In this document: piece after piece, positions 1-64,000 of the stretch
Position numbering within the stretch: the stretch's first letter is position 1
Layout: each line of letters opens with the position of its first letter
NCBI GenBank assembly: GCA_964645535.1
Contig: CAZYCQ010000008.1
Coordinates: 18,696-82,695 of the forward strand
Source of the DNA: an uncultured archaeon
GTDB taxonomy: Archaea > Asgardarchaeota > Heimdallarchaeia > Heimdallarchaeales > Kariarchaeaceae
DNA length: 64,000 bases
Direction of reading: 5' to 3'
The notes under the pieces: generated by a model
What the model was told of the DNA's origin: nothing
The model's database searches: none
The model's input: the letters and a program-made list of their open reading frames with translations, nothing else
Position numbers and translations under genes: made by a program

Positions 1-172
1 AAAATGTTCTGTCATTTGGATAGTTGGAGGAAAGAACCTCATACAGGTAGTTGATTTCATCAGAGTGAGGTTCACTTTCTCGTCTGCCAAGGCGAGGGGC
101 TGGTTTTTCATCTTCCTGATCCAGTTTGGCTAGTTCATGCCTTGTACTTCTTATTTCAATGGCATCTCCCAT
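1..172 (-). CDS. 5' part of a gene running off the window edge; possibly Uma2/PD-(D/E)XK-like family
   Basis: Manual translation from ATG at 172: MGDAIEIRSTRHELAKLDQEDEKPAPRLGRRESEPHSDEINYLYEVLSSNYPNDRTF..., open to position 1. The GRRESEPHS..I.YLY.VL segment recalls N-termini of Asgard Uma2-like proteins (from memory, unverified). Confidence 0.4.
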   Translation of the reverse strand, partial: MGDAIEIRSTRHELAKLDQEDEKPAPRLGRRESEPHSDEINYLYEVLSSNYPNDRTF

Positions 173-533
173 TAGTTCATTATCCTCTTTGGGAGCTAAA
201 AATGTTTTGTAGTACGAATTCGAGTAGCGTTTGCGACACATGATTGAGCCATCATTGGTTATCCGCTTATTTTCTGTTCTTCTTCTTGCATCATATCGGA
301 ATGTGAAACAGGAGTTTGGTTTACATCCCATTCTGTTGCAACGAATGAAACATACGTTATTTCTGTCCAAATCTAATGATTAGTTACATGCTCCTGTCAC
401 AACTAGGATCGGTTGTTCAAACGGACTATTGATCCCAATCAATTGCATCCTTAAAAAAGACTGCCTTAAGCAAATGGCATATGGACATTGTTATTGAGAA
501 ACCATTAAATTAAGTCCAGTTTAATTTACCTAC

Positions 534-1724
534 ATGATTCTTACCGCAGGGTCATTAGAAAAACTGATCAAGGAAGGAGAGGTGATCGTTGGGAAAGGAA
601 TTATGGAATTGGTGAATTTAAAAATAGAAAAAATTGCGGGAAATGCATTCAAGAATTATGGAAACATCAGCACTTTGCGAATTAAAAGATGTGGTTTGAA
701 AGAAATTGACCCTGTGGCTTTTCGATCACTTAAATCATTGGAAACCCTTGATCTTAGCCATAATGAGATTGAAAGGATTGAAAATGGGACATTTTTGCAT
801 TTGGAAGCCCTTGAACAATTGGCACTTTACAATAATAAAATCGAAGACATTGAAAAGATGGCTTTTTGGGGAATGTCTACATTAAAGCAACTCTATATTG
901 CCGGAAACAGGATTCGAATCATCAAGGAATTGACTTTCCATGAACTTCCTGCACTTGAGGAACTTGATCTTTCGGAAAACAGGATTTCCGTAATAGAACC
1001 CAATGCCTTTTCTGAATTGCCGTTATTGAGACGTATCAACCTATGGAACAACTCTGTGAAGGAAATCAGGGGAGATGAGTTTAGGTCATTGATTTCACTT
1101 GAAGAAATAAATTGGGGAGAAAATGCAATCAAAGAGCTTTTCCCAAATTGTTTTGAAAAACTTCCAAATCTCAAATGGATAGTCTTGTGGAGAAATAAGT
1201 TAGAGGTCGTACCAAGTGGTACATTTTTGAACCATACCAATCTCCAAGAAATATCCCTTGCAGAAAACAATATCAGGATCATTCATTCAGGAGCATTCAG
1301 CAATCTTCCAAAAATTCAGTTGATCAACCTCAGAGCAAATCCCATCAAGGTTATTGAAGCACAAGCGTTTCAGAATTTGCCAAAACTCCAGTCAATTGAT
1401 TTTGCGGAAACCCAAATAGAGCTGATAGAGGAAAATGCATTTCAGGGGTTAGATACATTGCGGGCGATTGAAATGACCTGCATTCAACTCAGCCCAAATA
1501 CATTCAGGGATATGCCACTATTGCAGACAGTCAGCCTATCAAAAACTAGAATGAACGAGGAGGATCTTGCTTTAGCTTTTGCGGCAGTGGGCTCGAAAAA
1601 TGAAATCAGAGTTTATATTTCCGGAATCAATCATGCCCTGATGAACAATCTGTGCAATCTACTGGGAGTAAATGCACGTTTTCATTCTGCAAGAGCTCGA
1701 TTTTCATTATTCAGGGGAATTTGA
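534..1724 (+). CDS. Leucine-rich repeat protein (typical 24-aa LRRs)
   Basis: Tandem LxxLxLxxNxIxxIxxxxFxxLxx repeats, e.g. LETLDLSHNEIERIENGTFLHL and LEELDLSENRISVIEPNAFSEL. No obvious signal peptide. Confidence 0.9.
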   Translation: MILTAGSLEKLIKEGEVIVGKGIMELVNLKIEKIAGNAFKNYGNISTLRIKRCGLKEIDPVAFRSLKSLETLDLSHNEIERIENGTFLHLEALEQLALYNNKIEDIEKMAFWGMSTLKQLYIAGNRIRIIKELTFHELPALEELDLSENRISVIEPNAFSELPLLRRINLWNNSVKEIRGDEFRSLISLEEINWGENAIKELFPNCFEKLPNLKWIVLWRNKLEVVPSGTFLNHTNLQEISLAENNIRIIHSGAFSNLPKIQLINLRANPIKVIEAQAFQNLPKLQSIDFAETQIELIEENAFQGLDTLRAIEMTCIQLSPNTFRDMPLLQTVSLSKTRMNEEDLALAFAAVGSKNEIRVYISGINHALMNNLCNLLGVNARFHSARARFSLFRGI

Positions 1725-1738
1725 AATGGGCAGATCGA

Positions 1739-2188
1739 TTAATCCCCTAAGACCGCTTGGATTTGACGAAGATGAGATTCATTATGTTCAATACATCTTT
1801 TTGCCAAATCTTCAAGAGAAACTTCACCAATTTCAGGATGGAAACCGGTTCTCTTGATTTGTTCCACGGAAAGTCCATCCAATATTAAAGCGAATTTATT
1901 ACAGAGATGTTGCAAGAGAGGGATTTCAAGGGACAAGATACTCCGGTCATCTGAACTGAAAGGGTAGGAAGCAAGCATATCTTGGTCAAATGGAACAAGG
2001 GTTGGAGTTTCATTGGAAAGAACCAACAGAACCCTTGATAAATACATGACAGTCGCATCTGTGATATGATGGATCACCTGTGCAACTGTCCACCCACCTT
2101 CCTTGACATTATATCCTTCCTTTCCCTGCACAGCAAAGTCTGCCAGCCGGTCTGCAAAGCTTTTGAATCTTTGGGCGATTTCTGTCAT
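1739..2188 (-). CDS. DinB/YfiT (BstA-like thiol transferase) family protein
   Basis: GGWTVAQVIHHITDA, PFDQD and HNESHLRQI motifs. AGGAG precedes the ATG. Confidence 0.8.
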   Translation of the reverse strand: MTEIAQRFKSFADRLADFAVQGKEGYNVKEGGWTVAQVIHHITDATVMYLSRVLLVLSNETPTLVPFDQDMLASYPFSSDDRSILSLEIPLLQHLCNKFALILDGLSVEQIKRTGFHPEIGEVSLEDLAKRCIEHNESHLRQIQAVLGD

Positions 2189-2299
2189 GAACTCCTGTCA
2201 TCGATTGAAAATTTAACATTTGACCTTTCCCCATATTTGTTTTTATTTTTTAATCAACTGTTCCCAATAGGCTCAAAAACAGATGCAGCGTTGAGATAA

Positions 2300-2737
2300 T
2301 TGCACATGAATAATAGAACATATTCAATTTGGTTTTATGCAGCAGCAATGTATAATCTGTTATGGGGGACATTAAACATTTTTTTCCCCAAGGCAATTTT
2401 TGTTTTTTTGGCGATAAAACCTCCTGAAACACCTTATTGGCAAGTTGTAGGAATGTTTGTGTTGATTTATGCCCCAGCTTACTTTTGGGCAGCACGATAT
2501 CCAAATAGGCACTGTCATTTAATTTTCATTGGTGCTTTGGGAAAGACGCTTGGTTCCATTGGCTTTCTTTGGGCCTATATTACAGGAACCTTGCCATTGG
2601 CATTTGGTATAGTCAACATCTTCAATGACCTTATCTGGCTTCCGATATTCTTCATTTACCTGAATGAGAAAAGCAGGAGCATTGGAATAAAACAATTTCT
2701 TTTGGGAAAAAATGAACCTAGGGGTCAAAAACGATAA
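2300..2737 (+). CDS. Conserved ~4-TM membrane protein
   Basis: Hydrophobic segments plus YNLLWG, WQVVGM and GKTLGSIGF motifs. Start may be the ATG at 2306. Confidence 0.7.
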   Translation: MHMNNRTYSIWFYAAAMYNLLWGTLNIFFPKAIFVFLAIKPPETPYWQVVGMFVLIYAPAYFWAARYPNRHCHLIFIGALGKTLGSIGFLWAYITGTLPLAFGIVNIFNDLIWLPIFFIYLNEKSRSIGIKQFLLGKNEPRGQKR

Positions 2738-2761
2738 ATCAAGTAGTCCTATTGAAGAAAC

Positions 2762-3724
2762 GTGAAACTCTTTATCGCTGGAGGAACCGGAGTAATTGGC
2801 AAGCGTCTTGTTCCTCGACTTGTTGAAAATGGGCACCAAGTTGGTGTTCTCGCAAGATCTGAAGAAAACATAAAGATAATCAGGCAGATGGGTGCAATAC
2901 CAAAGAAAGGGTCTCTTTTTGATACTGAAAGCCTGAATCAAGCCACGAAGGATGTCGATGTAGTTCTGCACCTTGCTACATCAATTCCACGAAAAAACAA
3001 GACCTCTCCAAAAGATTGGGAGATGAATTCAAGGCTACGCATTGAAGGAGCCATGAAACTGATGGATGCTGCCAGCAAAAATGAAGTGGCACATTATATC
3101 CAACAGAGTGTCACCTTTGCTTATGGTCATCGCATAGAACCAATAAATGATACAATTCAGCCAGAACTTCCGGTTCCAACCAAGGTCAAACTTCCTCGTA
3201 AATGGCAGGAAGTCATAGACAATCCAGTCCATATGGAAAATCAAATTGCAACGAAGGCAGAACAAGTCAGTCTTGACTATACCATTTTGCGATTTGGATG
3301 GTTCTATAGCCATGATTCAGCAAATATCCAAGACATTCATGCAGGAAATTTTGCACACATATGGGGAGAAAATCCCTTTTGGAGCATGATCCATGTAGAT
3401 GATGCAGTTGCAGCCATTCATGCCACAATTGAGAAAAAAGACAAAACAGTCAATCAGGCATTTAATGTGGTAGATAATCAGCCAGTTCAAAGTCGAGAAT
3501 TTTTGGAATATACAAGGCAACAATTCGGAAAAAGTCCATTGAAGAAAGTCCCAGGACTTCTGGTCCGTCTACTATTTGGTCCTTATTCACTTAATTTTCT
3601 GACATCATCGCTACAAGTTTCAAATAGAAGGTTTAAGCAGGTCATGGACTGGAAACCAATGTTCCCAACATTTAAGGAGGGGGTGGAAGAAGCAGTCGAT
3701 AAATTTCTGAAACTTAATGCCTGA
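2762..3724 (+). CDS. NAD-dependent epimerase/dehydratase (atypical SDR)
   Basis: GTG start; IAGGTGVIG Rossmann motif; LRFGWFY, IHVDDA, FNVVD. Confidence 0.85.
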   Translation: MKLFIAGGTGVIGKRLVPRLVENGHQVGVLARSEENIKIIRQMGAIPKKGSLFDTESLNQATKDVDVVLHLATSIPRKNKTSPKDWEMNSRLRIEGAMKLMDAASKNEVAHYIQQSVTFAYGHRIEPINDTIQPELPVPTKVKLPRKWQEVIDNPVHMENQIATKAEQVSLDYTILRFGWFYSHDSANIQDIHAGNFAHIWGENPFWSMIHVDDAVAAIHATIEKKDKTVNQAFNVVDNQPVQSREFLEYTRQQFGKSPLKKVPGLLVRLLFGPYSLNFLTSSLQVSNRRFKQVMDWKPMFPTFKEGVEEAVDKFLKLNA

Positions 3725-4288
3725 TCAGTATGCAAGTTCAGCCCAGCGAAAACAATCCATCGTATGATCATTCACCATACCAGTTGCCTGCATGAATGCA
3801 TAACATATGGTAGGTCCTACAAACTTGAATCCTCGTTTTTTTAGATCTGCACTCATCTCAACAGAAATAGCGGACTGGGAGGGAAGTTCTTTTTGGTTCT
3901 TGAATTCGTTCACAATTGGTTCCCCATCTACAAATGACCAAAGATAGGTGCTAAATGAACCCATGTCTTTTTGAACTCGAAGAAAAGCCCTGGCATTTTC
4001 GATAAAAGCCTTGATTTTTAGCCTGTTGCGAATAATTCGCTCATCTTTAAGGAGCATTTCAACTTTTTTTTGATTATATCTCGCAATTTTATTTGGGTCA
4101 AAATTGTCGAATGCCTTCAAGTATCCAGTCCGCCTGTGGAGGATGGTTCGCCAAGAAAGACCGGCTTGAGCACCTTCAAGACAAAGGAATTCAAACAATT
4201 TTTGATCATCATATAGGGGAACTCCCCACTCAGTATCATGATATGCAATCATTATGTCATCAGATCCAGTCCATTGACATCGTTTCAT
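3725..4288 (-). CDS. tag: DNA-3-methyladenine glycosylase I
   Basis: RCQW, YHDTEWG, LEGAQAGLSW, IIRNRLKI, GFKFVGPT, GMVNDH..C. Start moved to the ATG at 4288 (MKRCQW) because the longer ORF overlaps the upstream gene. Confidence 0.95.
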   Translation of the reverse strand: MKRCQWTGSDDIMIAYHDTEWGVPLYDDQKLFEFLCLEGAQAGLSWRTILHRRTGYLKAFDNFDPNKIARYNQKKVEMLLKDERIIRNRLKIKAFIENARAFLRVQKDMGSFSTYLWSFVDGEPIVNEFKNQKELPSQSAISVEMSADLKKRGFKFVGPTICYAFMQATGMVNDHTMDCFRWAELAY

Positions 4289-4328
4289 ATAATTCTGGGA
4301 GAATAGATTGTTAAAAAGGATTTTTGAG

Positions 4329-5390
4329 TTATGAGCCAATGACATTCTGAAGAACAAGAGCATCCAATCTCCCAACCACTTCAGGATCTGGAAGAGAGGG
4401 GTCATAATTTTCCTTGGTCAAAATCTCAAGTATTTGTTGGTTAAGTTTTTCGAAGAGTTGTTCTGTCTGTGCATTGACTTCATTTACAAGCATTGCAAAG
4501 AGAAAACGACCTTCCTTTCTTGACAAAAGAATTCCATTTTCAGTTTCTATTTTATCAAGGGTTCCAAGTTTGAGTTCTTCGTAAGTCATGGTATTGATGG
4601 CGGTCAGAAAACCAGTAACCAAATCAAGAATATCTGAAGGGATATTTGGATTGAGTTTTTCAGTGAGAACAGGGAGTCCAGTTTCTTCATAGACCAAATA
4701 CATTTGCATGTCTCCGTTTCCTGAAAAGATGATTTCTTGAGGAGTGATCACCACAACAACGATTGCAACTACCTCAGGGACAACAAACAATTCATTCAAT
4801 GGAACCAAAAGTTCACTTGCAATATAAACAATCAACATCAAGGCCTCAAAAGGATAAAGGAGAACCTTACGTCGTAATTGGGGAGTCATGTAGGCCCATT
4901 TTGAAAGAAGTGACAATGATTGTGAAAATAAAACACTTGCATAAATCAAAGTGGCGAGAACACCAAACGTTATGGTAAATAGAGATATGGCAAAACCATT
5001 TAAGCTGACATTCTTTGCTTTGATTGCATCAAGAAGTGAGATATCCGAGAATATGACAATCAAAATCATAGGAGCGATACTCAAAAGAGCTGCAAGCATT
5101 GATTCAAAATATTCCTTTTTGGTAACCTTTGAGACAAAGCCTGCGACCAAGAACGTCCCTGCAAGCATGAATGTCGTGACCTCAATTTTTTCAAGAACTT
5201 CATGCGCGAAACCGGTCAAGCCCAAGGCAGAGTTTAAGCCGTCTGCAAACTCATCCATCCCATGGGCAAGTGCGAAGAAGATCCATACATAGCCTTTGTC
5301 AAATTTATTGGATCTCTCCTTGAAATAGATGAGAATTCCAGCAAGCAGGTACAAAATCCCTCCCGCAATCAAAATAATCCCCATTGGCAT
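4329..5390 (-). CDS. 7-TM membrane protein with C-terminal longin/roadblock-like domain
   Basis: Seven hydrophobic segments, then MYLVYEETGLPVL...DLVTGFLTAINTMTYEELKLGTLDKIETENGILL...FLFAMLV, an Asgard longin-like pattern. Confidence 0.7.
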   Translation of the reverse strand: MPMGIILIAGGILYLLAGILIYFKERSNKFDKGYVWIFFALAHGMDEFADGLNSALGLTGFAHEVLEKIEVTTFMLAGTFLVAGFVSKVTKKEYFESMLAALLSIAPMILIVIFSDISLLDAIKAKNVSLNGFAISLFTITFGVLATLIYASVLFSQSLSLLSKWAYMTPQLRRKVLLYPFEALMLIVYIASELLVPLNELFVVPEVVAIVVVVITPQEIIFSGNGDMQMYLVYEETGLPVLTEKLNPNIPSDILDLVTGFLTAINTMTYEELKLGTLDKIETENGILLSRKEGRFLFAMLVNEVNAQTEQLFEKLNQQILEILTKENYDPSLPDPEVVGRLDALVLQNVIGS

Positions 5391-5496
5391 GATTCCAGAT
5401 AATCATTCAATATATATATATCATTCCTAGTAATAGTTGCCCATTCTGTTTTAATTGAATAAATTTGCGGATAGGTCTATATTATATTAAACTCAG

Positions 5497-6669
5497 GTGA
5501 ATCCAATTATGGTAGAAATAAAGCGGATTTCAGGTGATGAATTACTCCAGAAGGAGATATTGACAAACTATGCGTTTTCAAAGTCCCCTGTGGATGTAGA
5601 GAAGAAATTCGAAGAAACAAAGAAATACTATGGAGAAGACATTGTTCTCGCAGCCTATAAAAATGGGAAGGCTATTGCAACCGTCACAATCATTCCCATG
5701 ATGCAAAATATCAGAGGAAAGATAGTGAAGATGGGGGGAGTTGCAGCTGTTGCTACAGATCCGGAATTCAGGAGACAGGGATTCGCAAAAACCTTGATGA
5801 AAAAGGCATTTATCGAGATGAGAACAAGACAGGTTCCGATTTCAACACTTTATCCATTCAGGGAAAGCTTTTATGAAAAGCTCGGATACGCGACATTTCC
5901 CCAAGCATCACAAATAACGTTTTCACCAAACAATGTATTTATGAAAGTGAAACCAAAAGGTAAGATCGTTCGGGAAAAAATTGGGGATTGCATAGACAGA
6001 TTTATTGAATTCAATAAAAAATATGTCCAAGAGACCCATTCAGCGACCATTTTTCAAGATCTCAGAATGGGAATGCTGGTCGAAACACCGGTTTGGGTAG
6101 CATGGGCGATGGTCGATGAAAAACCCCAAGGAGTCATGCACTATACCATTTCAGGTTTCGAAGGAACATTAGACGTAAAGAAATTCATGTATCTCAGCTC
6201 AGAGGCAAAATATACGTTATTGGAATTTTTGGGTCGCCATAGGGATCAAATATCCGAAATTAGGATGACAATCCATCATCATGAAAATCCCGAGCTCTGG
6301 CTTTCAGATCTTAAATTATCTCGATTCAACAGAAAATGGGTGCCTTCGCCCATGGGGAGAATTATCGATCTCATGCAGCTCAACGACATTCCTGCGGGAA
6401 CAGGCAGGATAGAAGTGGAAGTAATTGATGAACAGGCACCATGGAATAACGGATCATTTATTCTTGAAACGGACGGAAAATTAAGAGTGGAAAAGGGAGG
6501 CAACCCCAAGATCAAACTTTCCATCCATGCATTGTCTGCTTTGCTTTTCGGTCAGGCAAACCCCCGTGATTTTGAACAGAAGGGATGGGGAAAGATAAAT
6601 TCTGCTGTAAGCAACCAATTGTTGAAGCTGTTTCCTTCATGTCCGGCATTTGTTGACAAATACTTCTGA
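5497..6669 (+). CDS. Eis-family GNAT acetyltransferase
   Basis: GGVAAVATDPEFRRQGFA, STLYPF, FYEKLGY; C-terminal SCP2-like region (D..APWNNG). Confidence 0.88.
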   Translation: MNPIMVEIKRISGDELLQKEILTNYAFSKSPVDVEKKFEETKKYYGEDIVLAAYKNGKAIATVTIIPMMQNIRGKIVKMGGVAAVATDPEFRRQGFAKTLMKKAFIEMRTRQVPISTLYPFRESFYEKLGYATFPQASQITFSPNNVFMKVKPKGKIVREKIGDCIDRFIEFNKKYVQETHSATIFQDLRMGMLVETPVWVAWAMVDEKPQGVMHYTISGFEGTLDVKKFMYLSSEAKYTLLEFLGRHRDQISEIRMTIHHHENPELWLSDLKLSRFNRKWVPSPMGRIIDLMQLNDIPAGTGRIEVEVIDEQAPWNNGSFILETDGKLRVEKGGNPKIKLSIHALSALLFGQANPRDFEQKGWGKINSAVSNQLLKLFPSCPAFVDKYF

Positions 6670-6670
6670 A

Positions 6671-7798
6671 TCACCTCAGATTTTCAACAACATATTCTTC
6701 CAGCTTCTGCAACCCTTGAGGAAAGTCTGCCCTTCCAAAACCAATCCGAAAGTGACTGTTCCCAAAGCCATACTTAGTGCTTGGAAGAAGAAGGACACCC
6801 TTGGTCTTTAGCAGGTTCAAGCAGAACTGTTCGGCATCGTCTGTAAACAAGCATTTGACAAATCCAATATTTCCCGCCTTTGGTTCAATCCAATGAAACA
6901 GATCAGAATATTGTTTCATGAACTTTTTTAAAAGCTTTAAATTTGATTTTGCAATTCCTAGATTCCGTTGAAGAATTTTTTCATGCGATTGAAGGGCAAG
7001 AGTGGCAAGGAATTCAGAGGGAGCACTATTGCAAATTGTGGTATAATCCTTGAACGCCTCTATTTCAGCCATAATTTCGCGGGATTGGGTGGCGATCCAA
7101 CCTATTCGAAGACCAGGGAGACCTAGTGGTTTCGACATGACACCTAATGAGATGCCTTTTGGATAAAGATCCGCAACAGTAGGAAGTCGTGAATTCAAAG
7201 AATGCTCACTTAGCCGGTAAACCTCATCGGAAAATAGGAATAGATCATTGTTCCGGCAGATTTCAATTAATTTGTCCAAATCATTGCGGGTGGGCAGATA
7301 TCCAGTTGGGTTGTTGGGATGGTTCACCATTATGGCCCTAGTGTTCGATTGTATCAGATCCGGTAATTTGTTGAAATCGGGACTCCATTGGTTCTCTTCT
7401 TCAAGCATCCAATAGCTTATTTCAACCCCATTGGCTTTTGCAATCTCATAAAGGGATTGATAACATGGGAACTGAACGATAAGGTGATCCCCCTGCTGAA
7501 GAAAACCGGCCATGAATGCAAATATTCCCTCCTCAGCCCCAGAAAACACCAAAATTTGATCTTCCGTGATGCTTGAGTATAATCTGGAAATCGATTTCCT
7601 CAATTGAGGGTCTCCTTTTGATTCAGTATAGGACAACTTCAATCCAAGAAAACGCGAAAGATTGGATTCAAATTGTCCATCAAGTTCCAGCACTTCCCGG
7701 ATAGTGAAACTTTCAGCATCTGATCCAGAAAGCATGTAGGGAACTGAAAATTCAAATTCCGCAAAAAAACGCTCAATGAGGAAAGGAGATATTTCCAT
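6671..7798 (-). CDS. Aminotransferase class I/II (PLP)
   Basis: NHPNNPTG, FSDEVY, SKPLGLPGLRIGW, FRIGFG. Start placed at ATG 7798 (MEISPFLIERFF). Confidence 0.9.
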   Translation of the reverse strand: MEISPFLIERFFAEFEFSVPYMLSGSDAESFTIREVLELDGQFESNLSRFLGLKLSYTESKGDPQLRKSISRLYSSITEDQILVFSGAEEGIFAFMAGFLQQGDHLIVQFPCYQSLYEIAKANGVEISYWMLEEENQWSPDFNKLPDLIQSNTRAIMVNHPNNPTGYLPTRNDLDKLIEICRNNDLFLFSDEVYRLSEHSLNSRLPTVADLYPKGISLGVMSKPLGLPGLRIGWIATQSREIMAEIEAFKDYTTICNSAPSEFLATLALQSHEKILQRNLGIAKSNLKLLKKFMKQYSDLFHWIEPKAGNIGFVKCLFTDDAEQFCLNLLKTKGVLLLPSTKYGFGNSHFRIGFGRADFPQGLQKLEEYVVENLR

Positions 7799-7994
7799 AG
7801 AAAAGGGTAAATTTTCAGAATTTAAGACATTCGGTGTTCCAATAACAAGTTGATTTAAAGAAGCCGGTGTACTTAGACATCCCTCAGGATTGTTCAACCG
7901 GAGATCATGTAGAAAAACATAAACACCTAAATTTTCGTGCATTATGCAGTGCGTTTCTCGATAAACAAAAATATCGGGGAAAGGAAACAATGCT

Positions 7995-8438
7995 ATGAAA
8001 ACTATAGTGGATGACTTTCAGGTGCGGAAAGCAGTTCCGCAGGACATCGAGCCCATTCTCAAAATTGAGGAGGAATTGGCAGGGAGGAATCCAATGCTTG
8101 AAACGAAGATTTTGAAGATGCTCGAGGATGATAGCTCATATTTTCTAGTGGCGACTGTCAAGGATGAAGTGATTGGATATGTAGGAGGAGTGATTAGAGA
8201 CGTTGAATTCGGTGAAAAGGATCCGATAGGATATCTCACCCATGTAGGATTAAAAAAAGAATACATGAACAAAGGAATGGGAAAGATCATGGGGGATCGG
8301 CTGATCAATGCCATGCTTCCAAAATGTTCTACATTCAGGACCCTTTTGTCATTCGAGAGGAACGATCTGCAATCATTTTTCAACCATTTGGGATTCAAAC
8401 GAACCGATATTCTTGTTTATGAATTGAAAGAGAACTAG
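7995..8438 (+). CDS. GNAT N-acetyltransferase
   Basis: VRKA...D, VGLKKEYMNKGMGK (motif A), FFNHLGF. Confidence 0.85.
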   Translation: MKTIVDDFQVRKAVPQDIEPILKIEEELAGRNPMLETKILKMLEDDSSYFLVATVKDEVIGYVGGVIRDVEFGEKDPIGYLTHVGLKKEYMNKGMGKIMGDRLINAMLPKCSTFRTLLSFERNDLQSFFNHLGFKRTDILVYELKEN

Positions 8439-8461
8439 GAAAATTCTGCAACGCAAAATCA

Positions 8462-9007
8462 TCAATCAATTTCAAGACCCATAAGAATTGTATCCACAAA
8501 TTCGCCATCGATCATCATATCTCGGGTAATAATTCCAACCCGTTTGAATCCCATTTTCTCATAAAGACCGATTCCAGCAGTATTGTAGGTGGTCACACGA
8601 AGGTTCATTTTTCGGATGATCCCTGTATCTTTTGCCCAATCTATCAAGGCTTGGAGCATGGCTTGTCCAATTCCATGCCTCCAATATTTTTTCTTGACTG
8701 ACATCCCCAATTCACCAGTGTGGCGGAATCTAGGACGTTGGCTACTTGCAAAATTAGCCATTGCGACCAATTCATCATCGATGAAGCCGAGGAGGAAAAC
8801 CATATTGTCTGCTTGCAGATAACGGGAAACTATTTCTCGTTCTTGTTCAGGAGTTACATTGAATTCACCAGGACCAAAGCCAGTATTTTTTGATTCTCCA
8901 GAAACTATCTCAATATATTCAATCATCTTTTCGGCGTCATCTGGGAGTGCTTCACGGATCTGGAGAGTATGGTTTTTTACAGGAACCATACGTTGGAAAA
9001 CCATCAA
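8462..9007 (-). CDS. GNAT N-acetyltransferase (RimJ/RimL-like)
   Basis: GMSVKKKYWRHGIG, LRVTTYN..GIGLYEKMGF. Exact start uncertain (8988-9007). Confidence 0.88.
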   Translation of the reverse strand: MMVFQRMVPVKNHTLQIREALPDDAEKMIEYIEIVSGESKNTGFGPGEFNVTPEQEREIVSRYLQADNMVFLLGFIDDELVAMANFASSQRPRFRHTGELGMSVKKKYWRHGIGQAMLQALIDWAKDTGIIRKMNLRVTTYNTAGIGLYEKMGFKRVGIITRDMMIDGEFVDTILMGLEID

Positions 9008-9422
9008 CCACTAGAAACACCAGCCTTGATAAATCTTTTTCGTTACGGCCTGCCAAGATTTTGTTTCTCAGGAGTCTGACTACCAGGCAGGACATGAAGA
9101 AGATTAATATTCTTATTGAAAAGATGACAACGCAAAAAGAAAGAGAGCAGCTGAGTTTTGAAACCTGAAAAATAACCCATGATTTCGATCAGAGAGTTTA
9201 CGTTTAGGGATAATTATATGCAAAACAATTGTTACATTTGTAGACTGCAAAAGTGACAGAAGGTATTCCAACATTAAATGTTTCCACCTATAATAATAGA
9301 AAAAATCAATGATCAAAAGATTAAAAGAGAGCACCATGTCAGAATAAACGCCATATCCAAAAGTTTATGAAGTTATGGAAAAATAGAAATTTTTTTTTTA
9401 TAACCCATTTTTAGGTCGACCC

Positions 9423-10520
9423 ATGCCAACACATAACCTGTATCCAAAATTCTTCCTAATTTTTTTGCTAATTATCGCATTTATTTGTTTACCGTTTTTT
9501 ATTTTTCCAAATTTTGAACCACTGGGGATAAAAATTGGTGGATCAGAAGAGGTTAATATAGCGGTTCAAACATTAAAAGAATCTTATGAAGATATTCAGA
9601 TAATTGATTTTGACATGTTAAATACAATCCGTGTGGCACTGCAATTAACAAGGCAGGTGGGAGAGATCATTGTTGTTGGGCATGGAACCAATGAGGGAAT
9701 AATTATGGATGATGGTTCTATAATTTCTTGGAATAAAATTGCAAAAAGGATAAGGGAAAGTCCAAGCAACGAATTAATCTTTCTTTCATGCAATTCAAAA
9801 AATATAGACCAATATTTACAGAATAGGAATGTTTTGTCTTTTGAGGGAAATATTGATGTTTTTATCTTAGGTTACTCTGTGAGTGCAAAGTTAAATTATA
9901 ATAGGGGGTTGATAAATGAAGCAAGTAACCTTTTTGCAAAATCTATTCAACGAGGCCTAGATCTCTATAGTGGAAAATCTGAACCAAAACTTCTAGGAGG
10001 GTGTTGGTATAATCCTTGGATGACTTATGAATATGGGAGATCTGGGAGGTTATGTAACACCGAAAAAATGTGGGATTTTGGGAATTTAGTAATGCTAATT
10101 TTAGGTTTATTTTTTACAGCATCACTTCCTATACTCGTGCCATATATTGGTGGAACAATATACCTCGCTAAGGTAGACCTTTTTACAACAGGTGCAAATT
10201 TAATCGGAATGCTAAATGGTGATATTAGCCAAGTTGCTGCAATCGGAGGTGCGCTTGTTGCATTCATTCCGCCTTTAGTAAATTATGTTATAGGCTACTT
10301 AATTCCTCGCCTTCCATGGTACAAGCAAGCAGGAGTTTTAATTGATGTTTCAGCGCAGGGGGTGGCAATCACAGGCTCTGGAGGAGCGGTTATTGCACTA
10401 AAGGCAGCCTTGTTAATCAGCCAAATTCTTCCATGGCTCTGGTGGATTGCAGGAACTTGGAGTGATATTACAGATTGGGATGATATTGCAAATATGCCAG
10501 CATTTATCTTTGGTGGATGA
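9423..10520 (+). CDS. Secreted/membrane-anchored protein with putative caspase/CHAT-fold peptidase domain and hydrophobic C-terminal domain
   Basis: N-terminal hydrophobic anchor; IIVVGHG...ELIFLSCNS dyad pattern; Gly/Ala-rich hydrophobic C-terminal ~170 aa. Confidence 0.55.
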   Translation: MPTHNLYPKFFLIFLLIIAFICLPFFIFPNFEPLGIKIGGSEEVNIAVQTLKESYEDIQIIDFDMLNTIRVALQLTRQVGEIIVVGHGTNEGIIMDDGSIISWNKIAKRIRESPSNELIFLSCNSKNIDQYLQNRNVLSFEGNIDVFILGYSVSAKLNYNRGLINEASNLFAKSIQRGLDLYSGKSEPKLLGGCWYNPWMTYEYGRSGRLCNTEKMWDFGNLVMLILGLFFTASLPILVPYIGGTIYLAKVDLFTTGANLIGMLNGDISQVAAIGGALVAFIPPLVNYVIGYLIPRLPWYKQAGVLIDVSAQGVAITGSGGAVIALKAALLISQILPWLWWIAGTWSDITDWDDIANMPAFIFGG

Positions 10521-10949
10521 TAGCGGTTTTTAATGATATTTTTTTACAGGATGGTTGTTTCTTAGTTTCCATCTGCTGTTTCAATTTCCTCTGATGTCTT
10601 TGATTTTATGGATGGATGTTTTCATAATGAGTATGGAATATGGGAGGTTGTGAGGAGTTTCTTCTTTGACTTAAGGTAAGGAATTGTATAAACAATACTA
10701 ATGGGGATTGTTACCATTTGAATCGGATCGTATAATTGGATGTTTTTTAAAATTGTCCGATTTTTAATCCTTCATAGGTAATCTAAATTATTTGGGAGGA
10801 GATCAGCATTTGTGTAGATTAACCTTCTCCAAAGAAATATTAATTGCACTTTTTCTCGATAACTCGTAAGCCTTACCTTTAAAAAATATGGGATTCGATT
10901 GATGATATAGTAAAGATAGAGAGTTTGTTGGTTATAAAAAAGATGTAAA

Positions 10950-11822
10950 TCACCTTTGTTTCCCAAAAGAATAATAATAAAAGACAGTTCCTGTTTTTTT
11001 TTCTCCTCGGAGAGTTGTCAATTTGACCATTTCTTCAAACATCTTCTCAGCGGTAGAAACTTTTTCGAAATGGATTAGCCTTCTGCTGTCACCACAGTCA
11101 AGAAATATTCCTCCTTCACCGGTTTCATTCAAGGTTGGAACTTCTTTCAAATGAGAGGAAAGGTCGGAAGTAAGCTTTAATTTTTGAAAAATTAGTTGAC
11201 ACATATCAGAAAATTCCAAACTTACTTCTTGCGTATTTTTTTCTGCATCTACAATCCTAATTGAAATTGTTTTTTCGGAAAGGTCAATAATAATTGATTT
11301 CTCTATCCTCATACTTCCTAAGCCAAATGAAAAGATAACATTAATGATACTGGTAACCGCAAATAAATATATTGGGACACCAATTACAGTAAGAAAATTT
11401 TCTTTGCCCAGATCACGTAAGACATTTTTCCAAACTACAGACACATAGAGCCAATAAGTTGCAATAAGGACAATAAAAATCAAAAAATTCACCTTTTGAT
11501 CGGAAAAAACTGGACAAAATAAATCATATCCTTTTTTATGAGGATTTTTATGAAGAATCGCCATTCCTACACCAAAATTAAAGATTAATAGGGCAAGAAA
11601 GACAAGTATAATCCCTTGGACAGTGATTGGCTTTATGATGAAATTTCCGGATTGGGAGGTAAGTGAAAAAGCCCAATAAAAAAAGGGAATGCAAAATATC
11701 CAAACGGTAACCGCTTTAGAAAGTTTTTCAGAAAGTTTAGAATTGAATTCAAAAATATATCTTCTTGCCCCCTTAGATTCCAATTTAAAGTGGTTTTCTG
11801 ACTTGGTCACTTCAAATATCAA
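10950..11822 (-). CDS. Hypothetical ~4-TM membrane protein with soluble C-terminal beta-rich domain
   Basis: 290-aa ORF with TTG start, four hydrophobic segments, AT-rich. Confidence 0.65.
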   Translation of the reverse strand: MIFEVTKSENHFKLESKGARRYIFEFNSKLSEKLSKAVTVWIFCIPFFYWAFSLTSQSGNFIIKPITVQGIILVFLALLIFNFGVGMAILHKNPHKKGYDLFCPVFSDQKVNFLIFIVLIATYWLYVSVVWKNVLRDLGKENFLTVIGVPIYLFAVTSIINVIFSFGLGSMRIEKSIIIDLSEKTISIRIVDAEKNTQEVSLEFSDMCQLIFQKLKLTSDLSSHLKEVPTLNETGEGGIFLDCGDSRRLIHFEKVSTAEKMFEEMVKLTTLRGEKKTGTVFYYYSFGKQR

Positions 11823-12503
11823 AATCAGCCGATATTGATAAATTCATTGATAACACTAAGCAAGATGTTTTACAAATTGCATAATTCAAATTGGATGTAA
11901 AATTGGAATGCTTCATTTATCTCAGATTTAAATCCAAACATGCATTTAATAAGTAATAACAAAAAAAGAAAAATCGAATACCGAAAAATTTCAGACGGTT
12001 ATATAGAATATAGTTTGAATGAAAATAGAAAAAAAGTTGCGATACTTCTGCCACAATGTACAAGATTGAGAAGAATCAGTTCTTACGATACCTCCCCTTG
12101 CACAAAAGACTTTTCAGCCCTCAATTTCTTAATTACTTGGTTCAATTTTGATTTAAATGAATAAACCAAAATTACATTCTCTTTCGTATTTTCAAATTAA
12201 GCTACTTGATTGCACGTTCTTGAAATTATTAAAAATAACACCTATTGTTTCCTTTAAACAGGATGAATCTATTTAATCAAATCAATTTTTTCTGGGTCAC
12301 CTTGTATTAAAGTGTCAAAAGGATTCTGAATTCAATTTAATTACGATCATTCAAAAAACTTCGAAACAGTTGTACCTAGTTTTGTTCTCATTTGAAAGGG
12401 AAGCACCAAGGCATATTCACAAGGAGACGAATTACTGTAATTAATGAATGTCAATAAAATTCAATATTTTGATTGCTTTGAACTATAATAAACTAACGCA
12501 AAA

Positions 12504-13259
12504 TTATGCAGGAGGTGGATATCGTAGGCCCAATCCAATCTCTATGGCACTGACAATGAACCATACAATAAGAGGCATCAAGACTAAGACAATATAGGAA
12601 ACCATGAAACTCTTGCCGGAGACGGGATCTGCACCAGAGTAAACATCTTGAAACAGAAGAAAGGGGAGCAGCGTATAGAAAGAATACGTGAGGAAAATAA
12701 AAGGAGCAACAAAAATGATACCAATTAAATTGAGGGTAAGCAACATCAAGGGTACCAAAAAATTCTGTTCAATTAAAACGCCCCACAAACCTCCCAAAAT
12801 GAAAACCTGCCTTGGAAGCCATTTCCATTTCATGAATATGATCTCAATGGAAATGACAAGACCAAGGTAAAATCCTATGAAAAACAGATAATGTGATGGT
12901 TCAATCCGCCCATACTCATCAATCGATACAAAGGTCTCCATAAATATCAATAAAACAAAATTAACCATCATGCGAATGAAAACAGAGTTTGCCTTTGTTC
13001 CCAACAGTTTTCGGATAGGATGTTTTAGAAATGCAAGAACCATTATGGGATAGACTATGAAAAGCATTGATAAAGCAGTTTTTTCGAAAGTGAGGGAAAA
13101 GAGAGCAGCCATTCCATAAACAAGGGAAATTGCAAAAGAAACAGGGTTCTTGATGTCAAACTCCGGAGATTGCTTTTGGATGTTTCTGAAAAATAAGAAA
13201 AGAAAGAGGGGAGCAAATAAATAGACAAATGACAAATCAGGGTCAGTCATGGAATACAA
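12504..13259 (-). CDS. Hypothetical polytopic membrane protein
   Basis: Almost entirely hydrophobic; GGLWGVLIEQ motif. Start may be ATG 13250. Confidence 0.7.
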   Translation of the reverse strand: MYSMTDPDLSFVYLFAPLFLFLFFRNIQKQSPEFDIKNPVSFAISLVYGMAALFSLTFEKTALSMLFIVYPIMVLAFLKHPIRKLLGTKANSVFIRMMVNFVLLIFMETFVSIDEYGRIEPSHYLFFIGFYLGLVISIEIIFMKWKWLPRQVFILGGLWGVLIEQNFLVPLMLLTLNLIGIIFVAPFIFLTYSFYTLLPFLLFQDVYSGADPVSGKSFMVSYIVLVLMPLIVWFIVSAIEIGLGLRYPPPA

Positions 13260-13491
13260 GAAAAAATTCTATCTATAAAAATAATTGGAGTTCAAGAGAC
13301 ATTTATGTTTGAATTCACACAGATGCTACAGTTTTATCTGCTGAATGGATCCTAACCCCCCGTTTTAGTGCCATTCAACGAGACATCTTAATATTTCCCT
13401 GCACATATAAAATAAGAAAACAAAAGTCTATTGAACTTTACGACATATATTCTTTTAAAGAAGGAATGAGAAGAACAAAGGGGGAACTGAT

Positions 13492-14175
13492 CTGAGAATT
13501 TATGTTGTTGACCTTGAAACCACTGGGCTAGGAGGATACAAAAACGGAGATCTAGTATTGGAGATTGGGATTGCAGTTCTTGAAACCATTACTGGAAAAG
13601 TAAAGGTTGTTTATGATCAAGTGCTTTCCCATCCTCCTGAAAAAATTGAGCCACACCGAAATGCATGGATTTTCAAGAATTCTTCGCTTAGCTATGAAGA
13701 GGTTGTCAATGGAAAGCCGGTTACAGAGGCAGCAAATGAGATTCGTACAATACTGCAAGGAAGGAAAATGGCAATATACAATGTTGCGTTTGATTTTGAA
13801 AGGTTCTTGAAATGGCCACCCTACAATTTGGGCGAGGTAATTGCAGGAATACTACCTTGCATTATGGTCACAGCAACCAATGTATGTAAGATTCGTTCCC
13901 GATTTTATGGATATAAATGGCCTACATTGGAAGAGGCCAGAAGGAAACTATTGCCGGACATTCAACTTCCGAAAAATTTCAACCCCCATAGGGCGGCTTC
14001 AGATGCGTATCTCTCAGCTTTGGTTTTGCACCAATTGATTCAATTGGGACAATATAACATCAATGACAGATATCTACTTCAACAGCCAGAAAGAATTGAA
14101 AGAAATTCTTCGCCCTACCAAAATACTGCAAAGGTCAGCTTTGATGACTTTTTGAAGGGAAAACGAATTGATTGA
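13492..14175 (+). CDS. DEDDh 3'-5' exonuclease (DnaQ-like)
   Basis: ExoI VVDLETTG lies in frame upstream of the track's start (13558); ExoII YNVAFD; ExoIII HRAASD. Start inferred at CTG 13492. Confidence 0.85.
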   Translation: MRIYVVDLETTGLGGYKNGDLVLEIGIAVLETITGKVKVVYDQVLSHPPEKIEPHRNAWIFKNSSLSYEEVVNGKPVTEAANEIRTILQGRKMAIYNVAFDFERFLKWPPYNLGEVIAGILPCIMVTATNVCKIRSRFYGYKWPTLEEARRKLLPDIQLPKNFNPHRAASDAYLSALVLHQLIQLGQYNINDRYLLQQPERIERNSSPYQNTAKVSFDDFLKGKRID

Positions 14176-14177
14176 AT

Positions 14178-14387
14178 TCAGCAATCTGTGAAGGCGAATT
14201 CTTCCAAATGGTTCGGTTTGAAGGCTTCTTTGGAAGCAGAGGCGTTTCGTTTGTTCTCCAATTGCGTTAATACATAAGAAATTGCCATGTCTGTTTGTTC
14301 AGGGGACAATCTAAGATCCAAAATGTAGTTATGAATTTCGTTGACCAAGTAATCAAGGTTGATAGTCAAGTTTTTTGCTTGTGCCAT
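14178..14387 (-). CDS. Small hypothetical helical protein
   Basis: ATG 14387 gives 69 aa (MAQAKNLTINLDYLVNE...) and avoids overlap with the upstream gene. Confidence 0.5.
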   Translation of the reverse strand: MAQAKNLTINLDYLVNEIHNYILDLRLSPEQTDMAISYVLTQLENKRNASASKEAFKPNHLEEFAFTDC

Positions 14388-14469
14388 ATAATCTAAAAAG
14401 AACTTACAAGAATTAAAACCATAAGAGACTGCATTGAAACTGAAAATATTGAGGTTAAGAAAAGGGAGT

Positions 14470-14988
14470 TCAGGGATTATAATCGTGAAGAATAGTATGA
14501 TGAATGTCTGAAAGGATTTCAAGAAATGTATCCTCATCCATCTTCTGGAGTAGTTGGAAAGAAAATGAATTTAAGGTTGGATCTGGCTTGTCAAGAGAAT
14601 AGCAGAATATTTTCGGAAAACCATAGATAGAGTCCCCATATTCTTTTGTGAAGTTCTCCTTTAGCTGTACCAAACCATCTGAAATCTCAGGAGTCTCTGT
14701 AGAAAAGATCAAAAAGACAGGCAGTGATACTGCATCCATATCCAGATCAATTGAGGAGACCCTATCGAAGAAACGAACGAGGTACATGACCTCCCGATTT
14801 AGGGACGGCTTCATAGTAGAATCTATTGGCAATGAATAGGTAAATTTGAACTGACTTGATCCGGGATTTCGGATTGAACCCTTCAAACGATATCCGATGG
14901 TTTTTGATGCCAATTCAAGGAGCTTTGCCTGAATGTCCTGTGAAGCAAGAACCAACAAATGAACCATAGGTGGAATGACATTGGTCAT
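14470..14988 (-). CDS. Hypothetical alpha/beta protein, possibly a degenerate small-GTPase fold
   Basis: ATG directly follows the DUF99 stop codon; alternating strand/helix pattern. Confidence 0.6.
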   Translation of the reverse strand: MTNVIPPMVHLLVLASQDIQAKLLELASKTIGYRLKGSIRNPGSSQFKFTYSLPIDSTMKPSLNREVMYLVRFFDRVSSIDLDMDAVSLPVFLIFSTETPEISDGLVQLKENFTKEYGDSIYGFPKIFCYSLDKPDPTLNSFSFQLLQKMDEDTFLEILSDIHHTILHDYNP

Positions 14989-15576
14989 TTAAGAAACCTC
15001 CAGAGAAAGATCTGCCAACAGATCTTCTTCATAAATGGCTTTGCCTATCATGTGGGCAAGACGTAGCGGTTCAGGGACATGACCGACAACAGTTGAATGA
15101 AGCACCCACTCCCTAGCCATGTCAGAATCACATCCACTTACCTGAATCCAGAGTCCGTCCTTGATTTTCATGGGGTTTCCATGCTTGGTGATGGTCTTCC
15201 ACCTATCGTCACCATCATCCAAATTTGCCAGAGCGTTTCGGATTGCATTGAAATCGGGTTCACGAGTAAGTATCGCAACAAAAGGAAGGTGCAATTCGTC
15301 AACAATACGAGTTGGATCAATTACCCCGAACCCTCCGATGGTTATTCCCTTATGGAGAATTGCCTTGAGATTTTGCAGATGACCGCTTCGGCGGATCATG
15401 GCAATTATTTTGGAGGTGGGATCAGGGTCATCCTTAAGAATCGTGGTTTTGACGATTTTCTCAGTATAATGATGACCGCGCATAATTACCCCAAAAACAT
15501 GGACGGATCGCCATTGCGGATTGAACAATTGAAAACCTCCGTCATCAATCCCAATGAGAGGGATTTTTTTAACCAT
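14989..15576 (-). CDS. DUF99/UPF0215 (endonuclease V-like) family protein
   Basis: LIGIDDG, GVIMRG, GITIGGFGVIDP, VPEPLRLAHMIG. Start placed at ATG 15576. Confidence 0.88.
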   Translation of the reverse strand: MVKKIPLIGIDDGGFQLFNPQWRSVHVFGVIMRGHHYTEKIVKTTILKDDPDPTSKIIAMIRRSGHLQNLKAILHKGITIGGFGVIDPTRIVDELHLPFVAILTREPDFNAIRNALANLDDGDDRWKTITKHGNPMKIKDGLWIQVSGCDSDMAREWVLHSTVVGHVPEPLRLAHMIGKAIYEEDLLADLSLEVS

Positions 15577-15681
15577 ATTCAATGCACATCCTTTCATTAT
15601 AATAATACACATTTGCCTACAAAAGGAAATTCTTTGCTGTAAATTTCCCTAAGTAAAGGATAACTTTATTTTTTACGCTAT

Positions 15682-16368
15682 ATGAGAAAAGTTAGAGAAG
15701 ACATGGTCAATCGGGGAAAATTTTTTCCAATGGCTGAGAAGAAGCTTGAGAACTTCAAATGGAACAATCCACAATTTACGGAGATAATCAGGATAACACC
15801 GGAATACTACTCCAAAACCAGAATACCATTCGTATTGCGAGTTTTCTTGGCGACCATACTTATTGGAGTGGCGGGAATTCTTGCATGGATAATCTATTTT
15901 CTTTTGTCTGATCCGATAGCACGATTCTTTGAAAAATTCATCGGTACAGGCTTTTTGTCTTTTGCAATTCTCTTTTTTGGGTTAATTTCATTGTTTATTT
16001 TTTCGGACAGTGTTCTTGTACCCAATATGCTTCAGGCCCTTTTATTTGACAAGAATCGTCTGATCAAATGGAATTGTATATTTGGTGTTTCTTGGGTTAA
16101 GTCGTTTGATCTCACAAACCTAGATTATTTTGTCAAGAAGGTACTTATCGATGTTGATGAAGATGGTGTGGACGGAAGTTTTGTTATTGAGTTGCATTAT
16201 GAAAAGGATGAATATGGAAGAGAAAAGGTCAAAAGGTTGTGGTTAGAAAAACCACGCAATAAGAATGTCATTGAAGAGATTGCCAAATCCCTGAAGGAGG
16301 TTGGATTTGAAGTCAAAGAGCCTTTGGCCTCAAAATTCCTGGATTCCCTAACATCTTTCTCTAGTTGA
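15682..16368 (+). CDS. Hypothetical 2-TM membrane protein with PH-like C-terminal region
   Basis: TM hairpin followed by a beta-rich region and a terminal helix. Confidence 0.65.
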   Translation: MRKVREDMVNRGKFFPMAEKKLENFKWNNPQFTEIIRITPEYYSKTRIPFVLRVFLATILIGVAGILAWIIYFLLSDPIARFFEKFIGTGFLSFAILFFGLISLFIFSDSVLVPNMLQALLFDKNRLIKWNCIFGVSWVKSFDLTNLDYFVKKVLIDVDEDGVDGSFVIELHYEKDEYGREKVKRLWLEKPRNKNVIEEIAKSLKEVGFEVKEPLASKFLDSLTSFSS

Positions 16369-16435
16369 GGAAATATTGGGAATACCTGCACAGGATACTC
16401 GACATTGATATAAATGGTAATGAAAGAAAAAATCA

Positions 16436-17209
16436 ATGGATCAATCGGAAAGGAAAATCCTGATGCAAATTGTCATATTGGTTGGAGGCTCTCTCCTTAT
16501 AGGAATTTTGCTTTTCTATAGGTTCCATTTTGTTTTGGACAACCTGTTGGAAATACGAGATTCAGATGTGGTCGGGGCAATTGGAACCATTTATGCACTA
16601 ATTTCTGCATTTATCCTAAGCAATGTCTGGTCTAATTTTAAAGAGGCGGAGCAGGCAGTAAGTCAAGAAAATGAGGCGATCATCTCGCTTTGGAATTCTG
16701 CGGATTACTTCAATAGTCTGAAGGAATCAAACAGGATGCGAGCCGTTTTAGTTTCTTATATTGATTCAGTGTTGCGTAATGAATTTCATCATGCACGGAG
16801 ATTTGAATCGACACTTCCAGGCAAGGAATTTTTGGGAATACAAAGATTGATCGATTCAATCGAGCTGGATTCGCATAGGGATGAAATTGTGTTTTCCTCC
16901 ATCATTTCCACCTATGAAAATCTATCCATTGCAAGAAACAAAAGAATCAACCGAATGGTGGACAGCATGCCCCGGATGCTCAAGATGTTCTATATCATTG
17001 CTTCAATCATCCTTTGGGGTGGGTTTGCCTTTGAAGGGTTCAAAAATCCAATTCTTTACCTTGCCGTCAATTTTGGCATTACTACGATCATTGTTCTCAA
17101 TTACATGATTATCATTGATTTTGACAATCCCCTAGATGGTTTTATCAGAATTAGTTTTGATAGATATATTGCAAGTAGGGATTATATTATCCATGCAATT
17201 CATCGATAG
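16436..17209 (+). CDS. DUF4239 / bestrophin-like membrane protein
   Basis: GTIYALISAFILSNVW...AEQAVSQE, AR.KR, IIDFDNPLDG pattern. Confidence 0.78.
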   Translation: MDQSERKILMQIVILVGGSLLIGILLFYRFHFVLDNLLEIRDSDVVGAIGTIYALISAFILSNVWSNFKEAEQAVSQENEAIISLWNSADYFNSLKESNRMRAVLVSYIDSVLRNEFHHARRFESTLPGKEFLGIQRLIDSIELDSHRDEIVFSSIISTYENLSIARNKRINRMVDSMPRMLKMFYIIASIILWGGFAFEGFKNPILYLAVNFGITTIIVLNYMIIIDFDNPLDGFIRISFDRYIASRDYIIHAIHR

Positions 17210-17239
17210 GAGGAGAATTGGCAGCAATTCTAGCGTTTA

Positions 17240-18580
17240 TTATTCGGTTTCCGCATGGTTGATAGATCTGACAAAATCATGGAATTTCATGAGTATTTGA
17301 ACCCCTTGTTCAGAAGATTCAATCAAAACTGAATTCATTTTGAAAATGTTTGGCTTCCGTATAATGTATCCATTTTTTGTAAGTGTTTGAATTGTACTTC
17401 TGAATTGACCATACCCATTTGGGTAGACCCGTTTCAGTTCACTCATTTCAACGGAACCATGGGCATGGATATAGTCCAAAAGAAAAATTTGAGACATTTT
17501 CAGGTTCAGTATTTTTTTCAATTCTTCATTTGTAAGAATGGATGGAACTACCTTTGAATCAGAAACCAATTCAAGGGTTTCTCCCAAAGGATTTTCCAAT
17601 GCTATAAAATCATTGGCAAGAATGGCAAAAAGGATGAGAAAGCCGCTGAATAATAGTATTGAATTATTAAGAAAATGATTTGTGGTCTTCAAATATCTAT
17701 CGATGAGTAATACCAAGGTCAAGGATGAAAATAGCATCACTATGTCTCTGAAAATCCTATTCTTTCTAATTACCGATAAGGGTTGAGAGATAGACCTGTG
17801 CATCTCTTCAATTGATTTTATTTCTTGGTAGTTCTTCCTGAATTTACCGATGATGAATGAACCGATTATATAGGCAATTACAGGTGAAAAAAGAACAAGT
17901 CCGTAAAAAATCATCATTTCAATTCCATTGGATTGGGAATATGGTAGGGTGAAAATTATTGTCCAAATCAGAAAGACAAGGTAGAGATTCATCCAAGAAC
18001 GCCATTCTTCCTCAGTCGCCAGGGATGAGGCATTCCCTTTGAGAACGGAATAGCAGACAATCAAGATGCAAATAACGGAGTTTATGAGGATTTCAGCCGT
18101 AACAAAGAATAGAAGGAACATAGTCCATCCCCATGGTCCAAAGGAAAAAAGTGAACCATATTGTGGATCATCAGTCGGAGTAGTTTCATGAAGAATTGGG
18201 GCAGAAAGATATCTTTTCCAATCATGATATGCGACTTTACCGAACCCAAACAGGAAGATGAATGTTGAAATGATAAAAAGAAACAGCCAATATTTCTTTA
18301 ACACGGCCAATTCGTCACTTGGAAGGATTGACAGGTAGTTTCTGTGAGTGAATGAGATCAATTCAAAGGTGAATAAAGTCGCGAAAAAGAAAAAGCAAGA
18401 ATGGAGGACTAGAAACAGATAATCAAACAAATGGAAATGATATGTCGGACGAATGATGGAAAGCAATGGAATCCCAAAAACAGTTACAATGAAGTTGAAT
18501 AAAGCATATCCAATCAAAGCAGGTCTTTTTGTATTGGTAATTAAGGCAAAATCCATTGTTCCAAGATAAGAAAAACACAA
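17240..18580 (-). CDS. Polytopic membrane protein with C-terminal winged-HTH (MarR-like) domain
   Basis: About 8 TM segments, then QIFLLDYIHAHGSVEMSELKR...GQFRSTIQTLTKNGYIIRK...IESSEQGVQIL. Confidence 0.72.
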   Translation of the reverse strand: MCFSYLGTMDFALITNTKRPALIGYALFNFIVTVFGIPLLSIIRPTYHFHLFDYLFLVLHSCFFFFATLFTFELISFTHRNYLSILPSDELAVLKKYWLFLFIISTFIFLFGFGKVAYHDWKRYLSAPILHETTPTDDPQYGSLFSFGPWGWTMFLLFFVTAEILINSVICILIVCYSVLKGNASSLATEEEWRSWMNLYLVFLIWTIIFTLPYSQSNGIEMMIFYGLVLFSPVIAYIIGSFIIGKFRKNYQEIKSIEEMHRSISQPLSVIRKNRIFRDIVMLFSSLTLVLLIDRYLKTTNHFLNNSILLFSGFLILFAILANDFIALENPLGETLELVSDSKVVPSILTNEELKKILNLKMSQIFLLDYIHAHGSVEMSELKRVYPNGYGQFRSTIQTLTKNGYIIRKPNIFKMNSVLIESSEQGVQILMKFHDFVRSINHAETE

Positions 18581-18685
18581 CAGGGTTTTTGGATGTTTTC
18601 AACCACTTTTAACCAATTGGACAATAATTACAAAACGATAGTGCAACAGCAAATTTTTTGATTACAGATCACAAGAACAACGAAA

Positions 18686-20596
18686 TTATTGCTTCCTTTT
18701 ATTTCGGATTAGGTTCGATATGAAAAGCCCAATCTTTACGCCTATCAATAAGATCGGCACACCAAAAAGGTTGATCAGCCAGAATTGTATCCTTTTTTCA
18801 TTTTGTAGAGGGTTCAACCCCAATTTTGGTTCTAAGGAGTCCTGAATCCCATCTCCATCCGTATCCGCCTTCAAAGGCGAAGTTTTAGACGTTAAAAGTT
18901 CATACCCATCAGACCACCCATCCCCATCTGTATCATTTATCAAGGGATTTGTAAAGTAAAGCAGAACTTCATCCTTATCCGAAATCCCATCATGATCTGT
19001 ATCAGGATTTAAAGGATCGATACCACGGGAATGTTCGAAGAAATCATCAAGACCATCTTGGTCAGTGTCTGAAGAGTTAAGAAGCAGACCGAGATTAAAT
19101 TCATCATAATCAGACAATCCATCTTGATCGGAATCACTAATGAATGGATTGCTGAATAGCCGATATTCTTTTTGATTGGACAACCCATCACCATCTTCAT
19201 CTCCTATAGGATTATAGAGTCTCATGACAAAGGAAATGGGAGTTTCCAGCAAAGAACCATCGCCATTCGGGAAATTGGCTCCAGTTGTCAGTCCAGTTAT
19301 AAAAACATCATTTTGATAGATTTCAAGATTGAATGGTAGATCCACCCCATTTGACCAGAGAAGATTATTGGAGACAGATATTCCAGAAGAGTTCAAGATT
19401 AGTAGATAAATGGATGAAGCATCGTTCGTTTCAAAGCCATAGCCATCATCGGAATTAAATCGAATGTTATTGCTCGAATGACCTAAGATGTAAATTTGAT
19501 CATTCAAGAAGACGGCATCAGAGATGTACTCATCACCAATTGACCCGTATTGGTTGTAATCGATGATATCAAGGGATTTGTTTATTGTGAGCAGATGGAT
19601 ATCAGAATTGGAAGTTGTTTGTCCATTAGATGGGTTTCTGTTGGAATAAGACAGTAGAATGAGGTTGTCATCGATTTCATCCATCCACATAGGACTGTCC
19701 AAGAGAGGAAGGACAGATGCATTCTCAAGTGAAACTGAGTTTATGGAAGGGTTATATTCGAAAATGAAATTCTTCAGATCTGTTTGGGAGATGACTGTTG
19801 AGTTGGAAAGACCCGTTAGAATTACTGATTGATTGAAGATAGCGACTTGTTCTATAGAATCGAAACCATCACCCCCTATGAAAGTACTGGTTTTTACATT
19901 TCCATCAACGGAAATTGTTAAAATAAATCCATCCGCACTTCCATTCAGAAAAGTGTCTGTAGGATTTACAAGAGGAAAGTCATCTGAATTGGTGCTGCCA
20001 ACTATGTGAATTTCTTGCTTTGTTTCATCAAAAAAGACATCATGAATACTTTCATTCCCGGAACCACCCCAATATGAGCTTTGTGTGATGTTCCCCTCAG
20101 AAGATATCTTCGCAAAGAAAAGATCTGTTCCACCAGAATATGATGAAGAGTTCACAGGAAGGTCAGGCGAGTCTGTGAGTCCGGTAATTAATATAGAGGA
20201 ATCTGGCAAACCCACTACATCAAACAATGTTTCATTCCCGGATCCTCCAAAATACCTGAACCAAGTGAATCTCGTTTTATCGAATTGAGAAATCAGGATA
20301 TCGAGCCCTCCAGCGAGAGGTGAAAGAGGAGAAGACCGGATAAAGGAGCCAAAATCCATATGTGTTTCAGGATTATATGTGCCAACGAAAAATTGTGTAT
20401 CAGGAGAAACATGGTGGATGAATGGGATAAAGGGATCGTTCAAAGAATTTGCAAATTCTAGTTTTGAATGGATCGGGAAAAAATCATTTTGAAAAGAGAA
20501 AAACGCTTCGTTTCCTCCATTTTGCCCTTGAACACCAATAGGGAGGAATTGGGAAAAGAAAAGCATCAGAACAAGAACAACAACATACGCTTTCAT
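18686..20596 (-). CDS. Cell-surface protein: SBBP-like beta-propeller + TSP3-like Ca-binding repeats + C-terminal TM
   Basis: Signal peptide; YFGGSGNE, ITGLTDSPDLP and IVGSTNSDDFP repeats; about 7 DxDxDG motifs; TM plus basic tail. Confidence 0.82.
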   Translation of the reverse strand: MKAYVVVLVLMLFFSQFLPIGVQGQNGGNEAFFSFQNDFFPIHSKLEFANSLNDPFIPFIHHVSPDTQFFVGTYNPETHMDFGSFIRSSPLSPLAGGLDILISQFDKTRFTWFRYFGGSGNETLFDVVGLPDSSILITGLTDSPDLPVNSSSYSGGTDLFFAKISSEGNITQSSYWGGSGNESIHDVFFDETKQEIHIVGSTNSDDFPLVNPTDTFLNGSADGFILTISVDGNVKTSTFIGGDGFDSIEQVAIFNQSVILTGLSNSTVISQTDLKNFIFEYNPSINSVSLENASVLPLLDSPMWMDEIDDNLILLSYSNRNPSNGQTTSNSDIHLLTINKSLDIIDYNQYGSIGDEYISDAVFLNDQIYILGHSSNNIRFNSDDGYGFETNDASSIYLLILNSSGISVSNNLLWSNGVDLPFNLEIYQNDVFITGLTTGANFPNGDGSLLETPISFVMRLYNPIGDEDGDGLSNQKEYRLFSNPFISDSDQDGLSDYDEFNLGLLLNSSDTDQDGLDDFFEHSRGIDPLNPDTDHDGISDKDEVLLYFTNPLINDTDGDGWSDGYELLTSKTSPLKADTDGDGIQDSLEPKLGLNPLQNEKRIQFWLINLFGVPILLIGVKIGLFISNLIRNKRKQ

Positions 20597-22384
20597 TCAT
20601 TGCTCACCTCCCAAAAGTTTATACTCATCCCAATTTGTACTTACTTTCAATTGACTGTGGAATGGCAGATTGGAACTGAAGAAAAAGAAGCCTTTTGGTG
20701 CCTTGATCACATTGAATGTTAAAATGAGAAGATGAAGGACGGCAAACACGAAAAAGGAGACCTGCCCAATAAATATCCATAATTGACTACTGCTCATGCT
20801 GTTCACCATATTCCAATCAGTGCGAATTGCAAAGAATTCAAGAATTGACAACATGACCAAAAATGCATTGGATGCAACCAATACCAACACCTCTAAAAAA
20901 AGAACAGAGAGGAAAGTCATTCGGATGAATCTTAACAAACTTTCTTTGAGATCCAAGAATCCCCTTTCCCGGAACATTTTAAATTCATTTTTCATTCGTT
21001 CTTCATCAAACATTGTGAACAAGGTTCCTTCTTTGAAAACCGTAATAACCCAATTTTTCGTTATTTTTCGAATATGAGAACCCATTAACTTGATGTCTTG
21101 AATCATTAGATCATCTTGGATATAGGTAACATCACGGAAAAAGTATAATAAAATAAAATGAACAACAAATGGAACAAAGGAAAGAAGAAGAGGATAAAGA
21201 TAGAAATTGGAGAGAATCTCCTGTAGGTATAAAAGACCTAAAATCCAAACCCCAGTCAGTAATTGGGTGATGAGAAGAGTACCATACTCTGAAAAATATG
21301 TAAGATCAATGATATTCTCCTTGGGAACATCAGGGGCGGTAATGGTGAATTGAATTTCTTCAGAAGAGAAGTTGAGGTTCCTAAGAAGATCATTCAGGAA
21401 ATTGGCAAGATTCTTTATCATTAAAGGAGGAGTTTGGAAGATAATCGAAGAAGCATCAAAAAAACCGATCCTGATCGTTTCGATGGAATTTTCATATATG
21501 GAAAAGGAATTGAGAATCACTAAGGTTCCTATTGCTAGAACAACAGACCTAAATGTCAGGTAACTGAGATCGGTAAGATAAAGATAATGTTCATAATGAA
21601 AGATCAAAACGAAGAAGATAAACAAGAAGAAAGCCCCGAATAAGGCAAAAAGAAAAATAATGGGAGCTAGGATGAATTTAGTCAGAGTGCTGATTCCGTT
21701 GAGTATAAGTTCAGAAGATTTATTTTTTGAGATTTGGATACCCTGTACACCTTCCTCCAATCGGAGGGAAAATACAGCGGGGTTCTGGCGAATGGAAGGA
21801 ATTAGGGAAAAAAGCACAAGAAGAAGTGAAAGGAAGATAATTGGGTCTTTTAGAACATTCATCGAGAAAGCAATAACATATAGAAAAATTAATCGAAGTA
21901 TTTTGGAAATTAGTTGAATGGTTTCCAATTGGAATTGATCTTCCAATTTTGGATCACGGTATCCATAAAGCATATTTCCCTCAATTATTAGACACATTAT
22001 CGGTTTCGGCTCAAAACTTTGGATTACAATTGTTCCGATTTTTTTATAGAGATAAAAATAAACCACTGAGGAAAGGAGGAATTGAAACAATATAAAATTG
22101 GGAAAAACAGGATTGTCAGTTCCATAAAGAAATGCCATCAATGAATAAAACAATGGTCCGGAAAGATCTGGAGTAATAGTACCGATGATTGAGGCATATG
22201 CACTTGATGAATTCAGATAGGTTATGAAGATGAGGAATTGTGAGAAAAAAGGCAACATAAGTGCAACAGAACCCAAAATTTTGTTCGAGGCAATGGGTTT
22301 GCTATGGTGGTAAATTCTCCCATCACCTTTAAGGGACAAAGAGATAATGGAGTTTAAAGTCTCAGCAGGGTTCATTTTTGTCAC
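20597..22384 (-). CDS. Hypothetical polytopic membrane protein
   Basis: About 10 TM segments in pairs; GTGA overlap with the upstream gene; stop abuts the next ATG. Confidence 0.75.
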   Translation of the reverse strand: MTKMNPAETLNSIISLSLKGDGRIYHHSKPIASNKILGSVALMLPFFSQFLIFITYLNSSSAYASIIGTITPDLSGPLFYSLMAFLYGTDNPVFPNFILFQFLLSSVVYFYLYKKIGTIVIQSFEPKPIMCLIIEGNMLYGYRDPKLEDQFQLETIQLISKILRLIFLYVIAFSMNVLKDPIIFLSLLLVLFSLIPSIRQNPAVFSLRLEEGVQGIQISKNKSSELILNGISTLTKFILAPIIFLFALFGAFFLFIFFVLIFHYEHYLYLTDLSYLTFRSVVLAIGTLVILNSFSIYENSIETIRIGFFDASSIIFQTPPLMIKNLANFLNDLLRNLNFSSEEIQFTITAPDVPKENIIDLTYFSEYGTLLITQLLTGVWILGLLYLQEILSNFYLYPLLLSFVPFVVHFILLYFFRDVTYIQDDLMIQDIKLMGSHIRKITKNWVITVFKEGTLFTMFDEERMKNEFKMFRERGFLDLKESLLRFIRMTFLSVLFLEVLVLVASNAFLVMLSILEFFAIRTDWNMVNSMSSSQLWIFIGQVSFFVFAVLHLLILTFNVIKAPKGFFFFSSNLPFHSQLKVSTNWDEYKLLGGEQ

Positions 22385-22989
22385 TCACCAAGCTTTTCTA
22401 ACAGAAAACGGACGAGATTTTCATCGGGATTGACAATCTTGAATCGAATATTGGAATTGAAGGTCTCGACCTCAATGGTTTTTGCAAATGGATCCAAGAA
22501 CTTGACAATGGAAACAAGGAAATTGACAACAGAAATTATTAATTGGCTATCCCCAACCAAAGAGGTGTATGATGTAGGTGTCAAACCAGTCAATAAGAAA
22601 ATCACTGCGGCAACGAGCCAAACGATCCTTTTATGACCGCCTCGATACCGAAGACTCATCAGACCTTCGACATTGATTTTCGTGAATCCCTTCACTTGAG
22701 AAACGAATTCTTCAAGTAACGTTCTTGGCATGAAATCCCGAAAAACGACAGAGTTGTCGTCTGCGTAAACCAATTGCTTCCGAAAAGAGTGTAAAGCAAA
22801 ACCGATCAGAAACGGAAGCAATACTAGAGCGCTTAAAAAGTCCCTATTGATCAAAAAATAAATAGACGTGACAAGATAGGAGAAGACACTCCCCAAATTG
22901 ACTTTTTCAGGATTCCATTCAAATTCCTCAGCAAGTGGTTCAAGGTGACCTGCCAACAGTTTGGTTTCGTAGTACGTTTCAAAGTTCAT
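22381..22989 (-). CDS. Hypothetical membrane protein (TM hairpins interleaved with beta strands, bPH-like)
   Basis: Two TM hairpins; ATGA overlap with the upstream gene. Confidence 0.7.
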   Translation of the reverse strand: MNFETYYETKLLAGHLEPLAEEFEWNPEKVNLGSVFSYLVTSIYFLINRDFLSALVLLPFLIGFALHSFRKQLVYADDNSVVFRDFMPRTLLEEFVSQVKGFTKINVEGLMSLRYRGGHKRIVWLVAAVIFLLTGLTPTSYTSLVGDSQLIISVVNFLVSIVKFLDPFAKTIEVETFNSNIRFKIVNPDENLVRFLLEKLGE

Positions 22990-25373
22990 TTTAATGGTTT
23001 CACCTCCATTTGTTCTAATTTCCCAGCCAATTGGTCAAGAAGTCTCTTAAGTAGTTCAATGTTAGAGTTATTTTTATATATTGGATGGGAGGAAATGGTT
23101 TCAATGATGCCATACAAGTTCTTGCATCTTGTGTTCAGGTATTCAGCAGTTGAAATGGAAGCCAACACTTTCAATTGAATGAAATTTTGTTGTATTGGAT
23201 CATCCATTGGATCGGTCTGCGTGATTGTTGACATGATGGCAAATGCTGGAAGAAGAGGGAGAAGGATAAGCCAGTGAGGACGGCGATCTTTTATTGAAAC
23301 AAGTTCAACAATGATTGACCGCAATATCCGAATAACCATCTCAGGAGAAAGGGTTTCTGATGCCAAAGCAGACCTCAAAAGAGAAATGGATCGAATTTTG
23401 ACCGATCGTTTTGTTTTGATGTGAGGTAGATAGAGATAGTAGTAGAAAATAAACGAGATCAAGATATAACCAATAAATATTAACAGAGGAAAGAATTGCA
23501 AATAAATGGAAGTATGAGGATCCAAAAAGAGGTTCATTTCAAGTCCATCATTGATTGAATCACCATCAGTATCAGGATCCAGAGGATCCAGACCTAAAAT
23601 GATTTCTTCATTTGAATTTAAACCATCATTGTCTGGATCTAAATTACTTGACTTGGGAAATAGATGGAAATTGTTTTCTTCGTTGTCAGGAATGAAATTG
23701 ATGTTGCAGTCCCTGTTTAAGTCATTCATTCCCAAATTCAGTTCTTCTTCGAAGGTATATCCATCCTGATCTTTATCAACACCGACATCTGAATAATTGG
23801 AAACTCCTCCGAATTGAAATTCTTGAAGATCCGTAAAGGTATCATTATCGCTATCCAAAAGAGTATCATCACTTTTGAAATAGTTTTCCTGGATTGCCAA
23901 CAGACCATCCCTGTCTTGGTCAATAAGAAGCGTATCCGGAATTTGAAATCCCAACAATAAATTTGGAGTAAATTCATAGGGGCGTTCTGTTTTCAGGTCA
24001 ACAGTAATAGACATGAAACCGACAAATTTCAGAGGATTCTCATTCTCAATCGAACGACCAGGAACTTCATTCAGGAATTGAATGAATGAATCATTTGACC
24101 AATAGTTAATCACGATTCCTTCATGATGTGGAATCTCGAATGCATAAGTAACTAAATTACGTGTGAGAACGGTAACTAAAGCAGAATCTGCAATGACTAA
24201 CTCATTGAAACCATCATCATTAATATCAGTTAGAATTAGAGGGGGGGAGGAAATAACAAAATTATTCAGCAATGGAATAGAAAGAAATGTGTGATTGGAA
24301 ACCAAAAATATTTCATTTTTTGCAATTACCAAAGTTTCAAGTTCACCACTTCCAGTGAAATAAACATCAGGAATTAATCGATAATTTACCTTCGTTTGAA
24401 AAAGAGATCTAATGATTTGCTCTAACTGAATATTCCGGAAATATGGAATAATTGTTCCATTTGGGAAAAGCATTCCCAATTCAAGCCGTTTATTATTGTC
24501 CCTACGAATCAACTGAACCAGACGATAATATGAATTCCGATAAAAAAGAGGATCAGACAATATTGTTAGATCCACATATTGATCATAGGTCAAACAGTTC
24601 CCTAGTGCAAATTCATTCAATTCACAGAATAAATAAGTAGGCGGGAGTAGATCCATGTCATTATTAGTGGATGTGTTAAAATAAGCAAATTGCACCAAAA
24701 ATTTCGGGGTAATGCCAGGGAAGCCGACTATATTTGTGATATTCGTGGTTAAACCGCCAGTCATTATTGGAGAACTATTCAACAAATTAAGATCATAATC
24801 GAAAATCCTAAGAGAAGAATTTATGTTGACGACGAATTCGGTTGATCCATCGTGATTCAGGTCATTAACCCAAATTTTGTCTGGTGAATTGAAAGATTGT
24901 CGGTCTTTTAGAAGAGTGAAACTGACATTATTTAATTCTGCATCCAATCGTTCATAAACATCAATACCATTGAGGGTGTAGAAAATCCCCAATTGAGATT
25001 GACCATTTACAGATATTGTAAAGAGTTTGTTCTTATCTAGATGAACCTCTGTTGAATTTCTAAGAAATCGCAATTGATAATATCTTGTTTGGAAATATGA
25101 CTGAAGAATATCATTGTTTCCAAGAACAAAGATAGGATCATTTTCTGACAAAGTAAAATTGTTAATAAGGGCATTGTTCTCAGGAAATGAAAGATTGTCG
25201 GTGTCTGGAAAAAAGAGATACTTTTGGACATGGATTTGTTTTTTCCCAAATGAATTGTAATTTTCTGGAAACTGACTTTTGGGAAGAAGAAATGAGGCGT
25301 ACCCAACAAGGAGTAGGAGACCAAGGAAAATTGTGGGAAAAACATACCGATTGAGCTTGTAATGACCCATCAT
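22986..25373 (-). CDS. Membrane-anchored surface protein with FG-GAP/VCBS-like and TSP3-like repeats and cytoplasmic tail
   Basis: N-terminal anchor; VNDLNHDGSTEFVV and LTDINDDGFNELVI; several DxDxDG motifs; TM; ~145-aa helical tail. Confidence 0.78.
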   Translation of the reverse strand: MMGHYKLNRYVFPTIFLGLLLLVGYASFLLPKSQFPENYNSFGKKQIHVQKYLFFPDTDNLSFPENNALINNFTLSENDPIFVLGNNDILQSYFQTRYYQLRFLRNSTEVHLDKNKLFTISVNGQSQLGIFYTLNGIDVYERLDAELNNVSFTLLKDRQSFNSPDKIWVNDLNHDGSTEFVVNINSSLRIFDYDLNLLNSSPIMTGGLTTNITNIVGFPGITPKFLVQFAYFNTSTNNDMDLLPPTYLFCELNEFALGNCLTYDQYVDLTILSDPLFYRNSYYRLVQLIRRDNNKRLELGMLFPNGTIIPYFRNIQLEQIIRSLFQTKVNYRLIPDVYFTGSGELETLVIAKNEIFLVSNHTFLSIPLLNNFVISSPPLILTDINDDGFNELVIADSALVTVLTRNLVTYAFEIPHHEGIVINYWSNDSFIQFLNEVPGRSIENENPLKFVGFMSITVDLKTERPYEFTPNLLLGFQIPDTLLIDQDRDGLLAIQENYFKSDDTLLDSDNDTFTDLQEFQFGGVSNYSDVGVDKDQDGYTFEEELNLGMNDLNRDCNINFIPDNEENNFHLFPKSSNLDPDNDGLNSNEEIILGLDPLDPDTDGDSINDGLEMNLFLDPHTSIYLQFFPLLIFIGYILISFIFYYYLYLPHIKTKRSVKIRSISLLRSALASETLSPEMVIRILRSIIVELVSIKDRRPHWLILLPLLPAFAIMSTITQTDPMDDPIQQNFIQLKVLASISTAEYLNTRCKNLYGIIETISSHPIYKNNSNIELLKRLLDQLAGKLEQMEVKPLK

Positions 25374-25581
25374 ATTGACAAGAGACAGAATATTAATAAA
25401 TAAGGTTCATTTGAATTTTTATTCCTAACCGAAATTTTTTTTACCGAAGTTGAGGAGTTCATCGATCATGAACCATTGAAAGTGATGGAGGTAGTAGATA
25501 CATAGCTTTAATCCCATATCAAAGTCTTCTATTCGGCGTATTAGAAACAATATTTTATAATGGAGAGGAAGAAGTGAGCTT

Positions 25582-28308
25582 GTGCTATCCAAGACCTACG
25601 TGCCTAAAGAATTTGAAAGTGATATCTACAAGTGGTGGAATGAAAACGGATATTTCAAGCCGGAAACCCTTGTAGAAAAAGGCATCATTCCGAAGGATGC
25701 CGAACCCTTCTGCATCACCATCCCACCACCCAACGTCACAGGAGTTTTGCACCTCGGTCATGCCATGACCATTGCAATTGAGGATTTGATGATACGGTAT
25801 GCAAGAATGCAGGGAAAGAAAGCACTGTTTATCCCGGGATGCGATCATGCAGGAATTGCTACGCAAAATGTGGTGGAACGAGAGCTTTTGAAAAAGGGGA
25901 TCAGAAGAAAGGAACTGGGACGTGAAAAATTCTTGGAAGAGGTCTGGAAATGGAAGGAACATTCCCATCGCATTATCACAGAACAATTGATCAAGTTAGG
26001 CCTAAGTTCCGACTGGGATCGTGAACGTTTTACCATGGATGACATGCTTTCACAGGCAGTCCGAGAGGCATTTGTTACTCTGTATGAACGGGGATTGATT
26101 TATAGGGGCAATTATCTGGTCAACTGGTGTCCGGGACGATGTGAATCTGCAATCTCCGATTTGGAAGCAGAGCCTAAGGAAATTGAAGGGAAACTGTATA
26201 CAATAAGATACCCGATAAAAACAGATGAATGGAACGAGCCTAAAGGAGAATGGGGATCCGGCAAGTGGGCTGAAGGTGCAAAGGAATTCATAGAAGTGGC
26301 CACAACCAGACCTGAAACGTTGTTGGGAGATTCTGCGGTGGCAGTTCCTCCAGGAGGTGGAAAATTTGGGAGTTTTGTTGGCAAAACCGCAATACTACCG
26401 GTCTTGGGAAGGGAAATTCCAATTATCGAGGATCAGCATGTTGATGCGGAATTTGGAACTGGGGCTGTGAAGGTTACACCTGCACATGACTTCAATGATT
26501 ATGAAATCGGAAAAAGGCACAACCTTCCGATGTATTCCATATTTGATGAAAAATCAGTTCTCCTTGAGGAATATGGAGGAAAATATGCTGGGATGGATCG
26601 CTTTGAGGCACGTAAGGCAATTGTGGAAGATCTAAAGAAGGAAGGCCTGCTTGTTAAAGTAGAAGATTATACGCATATGGTTCCCCACTGTCAGAGATGT
26701 CATACTATTGTTGAACCAAGAAATTCCCTTCAATGGTTTGTGAAGACCAAGCCTCTTGCGAAAAAGGTCATCGATCTCATTGAGACGGAAGGAATGGAAT
26801 TCATTCCGCCAAAAATGAAAGACCGATTATACCAATGGATCAATCCGGAAACGATACGGGACTGGTGTATTTCCCGCCAGCTTTGGTGGGGACATAGGAT
26901 ACCAATTTGGTACTGCAATGACTGTGACGGGGTGACAACAGGAAGAGAAGACCCAACAACCTGTTCCAAATGTGGCGGACCCAACATCTACCAAGAAGAG
27001 GATGTTCTTGACACATGGTTCTCATCAGGTCTTTGGCCATTTTCAACATTGGGATGGCCTCAGGAAACTGAAGATTTCAAGGAATTTTTCCCCAATGACA
27101 TTAGAGAGACCGGATATGACATCATCTTTTTCTGGATTGCAAGGGAACTCATGCTTTCGGCAGAATTGACTGGGCGGCTTCCCTATAAGGTCACCTATTA
27201 TCATGGCCTCATCAGGGATGAGCATGGGAAGAAAATCAGCAAATCCATGGAAAACATAGATGAGTATGATCCTCTCAATTTCATTGAAAAGTTCGGTGCA
27301 GACACACTGAGATACACATTGGTCATTTATTCAACCCCTGGTCTTGACACGAATCTTGACCCCAAAAACATTGAGGGGAGCCATAAATTTGGGAATAAGA
27401 TTTGGCAGGCAGTCAGGTTCATTTTGGGAAATCTCCAAGAAGATTTCAAATATACACCACCAAAGGCATCAGACAACCTTACGACAGCTGATCGATGGAT
27501 ACTCTATGAAACCAACAAGATGGTGGAAAGAGTCACAGATTACATGAATGGTTACAATTACCTTGAAGCAGGACGAGAAATCCGTCGTTTCTTCTGGAAT
27601 CTATTTGCAGACTGGTACATTGAGATCAGCAAACTCAGAATCTATGAGAAAAACTACACAGAAATTGACCCAAGACATGTCCTGATCTACACGATCGACA
27701 GAATTCTGAGGGTTTTGCATCCATTCATGCCATTCATGACTGAGAAGCTCTGGCAAGCACTTCCACAAGAGGTTCACGACCAGGAAGCCTTAATGGTTGC
27801 CAGATGGCCGAAAATTGATAAGGAATTCCTGTCTTTTGATCAAGGAGAACTTTTCGAACGTTTCATGGATACTGTGGGAATGATCAGAAGGATCAGGGGA
27901 GAATTCAACATCCCCTACAACAAGGACATGACAGTACTGGTTTCTGCTGGCCCTTGGGAAACAGGCTTGCAATCTCTTTCGACGGAGATCAAGAGCCTTA
28001 CCAAGACAAAAAGGTTAGAGATCTCAAAGACAATCAATGCACCCAAAAAATCCATTACAGCAGTTACAGGAGACATTACCGTTTACATACCTATGGAAGG
28101 ACTCATAGAGATTGATGCAGAAATTGCGAGAATTGACAAAGAATTGCAGAAACTGGAAAAACAGATTGGATCAATTGAAAGGAAGCTTTCATCGGAATTT
28201 GCAAAACGAGCACCTCCTGAATTGGTTGAAAAAGAAAAGAACAAGCTGGAGGAATTGAAGGTGGCAAAATCCGAACTTCAAGGCAAACGGGCACAGCTTT
28301 CAGAGTAG
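25582..28308 (+). CDS. valS: Valine--tRNA ligase
   Basis: PPPNVTGVLHLGH, GCDHAGIATQ, ATTRPET, DWCISRQLWWGH, KISKS; C-terminal coiled coil. Confidence 0.98.
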   Translation: MLSKTYVPKEFESDIYKWWNENGYFKPETLVEKGIIPKDAEPFCITIPPPNVTGVLHLGHAMTIAIEDLMIRYARMQGKKALFIPGCDHAGIATQNVVERELLKKGIRRKELGREKFLEEVWKWKEHSHRIITEQLIKLGLSSDWDRERFTMDDMLSQAVREAFVTLYERGLIYRGNYLVNWCPGRCESAISDLEAEPKEIEGKLYTIRYPIKTDEWNEPKGEWGSGKWAEGAKEFIEVATTRPETLLGDSAVAVPPGGGKFGSFVGKTAILPVLGREIPIIEDQHVDAEFGTGAVKVTPAHDFNDYEIGKRHNLPMYSIFDEKSVLLEEYGGKYAGMDRFEARKAIVEDLKKEGLLVKVEDYTHMVPHCQRCHTIVEPRNSLQWFVKTKPLAKKVIDLIETEGMEFIPPKMKDRLYQWINPETIRDWCISRQLWWGHRIPIWYCNDCDGVTTGREDPTTCSKCGGPNIYQEEDVLDTWFSSGLWPFSTLGWPQETEDFKEFFPNDIRETGYDIIFFWIARELMLSAELTGRLPYKVTYYHGLIRDEHGKKISKSMENIDEYDPLNFIEKFGADTLRYTLVIYSTPGLDTNLDPKNIEGSHKFGNKIWQAVRFILGNLQEDFKYTPPKASDNLTTADRWILYETNKMVERVTDYMNGYNYLEAGREIRRFFWNLFADWYIEISKLRIYEKNYTEIDPRHVLIYTIDRILRVLHPFMPFMTEKLWQALPQEVHDQEALMVARWPKIDKEFLSFDQGELFERFMDTVGMIRRIRGEFNIPYNKDMTVLVSAGPWETGLQSLSTEIKSLTKTKRLEISKTINAPKKSITAVTGDITVYIPMEGLIEIDAEIARIDKELQKLEKQIGSIERKLSSEFAKRAPPELVEKEKNKLEELKVAKSELQGKRAQLSE

Positions 28309-28338
28309 CCTAATATAGATCAAGAATAATGGGAAGAC

Positions 28339-29259
28339 ATGGATAGGGCAATTGCTCAAGCACCTGCAACAATTGCAAATGTCTGTGTTGGTTTCGACAT
28401 TCTTGGCTTTGCAGTCCCTATTCTGAAGGACACAGTCATTGTTTCGAAAGCAAGTGAAGGGGTAGTTATCAAGAAAGTTGTTGGAATGAATCTGCCCACA
28501 GAAGCTAGGGAAAATACCGCGGGTCGTGGTCTCCAAAAAATGATTGAAGTGCTTGATCTCCCATTTGGGTTCGAGGTTGAAGTCAAAAAAGGAATACCTT
28601 TGGGTTCAGGTCTCGGCGGATCGGCAGCTTCGGCAGTAGCTTCCGTGGTAGCTGCAAATGCACTTCTGGATCGCCCTCTGCCAAAGGATGAGTTATTTCA
28701 ATTTGCATTGGTTGGAGAGAGTGCAGCTACAGGTGGAGTTGTGCATGGAGATAATGTTGCAGCAGCCTTGTTGGGAGGATTGACCATGTGCCTCCGTCCA
28801 AAAAGCGAAGATAAAGACTTAACTGCTTTCTCTCTTCCAATACCAGATATCCATTGTGTCATAGTTCATCCGGATCAAGTAATAGAAACAAAAGAAGCAC
28901 GGAAAATACTTGCAGAGCAGATTCCCCTCAAAGATCACGTCAATCAATCCATGAGATTGGCCGCATTCATGATGGCGATTTTTACAGAAGACCTTACCCT
29001 TCTGGGCAATTTTTTTGAGGACATCGTGATCGAGCCGCAAAGGGCATCACTGATTCCTTCCTTTTACAAATTAAAGGAAGTAGCAGTACGAAATGGGGCA
29101 CTTGGATTTTCAATTGCAGGAGCAGGTCCTACAATGTTTGGATGGTATCGAACCTCAGAACAGGCACAAAAAACTCGACAATTGTTTGAAAATATGGGGT
29201 TTCAATCATGGACTTGCCAAATCGACAGGCAGGGAGCAACAGTCATTCATTCAGAATAG
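28339..29259 (+). CDS. thrB: Homoserine kinase
   Basis: APATIANVCVGFDILG, KGIPLGSGLGGSAAS, HGDNVA, EPQR, IAGAGPT. Confidence 0.95.
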   Translation: MDRAIAQAPATIANVCVGFDILGFAVPILKDTVIVSKASEGVVIKKVVGMNLPTEARENTAGRGLQKMIEVLDLPFGFEVEVKKGIPLGSGLGGSAASAVASVVAANALLDRPLPKDELFQFALVGESAATGGVVHGDNVAAALLGGLTMCLRPKSEDKDLTAFSLPIPDIHCVIVHPDQVIETKEARKILAEQIPLKDHVNQSMRLAAFMMAIFTEDLTLLGNFFEDIVIEPQRASLIPSFYKLKEVAVRNGALGFSIAGAGPTMFGWYRTSEQAQKTRQLFENMGFQSWTCQIDRQGATVIHSE

Positions 29260-30344
29260 TTGGTTATCACCAAATGTGTAGCCCCCCGGTCATTACGACC
29301 CCTGACATTGTAAGCGTATTTTTTGGGATATTTACGGATAGATATGTTGGGATTGATCTGCTTGGCACGTTCATAGACTTTGGTGATGAATTGGCTGTTT
29401 CCAATCACCATCATTGCCTTTGACTCCAACTTGGCAAAGGCATGGACAAGATCCAGATGGTTGCTTTTTCCAAATGGAGTCTGTCCATACTCTGTGAAAT
29501 CAGAATCATAAGGGGGATCAAAAAACACAAAATCCTCGGAAGTTGGTTTTACCTTTTCAATGAATTTGAGATAATCGGAATTGTGGATTGTGGTCTGAGA
29601 AAGAAGTTTCACTGTCTTTGGGGATTGGAGAAGTTCTACTTTGGTACGGAAGGATTTGCGGTTGTAGGCGATACCGCCATAGGGAATATTAAATTTCCCT
29701 CGAGAATTGTATCGAAACATCGAACCAAACGCAAATTCCCGAATAAAGAAGAAAACCGCAATTGGGTGGAGATTTTGAGGGGGCGCATCTCGAAGCATTG
29801 TGTAGTAGGCGGCACGAATAGCCGTTTCAACATGATCCCGATAGGTCCAGCGGTCGGTCATTGGCCGTCCATGTTTGCTTTCCAACTGCGAAATGCGAAT
29901 TATTTTGGAACGAAATGAGTTGATAAGGAAAGGTGACAATGAAGATGGGAGATCTAAAGATTGGACTTCCAAGATACCCTCTCTTAGATGAACCTTTTCT
30001 AGGTCACCCAATGTAGGGGGTACACCTGTTTCCAAGTTTCGTTTTTTTAATTCAAGAAATGGATCCAAAAAAGGGGTGATCAGATCTTTCAGAAGTTCCC
30101 AGTCTTCAGCAATCTGATTAAGACTGTCAAGGAAGGCCTCATCTTGTTTTTGAACAAGCAGATAGAATTGCATCAAATCTTGATTGATGTCATTGATTGC
30201 ATTGTTACGATGCTCAAGATGGAAAAAAAGGGCACCACCCCCTACAAATGGCTCAATGTACCTGTCAAAATCCTGTGGAATTAAGCCATCAATATTTTTG
30301 ATTTCACGGCTTTTGCCACCAGGCCATTTGATCAGGGGTTTCAC
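29247..30344 (-). CDS. Dam-like (D12 class) N6-adenine DNA methyltransferase
   Basis: KPLIKWPGGK, YIEPFVGGGA, NDIN, FNIPYG, FFDPPY; contains a helical insertion. Confidence 0.92.
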   Translation of the reverse strand: MKPLIKWPGGKSREIKNIDGLIPQDFDRYIEPFVGGGALFFHLEHRNNAINDINQDLMQFYLLVQKQDEAFLDSLNQIAEDWELLKDLITPFLDPFLELKKRNLETGVPPTLGDLEKVHLREGILEVQSLDLPSSLSPFLINSFRSKIIRISQLESKHGRPMTDRWTYRDHVETAIRAAYYTMLRDAPPQNLHPIAVFFFIREFAFGSMFRYNSRGKFNIPYGGIAYNRKSFRTKVELLQSPKTVKLLSQTTIHNSDYLKFIEKVKPTSEDFVFFDPPYDSDFTEYGQTPFGKSNHLDLVHAFAKLESKAMMVIGNSQFITKVYERAKQINPNISIRKYPKKYAYNVRGRNDRGATHLVITNYSE

Positions 30345-30426
30345 ATATCTGGATTTTCTGAGCCGTTAAAAAAATTCATCAATGTATCAGGGGAAAGGTA
30401 AAAAATGGAATGCCCAACATGACAAT

Positions 30427-31677
30427 GTGAAGTACATCTCCACAAGGTCTTCAGAGATACAGACCACGTTATCTGAGGCCGTATTGCAAGGATTAGCTGC
30501 CGATGGGGGGTTGTTTGTTCCCGAAATGCTTCCCGTTTTTTCCATGGATGACTTTGATGACCTTCATTCTTGGAAAGACATAGCTGTGAGGATGCTAACA
30601 CCATTTTTTGAAGGAGATAGATTGATCGGCAAGTTACAAAATATTGTTGAAACTGCATTTTCCTTCCCATTACCGCTCACCCCATTTCGTGAAAATATTG
30701 AGATGCTTGAATTGTTTCATGGACCAACGGGTGCATTCAAGGATGTCGGAGCAAGGTTTCTTGCACGATGCTTTGAGGCATTGGGAACTGAACGAATGGT
30801 ATTGGTAGCCACATCAGGAGATACGGGTAGTGCAGTGGCATCTGCATTTTATGGACTTCAGTACACAAAAGTATCTGTCTTCTTTCCAAAAGGAAAGATT
30901 TCCCCATTCCAAGAGCACCAATTAACATGTTGGGATGACAATATCTATTCTTTCAGGGTTAGAGCAGATTTTGACTCCTGCCAGAAGTTGGTCAAAGACC
31001 TTTTTGCAGATCACGAATTGAATGAACGATTTTCTTTCAGTTCTGCAAATTCCATCAATATTGGAAGGTTGTTACCCCAATGTACATATTATGCCTTTGC
31101 AAGTTTGGATTTTTTCAGAAGAAAGAGGATTAAGCCCACCATTGTTGTTCCAACAGGAAATATGGGGAATGCATTGGCCTGCATTTGGGCACGGGAAATG
31201 GGCTTTCCTATTTCAAAAATTGTTCTCGCGACCAATGCAAACGATCCCATTCCAATATTCTTCCAAACAGGGAAGTTTACACCCAAACCTTCAATTCAGA
31301 CATTGGCCAATGCCATGGATGTCGGCAATCCAAGCAATATGGAAAGATTTCTTCATTTAGGAAACTCACAGAGGATTGTAGCCAAATCAGTCAGTAATGA
31401 AAAAATCACTGAAACAATAAGAATGGTCTGGAAAAAGATGGGAATCGTTATTGATCCACATACTGCAACAGCAGTCCATTGTGTACCGGAAGAACCTGCA
31501 ATCATCGTTTCAACAGCACATCCTGCAAAATTCAAAGAAATAGTGGAACCAATAATTGAAAGGAAGGTGGAGATTCCTGTACAGCTCCGAGCAATGCTTG
31601 AAAGATCAGTCTACTATAAAGAAATTGAACCAACGAAAGAAGATTTTCTTGAAAAATTATTGAATTATCGAGATTGA
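30427..31677 (+). CDS. thrC: Threonine synthase
   Basis: KYISTR, GLAADGGLFVP, ELFHGPTGAFKD, ATSGDTG, SANSINIGR, TAHPAKF. GTG 30427 preferred over ATG 30382. Confidence 0.95.
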   Translation: MKYISTRSSEIQTTLSEAVLQGLAADGGLFVPEMLPVFSMDDFDDLHSWKDIAVRMLTPFFEGDRLIGKLQNIVETAFSFPLPLTPFRENIEMLELFHGPTGAFKDVGARFLARCFEALGTERMVLVATSGDTGSAVASAFYGLQYTKVSVFFPKGKISPFQEHQLTCWDDNIYSFRVRADFDSCQKLVKDLFADHELNERFSFSSANSINIGRLLPQCTYYAFASLDFFRRKRIKPTIVVPTGNMGNALACIWAREMGFPISKIVLATNANDPIPIFFQTGKFTPKPSIQTLANAMDVGNPSNMERFLHLGNSQRIVAKSVSNEKITETIRMVWKKMGIVIDPHTATAVHCVPEEPAIIVSTAHPAKFKEIVEPIIERKVEIPVQLRAMLERSVYYKEIEPTKEDFLEKLLNYRD

Positions 31678-34019
31678 TTTTGTCTCCTTCGGATCAGGAG
31701 AATCAGGGTCCCCATCATTAGAAGAGTGGTTATTGGCAATCCAATTCCTCCAGTTTCGGTCGGAGTTGTTTCAGAAGTGATGGCATTGGATGTTCCGGAA
31801 AAGGTCGAGGATACTGAAGAAATGTCAATGTTAAACCCACTAAGCAGGATTAGCTTTGCATATCCATCCAAAGTCAGGGAGAGTTCGTTGCCATCCATAA
31901 AATAGGTCGCGTTTCCATTCAGGACATCTACAAGAACTGCATTTTCTGGAAGATAGGAATCGTTAAGGAAAATACGTACTCTTTTGGAGTAAGGGTCACG
32001 ATTGACGACGACAACCGCGTCAGGATTGTCAGCATTGGCGAGATGCCTATAAAAGGTCATGACACCATCCTGTGTATCCTCGGGAATGAGAAAATCACCT
32101 TGTCGAAGGACAGGATAGGATTTCCTGACATGGATCAGTTTTTTGTAGAAATCCAGCATGGTTGTATTCATTGCATCCCATGGAAAAGTTCCTCTTGTTC
32201 CAGGATCACCGAGACCTTCCATTCCCACTTCATCACCATACCAAATAACCGGAGTTCCGGGGAATGAGAATTGAAGAGTTGCCGCAACAAGAACCAAATC
32301 AGAATTGCCATCAAGAACACTGCGGACCCTAGATCGATCATGATTCCCGAGGTTTACCCAAAGGGAATAGAAGGCTTCTTTGGGATAATTTTCTTGGATT
32401 GCACGCATCAACTCGGCATATGTAGAATCCAAATAATTTCCCCGTATCCAGTCAAGAGTGTTGAATCGGAAGGGCATGTTTTGGGTACCGTCATTTTGGT
32501 CACCAGTAAGCCATTGGGTTGCCCTTTCCCAGATCTCACCAATAACAACTGCATCAGGATTGGTGGTCTTAACAGTATCACGAATGGCTCGGTTCACCAG
32601 ACGACTGTTTTGCCCATCTTGGTACATATTGTTGACATCCAACCGAAATCCATCCACACCATGACTCATCCAATAATCAAAGATATTGTTTGGACCGGTG
32701 ACCAACTCCTCCAAGGCAGTTGTTCCTTCATAAATTATTGTTGGGATGTGTTTCAATCCGAACCATGCGTCATAATCTTCATTGTAATCATAAAAACGGA
32801 ACCAATCATAGTATGGGGATTGAAATGGATGTTCAAATGCACCCCAGATGTCAGGATAATAATCAGGGACATTGAACCCTTGGGCACGTTCAAGATCGAA
32901 AATATTTTGGTTCTCATACCTTTGGAAATAAACTCCTTGTGCAGAATGATGGTTGATCACAGTGTCGTAGATGATTTTGATGCCATTCTCTTCCAAAGTC
33001 GATGAGAAATTATCAAAGAACTCCATGCTCAGAGTGTAGTTGTTTAATGGTCTTCCTCCATCCCTTCCTGCTAAAACACCATAATAGCTGTCCAATACGC
33101 GATAATCATCTACGGAATAGCCATGATTATCTGGAGCCTCTGTAAAGGGATTAAACCAGATGAAATCAACTCCAAGTTCCTTGAGATAATCAAGTTTTTC
33201 CATTACCCCCTGAAGATCACCCCCGAAATAGTCATACCCACCTTGAGGCTCTTCATCCCAAGACTGATGTTTTGTTACATAAACTCGCGGTTCATCATCA
33301 TTGTCCATTATACCATTTCCGTTTGAATCCCATTCATACCAAACCACATCCCCGCTTGAACCATCACCGACAGGATCATTGGACAAATCTCCATTATAGA
33401 ATCGATCTATGAAGATTTGGTACCCCACTGCATTTTTGTGCCATTCAGGGGTTGTGAAACTCGGATCATAGAAAACAATGGCATAATCTCCTTCAGAATC
33501 ATGGGTATCGGTAACTCTTCCAACCCCTCCAGTCTGATAGCCTCTGTTATCCTCAAATTGAGATCGAACTACGTCATCATTATAGTAGTCGGTATCTGTT
33601 CCATCAGTAAGCAAGAAAGCATAATAGATGTCTGTTGGTTCGTCAGGACTGGGAAGTGTTATTTCCCAATAATCATATGTAGAATCTGAAGAAGTTATGG
33701 ACATCGGGACATAATTATCTGTTCGTTTTACATTGTCCCAATATTTCAATTGGACGCCTGTCAGATCATTTCGATAGGACCGAATCCTGAGGGTCACATC
33801 AGTCCCCACAGGCACTGCACCAGTAAGCTGTGTTCCCCAACCAGGATTTCTGTAGAATGGGTCTCGAGAATCGTGCAGGATACCATCCCATTCAACATTG
33901 TTGTCGTTTGATGCAATATGGCTTTTAACAATTGCCAGTTTATTGGTGGCAAAACCACTAGGGAGAGAGGCAAGCAAGCCTATCAACAAGAGAATTGCAA
34001 AAGATTTTTGATTCTTCAT
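31665..34019 (-). CDS. Surface-anchored GH13 amylopullulanase/neopullulanase-like glycosidase
   Basis: Signal peptide; YQIFIDRF, GGDLQG, DGFRLDV, GEIW, NHD; Ser/Thr linker, TM and RRR tail. Confidence 0.9.
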   Translation of the reverse strand: MKNQKSFAILLLIGLLASLPSGFATNKLAIVKSHIASNDNNVEWDGILHDSRDPFYRNPGWGTQLTGAVPVGTDVTLRIRSYRNDLTGVQLKYWDNVKRTDNYVPMSITSSDSTYDYWEITLPSPDEPTDIYYAFLLTDGTDTDYYNDDVVRSQFEDNRGYQTGGVGRVTDTHDSEGDYAIVFYDPSFTTPEWHKNAVGYQIFIDRFYNGDLSNDPVGDGSSGDVVWYEWDSNGNGIMDNDDEPRVYVTKHQSWDEEPQGGYDYFGGDLQGVMEKLDYLKELGVDFIWFNPFTEAPDNHGYSVDDYRVLDSYYGVLAGRDGGRPLNNYTLSMEFFDNFSSTLEENGIKIIYDTVINHHSAQGVYFQRYENQNIFDLERAQGFNVPDYYPDIWGAFEHPFQSPYYDWFRFYDYNEDYDAWFGLKHIPTIIYEGTTALEELVTGPNNIFDYWMSHGVDGFRLDVNNMYQDGQNSRLVNRAIRDTVKTTNPDAVVIGEIWERATQWLTGDQNDGTQNMPFRFNTLDWIRGNYLDSTYAELMRAIQENYPKEAFYSLWVNLGNHDRSRVRSVLDGNSDLVLVAATLQFSFPGTPVIWYGDEVGMEGLGDPGTRGTFPWDAMNTTMLDFYKKLIHVRKSYPVLRQGDFLIPEDTQDGVMTFYRHLANADNPDAVVVVNRDPYSKRVRIFLNDSYLPENAVLVDVLNGNATYFMDGNELSLTLDGYAKLILLSGFNIDISSVSSTFSGTSNAITSETTPTETGGIGLPITTLLMMGTLILLIRRRQNQSR

Positions 34020-34095
34020 TGATCAAAAGGAAGTAAAATCCAATATGATTAAAGCTCTTTTCTGATTCAAAGGAAAAATGTTTGTTTTGCCTCTA

Positions 34096-35013
34096 TCAAA
34101 GTTTTTTCTTTTTATTCAGAGCCATTGCAATAAAAGTGGGAATTACCAGTGCAGGGTAAAAACTCGCATCTGCTTCCAATGCGGAGGATGAGGTCTTTGT
34201 TACTTTTGGAGTGGTGATGATCATCTGTGTAAGATCTTTATTGAGGGAATTTGCATCCGTAATTGCGGAAAACCAAGCGTCCATTGTCAATTGAATGGCT
34301 AATTCAAGCCTCTCCACAAGAATTTCTGATGTTTCATTGTAGAAAGTCCCCCAATAGTCACCACTTTCTTTTGCTTTGTCATCTGCCTCCAATAGAAGGG
34401 GAACAACAGCCAATCCGCTTGCAATTGCAGCTTTGGTAGCATTATAGATATCTGAGACATACTTGGGTTCCCCTATTTCTACCTGTTGCCAGATGGCTTC
34501 CCAATATTTGTCAGGAAGAATGGTTTCAAACCGGGAGTGGATACCATCATTCCCAGTCAATTGTCCATCAAAGTTAGAAGTGGCATGGAATGGCTGTGAT
34601 GCATCCGACAGGTAATGGGACAGTGATCCCATTAGAAGAAGGACTTCATTTCCCTGGTTCTGTTTGATGGCCTCAACTAATTTCAAGGAAGTGTTCATTG
34701 CTGCCCATGAAACAACACCTAACGAGTAGTTTTCAGAGGTTGAGGAAACATTGATGTCTGTATGGGGAATATCTGAATCATCATAATGTCGCGGTCTTTC
34801 ATTCGGATCCTTATCCTTGTTTTCGTCCGGGAAGATAGAGCCCTCACGTAACTCTTGGACATGAGCTTGTAGCCAAGTTTTCCAATTTTCTGGCAATTTT
34901 TCAATGGCTCTTTCTGCAACTTCCTTATGAACGGAATACCCCCAAGCATTTGCCGGCATTAACATACCCTGAAGCAAGAAAAGGAGATAAAAGGCAATAA
35001 GATATTTTTTCAT
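34096..35013 (-). CDS. Surface-anchored S1/P1 nuclease / Zn-phospholipase C family protein
   Basis: ANA|WG...H mature N-terminus, FPD, HYLSDASQPFH, GIHSRFE; C-terminal TM plus KKKK. Start at ATG 35013. Confidence 0.85.
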   Translation of the reverse strand: MKKYLIAFYLLFLLQGMLMPANAWGYSVHKEVAERAIEKLPENWKTWLQAHVQELREGSIFPDENKDKDPNERPRHYDDSDIPHTDINVSSTSENYSLGVVSWAAMNTSLKLVEAIKQNQGNEVLLLMGSLSHYLSDASQPFHATSNFDGQLTGNDGIHSRFETILPDKYWEAIWQQVEIGEPKYVSDIYNATKAAIASGLAVVPLLLEADDKAKESGDYWGTFYNETSEILVERLELAIQLTMDAWFSAITDANSLNKDLTQMIITTPKVTKTSSSALEADASFYPALVIPTFIAMALNKKKKL

Positions 35014-35103
35014 CGACGGAGGCAGGAAACACTTCAACTTAAAGATCATGTCAGCGGCCATACCAGATTACAAAATTCAATACAATTCGAATATCTTTAA
35101 ATT

Positions 35104-37125
35104 ATGCAGAATTTTCACTACATCATGAACTTTCGAATTTTGGTTTGGTTAATTGCCATTTTGTTGATTGGAACAACAGGCAATACCTTAGGAAATAACC
35201 ACGTCATGTCAATCACTTATAAAAGTACGGGAATTTCTGACATGAGTGCGCAGTTCCTGAATTCATCTGCAATCCCCTTGTCTCCCCTTGCAGATGTAGA
35301 TCGAGCGGATTTGGCCAATTATACGGCAACCATAAATTTCGATCCCCAAACATCCAACTATACCGTTCAAATGACCATCAGCTTCAGAAACCCGGTAAAT
35401 GAGCTACACACCATCCCACTCAACCATTGGCTACTTTCATTCACCGATGAATTCCTGTCCAGCGCACAGAAAAACGATCGAGGGATTTACCCCAATGGCT
35501 TTGATGACATTTTTCTTCAATATGGAAACATTTCGGTCAATGGGAGCCCAGTCAATTATTCAATTGTTTTGACACATCTTGAACTCTTCCTTAATTCCAC
35601 GAACTTTGATCCCATTCCTCAAGGGGAGATTGTCACAATTTCTATGGAATTTAATGCAGATGTTCCAAATTCTGCGAGAAGATATGCTAAGCTCATCGGA
35701 CAGGATGGAAGCGTGGTCTATGCCATGCCCCACATCCTTCCCTTGCTCCCAGTATATGAGGAAGGGCTGTGGAGAGCAGATCCTTTTGATTTTCGGGGAG
35801 AACCATTCTATTCTGAAGCATCGTTCTTCAGAGTTGAAGTCATAACCCCAATTGATTTTGTTTATGGGGCTACAGGCCATATCGTTTCCGAACAAACAGA
35901 CAATGGGACAAAAACAAGAATTTATGAGGCGTATCCAGTCCGGGATTGGGCAATGGTCGGATCTCTGAATTACGAAATGAGTGAGGGAATCGTTGCCCTA
36001 CCTAGTGGAAGGGAGGTCTCCATCAAGTCGTTCTATCTAAGTGGAGACAGTGCATTTGGAATTGAACAGAAAAGATATGGAGTTGAGGCAATAGCCTTTT
36101 TTTCAAGAGAGACAGGTGTTGAATATCCCTATGATGATTACGTCCTTGCCCAAGTTGTAAGTGTGTTCTATGGGGGAATGGAATATCCCCAACTGGTTTT
36201 GAATGCAGCAAGTTCAAGTGGCGTGGTTGTTCATGAAACAGGCCATCAATGGAACTGGGGAATCATCGGGATGGATCAGCCCCACGAAACATGGCTTGAT
36301 GAAGGGCTGACCTCGTTTTGGACAGATGAATTCCATGTTTTTGATGGAACTGAGACACGCCAAAGTCTTGGCAACAGATACAATAAGGCATACATCAAAG
36401 ACTTCAAACAGTCGCCAGACATCATCAACCATACCATCTATAATTCCACAGACTATGTTCTGATGAGCTATTACAAGATGCCTGCGGTTCTCCATGATCT
36501 GCAACATTTGATCGGGGATGACCTCTTTAAGTTGATTCTCAAGAACTTCTATAGGGAAAATAGATTTGGAATTGGAAAATCCACGGAAATGATTGACGAA
36601 TTCGCCCAATCCCTGAATGGCGATTGGATCTATGATTATTTTGATGCCTTTTTGAATACTCATTTTATCCCCCACTACAAAACAAAAATTTCCGTGTTGA
36701 AATCCAATGCCACCTTTACCACAGTACAAGTCAACTTCACTGATTTTTGGCCAGGAGTCCCGCAACGAATTGAACTGGATACGTCCGCATTTCCTGCACC
36801 TTTTGAAAAAAGCATTCTTGTGGATGGGAATATCAGTGGAGTGTGGGAAGTTGAATCTCCCTATTTTGAGGATTTCTATTTTGATCCACTAAGACAGAAT
36901 CTTGCAACCTACAATCAAAGATATTATTATGTTCCTCCACTTTACCCATCAGAACCTTCAACGAGGATAACCACAACCAGTGAAACCGAAAACTTTACAT
37001 CAAACGATGTTTCGTCGACTATTCCTTCAGAATCCCGATTGGCAATTTCTTTTTCCATGGTGATGGGTTCAACCATTATGGCGATAATTGCAAGACGAAA
37101 AAAGGCTATTTTTTCCGCGCATTGA
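35104..37125 (+). CDS. Surface-anchored M1 family metallo-aminopeptidase
   Basis: GGMEYP, HETGHQW...WLDEG, YYK; signal peptide; Ser/Thr linker, TM and RRKK tail. Confidence 0.9.
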   Translation: MQNFHYIMNFRILVWLIAILLIGTTGNTLGNNHVMSITYKSTGISDMSAQFLNSSAIPLSPLADVDRADLANYTATINFDPQTSNYTVQMTISFRNPVNELHTIPLNHWLLSFTDEFLSSAQKNDRGIYPNGFDDIFLQYGNISVNGSPVNYSIVLTHLELFLNSTNFDPIPQGEIVTISMEFNADVPNSARRYAKLIGQDGSVVYAMPHILPLLPVYEEGLWRADPFDFRGEPFYSEASFFRVEVITPIDFVYGATGHIVSEQTDNGTKTRIYEAYPVRDWAMVGSLNYEMSEGIVALPSGREVSIKSFYLSGDSAFGIEQKRYGVEAIAFFSRETGVEYPYDDYVLAQVVSVFYGGMEYPQLVLNAASSSGVVVHETGHQWNWGIIGMDQPHETWLDEGLTSFWTDEFHVFDGTETRQSLGNRYNKAYIKDFKQSPDIINHTIYNSTDYVLMSYYKMPAVLHDLQHLIGDDLFKLILKNFYRENRFGIGKSTEMIDEFAQSLNGDWIYDYFDAFLNTHFIPHYKTKISVLKSNATFTTVQVNFTDFWPGVPQRIELDTSAFPAPFEKSILVDGNISGVWEVESPYFEDFYFDPLRQNLATYNQRYYYVPPLYPSEPSTRITTTSETENFTSNDVSSTIPSESRLAISFSMVMGSTIMAIIARRKKAIFSAH

Positions 37126-37226
37126 CCCCATTTTTCTAAGTTAGTGATCTTTTTCAGATGTTTTTTGCGTATTTTTTGCAACACATTATCATCGCAAAGC
37201 ATAAAGGGAACAGAACTGTAGGACGG

Positions 37227-37790
37227 ATGTTGACAGATCAATCGGTTTCTGATTTTTTGCGAATGGGTGATTTTATCAACCAAATTTTTGTTGTGCACAA
37301 ATCTGGGATTGTCATTCTTTCTAGGATTTATCAGCAAAGTTGCATTTCCTCAGACCCTCAACTTATTGGAGGATTGCTGAGTGCAATGTTGACTCTGGTT
37401 CAACATGACACGAACGATACACGTTATTGCAGTTGGGAAATGGATGGAAGGCACAGATTGAAAGATATCGGGATGTCCTGCTCCAGATGGTTTATCGGCA
37501 CCCATGGAGACTTCACCATTGCAACCCTAGTTCCCTATAGCTCACCCTTGATCACTTCAAACAGATATGATATCATTCAGAAAATCAATCAAGCCATAAT
37601 TGCCTCTTTTTCAATCTTCATCGAATTTGGGACAGATGGAATAAACGGAAAGGTTGAAGCCATTCAGGATTACACAATCGAGTTTGGGAACACACTCGAC
37701 AGTCTGATATTTGAGTCCCTGTATGACAATCTGGGTATAGAAATAGGATTTGAAAAGGGGAAGCATTATGATGTACAGAGACTAGTATAA
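37227..37790 (+). CDS. Standalone longin/roadblock-like protein
   Basis: IFVVHKSGIVILSRIY...DPQLIGGLLSAM...LKDIG...FTIATLV. Start uncertain (37158, 37227 or 37263). Confidence 0.7.
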   Translation: MLTDQSVSDFLRMGDFINQIFVVHKSGIVILSRIYQQSCISSDPQLIGGLLSAMLTLVQHDTNDTRYCSWEMDGRHRLKDIGMSCSRWFIGTHGDFTIATLVPYSSPLITSNRYDIIQKINQAIIASFSIFIEFGTDGINGKVEAIQDYTIEFGNTLDSLIFESLYDNLGIEIGFEKGKHYDVQRLV

Positions 37791-40244
37791 TGAATGAAAA
37801 AGGTTCAGAATCTCATTTTCCTTGATGAGCTTCCCATCAGCCACACCAACCTCCATAAGAGGGAGCAAGGAACTGATGAGGGTTTGGAAAGCTAATTGGT
37901 CTGTTTTTTGTCGAGGAGTTGTGAACAGAATCACATCAAAATCGCCTACTGTTTCAATGAAAATGACGGAATGCCAGAAGAAAATGGCATTTACGTTCTC
38001 CTTGGAATTACGTATTTCTTCGACAAGACCGTTGATGCTGGAGATAAAATGCTCTACAAGGATTGAAATGAGCTCTTGGTTTTTTTCTTTGATTGAAGAT
38101 CGAAAAATGTATTCCCCCTTGTATTTAATGAAGAGGTCAGTACTCTTTTCATGCCCTTCTACTCCAAAAAGAGTGGGAGAAAATATCAATAGGTCTTCAG
38201 CACTCTTGCGTATTAAGGTATAAGGATCGGTAATGTTCTGAATTATCGAATAATTTGAATCTTTGAGAAAGAAATTGAGGATTTGTATGAAGTCATAATT
38301 TTTTCCGTTAAGGATATGCCATTTGACCAAATCACGACATCCCTTGAAATTATCATCTGCACGACGTGTCTCACCAATTTTAAGATAGAAGAGTCCCTTG
38401 ATGAATAGAACATAGGTATGCAAAAGCTTCTGACCATATCTTAACGAGATGGTTTCCAAGATTTGTATTGCAGATTCAAGACGGGTACGCAGAAGAGAAT
38501 ATTCCCTGGTTTCTTGTTGAACTGTCCCTAGGGATTTAAACCACATACGGACAATGTTGAAATAATAGTTGATTAATGAAGGAAGTTCTCTTACGATTTT
38601 CTTTTTGAGGAGAATTGAAATATCAATATTCATTATTTCCATAAAGAATTTTTGTAGATTCTGTGTGTACTCTTGATAGTTTGTCTCAAACCACTTTCTT
38701 GAAGCCAATGCAACAGGTTGAGAACGGTCATTCACCAAAAGGGAATGGATTTTCACCCGCTTGGCCATATTTGCGTCCCAAAGTACATTGAGGATAAAGT
38801 TCAAATCAAATTTCGGATAGTCTTGGCGGAATTCGTCAAGTGATTTGATCCTGATTGAGGGATTGAGGAACAAGATTGTTTCAATGAATTTGTCAATGTC
38901 AGGTGTTCTTTTAGAAGGTACAATGAGATTGAAGGTGAGATAGTGAAAGGGATCGATATTATCGGGGTGTTCAACAAGAAGGAAACGATTTGAAAGGTAA
39001 GGCAATTGTTGCAGACTTGCAATTCGGATCCATTCAGGAGTTCCTTTTTCAAGAATAAACACAATATCGGGAAAGGAGGGATGTTGACCCTTGGCACGAA
39101 CCTTTTTCCCTGAAAGTTGACTGAATTCAGGGGAGACCGGGAGGGGATCGCCTAAACCAAAATATCGGTAAGAATAGGCCATCAGATCACGATCCAGATG
39201 TTCCTCGATTATGGAACCTTGGTGGAATTCAAAATGTCTCAGAACATTTAGAGCAAAACAAATCAATCGTAAATCCTGTGTTTTGTTGATTTCTTTTGAA
39301 AGCAAGGTGAATGAAAATTCGTCATGATGGAAATTAAGGATTCTTCCAGTTTCAAACCAGACATCCTCCAACCATTCGTCATCATCATAAATTTCCTTTA
39401 CCAATTCTGAAAGGGCAACCACGAATGTTCCCAACAATGTTGAAAGGTTCCGTTTTCCTCCTGCATTGAAACCAAATAATGTTAGACTTTCTTTGGAAAT
39501 GGATATCGATTCATAGGGATGTTTGGGAGGGGGAATGAAATAGGGATTGGTGATGAAAAGCATCATCCAATTGAATTGAAAGAGGTTTTCAATTATGGGA
39601 TCAATATCAGCCAAGCTTAATTGTTCCTGTTCAAGATAAGATAACCCTATTTGAAATTCCTTCGTGAAGCCCTGTGTAAGTTTGCTTTGATCAAACAGAA
39701 GAAGCCAGTCCAAAAGTTCTCCTGCTTTTATTTTCAATTGGGAGGTCAGCTCTTTTCTCCCAAAACAGTGATTGACCAATCCTTGAATGATGAGGAGGTA
39801 TGCACAAAGAAGAAACTGAGAATGCGTTTCCAATTGATCGTGTAATTCTCCGATAGCAACATTCAATAGATCGACATAAACGATGTCATTTTGTTCCTTA
39901 AGGAGTTGATAGAGTATTCTGCCCAAGGCAATTCGCCCCTCAATCAACCAATAGGTCTCTTCATTTCGAAAACTTCCCAAATCCATAATCGAAAATGCAT
40001 GTAAGGATTCTGTCGAAGATATTTTGTACCCAAAGATTTTCTGGAAGTCAATTGAACAGGAGTCAATCAATTGCTCTAGATCTGCAAAAGAATAGTCGGA
40101 TGTAGAGGATTTTTTTGAGGAACTAGACGAGTTGGGATAAGCTGAGGCAATCTGATTATTGAAGCACTTTTCATTAAAAAGTTGAAAATATTTATTGTCT
40201 TGTATCAATCCCACCACATAGGAAAGATTATCACAACCTATCAT
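37782..40244 (-). CDS. Protein with two helical+longin-like modules
   Basis: Internal duplication: LLGTFVVALSELVKEI..LEDVWFETG and LVEHFISSINGLVEEI..VNAIFFWHS. Confidence 0.7.
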   Translation of the reverse strand: MIGCDNLSYVVGLIQDNKYFQLFNEKCFNNQIASAYPNSSSSSKKSSTSDYSFADLEQLIDSCSIDFQKIFGYKISSTESLHAFSIMDLGSFRNEETYWLIEGRIALGRILYQLLKEQNDIVYVDLLNVAIGELHDQLETHSQFLLCAYLLIIQGLVNHCFGRKELTSQLKIKAGELLDWLLLFDQSKLTQGFTKEFQIGLSYLEQEQLSLADIDPIIENLFQFNWMMLFITNPYFIPPPKHPYESISISKESLTLFGFNAGGKRNLSTLLGTFVVALSELVKEIYDDDEWLEDVWFETGRILNFHHDEFSFTLLSKEINKTQDLRLICFALNVLRHFEFHQGSIIEEHLDRDLMAYSYRYFGLGDPLPVSPEFSQLSGKKVRAKGQHPSFPDIVFILEKGTPEWIRIASLQQLPYLSNRFLLVEHPDNIDPFHYLTFNLIVPSKRTPDIDKFIETILFLNPSIRIKSLDEFRQDYPKFDLNFILNVLWDANMAKRVKIHSLLVNDRSQPVALASRKWFETNYQEYTQNLQKFFMEIMNIDISILLKKKIVRELPSLINYYFNIVRMWFKSLGTVQQETREYSLLRTRLESAIQILETISLRYGQKLLHTYVLFIKGLFYLKIGETRRADDNFKGCRDLVKWHILNGKNYDFIQILNFFLKDSNYSIIQNITDPYTLIRKSAEDLLIFSPTLFGVEGHEKSTDLFIKYKGEYIFRSSIKEKNQELISILVEHFISSINGLVEEIRNSKENVNAIFFWHSVIFIETVGDFDVILFTTPRQKTDQLAFQTLISSLLPLMEVGVADGKLIKENEILNLFHSLY

Positions 40245-40480
40245 GATTTCTGATTAAATAAATTTATTCTACAACCGTATGGGGAATTTTTGATTTCCGA
40301 TGCGTCCGATGGAACTTTTAGAAAACTGTTAAACGCAAATATAACCATCATTTCCGATGGAAATGTGGCAATGCAAATGACTTGAGAATTTGAGGGTAGA
40401 AATAGTATCTTTGCGCAATTTGAACCCCCTTTCCGTTCAATATTTACTTGTTTCCTAAACTTATGAGTGAAATCATTCAT
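40241..40480 (-). CDS. Small hypothetical protein (or split N-terminus of the downstream gene)
   Basis: Overlaps the lipase stop by 8 nt and the next start by ATGA. Confidence 0.5.
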   Translation of the reverse strand: MNDFTHKFRKQVNIERKGGSNCAKILFLPSNSQVICIATFPSEMMVIFAFNSFLKVPSDASEIKNSPYGCRINLFNQKS

Positions 40481-41258
40481 TCCTCATAATGTGATCAATG
40501 ACTGAAATGTAGGTTTCAATCATATGCTCTTCAAAAGAAAGGGTGCTCAGAAACTTGATGGCAGATTCCAATGTTGATTCCAGTTTATCAAACCATTTAG
40601 GGTTTATAATGATCCTTTGATTGTTATCAAGCAAAACTTGTGTTAGGAGATGACGATAGCCAAACCCTTTGGGGGGGACTTGACCGATAATATCTTTGTC
40701 ATTCAAGATGATGAAACTTTCATCGATCTCTTTGGAGAATTTCCTTTTGAACCATCGGTTCCCAGTCCTAGGCATGCCAAAGGACCAGAATTTAATCGGC
40801 AACTGAAATCTTTGTTTAAGAGACATTGCCGCGATTGAGCCAATGCCACCTCCCATGGAATAGCCAATTACCTCAATTTCTGCAAGAGAAGGCCGTAATG
40901 CCTTCAGCTCCTCTATTTTTTGATAGATTTCAGCTTCAACAGATCGGAAGGCTTGAAAAAAACCGGCATGAACCTTTGGTCGAAAGAAAGGACATCGTTG
41001 ATGTGGATAGGGAGTCAGAAGGATATTGATATTGGTGAGAAAATCCTGGGGAGAATCTGTTCCCCTGAAAACAACTAGGATGGATTTGGATCCTTCAGCG
41101 ATATACCCTTGGATGTCGCTCTTTTTATTATCAAACACATGAAACAGCTCATATCCCAATGGTCGAATTCCTTCTTCAATCTGTTGTGGAGATGTTTTGA
41201 AAGCCAAAAGGCACAACGATGCAAATTTTTTGGCAGAGGCTAAATCAAAGGAGTTCAT
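40473..41258 (-). CDS. Class 3 lipase (Lipase_3)
   Basis: VVFRGT, VHAGF, GYSMGG nucleophile elbow, SFGMPRTGN, DIIGQVPP, EH..ETY. No signal peptide. Confidence 0.92.
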   Translation of the reverse strand: MNSFDLASAKKFASLCLLAFKTSPQQIEEGIRPLGYELFHVFDNKKSDIQGYIAEGSKSILVVFRGTDSPQDFLTNINILLTPYPHQRCPFFRPKVHAGFFQAFRSVEAEIYQKIEELKALRPSLAEIEVIGYSMGGGIGSIAAMSLKQRFQLPIKFWSFGMPRTGNRWFKRKFSKEIDESFIILNDKDIIGQVPPKGFGYRHLLTQVLLDNNQRIIINPKWFDKLESTLESAIKFLSTLSFEEHMIETYISVIDHIMRNE

Positions 41259-41293
41259 TGATTGAAAATATGCTTCCCTAAATATGAAGGTTT

Positions 41294-42748
41294 TCAGATA
41301 CCAAAGTATGACTTTGCCAAGTCATTCAGTTCGTCAATCACTTCATTGGGGATATAATTATATGAGGTCACATCATATTTCTTGAAAACATCTACAGCCT
41401 TTGTGGAAAATTCCTTAAGGGCGACCTTATCCCGTATTTCCTTGTTCATTGTGAAAAGAATGAAGTTCAACTTTCTGACAGGGTAAACATAAATTGCACC
41501 TTTTTTGAAGTAGATTCGTTCTAAGCTCTCACTGTCACCAAATTCATTGACCAATGTCATCAGTGCATTGACGAAGTTCCCCAACAGTATTGGGAAATCC
41601 TGATTGGCAGATGAGATATTAGAACGGTAGTACAATGTCATCATGTTAGTTGTTATGATAATGGAATGTTGTAACCCTTCGGGGATAAGTTCATCAAGCC
41701 CAAAAAATGGTTCTTTTAACCAAACAAGTTCTTCAACGGGAATAGAAAGAAGTGCATCGAGTGCATAAAGAAAATCCTTTTCGGCCTCATCCATGTCAAG
41801 AATCTCATTTTCCAGCAAAGAAAGATAGAAGAAGCCGATGGTATCAAAAATATTCACGACGTCTATTTCTGAATCATTGTGCTGAAACCATTGTTTCATT
41901 TGATCTGCGGCAAGAAATGTACCCTCTGCATTCTCACGGTCATGGATTGAATGGTAGATCAATGACCTGACATAAAGGGAAAACATCATGAGAATTTTTT
42001 GGTTGAAATACGTCCCAATTATTTCAATCTGGTTCAGAGCATTGAAGATTGTGCTCAAGTAACGGGTTTCCTTATTAGGTTGGTATACACCATTTTGGTA
42101 AAGCACTTTTGCTGCAAGACCTATCATTGCCTTCAATCCATTGACATAATCAATCAAGAGGTTGGCCAATTTCCTTTTTTCCTTGACCTCATTGAGTCCA
42201 AGGGCAAGTTCAAGGAAATTTGCATCAATTACCGTTTCAAGATATTCCTCCATTAATTGTTGATCCAAGGCATCTCTAACTCTTTGAACCTTGACACGTT
42301 GAGCCAAAAAATTCTCTATCATTGTGGATCTGGAATATCGAAGGAGGTATTCATCATGCAATGATAAAAGATAGTTGCCAATTTGGGTGTCGGTATTATC
42401 AATCTCGAAGAAACCATGAATTAGTTCATCTTCTTCCATATTCAGAATTGTGGGTTTGATGCCTTCGTCGACATTGATGAAATATCGATATCGATCAGGA
42501 TATCGGGACTTGAGATGGGATAGAAAGACCATGGAATTTGCAATGAATTCATCCTCCCAATCTTTCAGATCAATCAAGACACAAAAGGAAGGGGTTTTGC
42601 CGACCAAAAAGGCTGCCTCATATCCAGAGGTGGTCGAATAAATCGGGAATTCATCAATTTTTGGAGCTTTTACAAGATCATGTACTTTCAAATGGATAAT
42701 TGACAATCTTTCGATGAAGACACACCTTCCTTGAACCAATAAACACAT
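41294..42748 (-). CDS. Protein with one helical+longin-like module (paralog of 37782-40244)
   Basis: NQKILMMFSLYVRSLIY and LLGNFVNALMTLVNEF..LERIYFKKG..NFILFT..DKVALKEF. True start may be slightly downstream. Confidence 0.7.
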   Translation of the reverse strand: MCLLVQGRCVFIERLSIIHLKVHDLVKAPKIDEFPIYSTTSGYEAAFLVGKTPSFCVLIDLKDWEDEFIANSMVFLSHLKSRYPDRYRYFINVDEGIKPTILNMEEDELIHGFFEIDNTDTQIGNYLLSLHDEYLLRYSRSTMIENFLAQRVKVQRVRDALDQQLMEEYLETVIDANFLELALGLNEVKEKRKLANLLIDYVNGLKAMIGLAAKVLYQNGVYQPNKETRYLSTIFNALNQIEIIGTYFNQKILMMFSLYVRSLIYHSIHDRENAEGTFLAADQMKQWFQHNDSEIDVVNIFDTIGFFYLSLLENEILDMDEAEKDFLYALDALLSIPVEELVWLKEPFFGLDELIPEGLQHSIIITTNMMTLYYRSNISSANQDFPILLGNFVNALMTLVNEFGDSESLERIYFKKGAIYVYPVRKLNFILFTMNKEIRDKVALKEFSTKAVDVFKKYDVTSYNYIPNEVIDELNDLAKSYFGI

Positions 42749-42780
42749 AGGTTTTATAATAAAAAACCTTTGTGGAAGCT

Positions 42781-43737
42781 TTATTTCAGATTGGCATCAT
42801 TTCTTAAACCATCCATTAAGTTTCTGATATCTACATTACCACCGCTAAGTATCAAGCCGATACGGAGATTTGAATCAGCCTCAAGTTTATGGAGAGCTGC
42901 AAGAGAAACAGCACCGGATGGTTCCACGACGAGTTTCATGCGTTCCCAAAGAAATTGCATCGCATCAATGATTTCTTTTTCCGAAACGGTGATGATGTCA
43001 TCAACATATTTAGTTATCAAGTCAAAGGTTAATGGAGAAAGACTTGTTCTCAACCCATCGGCGATTGTCTGTGGATTGGTTTGGGGGAGGAGTGTTCCTG
43101 ATCGGAAAGAACGGTAGGCATCATCGGCCATCTTCGGCTCAGCACCAAATACTTGGGAAATAGTTCCAGAAAGTTTTGAATAGGCAGATGTACCACTTAA
43201 AAGACCCCCACCACCAACAGGAGCGATAATTGCATCCAAATTTCCGACTTGTGAGACAAGTTCCATTGCAACAGTTCCTGCGCCCTGAATGACTTTGACA
43301 TTGTCATATGGATGGATAAACACATATCCGTGCTTATCGATTAACTGCTGACAGGTTTGTTCCCTTGCCTCCTGTGTAGGTTCACATTCGATGATGGTTC
43401 CACCGTATCCCCTAGTAGCATCTTTTTTTACTTGAGGGGCGTTGTTTGGCATGACAATTGTTGCTTTTATATTCAAAAGCTTACAAGCGAGGGCAACGGC
43501 TTGGGCATGGTTGCCGCTGGAATGGGTGATGACGCCCCTTTCCCGTTCTTCCTCAGTCAATTGAGAAATGGCATTGTATGCACCTCTGAACTTGAATGCA
43601 CCCATACGCTGGAAATTCTCTGCCTTGACAAATACATTGTGTCCAGTTAATTGGTTTAGGGTTCGAGAGGTCATAACAGGAGTCTTATTTGCGATTCCCT
43701 CCAATCGTTGCATGGCCTTCGCAATCTCTTCTAGCAC
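42781..43737 (-). CDS. PLP-dependent Ser/Thr dehydratase / serine racemase-like enzyme
   Basis: KAENFQRMGAFKFRGA, SSGNHAQ, PVGGGGL, TIADG, EPSGA, SGGNVD; no regulatory ACT domain. Confidence 0.92.
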   Translation of the reverse strand: MLEEIAKAMQRLEGIANKTPVMTSRTLNQLTGHNVFVKAENFQRMGAFKFRGAYNAISQLTEEERERGVITHSSGNHAQAVALACKLLNIKATIVMPNNAPQVKKDATRGYGGTIIECEPTQEAREQTCQQLIDKHGYVFIHPYDNVKVIQGAGTVAMELVSQVGNLDAIIAPVGGGGLLSGTSAYSKLSGTISQVFGAEPKMADDAYRSFRSGTLLPQTNPQTIADGLRTSLSPLTFDLITKYVDDIITVSEKEIIDAMQFLWERMKLVVEPSGAVSLAALHKLEADSNLRIGLILSGGNVDIRNLMDGLRNDANLK

Positions 43738-43770
43738 AAAGGCATTCTCCCCAATGGATATTTATTCCTT

Positions 43771-44397
43771 TCATTTGCAGGTAGTCAGGAAAAGAGATTT
43801 TGGGAGGTAATAATTTGCCCATCCATGAGAGAGTGTCAGGGAAATTGGATCCAAAATTCCATTGGAACAGGTCTTGTATGAATAGGTAAAGAGAAGTGAA
43901 AGGTTAGCATCAACATCCGCAATGGTCGAATTGAAAAAAAGTGGAACAAGGTAATGGGTTTGATTGTATGATTCTTGCAGACTAAAATCATGGGTTTTCA
44001 TCAATGCGGTATAGTTTTGAGTGGACAATGGCGATGATGAAAACTGTGAAGTCAGATTCAGTTTCTGGCCAAATCCAAGAAACTTTAAGAAGAAGGAGTC
44101 ATTGATTTTCTCTGCATCAAGAATAAAATCCTCATTCCCAGAGAATTTGTCATCATCTTCAAGATCTAATTGTACAAAAGAGGGGGTGACTTTTTCATTC
44201 ATCAGGATAAATGGCATTTTGAATACAAATGATGCGGGCGTACTCAATTCAATTCTGATGGCAACCTGTTCATGGTATTGCGGTCTGAAATTCAATAAAA
44301 TCGAGGGAAGCGAAAGCATGGCGACCAACAGAATGACGAAAAGTATTAACACGAGATACGGGCTTTTCAGTTTTTTCAGGGACATCCAACCAATCAA
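43771..44397 (-). CDS. Hypothetical membrane-anchored protein
   Basis: N-terminal TM followed by a beta-rich ectodomain. Confidence 0.6.
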   Translation of the reverse strand: MIGWMSLKKLKSPYLVLILFVILLVAMLSLPSILLNFRPQYHEQVAIRIELSTPASFVFKMPFILMNEKVTPSFVQLDLEDDDKFSGNEDFILDAEKINDSFFLKFLGFGQKLNLTSQFSSSPLSTQNYTALMKTHDFSLQESYNQTHYLVPLFFNSTIADVDANLSLLFTYSYKTCSNGILDPISLTLSHGWANYYLPKSLFLTTCK

Positions 44398-44454
44398 CAG
44401 GTGTCAGCATTTGAATGCAGTGTTAGGGATTATGCGAGAGTTTACATAATTTGA

Positions 44455-45135
44455 ATGAAGAATCGGTATGTGTCACTTTCAGGTCTGGCAGATTTTTTTG
44501 GAATTCGGGACACAAGATACGTGGAATTAGGAATCAAACCCAAATCATGTGGAGGGGGCGAAGAATTCAAATATTTTGCATTAATAGGTGATAAATTCCT
44601 TGACTTGGTTCTAATTGAAAAATTCGGGGAAAAAGGGATCCTGAATACTGGAAGAATTACGAAAAAAATAGCAACCATGGTAAATGCAAGCACATTGGGA
44701 AGGGTTGCAAGGAATTTAGGATTGCACGAATTAATGAAACCCCTTTCACCAAAACATAAGATACATAACAATGAACTAAAGGAAAGTGTTGAAGCCTTAT
44801 TGGGGATCTGTTATTTGATTAACGGGTACGCAAAAGGCTACACCATAGCACAAAAATTGATCGGTCTTCTTGAAAGAAATGCAGTGGAAAGCAATTTTAA
44901 GGGTAAAGCCAATGAAATTCTACAAAAAAAAGGGAGTGCGCCTGCCAAATATGAAACCATTAGAATTGGAGGAAAGGATCATGAACCAATCTTCCGTTCA
45001 ACAGCAATTGCCCGACTTGCGGAAGAGGATATCCGAATAGAAGGAGAACCGATGAAATCAAAGAAAGAAGCGGAACGGGATGCCGCAAAGAAGCTGTTTC
45101 ATTCCTTAAGAGCCTTGTTCAGAAATGAGCCCTAG
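44455..45135 (+). CDS. Ribonuclease III family protein with C-terminal dsRBD
   Basis: FALIGDKFL and KESVEALLG RNase III-like motifs; dsRBD NFKG...G.DHEPIF...SKKEAERDAAK. Confidence 0.8.
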   Translation: MKNRYVSLSGLADFFGIRDTRYVELGIKPKSCGGGEEFKYFALIGDKFLDLVLIEKFGEKGILNTGRITKKIATMVNASTLGRVARNLGLHELMKPLSPKHKIHNNELKESVEALLGICYLINGYAKGYTIAQKLIGLLERNAVESNFKGKANEILQKKGSAPAKYETIRIGGKDHEPIFRSTAIARLAEEDIRIEGEPMKSKKEAERDAAKKLFHSLRALFRNEP

Positions 45136-47187
45136 CATCTTGAAAATGAAGGTGTAGACAAATGCGAGTTCCTTGAGATAGTCATATCTTCCAGAAGCAC
45201 CGGCATGACCTGCACCCATATTTGTCTTAAGTAACAGGGGATTGCTGTCAGTCTTTGTTGCTCTCAATTTTGCAGTCCATTTGGCAGGTTCCCAATAGTG
45301 AACTCTTGGATCATTCAATCCGGCAGTGATAAGCATTGCAGGATATTCTTTCGGTTCGACATTATCATACGGAGAATAAGAGAGGATATATTCAAAGTAT
45401 TCAGGATCATTGGGATTCCCCCATTCCTTGTATTCAAATGTTGTCAGGGGAATGGTCTCATCCAGCATGGTATTGACCACATCAACAAAAGGAACCCTTG
45501 CCACCACTACCTTGAACAGATCAGGTCTCATGTTGACCACAGCCCCCATCAACAACCCTCCCGCACTACCACCCATGATGGCCAGCCGATCAGGGGATGT
45601 ATACTTTTTCTTAATGAGATGTTCTGCAACTGCAATGAAGTCGGTAAAGGTATTTTTCTTTTTCTTGAGCTTGCCTTCAAGGTACCAAGGCTTGCCCATC
45701 TCGCCACCTCCACGGATATGGGCAATCGCGTAAACCATCCCCCGTTCAAGAAAACTGAGAATGGGAGAATTAAATCCAGGATCGATACTGTAACCGTATG
45801 AACCGTAGCCATAAAGTAAGGCGGGAGCGGATCCGTCAAGAGGGACATCCTTACGGTAAGCTATTGAGATAGGGATCTGAGTTCCATCTTCAGCAGTAGC
45901 GTAATCCCTTTTTGTCACAAATTTGCTTGGGTCAAAACCCTTCACCTCCTCTTGCTTCCGGACAATTAGCTTCTGTTCAGAAACATCATAGTCGTAGGTT
46001 ATTGGAGGAGTAATGGGTGAGGAAAAACGGAACCTGTAGTATTTGGTTTCGTAATTTGGATTGCTCCCGGATCCAAGGGCATAAATCTGTTCAGGAAGTT
46101 CAATATCATGAAATTCACCCTTTCCAACATCAAAGATCGAGATTGCCATAAATCCCCCTTCTCTTTTGAATATTGCCAAGAAATCCTTGAATGCATCAAT
46201 GCCCACAATTCGGACTGCGGGATCATGAGGAATAAACTCAGTCCAATTTGATCGATCAATGTTGTTGATGGGACATTTCATGATTTTGAAATTGATGGCA
46301 TCCTCATTCGTCACAATATAGAAATTGTCTTCATGGTGGGTGATTGAATATTCCACACCCTCTGTCCTCGGAGCAAAAACAGTAAGGGCAGATTGTAAAC
46401 CAAATCCGGCATCACCTTTGGGAACCAAGGGGGCAAACCAAGTCTCAGTGGTGTCAGATGAGATGCTTGAAACCATCAGATAACCCTTGCTTCTTGATTT
46501 GCCGAAAACAACGAAATATTCCTTGTCCGCCTCCTCATAGATCAATTGATCTTCTTCAACAGCCTTTCCCAATTCATGAAACTTGAGTGCGTAGGATCGA
46601 TGGATATCATCCAATATCGTGTAGAAGATGGCTTTGCCGTTGTTGTCCCATTCAATGGCTCCAGCAACTTCATTGATTTCAGTCAAAATTTTTCCCGTTT
46701 CAATATCCTTGATGAAAAGATCATAGGTTTCATATCCATTCGTGTCAATTGAATATGCCATCAGTTTATGGTCAGGGCTTATTTTCAGTGCCCCCAATCG
46801 AAAGTATTCATGACCTTCAGCATACTCGTTCTCATCAAAAATCACCTCTTCCGGAGATTCCATGGATCCCTTCCTTCTACAATGGATTGCATAGTTCAAT
46901 CCCTCAACAGTTCGCACATAGTAGAAATAATCATCAATTTGAACGGGAACACTCATATCGGTTTCCTTGATTCGACCTTTCAGCTCCAAGTAGAGTTGCT
47001 CCTGAAAAGCTTCGGTGTCTTTCATGAATGCCTCGGTATATTCATTTTCAGCCTTGAGGTAGTTGATGACCTCTTCATTGTCTTTATCCCTTAACCAGAA
47101 ATAGGGGTCCTCCAGTTTTCGCCCGTGAATCTCTATGACCTTAGGTTTTTTCGGGGCTATCGGAGGGGAGAGTTTTTTCCGTAACAT
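45106..47187 (-). CDS. ptrB: Oligopeptidase B (S9A)
   Basis: DPYFWLRD, YGYGSYG, HIRGGGEMG, GGSAGG, DPRV.YWEPAKW, GHAGASGR. Confidence 0.93.
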   Translation of the reverse strand: MLRKKLSPPIAPKKPKVIEIHGRKLEDPYFWLRDKDNEEVINYLKAENEYTEAFMKDTEAFQEQLYLELKGRIKETDMSVPVQIDDYFYYVRTVEGLNYAIHCRRKGSMESPEEVIFDENEYAEGHEYFRLGALKISPDHKLMAYSIDTNGYETYDLFIKDIETGKILTEINEVAGAIEWDNNGKAIFYTILDDIHRSYALKFHELGKAVEEDQLIYEEADKEYFVVFGKSRSKGYLMVSSISSDTTETWFAPLVPKGDAGFGLQSALTVFAPRTEGVEYSITHHEDNFYIVTNEDAINFKIMKCPINNIDRSNWTEFIPHDPAVRIVGIDAFKDFLAIFKREGGFMAISIFDVGKGEFHDIELPEQIYALGSGSNPNYETKYYRFRFSSPITPPITYDYDVSEQKLIVRKQEEVKGFDPSKFVTKRDYATAEDGTQIPISIAYRKDVPLDGSAPALLYGYGSYGYSIDPGFNSPILSFLERGMVYAIAHIRGGGEMGKPWYLEGKLKKKKNTFTDFIAVAEHLIKKKYTSPDRLAIMGGSAGGLLMGAVVNMRPDLFKVVVARVPFVDVVNTMLDETIPLTTFEYKEWGNPNDPEYFEYILSYSPYDNVEPKEYPAMLITAGLNDPRVHYWEPAKWTAKLRATKTDSNPLLLKTNMGAGHAGASGRYDYLKELAFVYTFIFKMLGLISEQGS

Positions 47188-47304
47188 AAGACGAGATCGA
47201 CCATCCATTTTTCATTGTTTTGGAAACAGACTTTTTGAAAAGTCCATTTATGATCCTTTTCTGTTTAGCAGAAATTTAATAATGAGTGAGTTGAAGGAAA
47301 TAAC

Positions 47305-48762
47305 ATGGCGGAACCCACGGATGTAAGCCTATACATCCGAAGACTGCAAGTAATTTCTCAGGACGGATTGACAATCTATCACTATCCAGATACCTTCAAG
47401 AAAAATCCACAATTGATTTCAGGGATGCTCTCCGCCGTCTTCCTATTTATCAAGGAAGAATATGGGGGAAATGTCAAATCCATCATGCTTTCAGATCGGA
47501 AGATCAATTTCATAAGATATGGGAATTATCTCATAATCCTAGAACTAGAAACATTTGTTGATGAGGGATGCACACAGATTTTCTTTGATTACCTTTTGGA
47601 TCTCATGAAACCGGTTTTTGATAAGGCAAAGTCGGACTACAATCTTGCCATTACCCTTTTGGAAAGTATTGACCTAGGGCAGATATTCAGCTATGAACGG
47701 CAACTAGAGATTCTTATGAGACATGAAGTGCCAAGAGCATTGCAGGATGCATTTATCTTGATGCGAAGAAACAAGATAGAGATAAAACACACAGGAAACT
47801 GGTCTGCAAAGGCCATAGCTCGCTTCAAGGAACTGTTCGACAATAGGGATCAATTTGAAGCAATGAACATTGGAAAGGCGGAAGATGGAAGTTTTCAGAC
47901 ATTGATAAGTGATTCCACCACCAAAGCGGGGGTACTTTTCTTGTACCTACCCACTTATTCTTTTCAACTTTTAATCGCATTGCCTGAAAAGAGGGATAGC
48001 CTGTTGCTAAATATAGAGACTGGATTGAAAAATCTGTTTAGCTATCTTTTTGAGATGTATCCTCAAATCGATCTGGAAAAGATCAAGGAATATTTGCTTT
48101 CATTACGATTTCCCATAGAGATTAAGCATGACCATGAGTCTCAGGAAAATACGTTCAAAGAACAGATTCCAGACATGAACCCCATTAAGTTCGGAGTTCT
48201 AGCATTTGAGTTGCTTGGCAGTGACCTAGCAGTGGCAGTTGAGAGAGTTTTTACAGGAGAAAAGGTCGCAATTGTATGTGGAGAAATCGCTGCGTTTGCC
48301 ATTAAGACATTGTTTCAGCACTTTCTACCGAACTTAACTGAACAAATCCAATATTTTATGGATTCGGATTTATTCGTGGAAAGGAATGGTTTAATTTTGA
48401 TCCATCCCAGATTGGAAACACATTTGGAAAAAAAGAAGTTCAAAATTATTAAATTAGGGGAAAAACGCCAGAAAACGGATAATTCATCGTATATCTATCG
48501 AATATTCCGTGAAGCAACTGAATTTACCCTAGAAAATCGTTTGATCTTTTTTGCAGAAAAAATAAAGGAAATGACGGACATCTATGGAGACATCCTATTC
48601 TGCACTGTTGCAGAGTTTGATCGTGAAAGGGCTAGAAAACAGCTGAAAAGGATCAAGGCAACCCATAAGGACATTTATGAACTAGGAAAGAAAAAATTGG
48701 CCAAAGAATATCCCCAACTCATTTCACATTTGAACCAATTGGAACGGGGATCATTTAACTGA
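47305..48762 (+). CDS. Longin-domain protein with putative DENN/folliculin-like C-terminal region
   Basis: N-terminal LQVISQDGLTIY...NPQLISGMLSAV...VKSIML; C-terminal LLGSDLAVAVERVFTGEKVAIVC...LFQHFLP. Confidence 0.65.
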   Translation: MAEPTDVSLYIRRLQVISQDGLTIYHYPDTFKKNPQLISGMLSAVFLFIKEEYGGNVKSIMLSDRKINFIRYGNYLIILELETFVDEGCTQIFFDYLLDLMKPVFDKAKSDYNLAITLLESIDLGQIFSYERQLEILMRHEVPRALQDAFILMRRNKIEIKHTGNWSAKAIARFKELFDNRDQFEAMNIGKAEDGSFQTLISDSTTKAGVLFLYLPTYSFQLLIALPEKRDSLLLNIETGLKNLFSYLFEMYPQIDLEKIKEYLLSLRFPIEIKHDHESQENTFKEQIPDMNPIKFGVLAFELLGSDLAVAVERVFTGEKVAIVCGEIAAFAIKTLFQHFLPNLTEQIQYFMDSDLFVERNGLILIHPRLETHLEKKKFKIIKLGEKRQKTDNSSYIYRIFREATEFTLENRLIFFAEKIKEMTDIYGDILFCTVAEFDRERARKQLKRIKATHKDIYELGKKKLAKEYPQLISHLNQLERGSFN

Positions 48763-49441
48763 TTTCAAAAATCGAAGGCAACCTGTCCCTCCATTCTCTA
48801 CGGAAAACATAAGAATACCGTTTCTCCTGTCGTCCCATTGAATTGGCCTTGTAATGATACCCTAGTCTTTGAAAGCCAATTTTTTCATAGACGTGCTGCG
48901 CACGGGCATTGCCAGATTGGGTTTCAAGCCATACCGATTTAACGGATGTCAGTTCAAAGGTTGCGAATAGATACATCTGTGTGGCGATGGTACCTATTCC
49001 CAATTCCAAGAAATCAGGATGAAGGGCAATGCCGAAAATTAGTTCATCAAGGGAATCCGGTACAAGGGTCGAGATTCTGCCAACCAATAAAGGATCCGCT
49101 GTTTTTCGACGGAAAAGACCTTTTTTTGGTTCTTCTTTGGTTTTCAAATCAACGGATTCCCCAAAACTTAAGGCTTTCAAATACTGTCTTGTTTGATCTA
49201 GGTTTTGAAGAAGAGTGGAGTCAATGAAAACGGAAAACCAAAAATTTTTCTCGGTACTGTTTCCCCTAAACCAAAATCTATGATCCTGGGGGCTTTGATA
49301 ATTGAAATTCGCCCACAGAAATTCTTTTGCAGTGTAATGTGGCCATTTGCTAATTTCCTGAAGATCCTTCAGTGCCAACAATCGCATTAGAACCAATTTG
49401 TCCTTGGTTCTGATCAGTTTGTTTTCGAAGTTACTCTTCAA
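48755..49441 (-). CDS. GNAT acetyltransferase (RimJ/RimL-like)
   Basis: FGIALHPDFLELGIGT, N.RAQHVYEKIGF; TTG start. Confidence 0.82.
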   Translation of the reverse strand: MKSNFENKLIRTKDKLVLMRLLALKDLQEISKWPHYTAKEFLWANFNYQSPQDHRFWFRGNSTEKNFWFSVFIDSTLLQNLDQTRQYLKALSFGESVDLKTKEEPKKGLFRRKTADPLLVGRISTLVPDSLDELIFGIALHPDFLELGIGTIATQMYLFATFELTSVKSVWLETQSGNARAQHVYEKIGFQRLGYHYKANSMGRQEKRYSYVFRREWRDRLPSIFEIS

Positions 49442-49492
49442 ATTGCTGAATCCAATTTATTCTTTGAATTGAATCTTTTAAGTGTTAGGTAA

Positions 49493-50878
49493 TCAAGAGG
49501 GAATCCAAACGGTGTAGGATCTGGGAGGAGCCCAAATTTCAACCCAACCATCACCGTTTGTCCATTCATCGTATGCGCGACCAGTCGCGTCAACGAGTCT
49601 TTGGTTCGTCCATTTGGTTTGAACCCATTGACCTTTCCATGTATCACCATCGTTCATCATCAAGATGATTCCAGGTTGAGAACCATAACCATTCCTTTGC
49701 ATGATGAAAAGGTCATTGTCAGAATACAGAACGGAGGTTGAGCCACCTGCATAACCTGATCGAAGAGAGATCAGGAGGTTTATGGCATCTTTGAAACCCC
49801 AATCAAAATAATCTCTCCAAAAAACAGTAGGATATCCTTCACTAAGAAGAATGTAGGCGTAAGCCATTTCTTTCATGGTGAAGATTTCATTGGTATCATG
49901 ATTGGCCACAAATGTCGTTGCATGGAAGGGATCACTACCGGCAAGACCTGCATATGCAAGACGACTCATGTCGAAATAACCACCACCTTCACTCATGTCC
50001 CTCAAGAGGTAGTATAATGGAAAATCGAATGCGGAAGCCTTGTAATCAGTTGAACTAATCCAGCCTTTCAGTAGATCTAAATTGGTATCCCAATATTCGC
50101 CGACACCATATCCGCCAACGTAAGTTAGCCAATCCCTCACCATCCAACCATGATAACCTTTTACATAATCAAATCGCCAATCGGTGAACCCAATTTGATC
50201 CCTAAGCCAAATCCCCCAATTAATAAATTCCTGCCAGACATAAGGGTTGGCGTGAGCTACATCAGGATAGCCACCGAAGGTTCCTTCGTCCGCCCATTCA
50301 TATGTTGAGGGATGGAAATCGTTGTATCCTCTAAGAAATTTGCCACTTGCAACTCCACTGAAATCAGTGTAGGTATATGAATTGGTGTTCGGGTTCCATT
50401 GAGAATCTCCACCGGAATTGTGATTCATCACAATGTCTGCAGTGACATGGAGTCCCGCGGCCTTGGCAGATGAAATAAGGGTAATCAAGTCAGCCTTTGT
50501 CCCAAACCGTGTGGGAATGCTTCCTTTTTGGTCATACTCACCTAGATCATAGTAATCATAGGGATCATACCCCATAGAATAACGACCATTCATGGTTTTT
50601 GAAGGGGGAGGTAACCAAATGTTGTCAAAGCCGGCAGCAGCAATTTCAGGTATCTTTTGTGTGACTTCGGTATACCAATCGAGAGGAACGTCCCAATAAA
50701 ATGCCTGAAGCATTACACCAGATCCCAAAGGACGTAGAGTATTGGCATACACATGTTCAACAGGTTGGATCATATCGGATGAATGACGATTGACATTCGC
50801 CACAAAAATATTCCCAACTGGGGTAACCAAAATACCAACCATAAAAAGAAAAGTTAGCTTCTTTTTCGACATAATCAT
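49493..50878 (-). CDS. Secreted alpha-amylase (GH13_7, Thermococcales AmyA-like)
   Basis: VMLQAFYWDVP, SMGYDPYDYYDLGEY.QKG, WRFDYVKGY, VGEYWD, FVANHDT; signal peptide. Confidence 0.92.
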   Translation of the reverse strand: MIMSKKKLTFLFMVGILVTPVGNIFVANVNRHSSDMIQPVEHVYANTLRPLGSGVMLQAFYWDVPLDWYTEVTQKIPEIAAAGFDNIWLPPPSKTMNGRYSMGYDPYDYYDLGEYDQKGSIPTRFGTKADLITLISSAKAAGLHVTADIVMNHNSGGDSQWNPNTNSYTYTDFSGVASGKFLRGYNDFHPSTYEWADEGTFGGYPDVAHANPYVWQEFINWGIWLRDQIGFTDWRFDYVKGYHGWMVRDWLTYVGGYGVGEYWDTNLDLLKGWISSTDYKASAFDFPLYYLLRDMSEGGGYFDMSRLAYAGLAGSDPFHATTFVANHDTNEIFTMKEMAYAYILLSEGYPTVFWRDYFDWGFKDAINLLISLRSGYAGGSTSVLYSDNDLFIMQRNGYGSQPGIILMMNDGDTWKGQWVQTKWTNQRLVDATGRAYDEWTNGDGWVEIWAPPRSYTVWIPS

Positions 50879-51281
50879 CACATGCTGGTGATAAACGGAC
50901 AAATCGTTGACTTATTAGGATTGCGCGTAAAAGATATGAAAATATTAGGAAAAGGAAAAAGAAGACCAATCTTTCAAAAAGTGTCCATTTTGCAGGCCCC
51001 TGACGAAAAGGATTGGTCTTCTTTGACGGATCCTTTCGAACCACCACCAACTTGTGATTGTGTCTAAGGATTCTATTGACCACTACTATAAAAAACTAGC
51101 TGTGGGGGTGATTATACGCATTTTTTCGAGGTTTTTCCTATAATAATATCTTTATTTAGAAGATTATTGAATATAAATATGTAAACAAATAATGAATAAT
51201 TGAAAATCGAATAATTAAATCGAATTTTTTAAATGTAGACCTTTTGAACGAATATATAAGGAAAGAAACCAAAGACAACTC

Positions 51282-53177
51282 ATGGATGTGTGCCTAGCCT
51301 GTGGACGCCCTTCAGGAGTGGAACAACCAACATATTGCCAATTCTGTTTTATTCCAATTCCAGTGGCTAAAGTACCAAAAAAAGAAGGATATGAGGAAAG
51401 GGTGCAATTCAGGGAAGTGTTTGCAGACAAGGTCATTGGAGACGAGCCTGATGCAAGAGAATTTCTTTTTGCTTTAGGTTTGGAAAAAATGGATCGGCCG
51501 AGCGTAGCAGTTGCCCTCAGTGCATTAGGAATGGAAAAAATGCATTTCTTAAGCTCAGAATACAATTGGAAGGAAGCAGAACGGTTGATTGATTTTGGCT
51601 ATGCCCTTGCTCAAAGAACAGGGGAGGAATGGGCGATACGTAAAACAACATTACGTTTGGCTCAGCAGGAAATCCGAGCAGGCTTTCTTGAAAAAGCCAT
51701 GAAACATCTGCAACAGATTCGAGGGACAGATCTAGGATTGGAGCTCCAAACCTATGGACCACCAGAACAGTTGGCCACAATATTCGATAATCTGGAAATT
51801 GAGGCAACCTTGAATTTATTGAAGTCATTCATGAAGGAGAAAACCAATCCTGATTTGGATCGAGCTGTTTCCCACATGTTTTCCCTTATGGAAAAGGATA
51901 TTCAGCAATTGATTGCTAAAAAAGATCACAAGTCTTTTTTCCAAGGACTTCAAGATTCGGCTTTCAGTGTCCCTCGCCTCGACAGACTATGTTTTGTACA
52001 GAGCTTGATGATCCAACAGGAGATCGCGGCCTCAGAAAGTACGTTCAGCACTCAAACGATTGAAAAACTGCATACGTTGGGGAAATTTGTGATCCTGCTG
52101 GGAGAAATGAGTCCCAAGGACGACCCCACCTTTTATGCCCCTCAGTTAAGAGAATACATACAGATGTTTAACGGGGTCATGTGGTACGAAGAACCATTGG
52201 TAGAAACAGATTTGGATCTGACCCAGAGAACCATTCTTCAAGGGCATGCAACCATTCTCCAATGGAAAGACCTCATCCCACCCCAATTCTGGCTTCCACT
52301 CAGGCCGTCAAGATTCATAGAGATCTTCTTCAGGAACATGAAATGGGCAAAGATTTTGAATCCCTCAAAGTTTTATGAACCATGGCTAAACAGATTGCCA
52401 AAGGAAATACGACCATATGGAGAATACATGATTGCTGAAGGAATGCTACGATCCGGAAGATTAGAGGAGGGGATGGAAAGAATTGATAAATTGAGACAGG
52501 CACAGGAGTTACCTGAAGATCTGAGACCAATGATCGATGAATTGCTTCAAAAAACAATCCTTGAAGCAGAAGGCATATTTTTGGATGCAGCGTTCCAGAA
52601 ACGAGTGGATGGAACCGAAGTCACCCTTTCAGTGGTCAGGGACATCAAAACAGACGATTTGACGGTTCGAATGGAGACATTCGGAGGAGAATTTGACGTT
52701 CCAAAATTTGACCGGCTCCTTAGGCTTCCCCTGAAAGAAGCTGAAGAAATCATGCCCCGGCACATAGCCATTGCAGGAGAGGTTTTAGAAAACATAATTT
52801 ATTCCACACCGCACCATGATAATCAGACACTTAACCAGACCATTTTTACGGTAGGAACTTGGTATTATAGAGATGTTCATTGGCAGACACCCTTTACCAA
52901 CGCCGGGAAACAATATGATGGAGTGAGGAATGATGTAATTGTATTTCGCCTATGGCAAGAGGATCAGGAACTTTCATTGATGTTTGAGGCAGGCAAGATT
53001 CCTGTTGAGGAAAATACAACCCTGATTAGAATTGGAACACCCAGCCTCTATCACCTTCGAGGAATTTTGGGTGATTTTCCTCCCGAGAAAATTCTGGAAT
53101 GGATCGATCTACTCATTCAAAATCCTGAAAAATTCAAGCATATTGATATCTATACACTAAGAATTGATCTTGTTTAG
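51282..53177 (+). CDS. Zinc-ribbon + TPR-like helical protein
   Basis: CLACG...CQFC at the N-terminus; TPR-like helices (LAQQEIRAGFLEKAMKHL; IAEGMLRSGRLEEGMERI). Confidence 0.65.
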   Translation: MDVCLACGRPSGVEQPTYCQFCFIPIPVAKVPKKEGYEERVQFREVFADKVIGDEPDAREFLFALGLEKMDRPSVAVALSALGMEKMHFLSSEYNWKEAERLIDFGYALAQRTGEEWAIRKTTLRLAQQEIRAGFLEKAMKHLQQIRGTDLGLELQTYGPPEQLATIFDNLEIEATLNLLKSFMKEKTNPDLDRAVSHMFSLMEKDIQQLIAKKDHKSFFQGLQDSAFSVPRLDRLCFVQSLMIQQEIAASESTFSTQTIEKLHTLGKFVILLGEMSPKDDPTFYAPQLREYIQMFNGVMWYEEPLVETDLDLTQRTILQGHATILQWKDLIPPQFWLPLRPSRFIEIFFRNMKWAKILNPSKFYEPWLNRLPKEIRPYGEYMIAEGMLRSGRLEEGMERIDKLRQAQELPEDLRPMIDELLQKTILEAEGIFLDAAFQKRVDGTEVTLSVVRDIKTDDLTVRMETFGGEFDVPKFDRLLRLPLKEAEEIMPRHIAIAGEVLENIIYSTPHHDNQTLNQTIFTVGTWYYRDVHWQTPFTNAGKQYDGVRNDVIVFRLWQEDQELSLMFEAGKIPVEENTTLIRIGTPSLYHLRGILGDFPPEKILEWIDLLIQNPEKFKHIDIYTLRIDLV

Positions 53178-54338
53178 AAAGGTTTGAGCATATTTTACTC
53201 GTTCACGAATGGGAGGATGAGAATAAAACAGCAAAACCTCCAGACGGGAAGGATGAAGATAGGACAGATTCTGAAGGGCAAGGCGGGTAAAGGCCGATTC
53301 ATATACCTTCAAGTTCGGGATTTGTTGGATCGCTGCAATGTCTGCTGCTTTTTCTCGGGATCGGGAAAAGAAATTCTGGATCGGGAGAAAGAGCATGGTC
53401 CAAAACTCCAATGAAAAGGCAAAATAGAACATTGTCCGGAGGTCTGATTTTCCGTTGTAATCAAACCAATCAATCACCCATTGGAATCCAAGATCTATAA
53501 GGAAGAAGGCCACAAGCAAAAGGAACCCCAAAAAGACAATCATGCGGTAAACATCCCTGTTCTTTTGATGGGCGATTTCATGAGCCATGACAATCTCAAT
53601 TTCATCCGGTCGGAAATTTTTGACAAGGGTGTCTCCCAAAACAATACGGATAGTACTACCAAAACCCGTCACCATGGCGTTCGCCTTGGTTGTCTGTTGG
53701 GACATTTGCAAGAGATAAATATCCTTGTACTTTATTCCCATGGTTTGAGCCAATTTTTCAATTCTTGTGCGGAGCTCACCTTCCGGAAAGGATTCCATCT
53801 TCATGAAGAGGGGAATGAGTATCACAGGAGCAATGAACTGAATGAAGGATAGAAAGACAAAAGCGACAAGAAAAGCATAAATCCACCAAAGCAGGGGGAA
53901 TCGGTCAATGACAGAGTACACTAAGGTGATCAACCCACCAAGCAAGATCAATTGGATCAATAAATTTTTCAACTGGTCAATCAGCCATTGTCCCCAAGTT
54001 TGAGTGGAAAATCCATATCTACGTTCTAGGACATTCCCTGCAAGATCGAATGGAAATGAGAGCACGGTCGAGGTGATAGTGATCAGAGCGAACATCAGAT
54101 AGGCAGAAAAAAATGAGAATTCTGTCCCAGTAATCTTTGCAAATAGTTCAGGAACACCTACCACCCACAAAACCAATAAGACAAAGGGACCGTACAGCAT
54201 TGACGAAATTTGAAGCTGAAGCTTGGAATCATGATAACGTTTTGATTTCAGCTGAGTTTTCTCGTCCAATTCATCCAATTTGAGATAAGGAACATCGGCA
54301 CCATTGAAATCGTATGATGTCTCTGTAGCGTCTTCCAT
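53157..54338 (-). CDS. M48A (Ste24/CAAX prenyl protease-like) zinc metalloprotease
   Basis: TMs; ANAMVTGFG, HEIAH, SRSREKAAD, YSHPP...R. Confidence 0.9.
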   Translation of the reverse strand: MEDATETSYDFNGADVPYLKLDELDEKTQLKSKRYHDSKLQLQISSMLYGPFVLLVLWVVGVPELFAKITGTEFSFFSAYLMFALITITSTVLSFPFDLAGNVLERRYGFSTQTWGQWLIDQLKNLLIQLILLGGLITLVYSVIDRFPLLWWIYAFLVAFVFLSFIQFIAPVILIPLFMKMESFPEGELRTRIEKLAQTMGIKYKDIYLLQMSQQTTKANAMVTGFGSTIRIVLGDTLVKNFRPDEIEIVMAHEIAHQKNRDVYRMIVFLGFLLLVAFFLIDLGFQWVIDWFDYNGKSDLRTMFYFAFSLEFWTMLFLPIQNFFSRSREKAADIAAIQQIPNLKVYESAFTRLALQNLSYLHPSRLEVLLFYSHPPIRERVKYAQTFLNKINS

Positions 54339-54388
54339 GTATGATTAGAGAAAAGGAGTCCATAAAAATCATTACCGAAAACGTTGGT

Positions 54389-55567
54389 TCATCGGGAAGG
54401 TTTGACTTGGAAAATAGCATTGCAAAGATCCATAAGAGACTCTTTCTGAAGAATAACTTTCCGGTTTCCTCCGACATCAGGAAGAATTTTGCCAGGAGGG
54501 ATTTTGAAAATCTCATCAATTTGTGAAGTCAGTTCCTGCGGAATGGATGATGAAAGATCATTGTCATCATAAATATCCTCAGGGAAATAGGAGATTGCCA
54601 AGAAAAACTTGCCTTTTTCAGATTTATGCTTCAAAATATGCTCCGCCAATTGGACAACCTCATCAATATTGTTATGGATATCGTCAAAACGGATGACTTG
54701 AACCACAACATCAGAGGTTCCTATGAATTGATGCCATGAAAGAATCGTTGGCCCATCCAATTCAAAAAAGATTGTGCTGTAACCATCTGGCCGCTCAAGT
54801 GCAAACAGGTTGTCAAAGAACAGAGGAGTATCTGTTTTAGGAGGGTAGCCATCAAACTTTTGGTAGGGCAATTGTTTCATGATAGTGGATTTTCCAGATC
54901 CCATGAGACCGGTGACAAGGCAGAATGTGTCATAGGAGGTTTTTTTGATGGTTTTAGATTTCTTTTCCTGTAACAGATCGATAATTGTGATTCCACCAGA
55001 AGGGAGAGGTTTATCGATGATAAGGACTTTCAGGGAGGAGGGAAGTTTGTCCATAGGGATATTTTCAAGCTGGTTCAGTGCAATTTCAAGGCGTTCCAGA
55101 TTTGGGAGATAGGAGAAGAGATTCCAATCGATTGTACCTTGAATTGCAGAGTTAAGATTCAATTCTTTCAATCCAGATAAATTGCGGAACATCGAGGCAG
55201 AAAGATTTTCGAATCGGTTTGAATAAATCCAGAGATATCTCAAGGAATTGTCCGAATCAAAAAGTTCATTGGGCAATTCCGTAAGATTGTTTTCCCCAAG
55301 ATCCAAATATTCTAGATTCTTCAAGCAGGAGAAATACCTTTCAGGAATACTGGAAATTTTATTGCCGTAAAGCCCCAAATACACCAAGTCAGAAAACCCA
55401 TCGAAAATCCCTTCGGGGAGTCGGGTAATATTAATACAGCCAAGATCCAACCAAATTAGTCTATCGTTTTCAAATTTGGTTAACGGTGATGAAATTATCT
55501 TGGATTTATCGTCACTATTCACTCCCAACTCCTCAAGCAATTGAAGAAATTGAGAGCGATCATCCAT
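54389..55567 (-). CDS. LRR + small GTPase-like (Roc-like) fusion protein
   Basis: About 6 LRRs, then CLVTGLMGSGKST P-loop, FFELDG and DVVVQVI; no COR domain. Confidence 0.75.
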   Translation of the reverse strand: MDDRSQFLQLLEELGVNSDDKSKIISSPLTKFENDRLIWLDLGCINITRLPEGIFDGFSDLVYLGLYGNKISSIPERYFSCLKNLEYLDLGENNLTELPNELFDSDNSLRYLWIYSNRFENLSASMFRNLSGLKELNLNSAIQGTIDWNLFSYLPNLERLEIALNQLENIPMDKLPSSLKVLIIDKPLPSGGITIIDLLQEKKSKTIKKTSYDTFCLVTGLMGSGKSTIMKQLPYQKFDGYPPKTDTPLFFDNLFALERPDGYSTIFFELDGPTILSWHQFIGTSDVVVQVIRFDDIHNNIDEVVQLAEHILKHKSEKGKFFLAISYFPEDIYDDNDLSSSIPQELTSQIDEIFKIPPGKILPDVGGNRKVILQKESLMDLCNAIFQVKPSR

Positions 55568-55623
55568 GTCGGTAGTTTAACTTCATCGAAAATAAATTTA
55601 CCTTAACTTGACCTCGATCAATG

Positions 55624-57693
55624 TTAGAATTTTCTTTTCTTTCGAATTCCATAGGCAATTATTGCAAAAGTGAAAAGACCGATAGAAAACTCAAATCCGG
55701 GAAGACCTGCCAGACCAGTAAGTTCAAACGTGGGACTCGCCAGAGTACTGTTTGTTTCAGTGGAATTTTCGACGGGGGAGGTGGAATTGTCACTGGGTGA
55801 AGTCGGCTCCGTTGGTTCAGAAGGAGTTCCCCCTGTTCCCGAATCGGTGACATCAACTTGTACGCTATATGTCCAAGGTGCACCAATATCATCATAGAGG
55901 GTGCCGACGATACGATAACTGCCGGTCTCGTTGAAGGTCTGCTGAATGGTCACATTGAAGCTGGAACGTGCCATCAAGTAATAGTTACCTTGGAAGACCA
56001 TGAATGCCTGCCCATCCTTAAAAGCTTCCACAACCAATGTCACGTTCGGCATGTCATGAGTGAAGTAGCTTGTGACCATGATGGAAAAGTCCACAGGAGT
56101 GTTCACCTCAGTGGACACATAATCTGGTGAAATGATGACTTCAATGTATTCACGAGACGGTTCGTCATTTGAAACTGTCACGATGGGGCTGGTCATGTTG
56201 ATACCGTTTACATACAGGAGGGTATAGAAACCATCATAGATTACAATATCAGACACATAGATGGTTGTATTGGTCGGTGCACTGTAATCGATGAAGTATG
56301 AGGCATAGTACATGTTAGGAGTACCATTTGTGAAGGCATCCACATACGTCACGAAAGTCTGTCCATCAGGGCGATCTTCTTCCAAAGAAACACTTACCCA
56401 CAAGTCACTTTGTGTACCGATGGTCGATGGTTGATCTGCAAGGATTTCAAAGCCGAAAACTGCAAGTTCACCGGATCGATGAACTGTAGAATCAACAGAG
56501 ACATTTACCAAGGCAGGAGGCCTGTTAACAACCAAAGGAACCATCGGAGAGGTGAAATCGGTACCGTTGTAGTAGGTAAAGGAATTGAAGGCCATGTCCT
56601 CAAGATAGATGCTGTCGATGTACAGGTAGTCGTATCCAGTCAGGTTCACATAGTTGTCCACATAAATCTGAACAGTCAAGGTAGCATCCAAGGTTCCGTT
56701 ATCATAAAACGCCCCTCCACCGGCATAGGTAGTGGAGCCATTGGCGGACAAGGCATAGACATTAATCCAACCATACTGAAGACCAGAAACATCATCAGAG
56801 ACGTTGACCCAAACATCGAAGAAGTCGCCTTGGGTAACCGTAGATGAAAGAATATCAATACCATTCAGTACGGGCGGAGTATCATCCAATGTAGTTCCAT
56901 TAACCATAAAGCTGAAATTGAGCTCGTTTGCGGAATAAGATCTCCAATTCCCTTCCATGTCATAGATATAGAGATTGTCAAGGAAGTATGTGCCTGGAGT
57001 AAAGAATTCACCAATAGTCAACGAAGCAGTTCCAGTATAGTTTTGTTCTCCTTGGAAAGAAGAAAAGTCGAGGTATGCAACCCAAGAACTGTAATTTCCA
57101 TCATCATAGTAGATATCCATATACCCATTACTGAACCCACTTTGATTATCAACCACATTGATCGTAAACGAAATATTATCGCCAGGTCCAAGAGTGGCAC
57201 CATAGGGATGTGAGGTTGTTAAACTGACCAGTTCTGGACCAGTTAAGTCAGGATCAGTGCCAGAAACAAGGAGAAATGGAGAAGTGTAATCGTTATCATA
57301 CATAGAGAAGTAATAATAATCACTTGTGGTGCTGACATCAATGTTTTGAACATAGATGGTTCCTTCTGGCCAATAGGGACCGACTGTGAAGCCACCTTCA
57401 TAATATCCGGTGGAAGAGTTGTAGTCAAGATACAAATAATCCAGATACCGGGTATTTGTATAATTGGAGATCGGATCCCAATACTCAAGAATGATTTGAG
57501 CCGAAACATCAATAGTCCCGCTATGGGTAATATTCACTTGGAGCATGATGTTGCTGCCTGGACCGACAGTTGAGTTGTTCGCATAGTTGAAGTGGATATC
57601 TTCGATAATCGGTGCGGTCACACCTTGTGAAGGAAGTATCGAAAGACCACCGAGAACCAGCATCGAAACAAGAAGAATCTGATGGAACTTCAT
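55624..57693 (-). CDS. Acidic cell-surface glycoprotein with Ig-like repeats and PGF-CTERM
   Basis: Signal peptide from ATG 57693; repeated D.T.P.L...V.D..SG units; many N-x-S/T sites; S/T/P linker; LPGF + TM + RKKRK. Confidence 0.85.
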   Translation of the reverse strand: MKFHQILLVSMLVLGGLSILPSQGVTAPIIEDIHFNYANNSTVGPGSNIMLQVNITHSGTIDVSAQIILEYWDPISNYTNTRYLDYLYLDYNSSTGYYEGGFTVGPYWPEGTIYVQNIDVSTTSDYYYFSMYDNDYTSPFLLVSGTDPDLTGPELVSLTTSHPYGATLGPGDNISFTINVVDNQSGFSNGYMDIYYDDGNYSSWVAYLDFSSFQGEQNYTGTASLTIGEFFTPGTYFLDNLYIYDMEGNWRSYSANELNFSFMVNGTTLDDTPPVLNGIDILSSTVTQGDFFDVWVNVSDDVSGLQYGWINVYALSANGSTTYAGGGAFYDNGTLDATLTVQIYVDNYVNLTGYDYLYIDSIYLEDMAFNSFTYYNGTDFTSPMVPLVVNRPPALVNVSVDSTVHRSGELAVFGFEILADQPSTIGTQSDLWVSVSLEEDRPDGQTFVTYVDAFTNGTPNMYYASYFIDYSAPTNTTIYVSDIVIYDGFYTLLYVNGINMTSPIVTVSNDEPSREYIEVIISPDYVSTEVNTPVDFSIMVTSYFTHDMPNVTLVVEAFKDGQAFMVFQGNYYLMARSSFNVTIQQTFNETGSYRIVGTLYDDIGAPWTYSVQVDVTDSGTGGTPSEPTEPTSPSDNSTSPVENSTETNSTLASPTFELTGLAGLPGFEFSIGLFTFAIIAYGIRKKRKF

Positions 57694-57743
57694 GTATATA
57701 ATATTGATAAACACAAATAAAAAGCGTATTTTATACAGTTTTA

Positions 57744-57968
57744 CTAGATTTTTCCACCACAGTTGGTACAAATCTCCAAAAATTCAGATTCCAAAGGGAG
57801 ACGAGCAGGAGACTTCTTGTCACAGGAATGGGAGCCACCATAATTAGGGAGTTTGGCCAATGCTTCAAGAAGACGCTCATGGACGGCTCGATAAAAATCG
57901 ATCAGGTTGAGAACTTCGGTCATGATTCCAATTAGTGACATCAGTTTGATAAGGGTTGTGCTCATCAA
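57744..57968 (-). CDS. Small hypothetical protein with C-terminal CxxC
   Basis: ATGA overlap with the hydrolase stop; HSC...ICTNCG. Confidence 0.45.
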   Translation of the reverse strand: MMSTTLIKLMSLIGIMTEVLNLIDFYRAVHERLLEALAKLPNYGGSHSCDKKSPARLPLESEFLEICTNCGGKI

Positions 57969-58861
57969 GAGGGAGGAGACAGGAGTTTCAGGAACATTTC
58001 CATTGCATCACCAACCCTTTTGAAATTGAATAGGGGGAGGTTATGGTGCGCTTGAGGGATAATCTTCAGAAGGCTGTTCGGATAGTGCATGTTCATTTCC
58101 TCTGCTTGGGTCAAAGGGGTCAGCAAGTCAAGTTCACCCACCAAGATCAAGATGGGAAAGGTGAGGGGAGTGGTCTTTCGGCCATCCCATGGACGAATCA
58201 AATTACGATATTCCAGTACAATGACAGAATCGTCATTTGTCGAAAGCGTGTTTACCAGACTTCTGGTCGTGGTCACCTGAATTTCCTCGGGAAGATCGGA
58301 CTCTCTCAAAAAACGAGGTGCAAGATATGAGGCGAACTGCTCACCCAAGGATTCTGCCAATCTTGATGCTGAAGAGATCAAAAGATCCACAAGAGCAGGA
58401 GGCAAAAATGAACGGAATGTCAGGGCAGTGGACACCAAGATCAGTCCCGCCACCCTACTCCGATGGTTTAACGCATAGTTTTGTACAATACCGCCACCCA
58501 TACTGTGACCCACCAAAATCGCTTTTTGATCAAGAAGGTCAAGAATGGTATCTAACACCTCAAAAATAAAATCAAAGGCGATGAGTGCCTCTAAATTCGG
58601 AAGGTTCCGATTCTGTCCGTGACCGGGAAGATCCAAAATGACAAGAGGAGTGGAAGGTGGAAGATACAACGCAAGGTAAGACCAAATGGTAGCTGAGGCA
58701 CCCCATCCATGAACAAAAATCAATGGAATGCTCTCGCCTGCACGGTAGTAATACCTGAAAGGAACCACTACACCATTATGAGTAATTCGAAGTTCCCTCT
58801 GCAAGAAAGACTTTAGTGCATCCTCAGGTTCAGAGATCTCATGTTGGGTGAAGATGTCCAT
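57965..58861 (-). CDS. Alpha/beta hydrolase
   Basis: FVHGWG, DLPGHG, GHSMGG, GELDLLTP, AHH. Confidence 0.92.
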   Translation of the reverse strand: MDIFTQHEISEPEDALKSFLQRELRITHNGVVVPFRYYYRAGESIPLIFVHGWGASATIWSYLALYLPPSTPLVILDLPGHGQNRNLPNLEALIAFDFIFEVLDTILDLLDQKAILVGHSMGGGIVQNYALNHRSRVAGLILVSTALTFRSFLPPALVDLLISSASRLAESLGEQFASYLAPRFLRESDLPEEIQVTTTRSLVNTLSTNDDSVIVLEYRNLIRPWDGRKTTPLTFPILILVGELDLLTPLTQAEEMNMHYPNSLLKIIPQAHHNLPLFNFKRVGDAMEMFLKLLSPPS

Positions 58862-59151
58862 ACCCTCACTGAAACTAGAATTATTTAACCTATCCTCTTT
58901 TTCAAAATTGGTTCGATTTCAGCCAGAACCCTCCTGAATGACTCCCCACGATCATTCTGACTGAAAAGAGACTACATTCCCCTTTGGTCAGCCTCTTGAA
59001 GATTGCCATATGTCAAAACATCATCCGCATGAAACCAAGAGAAGGGAAAACGATTCTGCCTCATGGACAACATTGAGTTGATTTCCAGACCCTATTCATT
59101 TTCCAAAGCGTTCTGAGATCAGCCCTTCTTGGAATAGTGGCAGTAAACACC

Positions 59152-60537
59152 CTAGGTCGTAATTGCACTGACAACACTGCTCGGCAGGGTGGAAAAGAAG
59201 CATGCACCAGCTGAGTTTATACCTAGCGAGACGAAGACCGGCTGTGAGAAGTTGGAAACGATGGATTCATTCAATTGGAGACTTAAGATCTGTTCATCTT
59301 TAACCATCAATGTTTCATTGACGAATTCCTCACCATCAATGGTAACTTTCGTGATTTCTAGACATGCCAAAGGCAGGAATACTGAACTTTCAAAGTCAAA
59401 TTCAAAAAGAATCACTCGATCATAGTATACATAATGCAACTCATCTGAAGCACCAATGAACGTGTTTGTGAAAGACAGTCGACCAGTAATCGTAGACCCC
59501 TGAATAGTCCCATTGAAAATCGTATACATTGCAGATGTATTTTCAGAACTAACAGCAGACAACTGAAAACCGAGGGTGCCTGTGAGAAGCAACAGCACAA
59601 TGGCTATCACAACTCCCTTTTGGTATGGGAAAGTGGGAGTCTTAACCATGGATTTTCTTCGTTGTGGAGGTGTAGACAAAAGGGAAACAATTGTAAAGAA
59701 TAGAATTAATGGCAATCCCAAAAACGCAAAATCGGGGAAAAAAGCCGAACCCATGGTTGAATTGATTATAAAAACAACAATAATGATCAAAATAATTGAA
59801 GTTGAGAAGCAAACACCTACAATGAAGGGAGTTAAAAGACCAATTCGCCAACCATTTCCTTCAGCAAACTCGGTCACTTGATGCAAAACTGTTATGTAAA
59901 AGGTTCGGAAACCCCCATGAAAGATAAGGAAGAAGGGAAAAATCATCAAAACAGACAAAAGCATTTCGCGAGGAACATGGAGTCCGAAATAAAACAGGGT
60001 TCGATCCATACGTGTTGCATGCACGATGAAAACAAACATAAGCACGGCATTCTGGAAACCATACCCCGAACGGGACGTCCCTTCATGCCTAATCAGGGAA
60101 TCGATTGTCAAATAAAATAAGATCGCAGAAAACAGTACATGGATTGAATTGAATAGGAGTAAATCAGTTTCGGCCAGGAGATAGAACGGAGAGACTGCAA
60201 CATTCGGCAACTCCACAAGGGGGGCGTACCTAAACAAGATAAGGGTTCGAAAGTAAAAAACCAAATGGAGTAAGAAAAGAAGAACATATGCCAAGGTGTC
60301 AGATCTTTTCGTGTAAAGCAGGAGAAAAAAATTGGAAACCAGACCCAGCAGAAGTACAAAATTCATCGGAGGAATAACAGAAAAGGAATGCAGTGAAGGG
60401 GAAAATGAGGTTACTGAAGAATTGTCAACATAAAGCATACGGATACGTATTCTCATAAAAATAGCAATGAGTTGTAGAACAATTAGAAGAAGGTTCAGAA
60501 ACAAGTTAAGTCGGTAACGAACGACCATTTGAGGCAA
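59152..60537 (-). CDS. Hypothetical polytopic membrane protein with C-terminal extracellular domain
   Basis: About 8 TM segments, then a beta-rich domain with two Cys. TTG start. Confidence 0.7.
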   Translation of the reverse strand: MPQMVVRYRLNLFLNLLLIVLQLIAIFMRIRIRMLYVDNSSVTSFSPSLHSFSVIPPMNFVLLLGLVSNFFLLLYTKRSDTLAYVLLFLLHLVFYFRTLILFRYAPLVELPNVAVSPFYLLAETDLLLFNSIHVLFSAILFYLTIDSLIRHEGTSRSGYGFQNAVLMFVFIVHATRMDRTLFYFGLHVPREMLLSVLMIFPFFLIFHGGFRTFYITVLHQVTEFAEGNGWRIGLLTPFIVGVCFSTSIILIIIVVFIINSTMGSAFFPDFAFLGLPLILFFTIVSLLSTPPQRRKSMVKTPTFPYQKGVVIAIVLLLLTGTLGFQLSAVSSENTSAMYTIFNGTIQGSTITGRLSFTNTFIGASDELHYVYYDRVILFEFDFESSVFLPLACLEITKVTIDGEEFVNETLMVKDEQILSLQLNESIVSNFSQPVFVSLGINSAGACFFSTLPSSVVSAITT

Positions 60538-60644
60538 ACCACATTTGAATTTTTATTAAATTTATGAGATTTGAGTGGAGAAACTATTGATCCCCCCAGT
60601 CATCAGTAATGGATGGATGGGCAGATTGGGATTATGCTGAAACA

Positions 60645-61892
60645 TTACCGCTTACGATAAAGTGTAGGGAGGAGGGGTGGAGCCATCTTCACCTTTGGAA
60701 TGTCTTCACCCCTTACCAGAGGAATGAGGAAAAGGAAGGGCAGCGTACCCAATGTATACACGGATGCCGTGATGACAAATGTGGTGCTATATCCAAAACC
60801 TTCAATAAGATAACCCCCAATCACTGCCGAAAAGTTCCAGAACAAGCCCCAGGCAATTGCCTGTACCGAATTCCAACGGCCACGTTGTGTTTTGGGAATA
60901 TAGTCCATCAGAATTGAACGGGACAATGGTTGTGAGGCATTCATCAGGGATCCCCTGAGAAGGAACAAGACCACCAGAACGGGAAACGGAGGATACATTG
61001 AAATGCCGAAAAGACAGGCAATGGCAAGCATCTGCACAATGAAGATCATCAGGGGACGACCCCGTTCCAATGAAAGTCGTTGAGCAAGCAGACCAAAGGT
61101 GCCGGTCAGGATGAACAGCCCTGCCATGATCTCATTGACCACGACCGGAGCAAGATCATAGACCTCATAGAAGAAAATCGGAAAGTAACGGATCGTCATG
61201 CCGGCACCCACCCCGATGATGAGATTGCTGGCAACTACGATATAGGGAACCTTCCGGGAACGAGAACCACCCGATTCTGTCTCTGTAAATGCCTCACTTG
61301 CCTTTCCAATGGCCTTTCGATCATCAAAACGAAGAAGGGGGAAAAGCGAGACCGCGGAAATCGCAAGTCCCACAAGCATCACCTTCCGTAAAATCGTAAG
61401 ATCCCATTCATCCCCCAAGATCATGAACAGCACAATATTCACGATGGGACCAATGGCCATACCCAATTGCTGCAAGAGATGCTTCTGTGCATATTTTGCG
61501 GAACGACCGCCCGAAGGCAATGAATCTGCAAAAATCGCCTCCAAGGAGGGTTGAACCATCCCCTGAAACATCCCCCAGAAGATCAAGGCAAGAACCACCA
61601 AAAATATTGTCGAAGCAATCGACATCAAGGACAGGGCAACGAGGCCGACAAGAAATGCACCCTTGAGAACCAAGTCCCGTCGCACCTTGTCCGCAATCGT
61701 ACCTGCCGGAAAAACAACCAAGGTCATTGCCAAACCTGTAGCAGAAGAGACCCACCCCAGAAGGGAATGGGATTCCCCGGCAAGGAAAAATATGAATGCA
61801 CTGAGTACATTGCCCAGCCAAATCCCCCTTCCAAAGGATTGCAGAAAGGTGAACAGAAGTGTCAGACGGACATTGGGAGAATCGTCGGCCAT
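60645..61892 (-). CDS. MFS transporter
   Basis: About 12 TMs; GTIADKVRR motif A; MDYIPKTQRGRWNS. Confidence 0.9.
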   Translation of the reverse strand: MADDSPNVRLTLLFTFLQSFGRGIWLGNVLSAFIFFLAGESHSLLGWVSSATGLAMTLVVFPAGTIADKVRRDLVLKGAFLVGLVALSLMSIASTIFLVVLALIFWGMFQGMVQPSLEAIFADSLPSGGRSAKYAQKHLLQQLGMAIGPIVNIVLFMILGDEWDLTILRKVMLVGLAISAVSLFPLLRFDDRKAIGKASEAFTETESGGSRSRKVPYIVVASNLIIGVGAGMTIRYFPIFFYEVYDLAPVVVNEIMAGLFILTGTFGLLAQRLSLERGRPLMIFIVQMLAIACLFGISMYPPFPVLVVLFLLRGSLMNASQPLSRSILMDYIPKTQRGRWNSVQAIAWGLFWNFSAVIGGYLIEGFGYSTTFVITASVYTLGTLPFLFLIPLVRGEDIPKVKMAPPLLPTLYRKR

Positions 61893-62069
61893 CAACGAAT
61901 CAACTTTTTTTTACTATTTTAGATTTGTTTAATTGCCCAATGGATTTTGCAAAGGGTGGTAGGTGGGGCCGCAGTCAGCCCCTTTCGAATGGATATGTTG
62001 GCGAACCAACAAACAGAACAGCGATCGTTCCTATAAAAAGAGAGATGTTATCAAGATATGTCAACCATA

Positions 62070-62603
62070 TCATTGCCGATAGGATTCGACCAACTCCACC
62101 ACAAAGGGCTTCCGACCATGGTCAACCTGGATGATCCCGTCCTTCTCCAAGCGTTCTACCTGACCTTTGATCAATGTGGTTCGGCTGAACCCCCGCGCTT
62201 CCTTGATTTGTACGCTGGTTGCCTTCCCCCCATGACGAAGAATGATTTCAAGGGTTTCCTTCAAGGCATTATATTGCCTAGGAACAGATCTGAATTGTTC
62301 AAGATACTTGAGCAGTTTGGGAGATAGAATTGATGAAGTGGACGAAGGAGGTGGTTGCTTCGTCTCAGGTGGTTCAGAAGGAAGAGACCTTTTGGATGAG
62401 CGACCCACGATTGCTAGGATCTGATCTGTTTTCTGCCGGATTTCCTCCAATAGTTTGGGTGTGGCATCAATGGCCTCTTTGCGGTGAAGAGAGAGCAGGT
62501 ATTCCTTTACGGTCATTCCCCGGTCTTGGGCAGCCTTTTTGATGCTTTGATGGACATCCGCGGAAACATAGATGCCAATCATTTTCTGATTTGCCCGCGA
62601 CAT
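62070..62603 (-). CDS. DNA-binding protein: RHH/CopG-like N-terminus + winged-HTH C-terminus
   Basis: KMIGIYVSADVHQSIKKAAQDRGMTVKEYL, a Pro/Ser linker, then ATSVQIKEARGFSRTTLIKGQVERLEKDGIIQV. Start ATG 62603. Confidence 0.7.
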   Translation of the reverse strand: MSRANQKMIGIYVSADVHQSIKKAAQDRGMTVKEYLLSLHRKEAIDATPKLLEEIRQKTDQILAIVGRSSKRSLPSEPPETKQPPPSSTSSILSPKLLKYLEQFRSVPRQYNALKETLEIILRHGGKATSVQIKEARGFSRTTLIKGQVERLEKDGIIQVDHGRKPFVVELVESYRQ

Positions 62604-62653
62604 TGCATCACTTTCATTGGGGAAATAGAAAAACCTTACTATCCGCAAAAAGA

Positions 62654-62764
62654 ATTTAGTCAATTTTTAGACAGACTAAAAAATATAGAGTCAAACATTT
62701 GTTGAAAACAGCACCCAGAGACACACATTAAACATCATTTAGTCAATTGGCAAAATGACCAAAA
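62654..62764. promoter_or_regulatory. Two palindromic operator-like sites TTTAGTC-N12-GAC(T/C)AAA
   Basis: 62655-62680 TTTAGTC aatttttagaca GACTAAA; 62738-62763 TTTAGTC aattggcaaaat GACCAAA; extra half-site at 62769-62775. Confidence 0.55.
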
Positions 62765-64000
62765 ATTGTTTAGTCGACAGCTACGAATCCTATCCGGAAA
62801 GGTTCCACAAACCGTCAAAACAAATTCGATAAGCAGAAAAATAAAACACTGCACCACCAGGATAGCATGCGGATATTACAAGGACACCAAACAAGACATC
62901 AACGCCGAACCCCACCATCACCGACCGATAACCTAGTCAAATGCAGCATCGGATTGGAAAACTTTGCGGGAAGCGGACCACATCCCCACAGGGACATGGA
63001 ATTACAAGATATGCCAGCACCGACCTTTCAGAAGCAGCAAATGATCAACGAACCTAGCGGTTTGGACAAAATATCCCCAACCCCCCGTTTCAGCACCATA
63101 CCCCAAAAGGAAGAATCCATTGGAACGAGGAAACTTGAACAAGACCCATAGTTGAAAATCACCCAAACCCCACAGCATACATTTTTCTGACGGTTCATCC
63201 CCTTACACATAATTAGACATACTTCCCGAGAGGAAAACAAGTAGAGCCCCAGATCCAGCACCGACCCCCAATGAAATCGACACCCGAACTTTCACGCATA
63301 CGAAACCCAACAAGAGAATCCACAAGACCCCAACAACCATACAGCACCATAAAAAGATGAACGGAAACTACACCTGCACCAAAAACAACTACCATGGAAT
63401 CAGCGATCATCGACATCCGAAAATCCGCAAATAAAAACGACCCTATGAGCAACCCCTAAACAATAGGCAGAGACACATGCAACAACATGAAACAAATGGC
63501 GAATGAAACAGTGAAAAATGCAACTACAAAGAAACGAAGAACCATTTGCAAGAGAAAAAGGACAAGAATCAGAACGAGCAAGTAACCATGAAGGTTCACC
63601 ACACTACAGCCTGAAGACAAATGATAGAGCCGCAGAGGAAAATCATAATACCTAATAAACACCAAATACCCGACCCACCCAAGACCAAAAAAAGAGAGAA
63701 ATCACAGAAGCATTTCAGAAAAACATATCACCAACAGAATCGCCCTAGCCCCAACGTAAAGGATGCACCGATGGACATCAACAACAATATAAAACCATAT
63801 ACCTGCGAAGCACCCGCTAAAGAAAACTTTGCGAATTGTTAAATGAAAACATAAATTATTAAGACACATAACTAATAAAAAAATCCAAAAATCGATCGAA
63901 ACATAGCTTGAGGCACGAAAATAAAATATTGAACACAATCAGACCAACATGTCAAAGAAGTGAGACAAAGTCAATTCATTTTAATTAATTAAATTAGATG

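Follow-up and report, generated by a model that had tools for sequence, protein, structure and literature searches.

The two large proteins encoded on either side of a class-3 lipase gene in the window, a 64,000-nucleotide stretch of an uncultured heimdallarchaeial genome (probably of the LC_2/Kariarchaeaceae family), are built from one repeated unit, which consists of a receiver (REC) domain, TPR-like helices and a longin domain. Protein A contains one such unit and protein B contains two, the first of which has a probable, eroded REC. The explanation that we favour as a whole, at somewhat better than even confidence, is that A and B are phosphorylation-independent longin scaffolds for a small GTPase, lying beside a separately transcribed cytoplasmic acyl-ester lipase. 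Their family joins a prokaryotic phosphorylation receiver to a eukaryote-like GTPase-regulator domain in an Asgard class close to eukaryotes, and the window appears to hold a later stage, in which receiver decay and internal duplication would have led to a tandem-longin scaffold. The features of the two proteins are as follows.

42752..42774, minus strand: BRE/TATA-like element 5' of A, kept in loci L021 and L023
41294..42748, minus strand: protein A, 484 aa as called; pseudo-receiver, TPR-like helical solenoid and longin
42329..42706, minus strand: receiver fold of A with decayed pocket, residues ~15-140 (structure match, orthologue alignment, hhalign)
41714..42226, minus strand: helical hairpin array of A (TPR/14-3-3-like), residues ~175-345, containing the helical motif of the preliminary description
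41297..41686, minus strand: longin of A, TRAPP/sedlin/AP-sigma type by fold comparison, residues ~355-484
37782..40244, minus strand: protein B, 820 aa; eroded N-terminal domain, helical, longin, REC-like, helical, longin
39150..39509, minus strand: longin 1 of B (HMM E 3.6e-12; hhalign 98.9%)
38742..39077, minus strand: REC-like alpha/beta domain of B, residues ~390-501 (predicted model, structure matches)
37785..38138, minus strand: longin 2 of B (HMM E 1.2e-7; hhalign 96.9%)

The four minus-strand open reading frames of the preliminary description (484 aa, the lipase, 79 aa and 820 aa) and the convergent longin-like gene were all located, together with the 35-nt gap, the 8-nt overlap and the 4-nt (ATGA) overlap between them and the six motifs that it quoted. 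Its three-copy module of helices and longin was borne out as well: the copies are related far above chance, with pairwise BLASTP E values of 1e-10 and 1e-15 and a profile–profile probability of 99%. What it had missed was the receiver domain, the fold of which is found in both large proteins.

Protein A, the true start of which is probably residue 10-15, is under purifying selection. The predicted fold of its REC domain gave Z of 15.2 to the HupR REC 2jk1 in structure comparison, the alignment used for folding having taken in relatives with intact REC, and hhalign gave E of 5e-4. A thus shares its fold with HupR/RpfG-type receivers and pseudo-receivers (Z about 15), the signature of which is intact in sister-genus orthologues, but it differs from them in lacking the acidic pair, the Thr/Ser and the Lys and in having a longin as the output domain; B is more eroded. 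As read from the alignment with Pfam-positive orthologues, the pocket of A has lost the beta1 acidic pair, carries Asn92 in place of Thr/Ser and Ile116 in place of Lys, and has kept the acceptor Asp (Asp60) as the sole pocket residue that aligns. The pseudo-receiver is well conserved within the genus although the pocket is lost. Pfam Response_reg, matched by 7 of the 16 module-family members, had no match in A or B, nor had Pfam TPR, and no Pfam or NCBIfam model matched A, B or the standalone longin described below. The helical array of A reached 0.91 in Atlas features to Asgard TPR clusters, and the matching region of B gave Z of 8.5-11.7 to TPR/14-3-3 folds, a level common for helical bundles.

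Judged from its sequence, B is an A-type unit duplicated in tandem. Its middle domain, modelled from a B-only alignment (pLDDT ~70-89), gave Z of 9.0-9.5 to many receiver domains, and its sequence-profile match to REC was not significant. The N-terminal domain is probably an eroded REC, to which it showed a weak match in sequence profile only (E 7e-4 to 0.03).

The proposed longin fold was confirmed for A by structure and for both B copies by homology. Residues 359-484 of A fit a longin, with a five-stranded antiparallel sheet covered on one face by a single helix and a further two helices at the C-terminus, and matched TRAPP Trs23 with Z of 13.5 (rmsd 2.4 over 122 residues) and CPLANE with Z of 12.8; the model of B longin 2 is of low confidence but has the topology of a longin. 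The fold of the A longin is the same as that of the TRAPP core longins (Trs23/TRAPPC4, Bet5, sedlin), the CPLANE/Mon1-Ccz1 longins and AP sigma. However, A is only 9-17% identical to these and is fused to REC and helical domains, and, in contrast to TRAPP, no TRAPPC3-like partner is encoded at the locus. Longins of the GAP type (FLCN/NPRL2/SMCR8) are marked by a GP motif, which lies between strands 1 and 2, and by an arginine finger (PMC12290439). The GP motif was absent from all four longins at the locus; as for the finger, the hairpin of strands 4 and 5 is short, and orthologues do not share the Arg that A has in it. We expect A and B to act as GEF-like or tethering factors and not as GAPs.

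Fusions of longins to two-component signalling domains in Asgard archaea are already published: Figure 5c of Liu et al. (bioRxiv 10.1101/2020.10.19.343400) presents them as lineage-restricted domain shuffling. As described there, those fusions involve NPRL2-like longins, whereas the longin here is TRAPP/sedlin-like and comes after TPR-like helices, in a duplicated unit that has a decayed receiver and lies next to a lipase gene.

At loci of the module family with an intact REC, a Ras/Arf-family gene lay within three genes in 6 of 9 cases and a histidine-kinase gene was nearby in 5 of 9. In several genera, a histidine kinase and a Rab-like GTPase are encoded next to the fusion, which provides named kinase/regulator/GTPase sets for studying the route from two-component signals to small GTPases in the time before eukaryotes. 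In the Myxococcus RomR/RomX-MglB-MglA polarity module, a small GTPase is likewise the common target of a protein with a receiver domain and a platform of the roadblock/longin family; there the proteins are separate, whereas receiver and longin are fused here, and the likeness would be by analogy only. The partners of such sets are usually hard to match in Asgard genomes, and GTPases and their regulators there are usually not in operons (PMC10933270).

A and B would be read as genus-specific offshoots of response regulators built of receiver, TPR-like helices and longin, which in sister genera most likely relay phosphorylation to a GTPase. The modules adjacent to the lipase form one clade (support 99/97 with the B halves and 100/100 without them, in trees with long branches). 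From tree and distribution, one copy would have come to lie beside the class-3 lipase and lost its phosphorylation pocket, and a later second duplication would have produced the two-unit B, so that the lipase became sandwiched. The genome encodes at least 56 longin-like proteins, 3.3% of genes have a longin-like neighbour, and only 2 of 2753 genes have longin genes on both sides; this rarity is explained here by one duplication. Longin dimers serve as GTPase platforms (PMC10933270), and the longins of the locus may likewise pair, A with A or B, and both B longins possibly inside a single chain, and so provide a platform on which one of the ~21 small GTPases with genes elsewhere in the genome could bind. 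A and B would most likely do so independently of phosphorylation. The GTPase role may, however, have disappeared too, since the REC pocket and the GTPase/kinase neighbourhood were lost together; no GTPase gene lies near this locus.

The lipase and B are separated by a spacer with the following features.

40241..40480, minus strand: 79-aa ORF, a chance open frame over the non-coding spacer
40290..40434, minus strand: conserved non-coding element, candidate Orc1/Cdc6 site (sequence conservation and boxes)
40422-40434, minus strand: G-string box within this element
40344-40363, minus strand: ORB-like box within this element
40328-40338, minus strand: invariant 11-mer within this element
40302-40314, minus strand: weaker third box within this element
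40253..40282, minus strand: promoter-like element 5' of B, scoring 5.4 in the window, 5.0 in L022 and 4.5 in L023

The 79-aa ORF is not a gene but overlies conserved non-coding DNA: its codon score lay below the 1st percentile of real genes, it was absent from the protein collection searched, and its frame is interrupted by stops in most relatives. A small protein, a frameshifted B start and an antisense peptide were each rejected, as in five relatives every frame had stops or no common start. The spacer was also rejected as a structured RNA (no Rfam match near threshold and no covariation support on either strand) and as a repeated element (it occurs once in the genome, and BLAST detected no copies in the family). 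Most likely, to go by its motifs, it is regulatory DNA with an Orc1/Cdc6-type box, which makes it a separate candidate Orc1/Cdc6 site for Heimdallarchaeia.

That the spacer is a secondary or dormant replication origin, which holds the surrounding gene order together, seems unlikely; the alternative is an Orc1/Cdc6-bound operator of gene B. The central box has the dyad core and purine-rich flank of the archaeal ORB consensus (PMC1868953, PMC12890983), agrees with the Saccharolobus ORB given in PMC12890983 at 15 of 22 positions, and ties for third of 7.2 million sites under a matrix trained without the sites of the window genome; 17 nt of the L023 box are identical to one ORB of the canonical pair of the window genome. 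All five orthologous spacers carry a box with a high score, while only about 3-4% of fourfold sites are invariant; up to three boxes (one strong, two weak) share one orientation, and the genome has three Orc1/Cdc6 paralogues. However, the strong box has a truncated G-string, no cdc6 gene lies near the spacer (those located are on contigs C50 and C12), strand asymmetry does not switch there, and chance matches in coding regions reach equally high ORB scores. Moreover, a canonical ORB pair lies elsewhere, on contig C28 and also in genomes G001 and G002, and the element is absent at the locus of genome G003.

The lipase and its upstream signal are the following.

40473..41258, minus strand: class-3 lipase, 261 aa, with Ser134-Asp189-His245
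41281..41293, minus strand: BRE/TATA-like element of the lipase, directly 3' of the A stop codon and 23-25 nt before the lipase ATG

The lipase matched Pfam Lipase_3 (PF01764) with E of 6e-25 (88 bits against a gathering cut-off of 22), and its residues 37-210 align with fungal lipase structures (PDB matches to E 6e-17). In agreement with the preliminary description, the triad with its GxSxG elbow is intact (Ser134 and His245 invariant, Asp189 nearly so, in 18 sequences) and the N-terminus has no hydrophobic stretch or signal peptide. Triad and conserved oxyanion-hole residue are shared with known class-3 lipases (Thermomyces, Gibberella and Rhizomucor lipases, feruloyl esterase A), from which the protein differs in its lack of a signal peptide and its archaeal host. 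It is predicted to be an active cytoplasmic hydrolase of acylglycerols or other fatty-acid esters.

The four-gene operon of the preliminary description was not upheld: the 79-aa ORF is non-coding, so the ORF overlaps show no translational coupling, and the lipase and B each have a promoter-like element. Such elements are motif scores against a genome-derived BRE/TATA consensus, not transcripts; that of the lipase scored 4.4-6.1 in six orthologues, compared with 4.3 for the 95th percentile of operon-internal controls, and that of A resembles the consensus by eye only, with no score at its own offset. A sigma-70 promoter scan, a model that does not apply to archaea, gave results no better than chance. 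The lipase would thus be transcribed from its own promoter.

An alternative, which we regard as unlikely, is that the lipase acquired A (and B) as partners, with a longin/TPR scaffold that binds or localises it, possibly under a GTPase, for remodelling of or signalling by ester lipids such as diacylglycerol or phosphatidic acid; a functional lipase–longin link is about equally unlikely. In favour of partnership, the lipase adjoins the orthologous module gene in 4/4 genomes of the genus, so that it is not a recent isolated insertion, and A and lipase are still adjacent across ~75% protein divergence and after a rearrangement that turned their tandem order into a head-to-head one, in which a shared promoter region is possible. 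The orthologous lipases and the orthologous A proteins each form one clade, and in G003 a longin gene also lies immediately upstream of the second lipase. A longin gene lay no more than two genes away at 2 of 15 other lipase loci, which is not beyond chance. As the genus encodes PlsY and three PlsC-like acyltransferases (PMC6431249, cited for LC_2), it may make ester lipids of its own. Should the lipase prove a true partner, this archaeon, with its PlsY and PlsC genes, would provide a link between longin scaffolds and the turnover of ester lipids. A PlsY gene near the second paralogue in G003 was discarded as evidence, since the two are separated by a RidA-like gene and are not linked in G000-G002.

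Against partnership, the linkage of Lipase_3 to longins held within the genus but not outside it: none of the 11 module loci outside the lipase clade had a Lipase_3 neighbour in the DNA examined, and the closest lipases of other genera adjoin GNAT/enolase-superfamily genes or others. A profile search with a narrow lipase alignment returned four loci, all from Heimdallarchaeota. Within the genus, the adjacency is part of a longer syntenic block whose other genes (S9 peptidase, RNase III, PLP enzyme) are unrelated; these neighbours are as conserved as the lipase–A link, and gene pairs of the block also persist in the divergent G003. Neither B nor the standalone longin occurs at the G003 locus, and a full-length B was not detected anywhere in that genome (93% complete). 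The separate promoter-like elements also weigh against it. In other genera the genes that accompany the module family are those of small GTPases and histidine kinases, and the earlier proposal of longin control of the lipase is left unsupported; the neighbourhood looks like shared ancestry more than one co-transcribed lipid-signalling machine. We found no published description of a longin with a lipase in Heimdallarchaeia, in a literature search covering few subscription journals.

Still less probable is a response-regulator/longin switch that gave up its histidine kinase and became connected to the cytoplasmic class-3 lipase instead, as a longin-scaffolded and possibly GTPase-gated module for ester-lipid remodelling or diacylglycerol signalling, with the downstream scaffold gene under the Orc1/Cdc6-type box. 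Least probable is that A and B have to do with neither GTPases nor the lipase and serve as scaffolds that sense a ligand or partner, with a pseudo-receiver that binds a metabolite or protein and a longin that only dimerises as in adaptors and SNAREs: conservation of the A pseudo-receiver, the presence of non-GEF longins (AP sigma and mu, sedlin) among the top structural neighbours of the A longin and the missing GTPase gene would fit it, but the ancestral neighbourhood contains GTPases, and the usual separation of Asgard GTPases from their regulators blunts the last point.

The four proteins of the locus had no defence-model match in PADLOC at E 0.01. The locus also includes the standalone longin gene.

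37158..37790, plus strand: ORF of the standalone longin gene, convergent with B

Its true start is probably at ~37263. The protein reached a TM by query of 0.62 to a Fuz/Mon1 longin cluster, and its orthologues of other genera lie in unrelated gene contexts.

The preliminary description had placed a class-3 lipase within an operon of proteins carrying a repeated helical-longin module. Its open reading frames, gaps and overlaps were reproduced at the locus, and all six of the motifs that it quoted were located. The features are as follows:

37158-37790, forward strand, standalone longin gene, convergent with B
37782-40244, reverse strand, 820-aa protein (B)
40241-40480, reverse strand, 79-aa open reading frame
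40473-41258, reverse strand, 261-aa class-3 lipase
41294-42748, reverse strand, 484-aa protein (A)

The repetition of the module was borne out by comparison of A with the two halves of B (BLASTP E values of 1.8e-10 and 1.8e-15; profile-profile probabilities of 99%). Distant homologues of A have a canonical receiver domain (REC) at the N-terminus (Pfam E 1e-10 to 1e-19); aligned with its homologues, A keeps the acceptor Asp and has lost the acidic pair, the Thr/Ser and the Lys. The model of A, which was folded from an alignment that took in intact-REC relatives, comprises a REC fold spanning residues 15-150 (Z 15.2 against HupR), a longin domain at 359-484 (Z 13.5 to Trs23; Foldseek matches to sedlin, TRAPP and AP sigma), and a helical array between them. 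As an independent check of the REC assignment, the second half of B was folded from four B sequences alone, and its alpha/beta domain at residues ~390-501 fits many receivers (Z 9-9.5). The helical part resembles TPR/14-3-3 solenoids, at scores common for helical bundles. On these alignments and models, the true repeated unit is REC, helical array and longin, and B is a tandem duplication of the A-type unit in which the first domain has become eroded. Translation of A probably starts at TTG, residue 15. In the window (42700-42760), GTC stands where a close relative of A has its start codon.

Among the 83 genomes of the class searched, the full-length REC-helical-longin family was found only in the family of the window, in 9 of its 12 genomes. 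One member groups at 90% with OLS27643.1 from Heimdallarchaeota LC_2, which we take to belong to Kariarchaeaceae. Other Heimdallarchaeia encode TPR-longin proteins of 600-725 aa (loci L057-L063 and L095), whose similarity to the helices and longin of the module is weak. In several genera, genes for Ras/Rab-like GTPases and for PAS histidine kinases lie on either side of intact REC-helical-longin genes, and at L113 the intact gene overlaps the kinase gene upstream. Loci with an intact gene include:

L055, 8810-15049
L017, 1764-8477
L018, 3402-8258
L110
L111
L113, 3946-12401

A Ras/Arf-family GTPase gene lies within three genes at six of nine intact-REC loci and a histidine kinase at five, counts that are only descriptive because these genomes are kin. 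Such loci offer a directly testable candidate kinase-longin-GTPase relay. Two-component genes are few in the genus of the window (8-10 REC matches, versus 41 in genome G008). Longin fusions with two-component domains in Asgard archaea have been reported (10.1101/2020.10.19.343400), as have their longin and roadblock platforms (PMC10933270). A literature search of limited coverage found no paper on the REC-helical-longin family or its GTPase/kinase neighbourhood, nor on its decayed duplicated form or the lipase link.

The 79-aa reading frame, described earlier as a gene, did not withstand scrutiny. Its codon score (-0.117) falls under the 1st percentile of real genes, like those of shadow ORFs, its product is absent from a collection of 15 billion proteins, no homologue occurs in any relative compared, and in relatives its frame is interrupted by stops, the lipase-B gap there being a plain spacer of 221-265 nt. 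As this frame is not a gene, the overlaps around it, which had been read as coupling, are coincidence. A BRE/TATA matrix derived from 331 divergent upstream regions gave scores of 4.4-6.1 before all six lipase orthologues and of 4.5-5.4 before B in three cases (95th percentile for operon-internal genes, 4.3). The promoter-like motif stands a constant 23-25 nt from the lipase start, while the intervening DNA varies. These scores and this spacing favour separate, leaderless transcription, with which read-through would also be compatible. Purifying selection acts on all four proteins (A, the lipase, B and the standalone longin), which share 51-85% identity with their closest relatives despite saturation at synonymous sites.

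Two other genomes of the genus (G001 and G002) and two metagenome lineages share the arrangement of A, lipase, spacer, B and convergent longin; in the most divergent member, G003, orthologous A and lipase genes stand head-to-head, at a locus that lacks B and the standalone longin. Modules that adjoin a lipase group together in a single clade, separate from the others (99/97 in one tree and 100/100 in another), with the caveat of long branches. Both observations would suit a longin scaffold that binds or controls the lipase, a reading that we nevertheless consider unlikely. The A-lipase pairing can be explained by synteny of the block, because S9-RNase III and TM protein-PLP enzyme pairs also survive in G003. 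No Lipase_3 neighbour is seen at the nine intact-REC loci. Of the 15 other lipase loci, 2 have a longin gene within two genes, and the standalone longin has its orthologues in unrelated contexts. Longin-like proteins number at least 56 in the genome, so that 3.3% of its genes have a longin neighbour. We lean, by a modest degree, towards A and B being phosphorylation-independent longin scaffolds that would serve as GEF-like or tethering factors for a small GTPase whose gene lies elsewhere (a crude count of motifs gives about 21 candidates), with the lipase working independently as a cytoplasmic acyl-ester hydrolase. That A and B form a sensing scaffold unrelated to GTPase or lipase seems more improbable still.

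Other longin genes were seen nearby and elsewhere. A longin-like domain also stands at the N-terminus of a 485-aa protein (window 47305-48762, forward strand), which is conserved in most of the genus block and absent at the G003 locus. In G003, a second paralogue (L016, 9193-10539), which belongs to the other clade and has a decayed REC, is inserted two genes from plsY; no such gene was seen around plsY in the window's genome (G000), G001 or G002. The only other gene of G000 flanked on both sides by longin genes is a thermosome gene (C28:36950-38611), an arrangement conserved in G002.

The assignment of the lipase held: it matches PF01764 (E 6e-25), retains Ser134, Asp189 and His245, aligns with fungal lipase structures, and has a non-hydrophobic N-terminus, in keeping with the claimed lack of a signal peptide. 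Close lipases of other genera adjoin GNAT and enolase-superfamily genes, or others; a GNAT-like gene recurs beside the closest of them (L096, L097 and L101), joined in two genomes by an enolase-superfamily (OSBS/NAAAR-like) gene. A second, divergent class-3 lipase is preceded on the same strand by a standalone Fuz-type longin gene in G003 (L105 7101-9047, contig C9) and lies at a contig end in G000 (C62:16488-17363). PlsY, three PlsC-like acyltransferases and a G1PDH-like protein are all encoded in the genus (G000 C43:20098-20757, C12, C24, C83 and C36), so that genes for both ester and ether lipids are present and endogenous ester substrates for the lipase are possible. Such a gene set has been reported in part for LC_2 (PMC6431249).

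The spacer between the lipase and B contains blocks conserved across five relatives, one an invariant 11-mer, in contrast to fourfold sites, merely 3-4% of which are invariant. A check for RNA structure in it gave no support. Its central box shares 15 of 22 positions with the Saccharolobus origin recognition box (ORB; PMC12890983) and, when scored with a matrix whose training left out the sites of this genome, ranks joint third of 7.2 million positions. Neither a nearby cdc6 gene nor a strand asymmetry switch was found at the spacer, which is more likely a candidate Orc1/Cdc6-type operator or dormant origin than the main origin. The likely main replication origin of the genus is a canonical ORB pair at another site, 121-124 nt apart:

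G000, C28:42073 and 42197 (L126)
G002, C204:61092 and 61216
G001, C289:544 and 665

This pair has no adjacent cdc6 and lies in orthologous intergenic DNA, with full G-strings and short tandem repeats.
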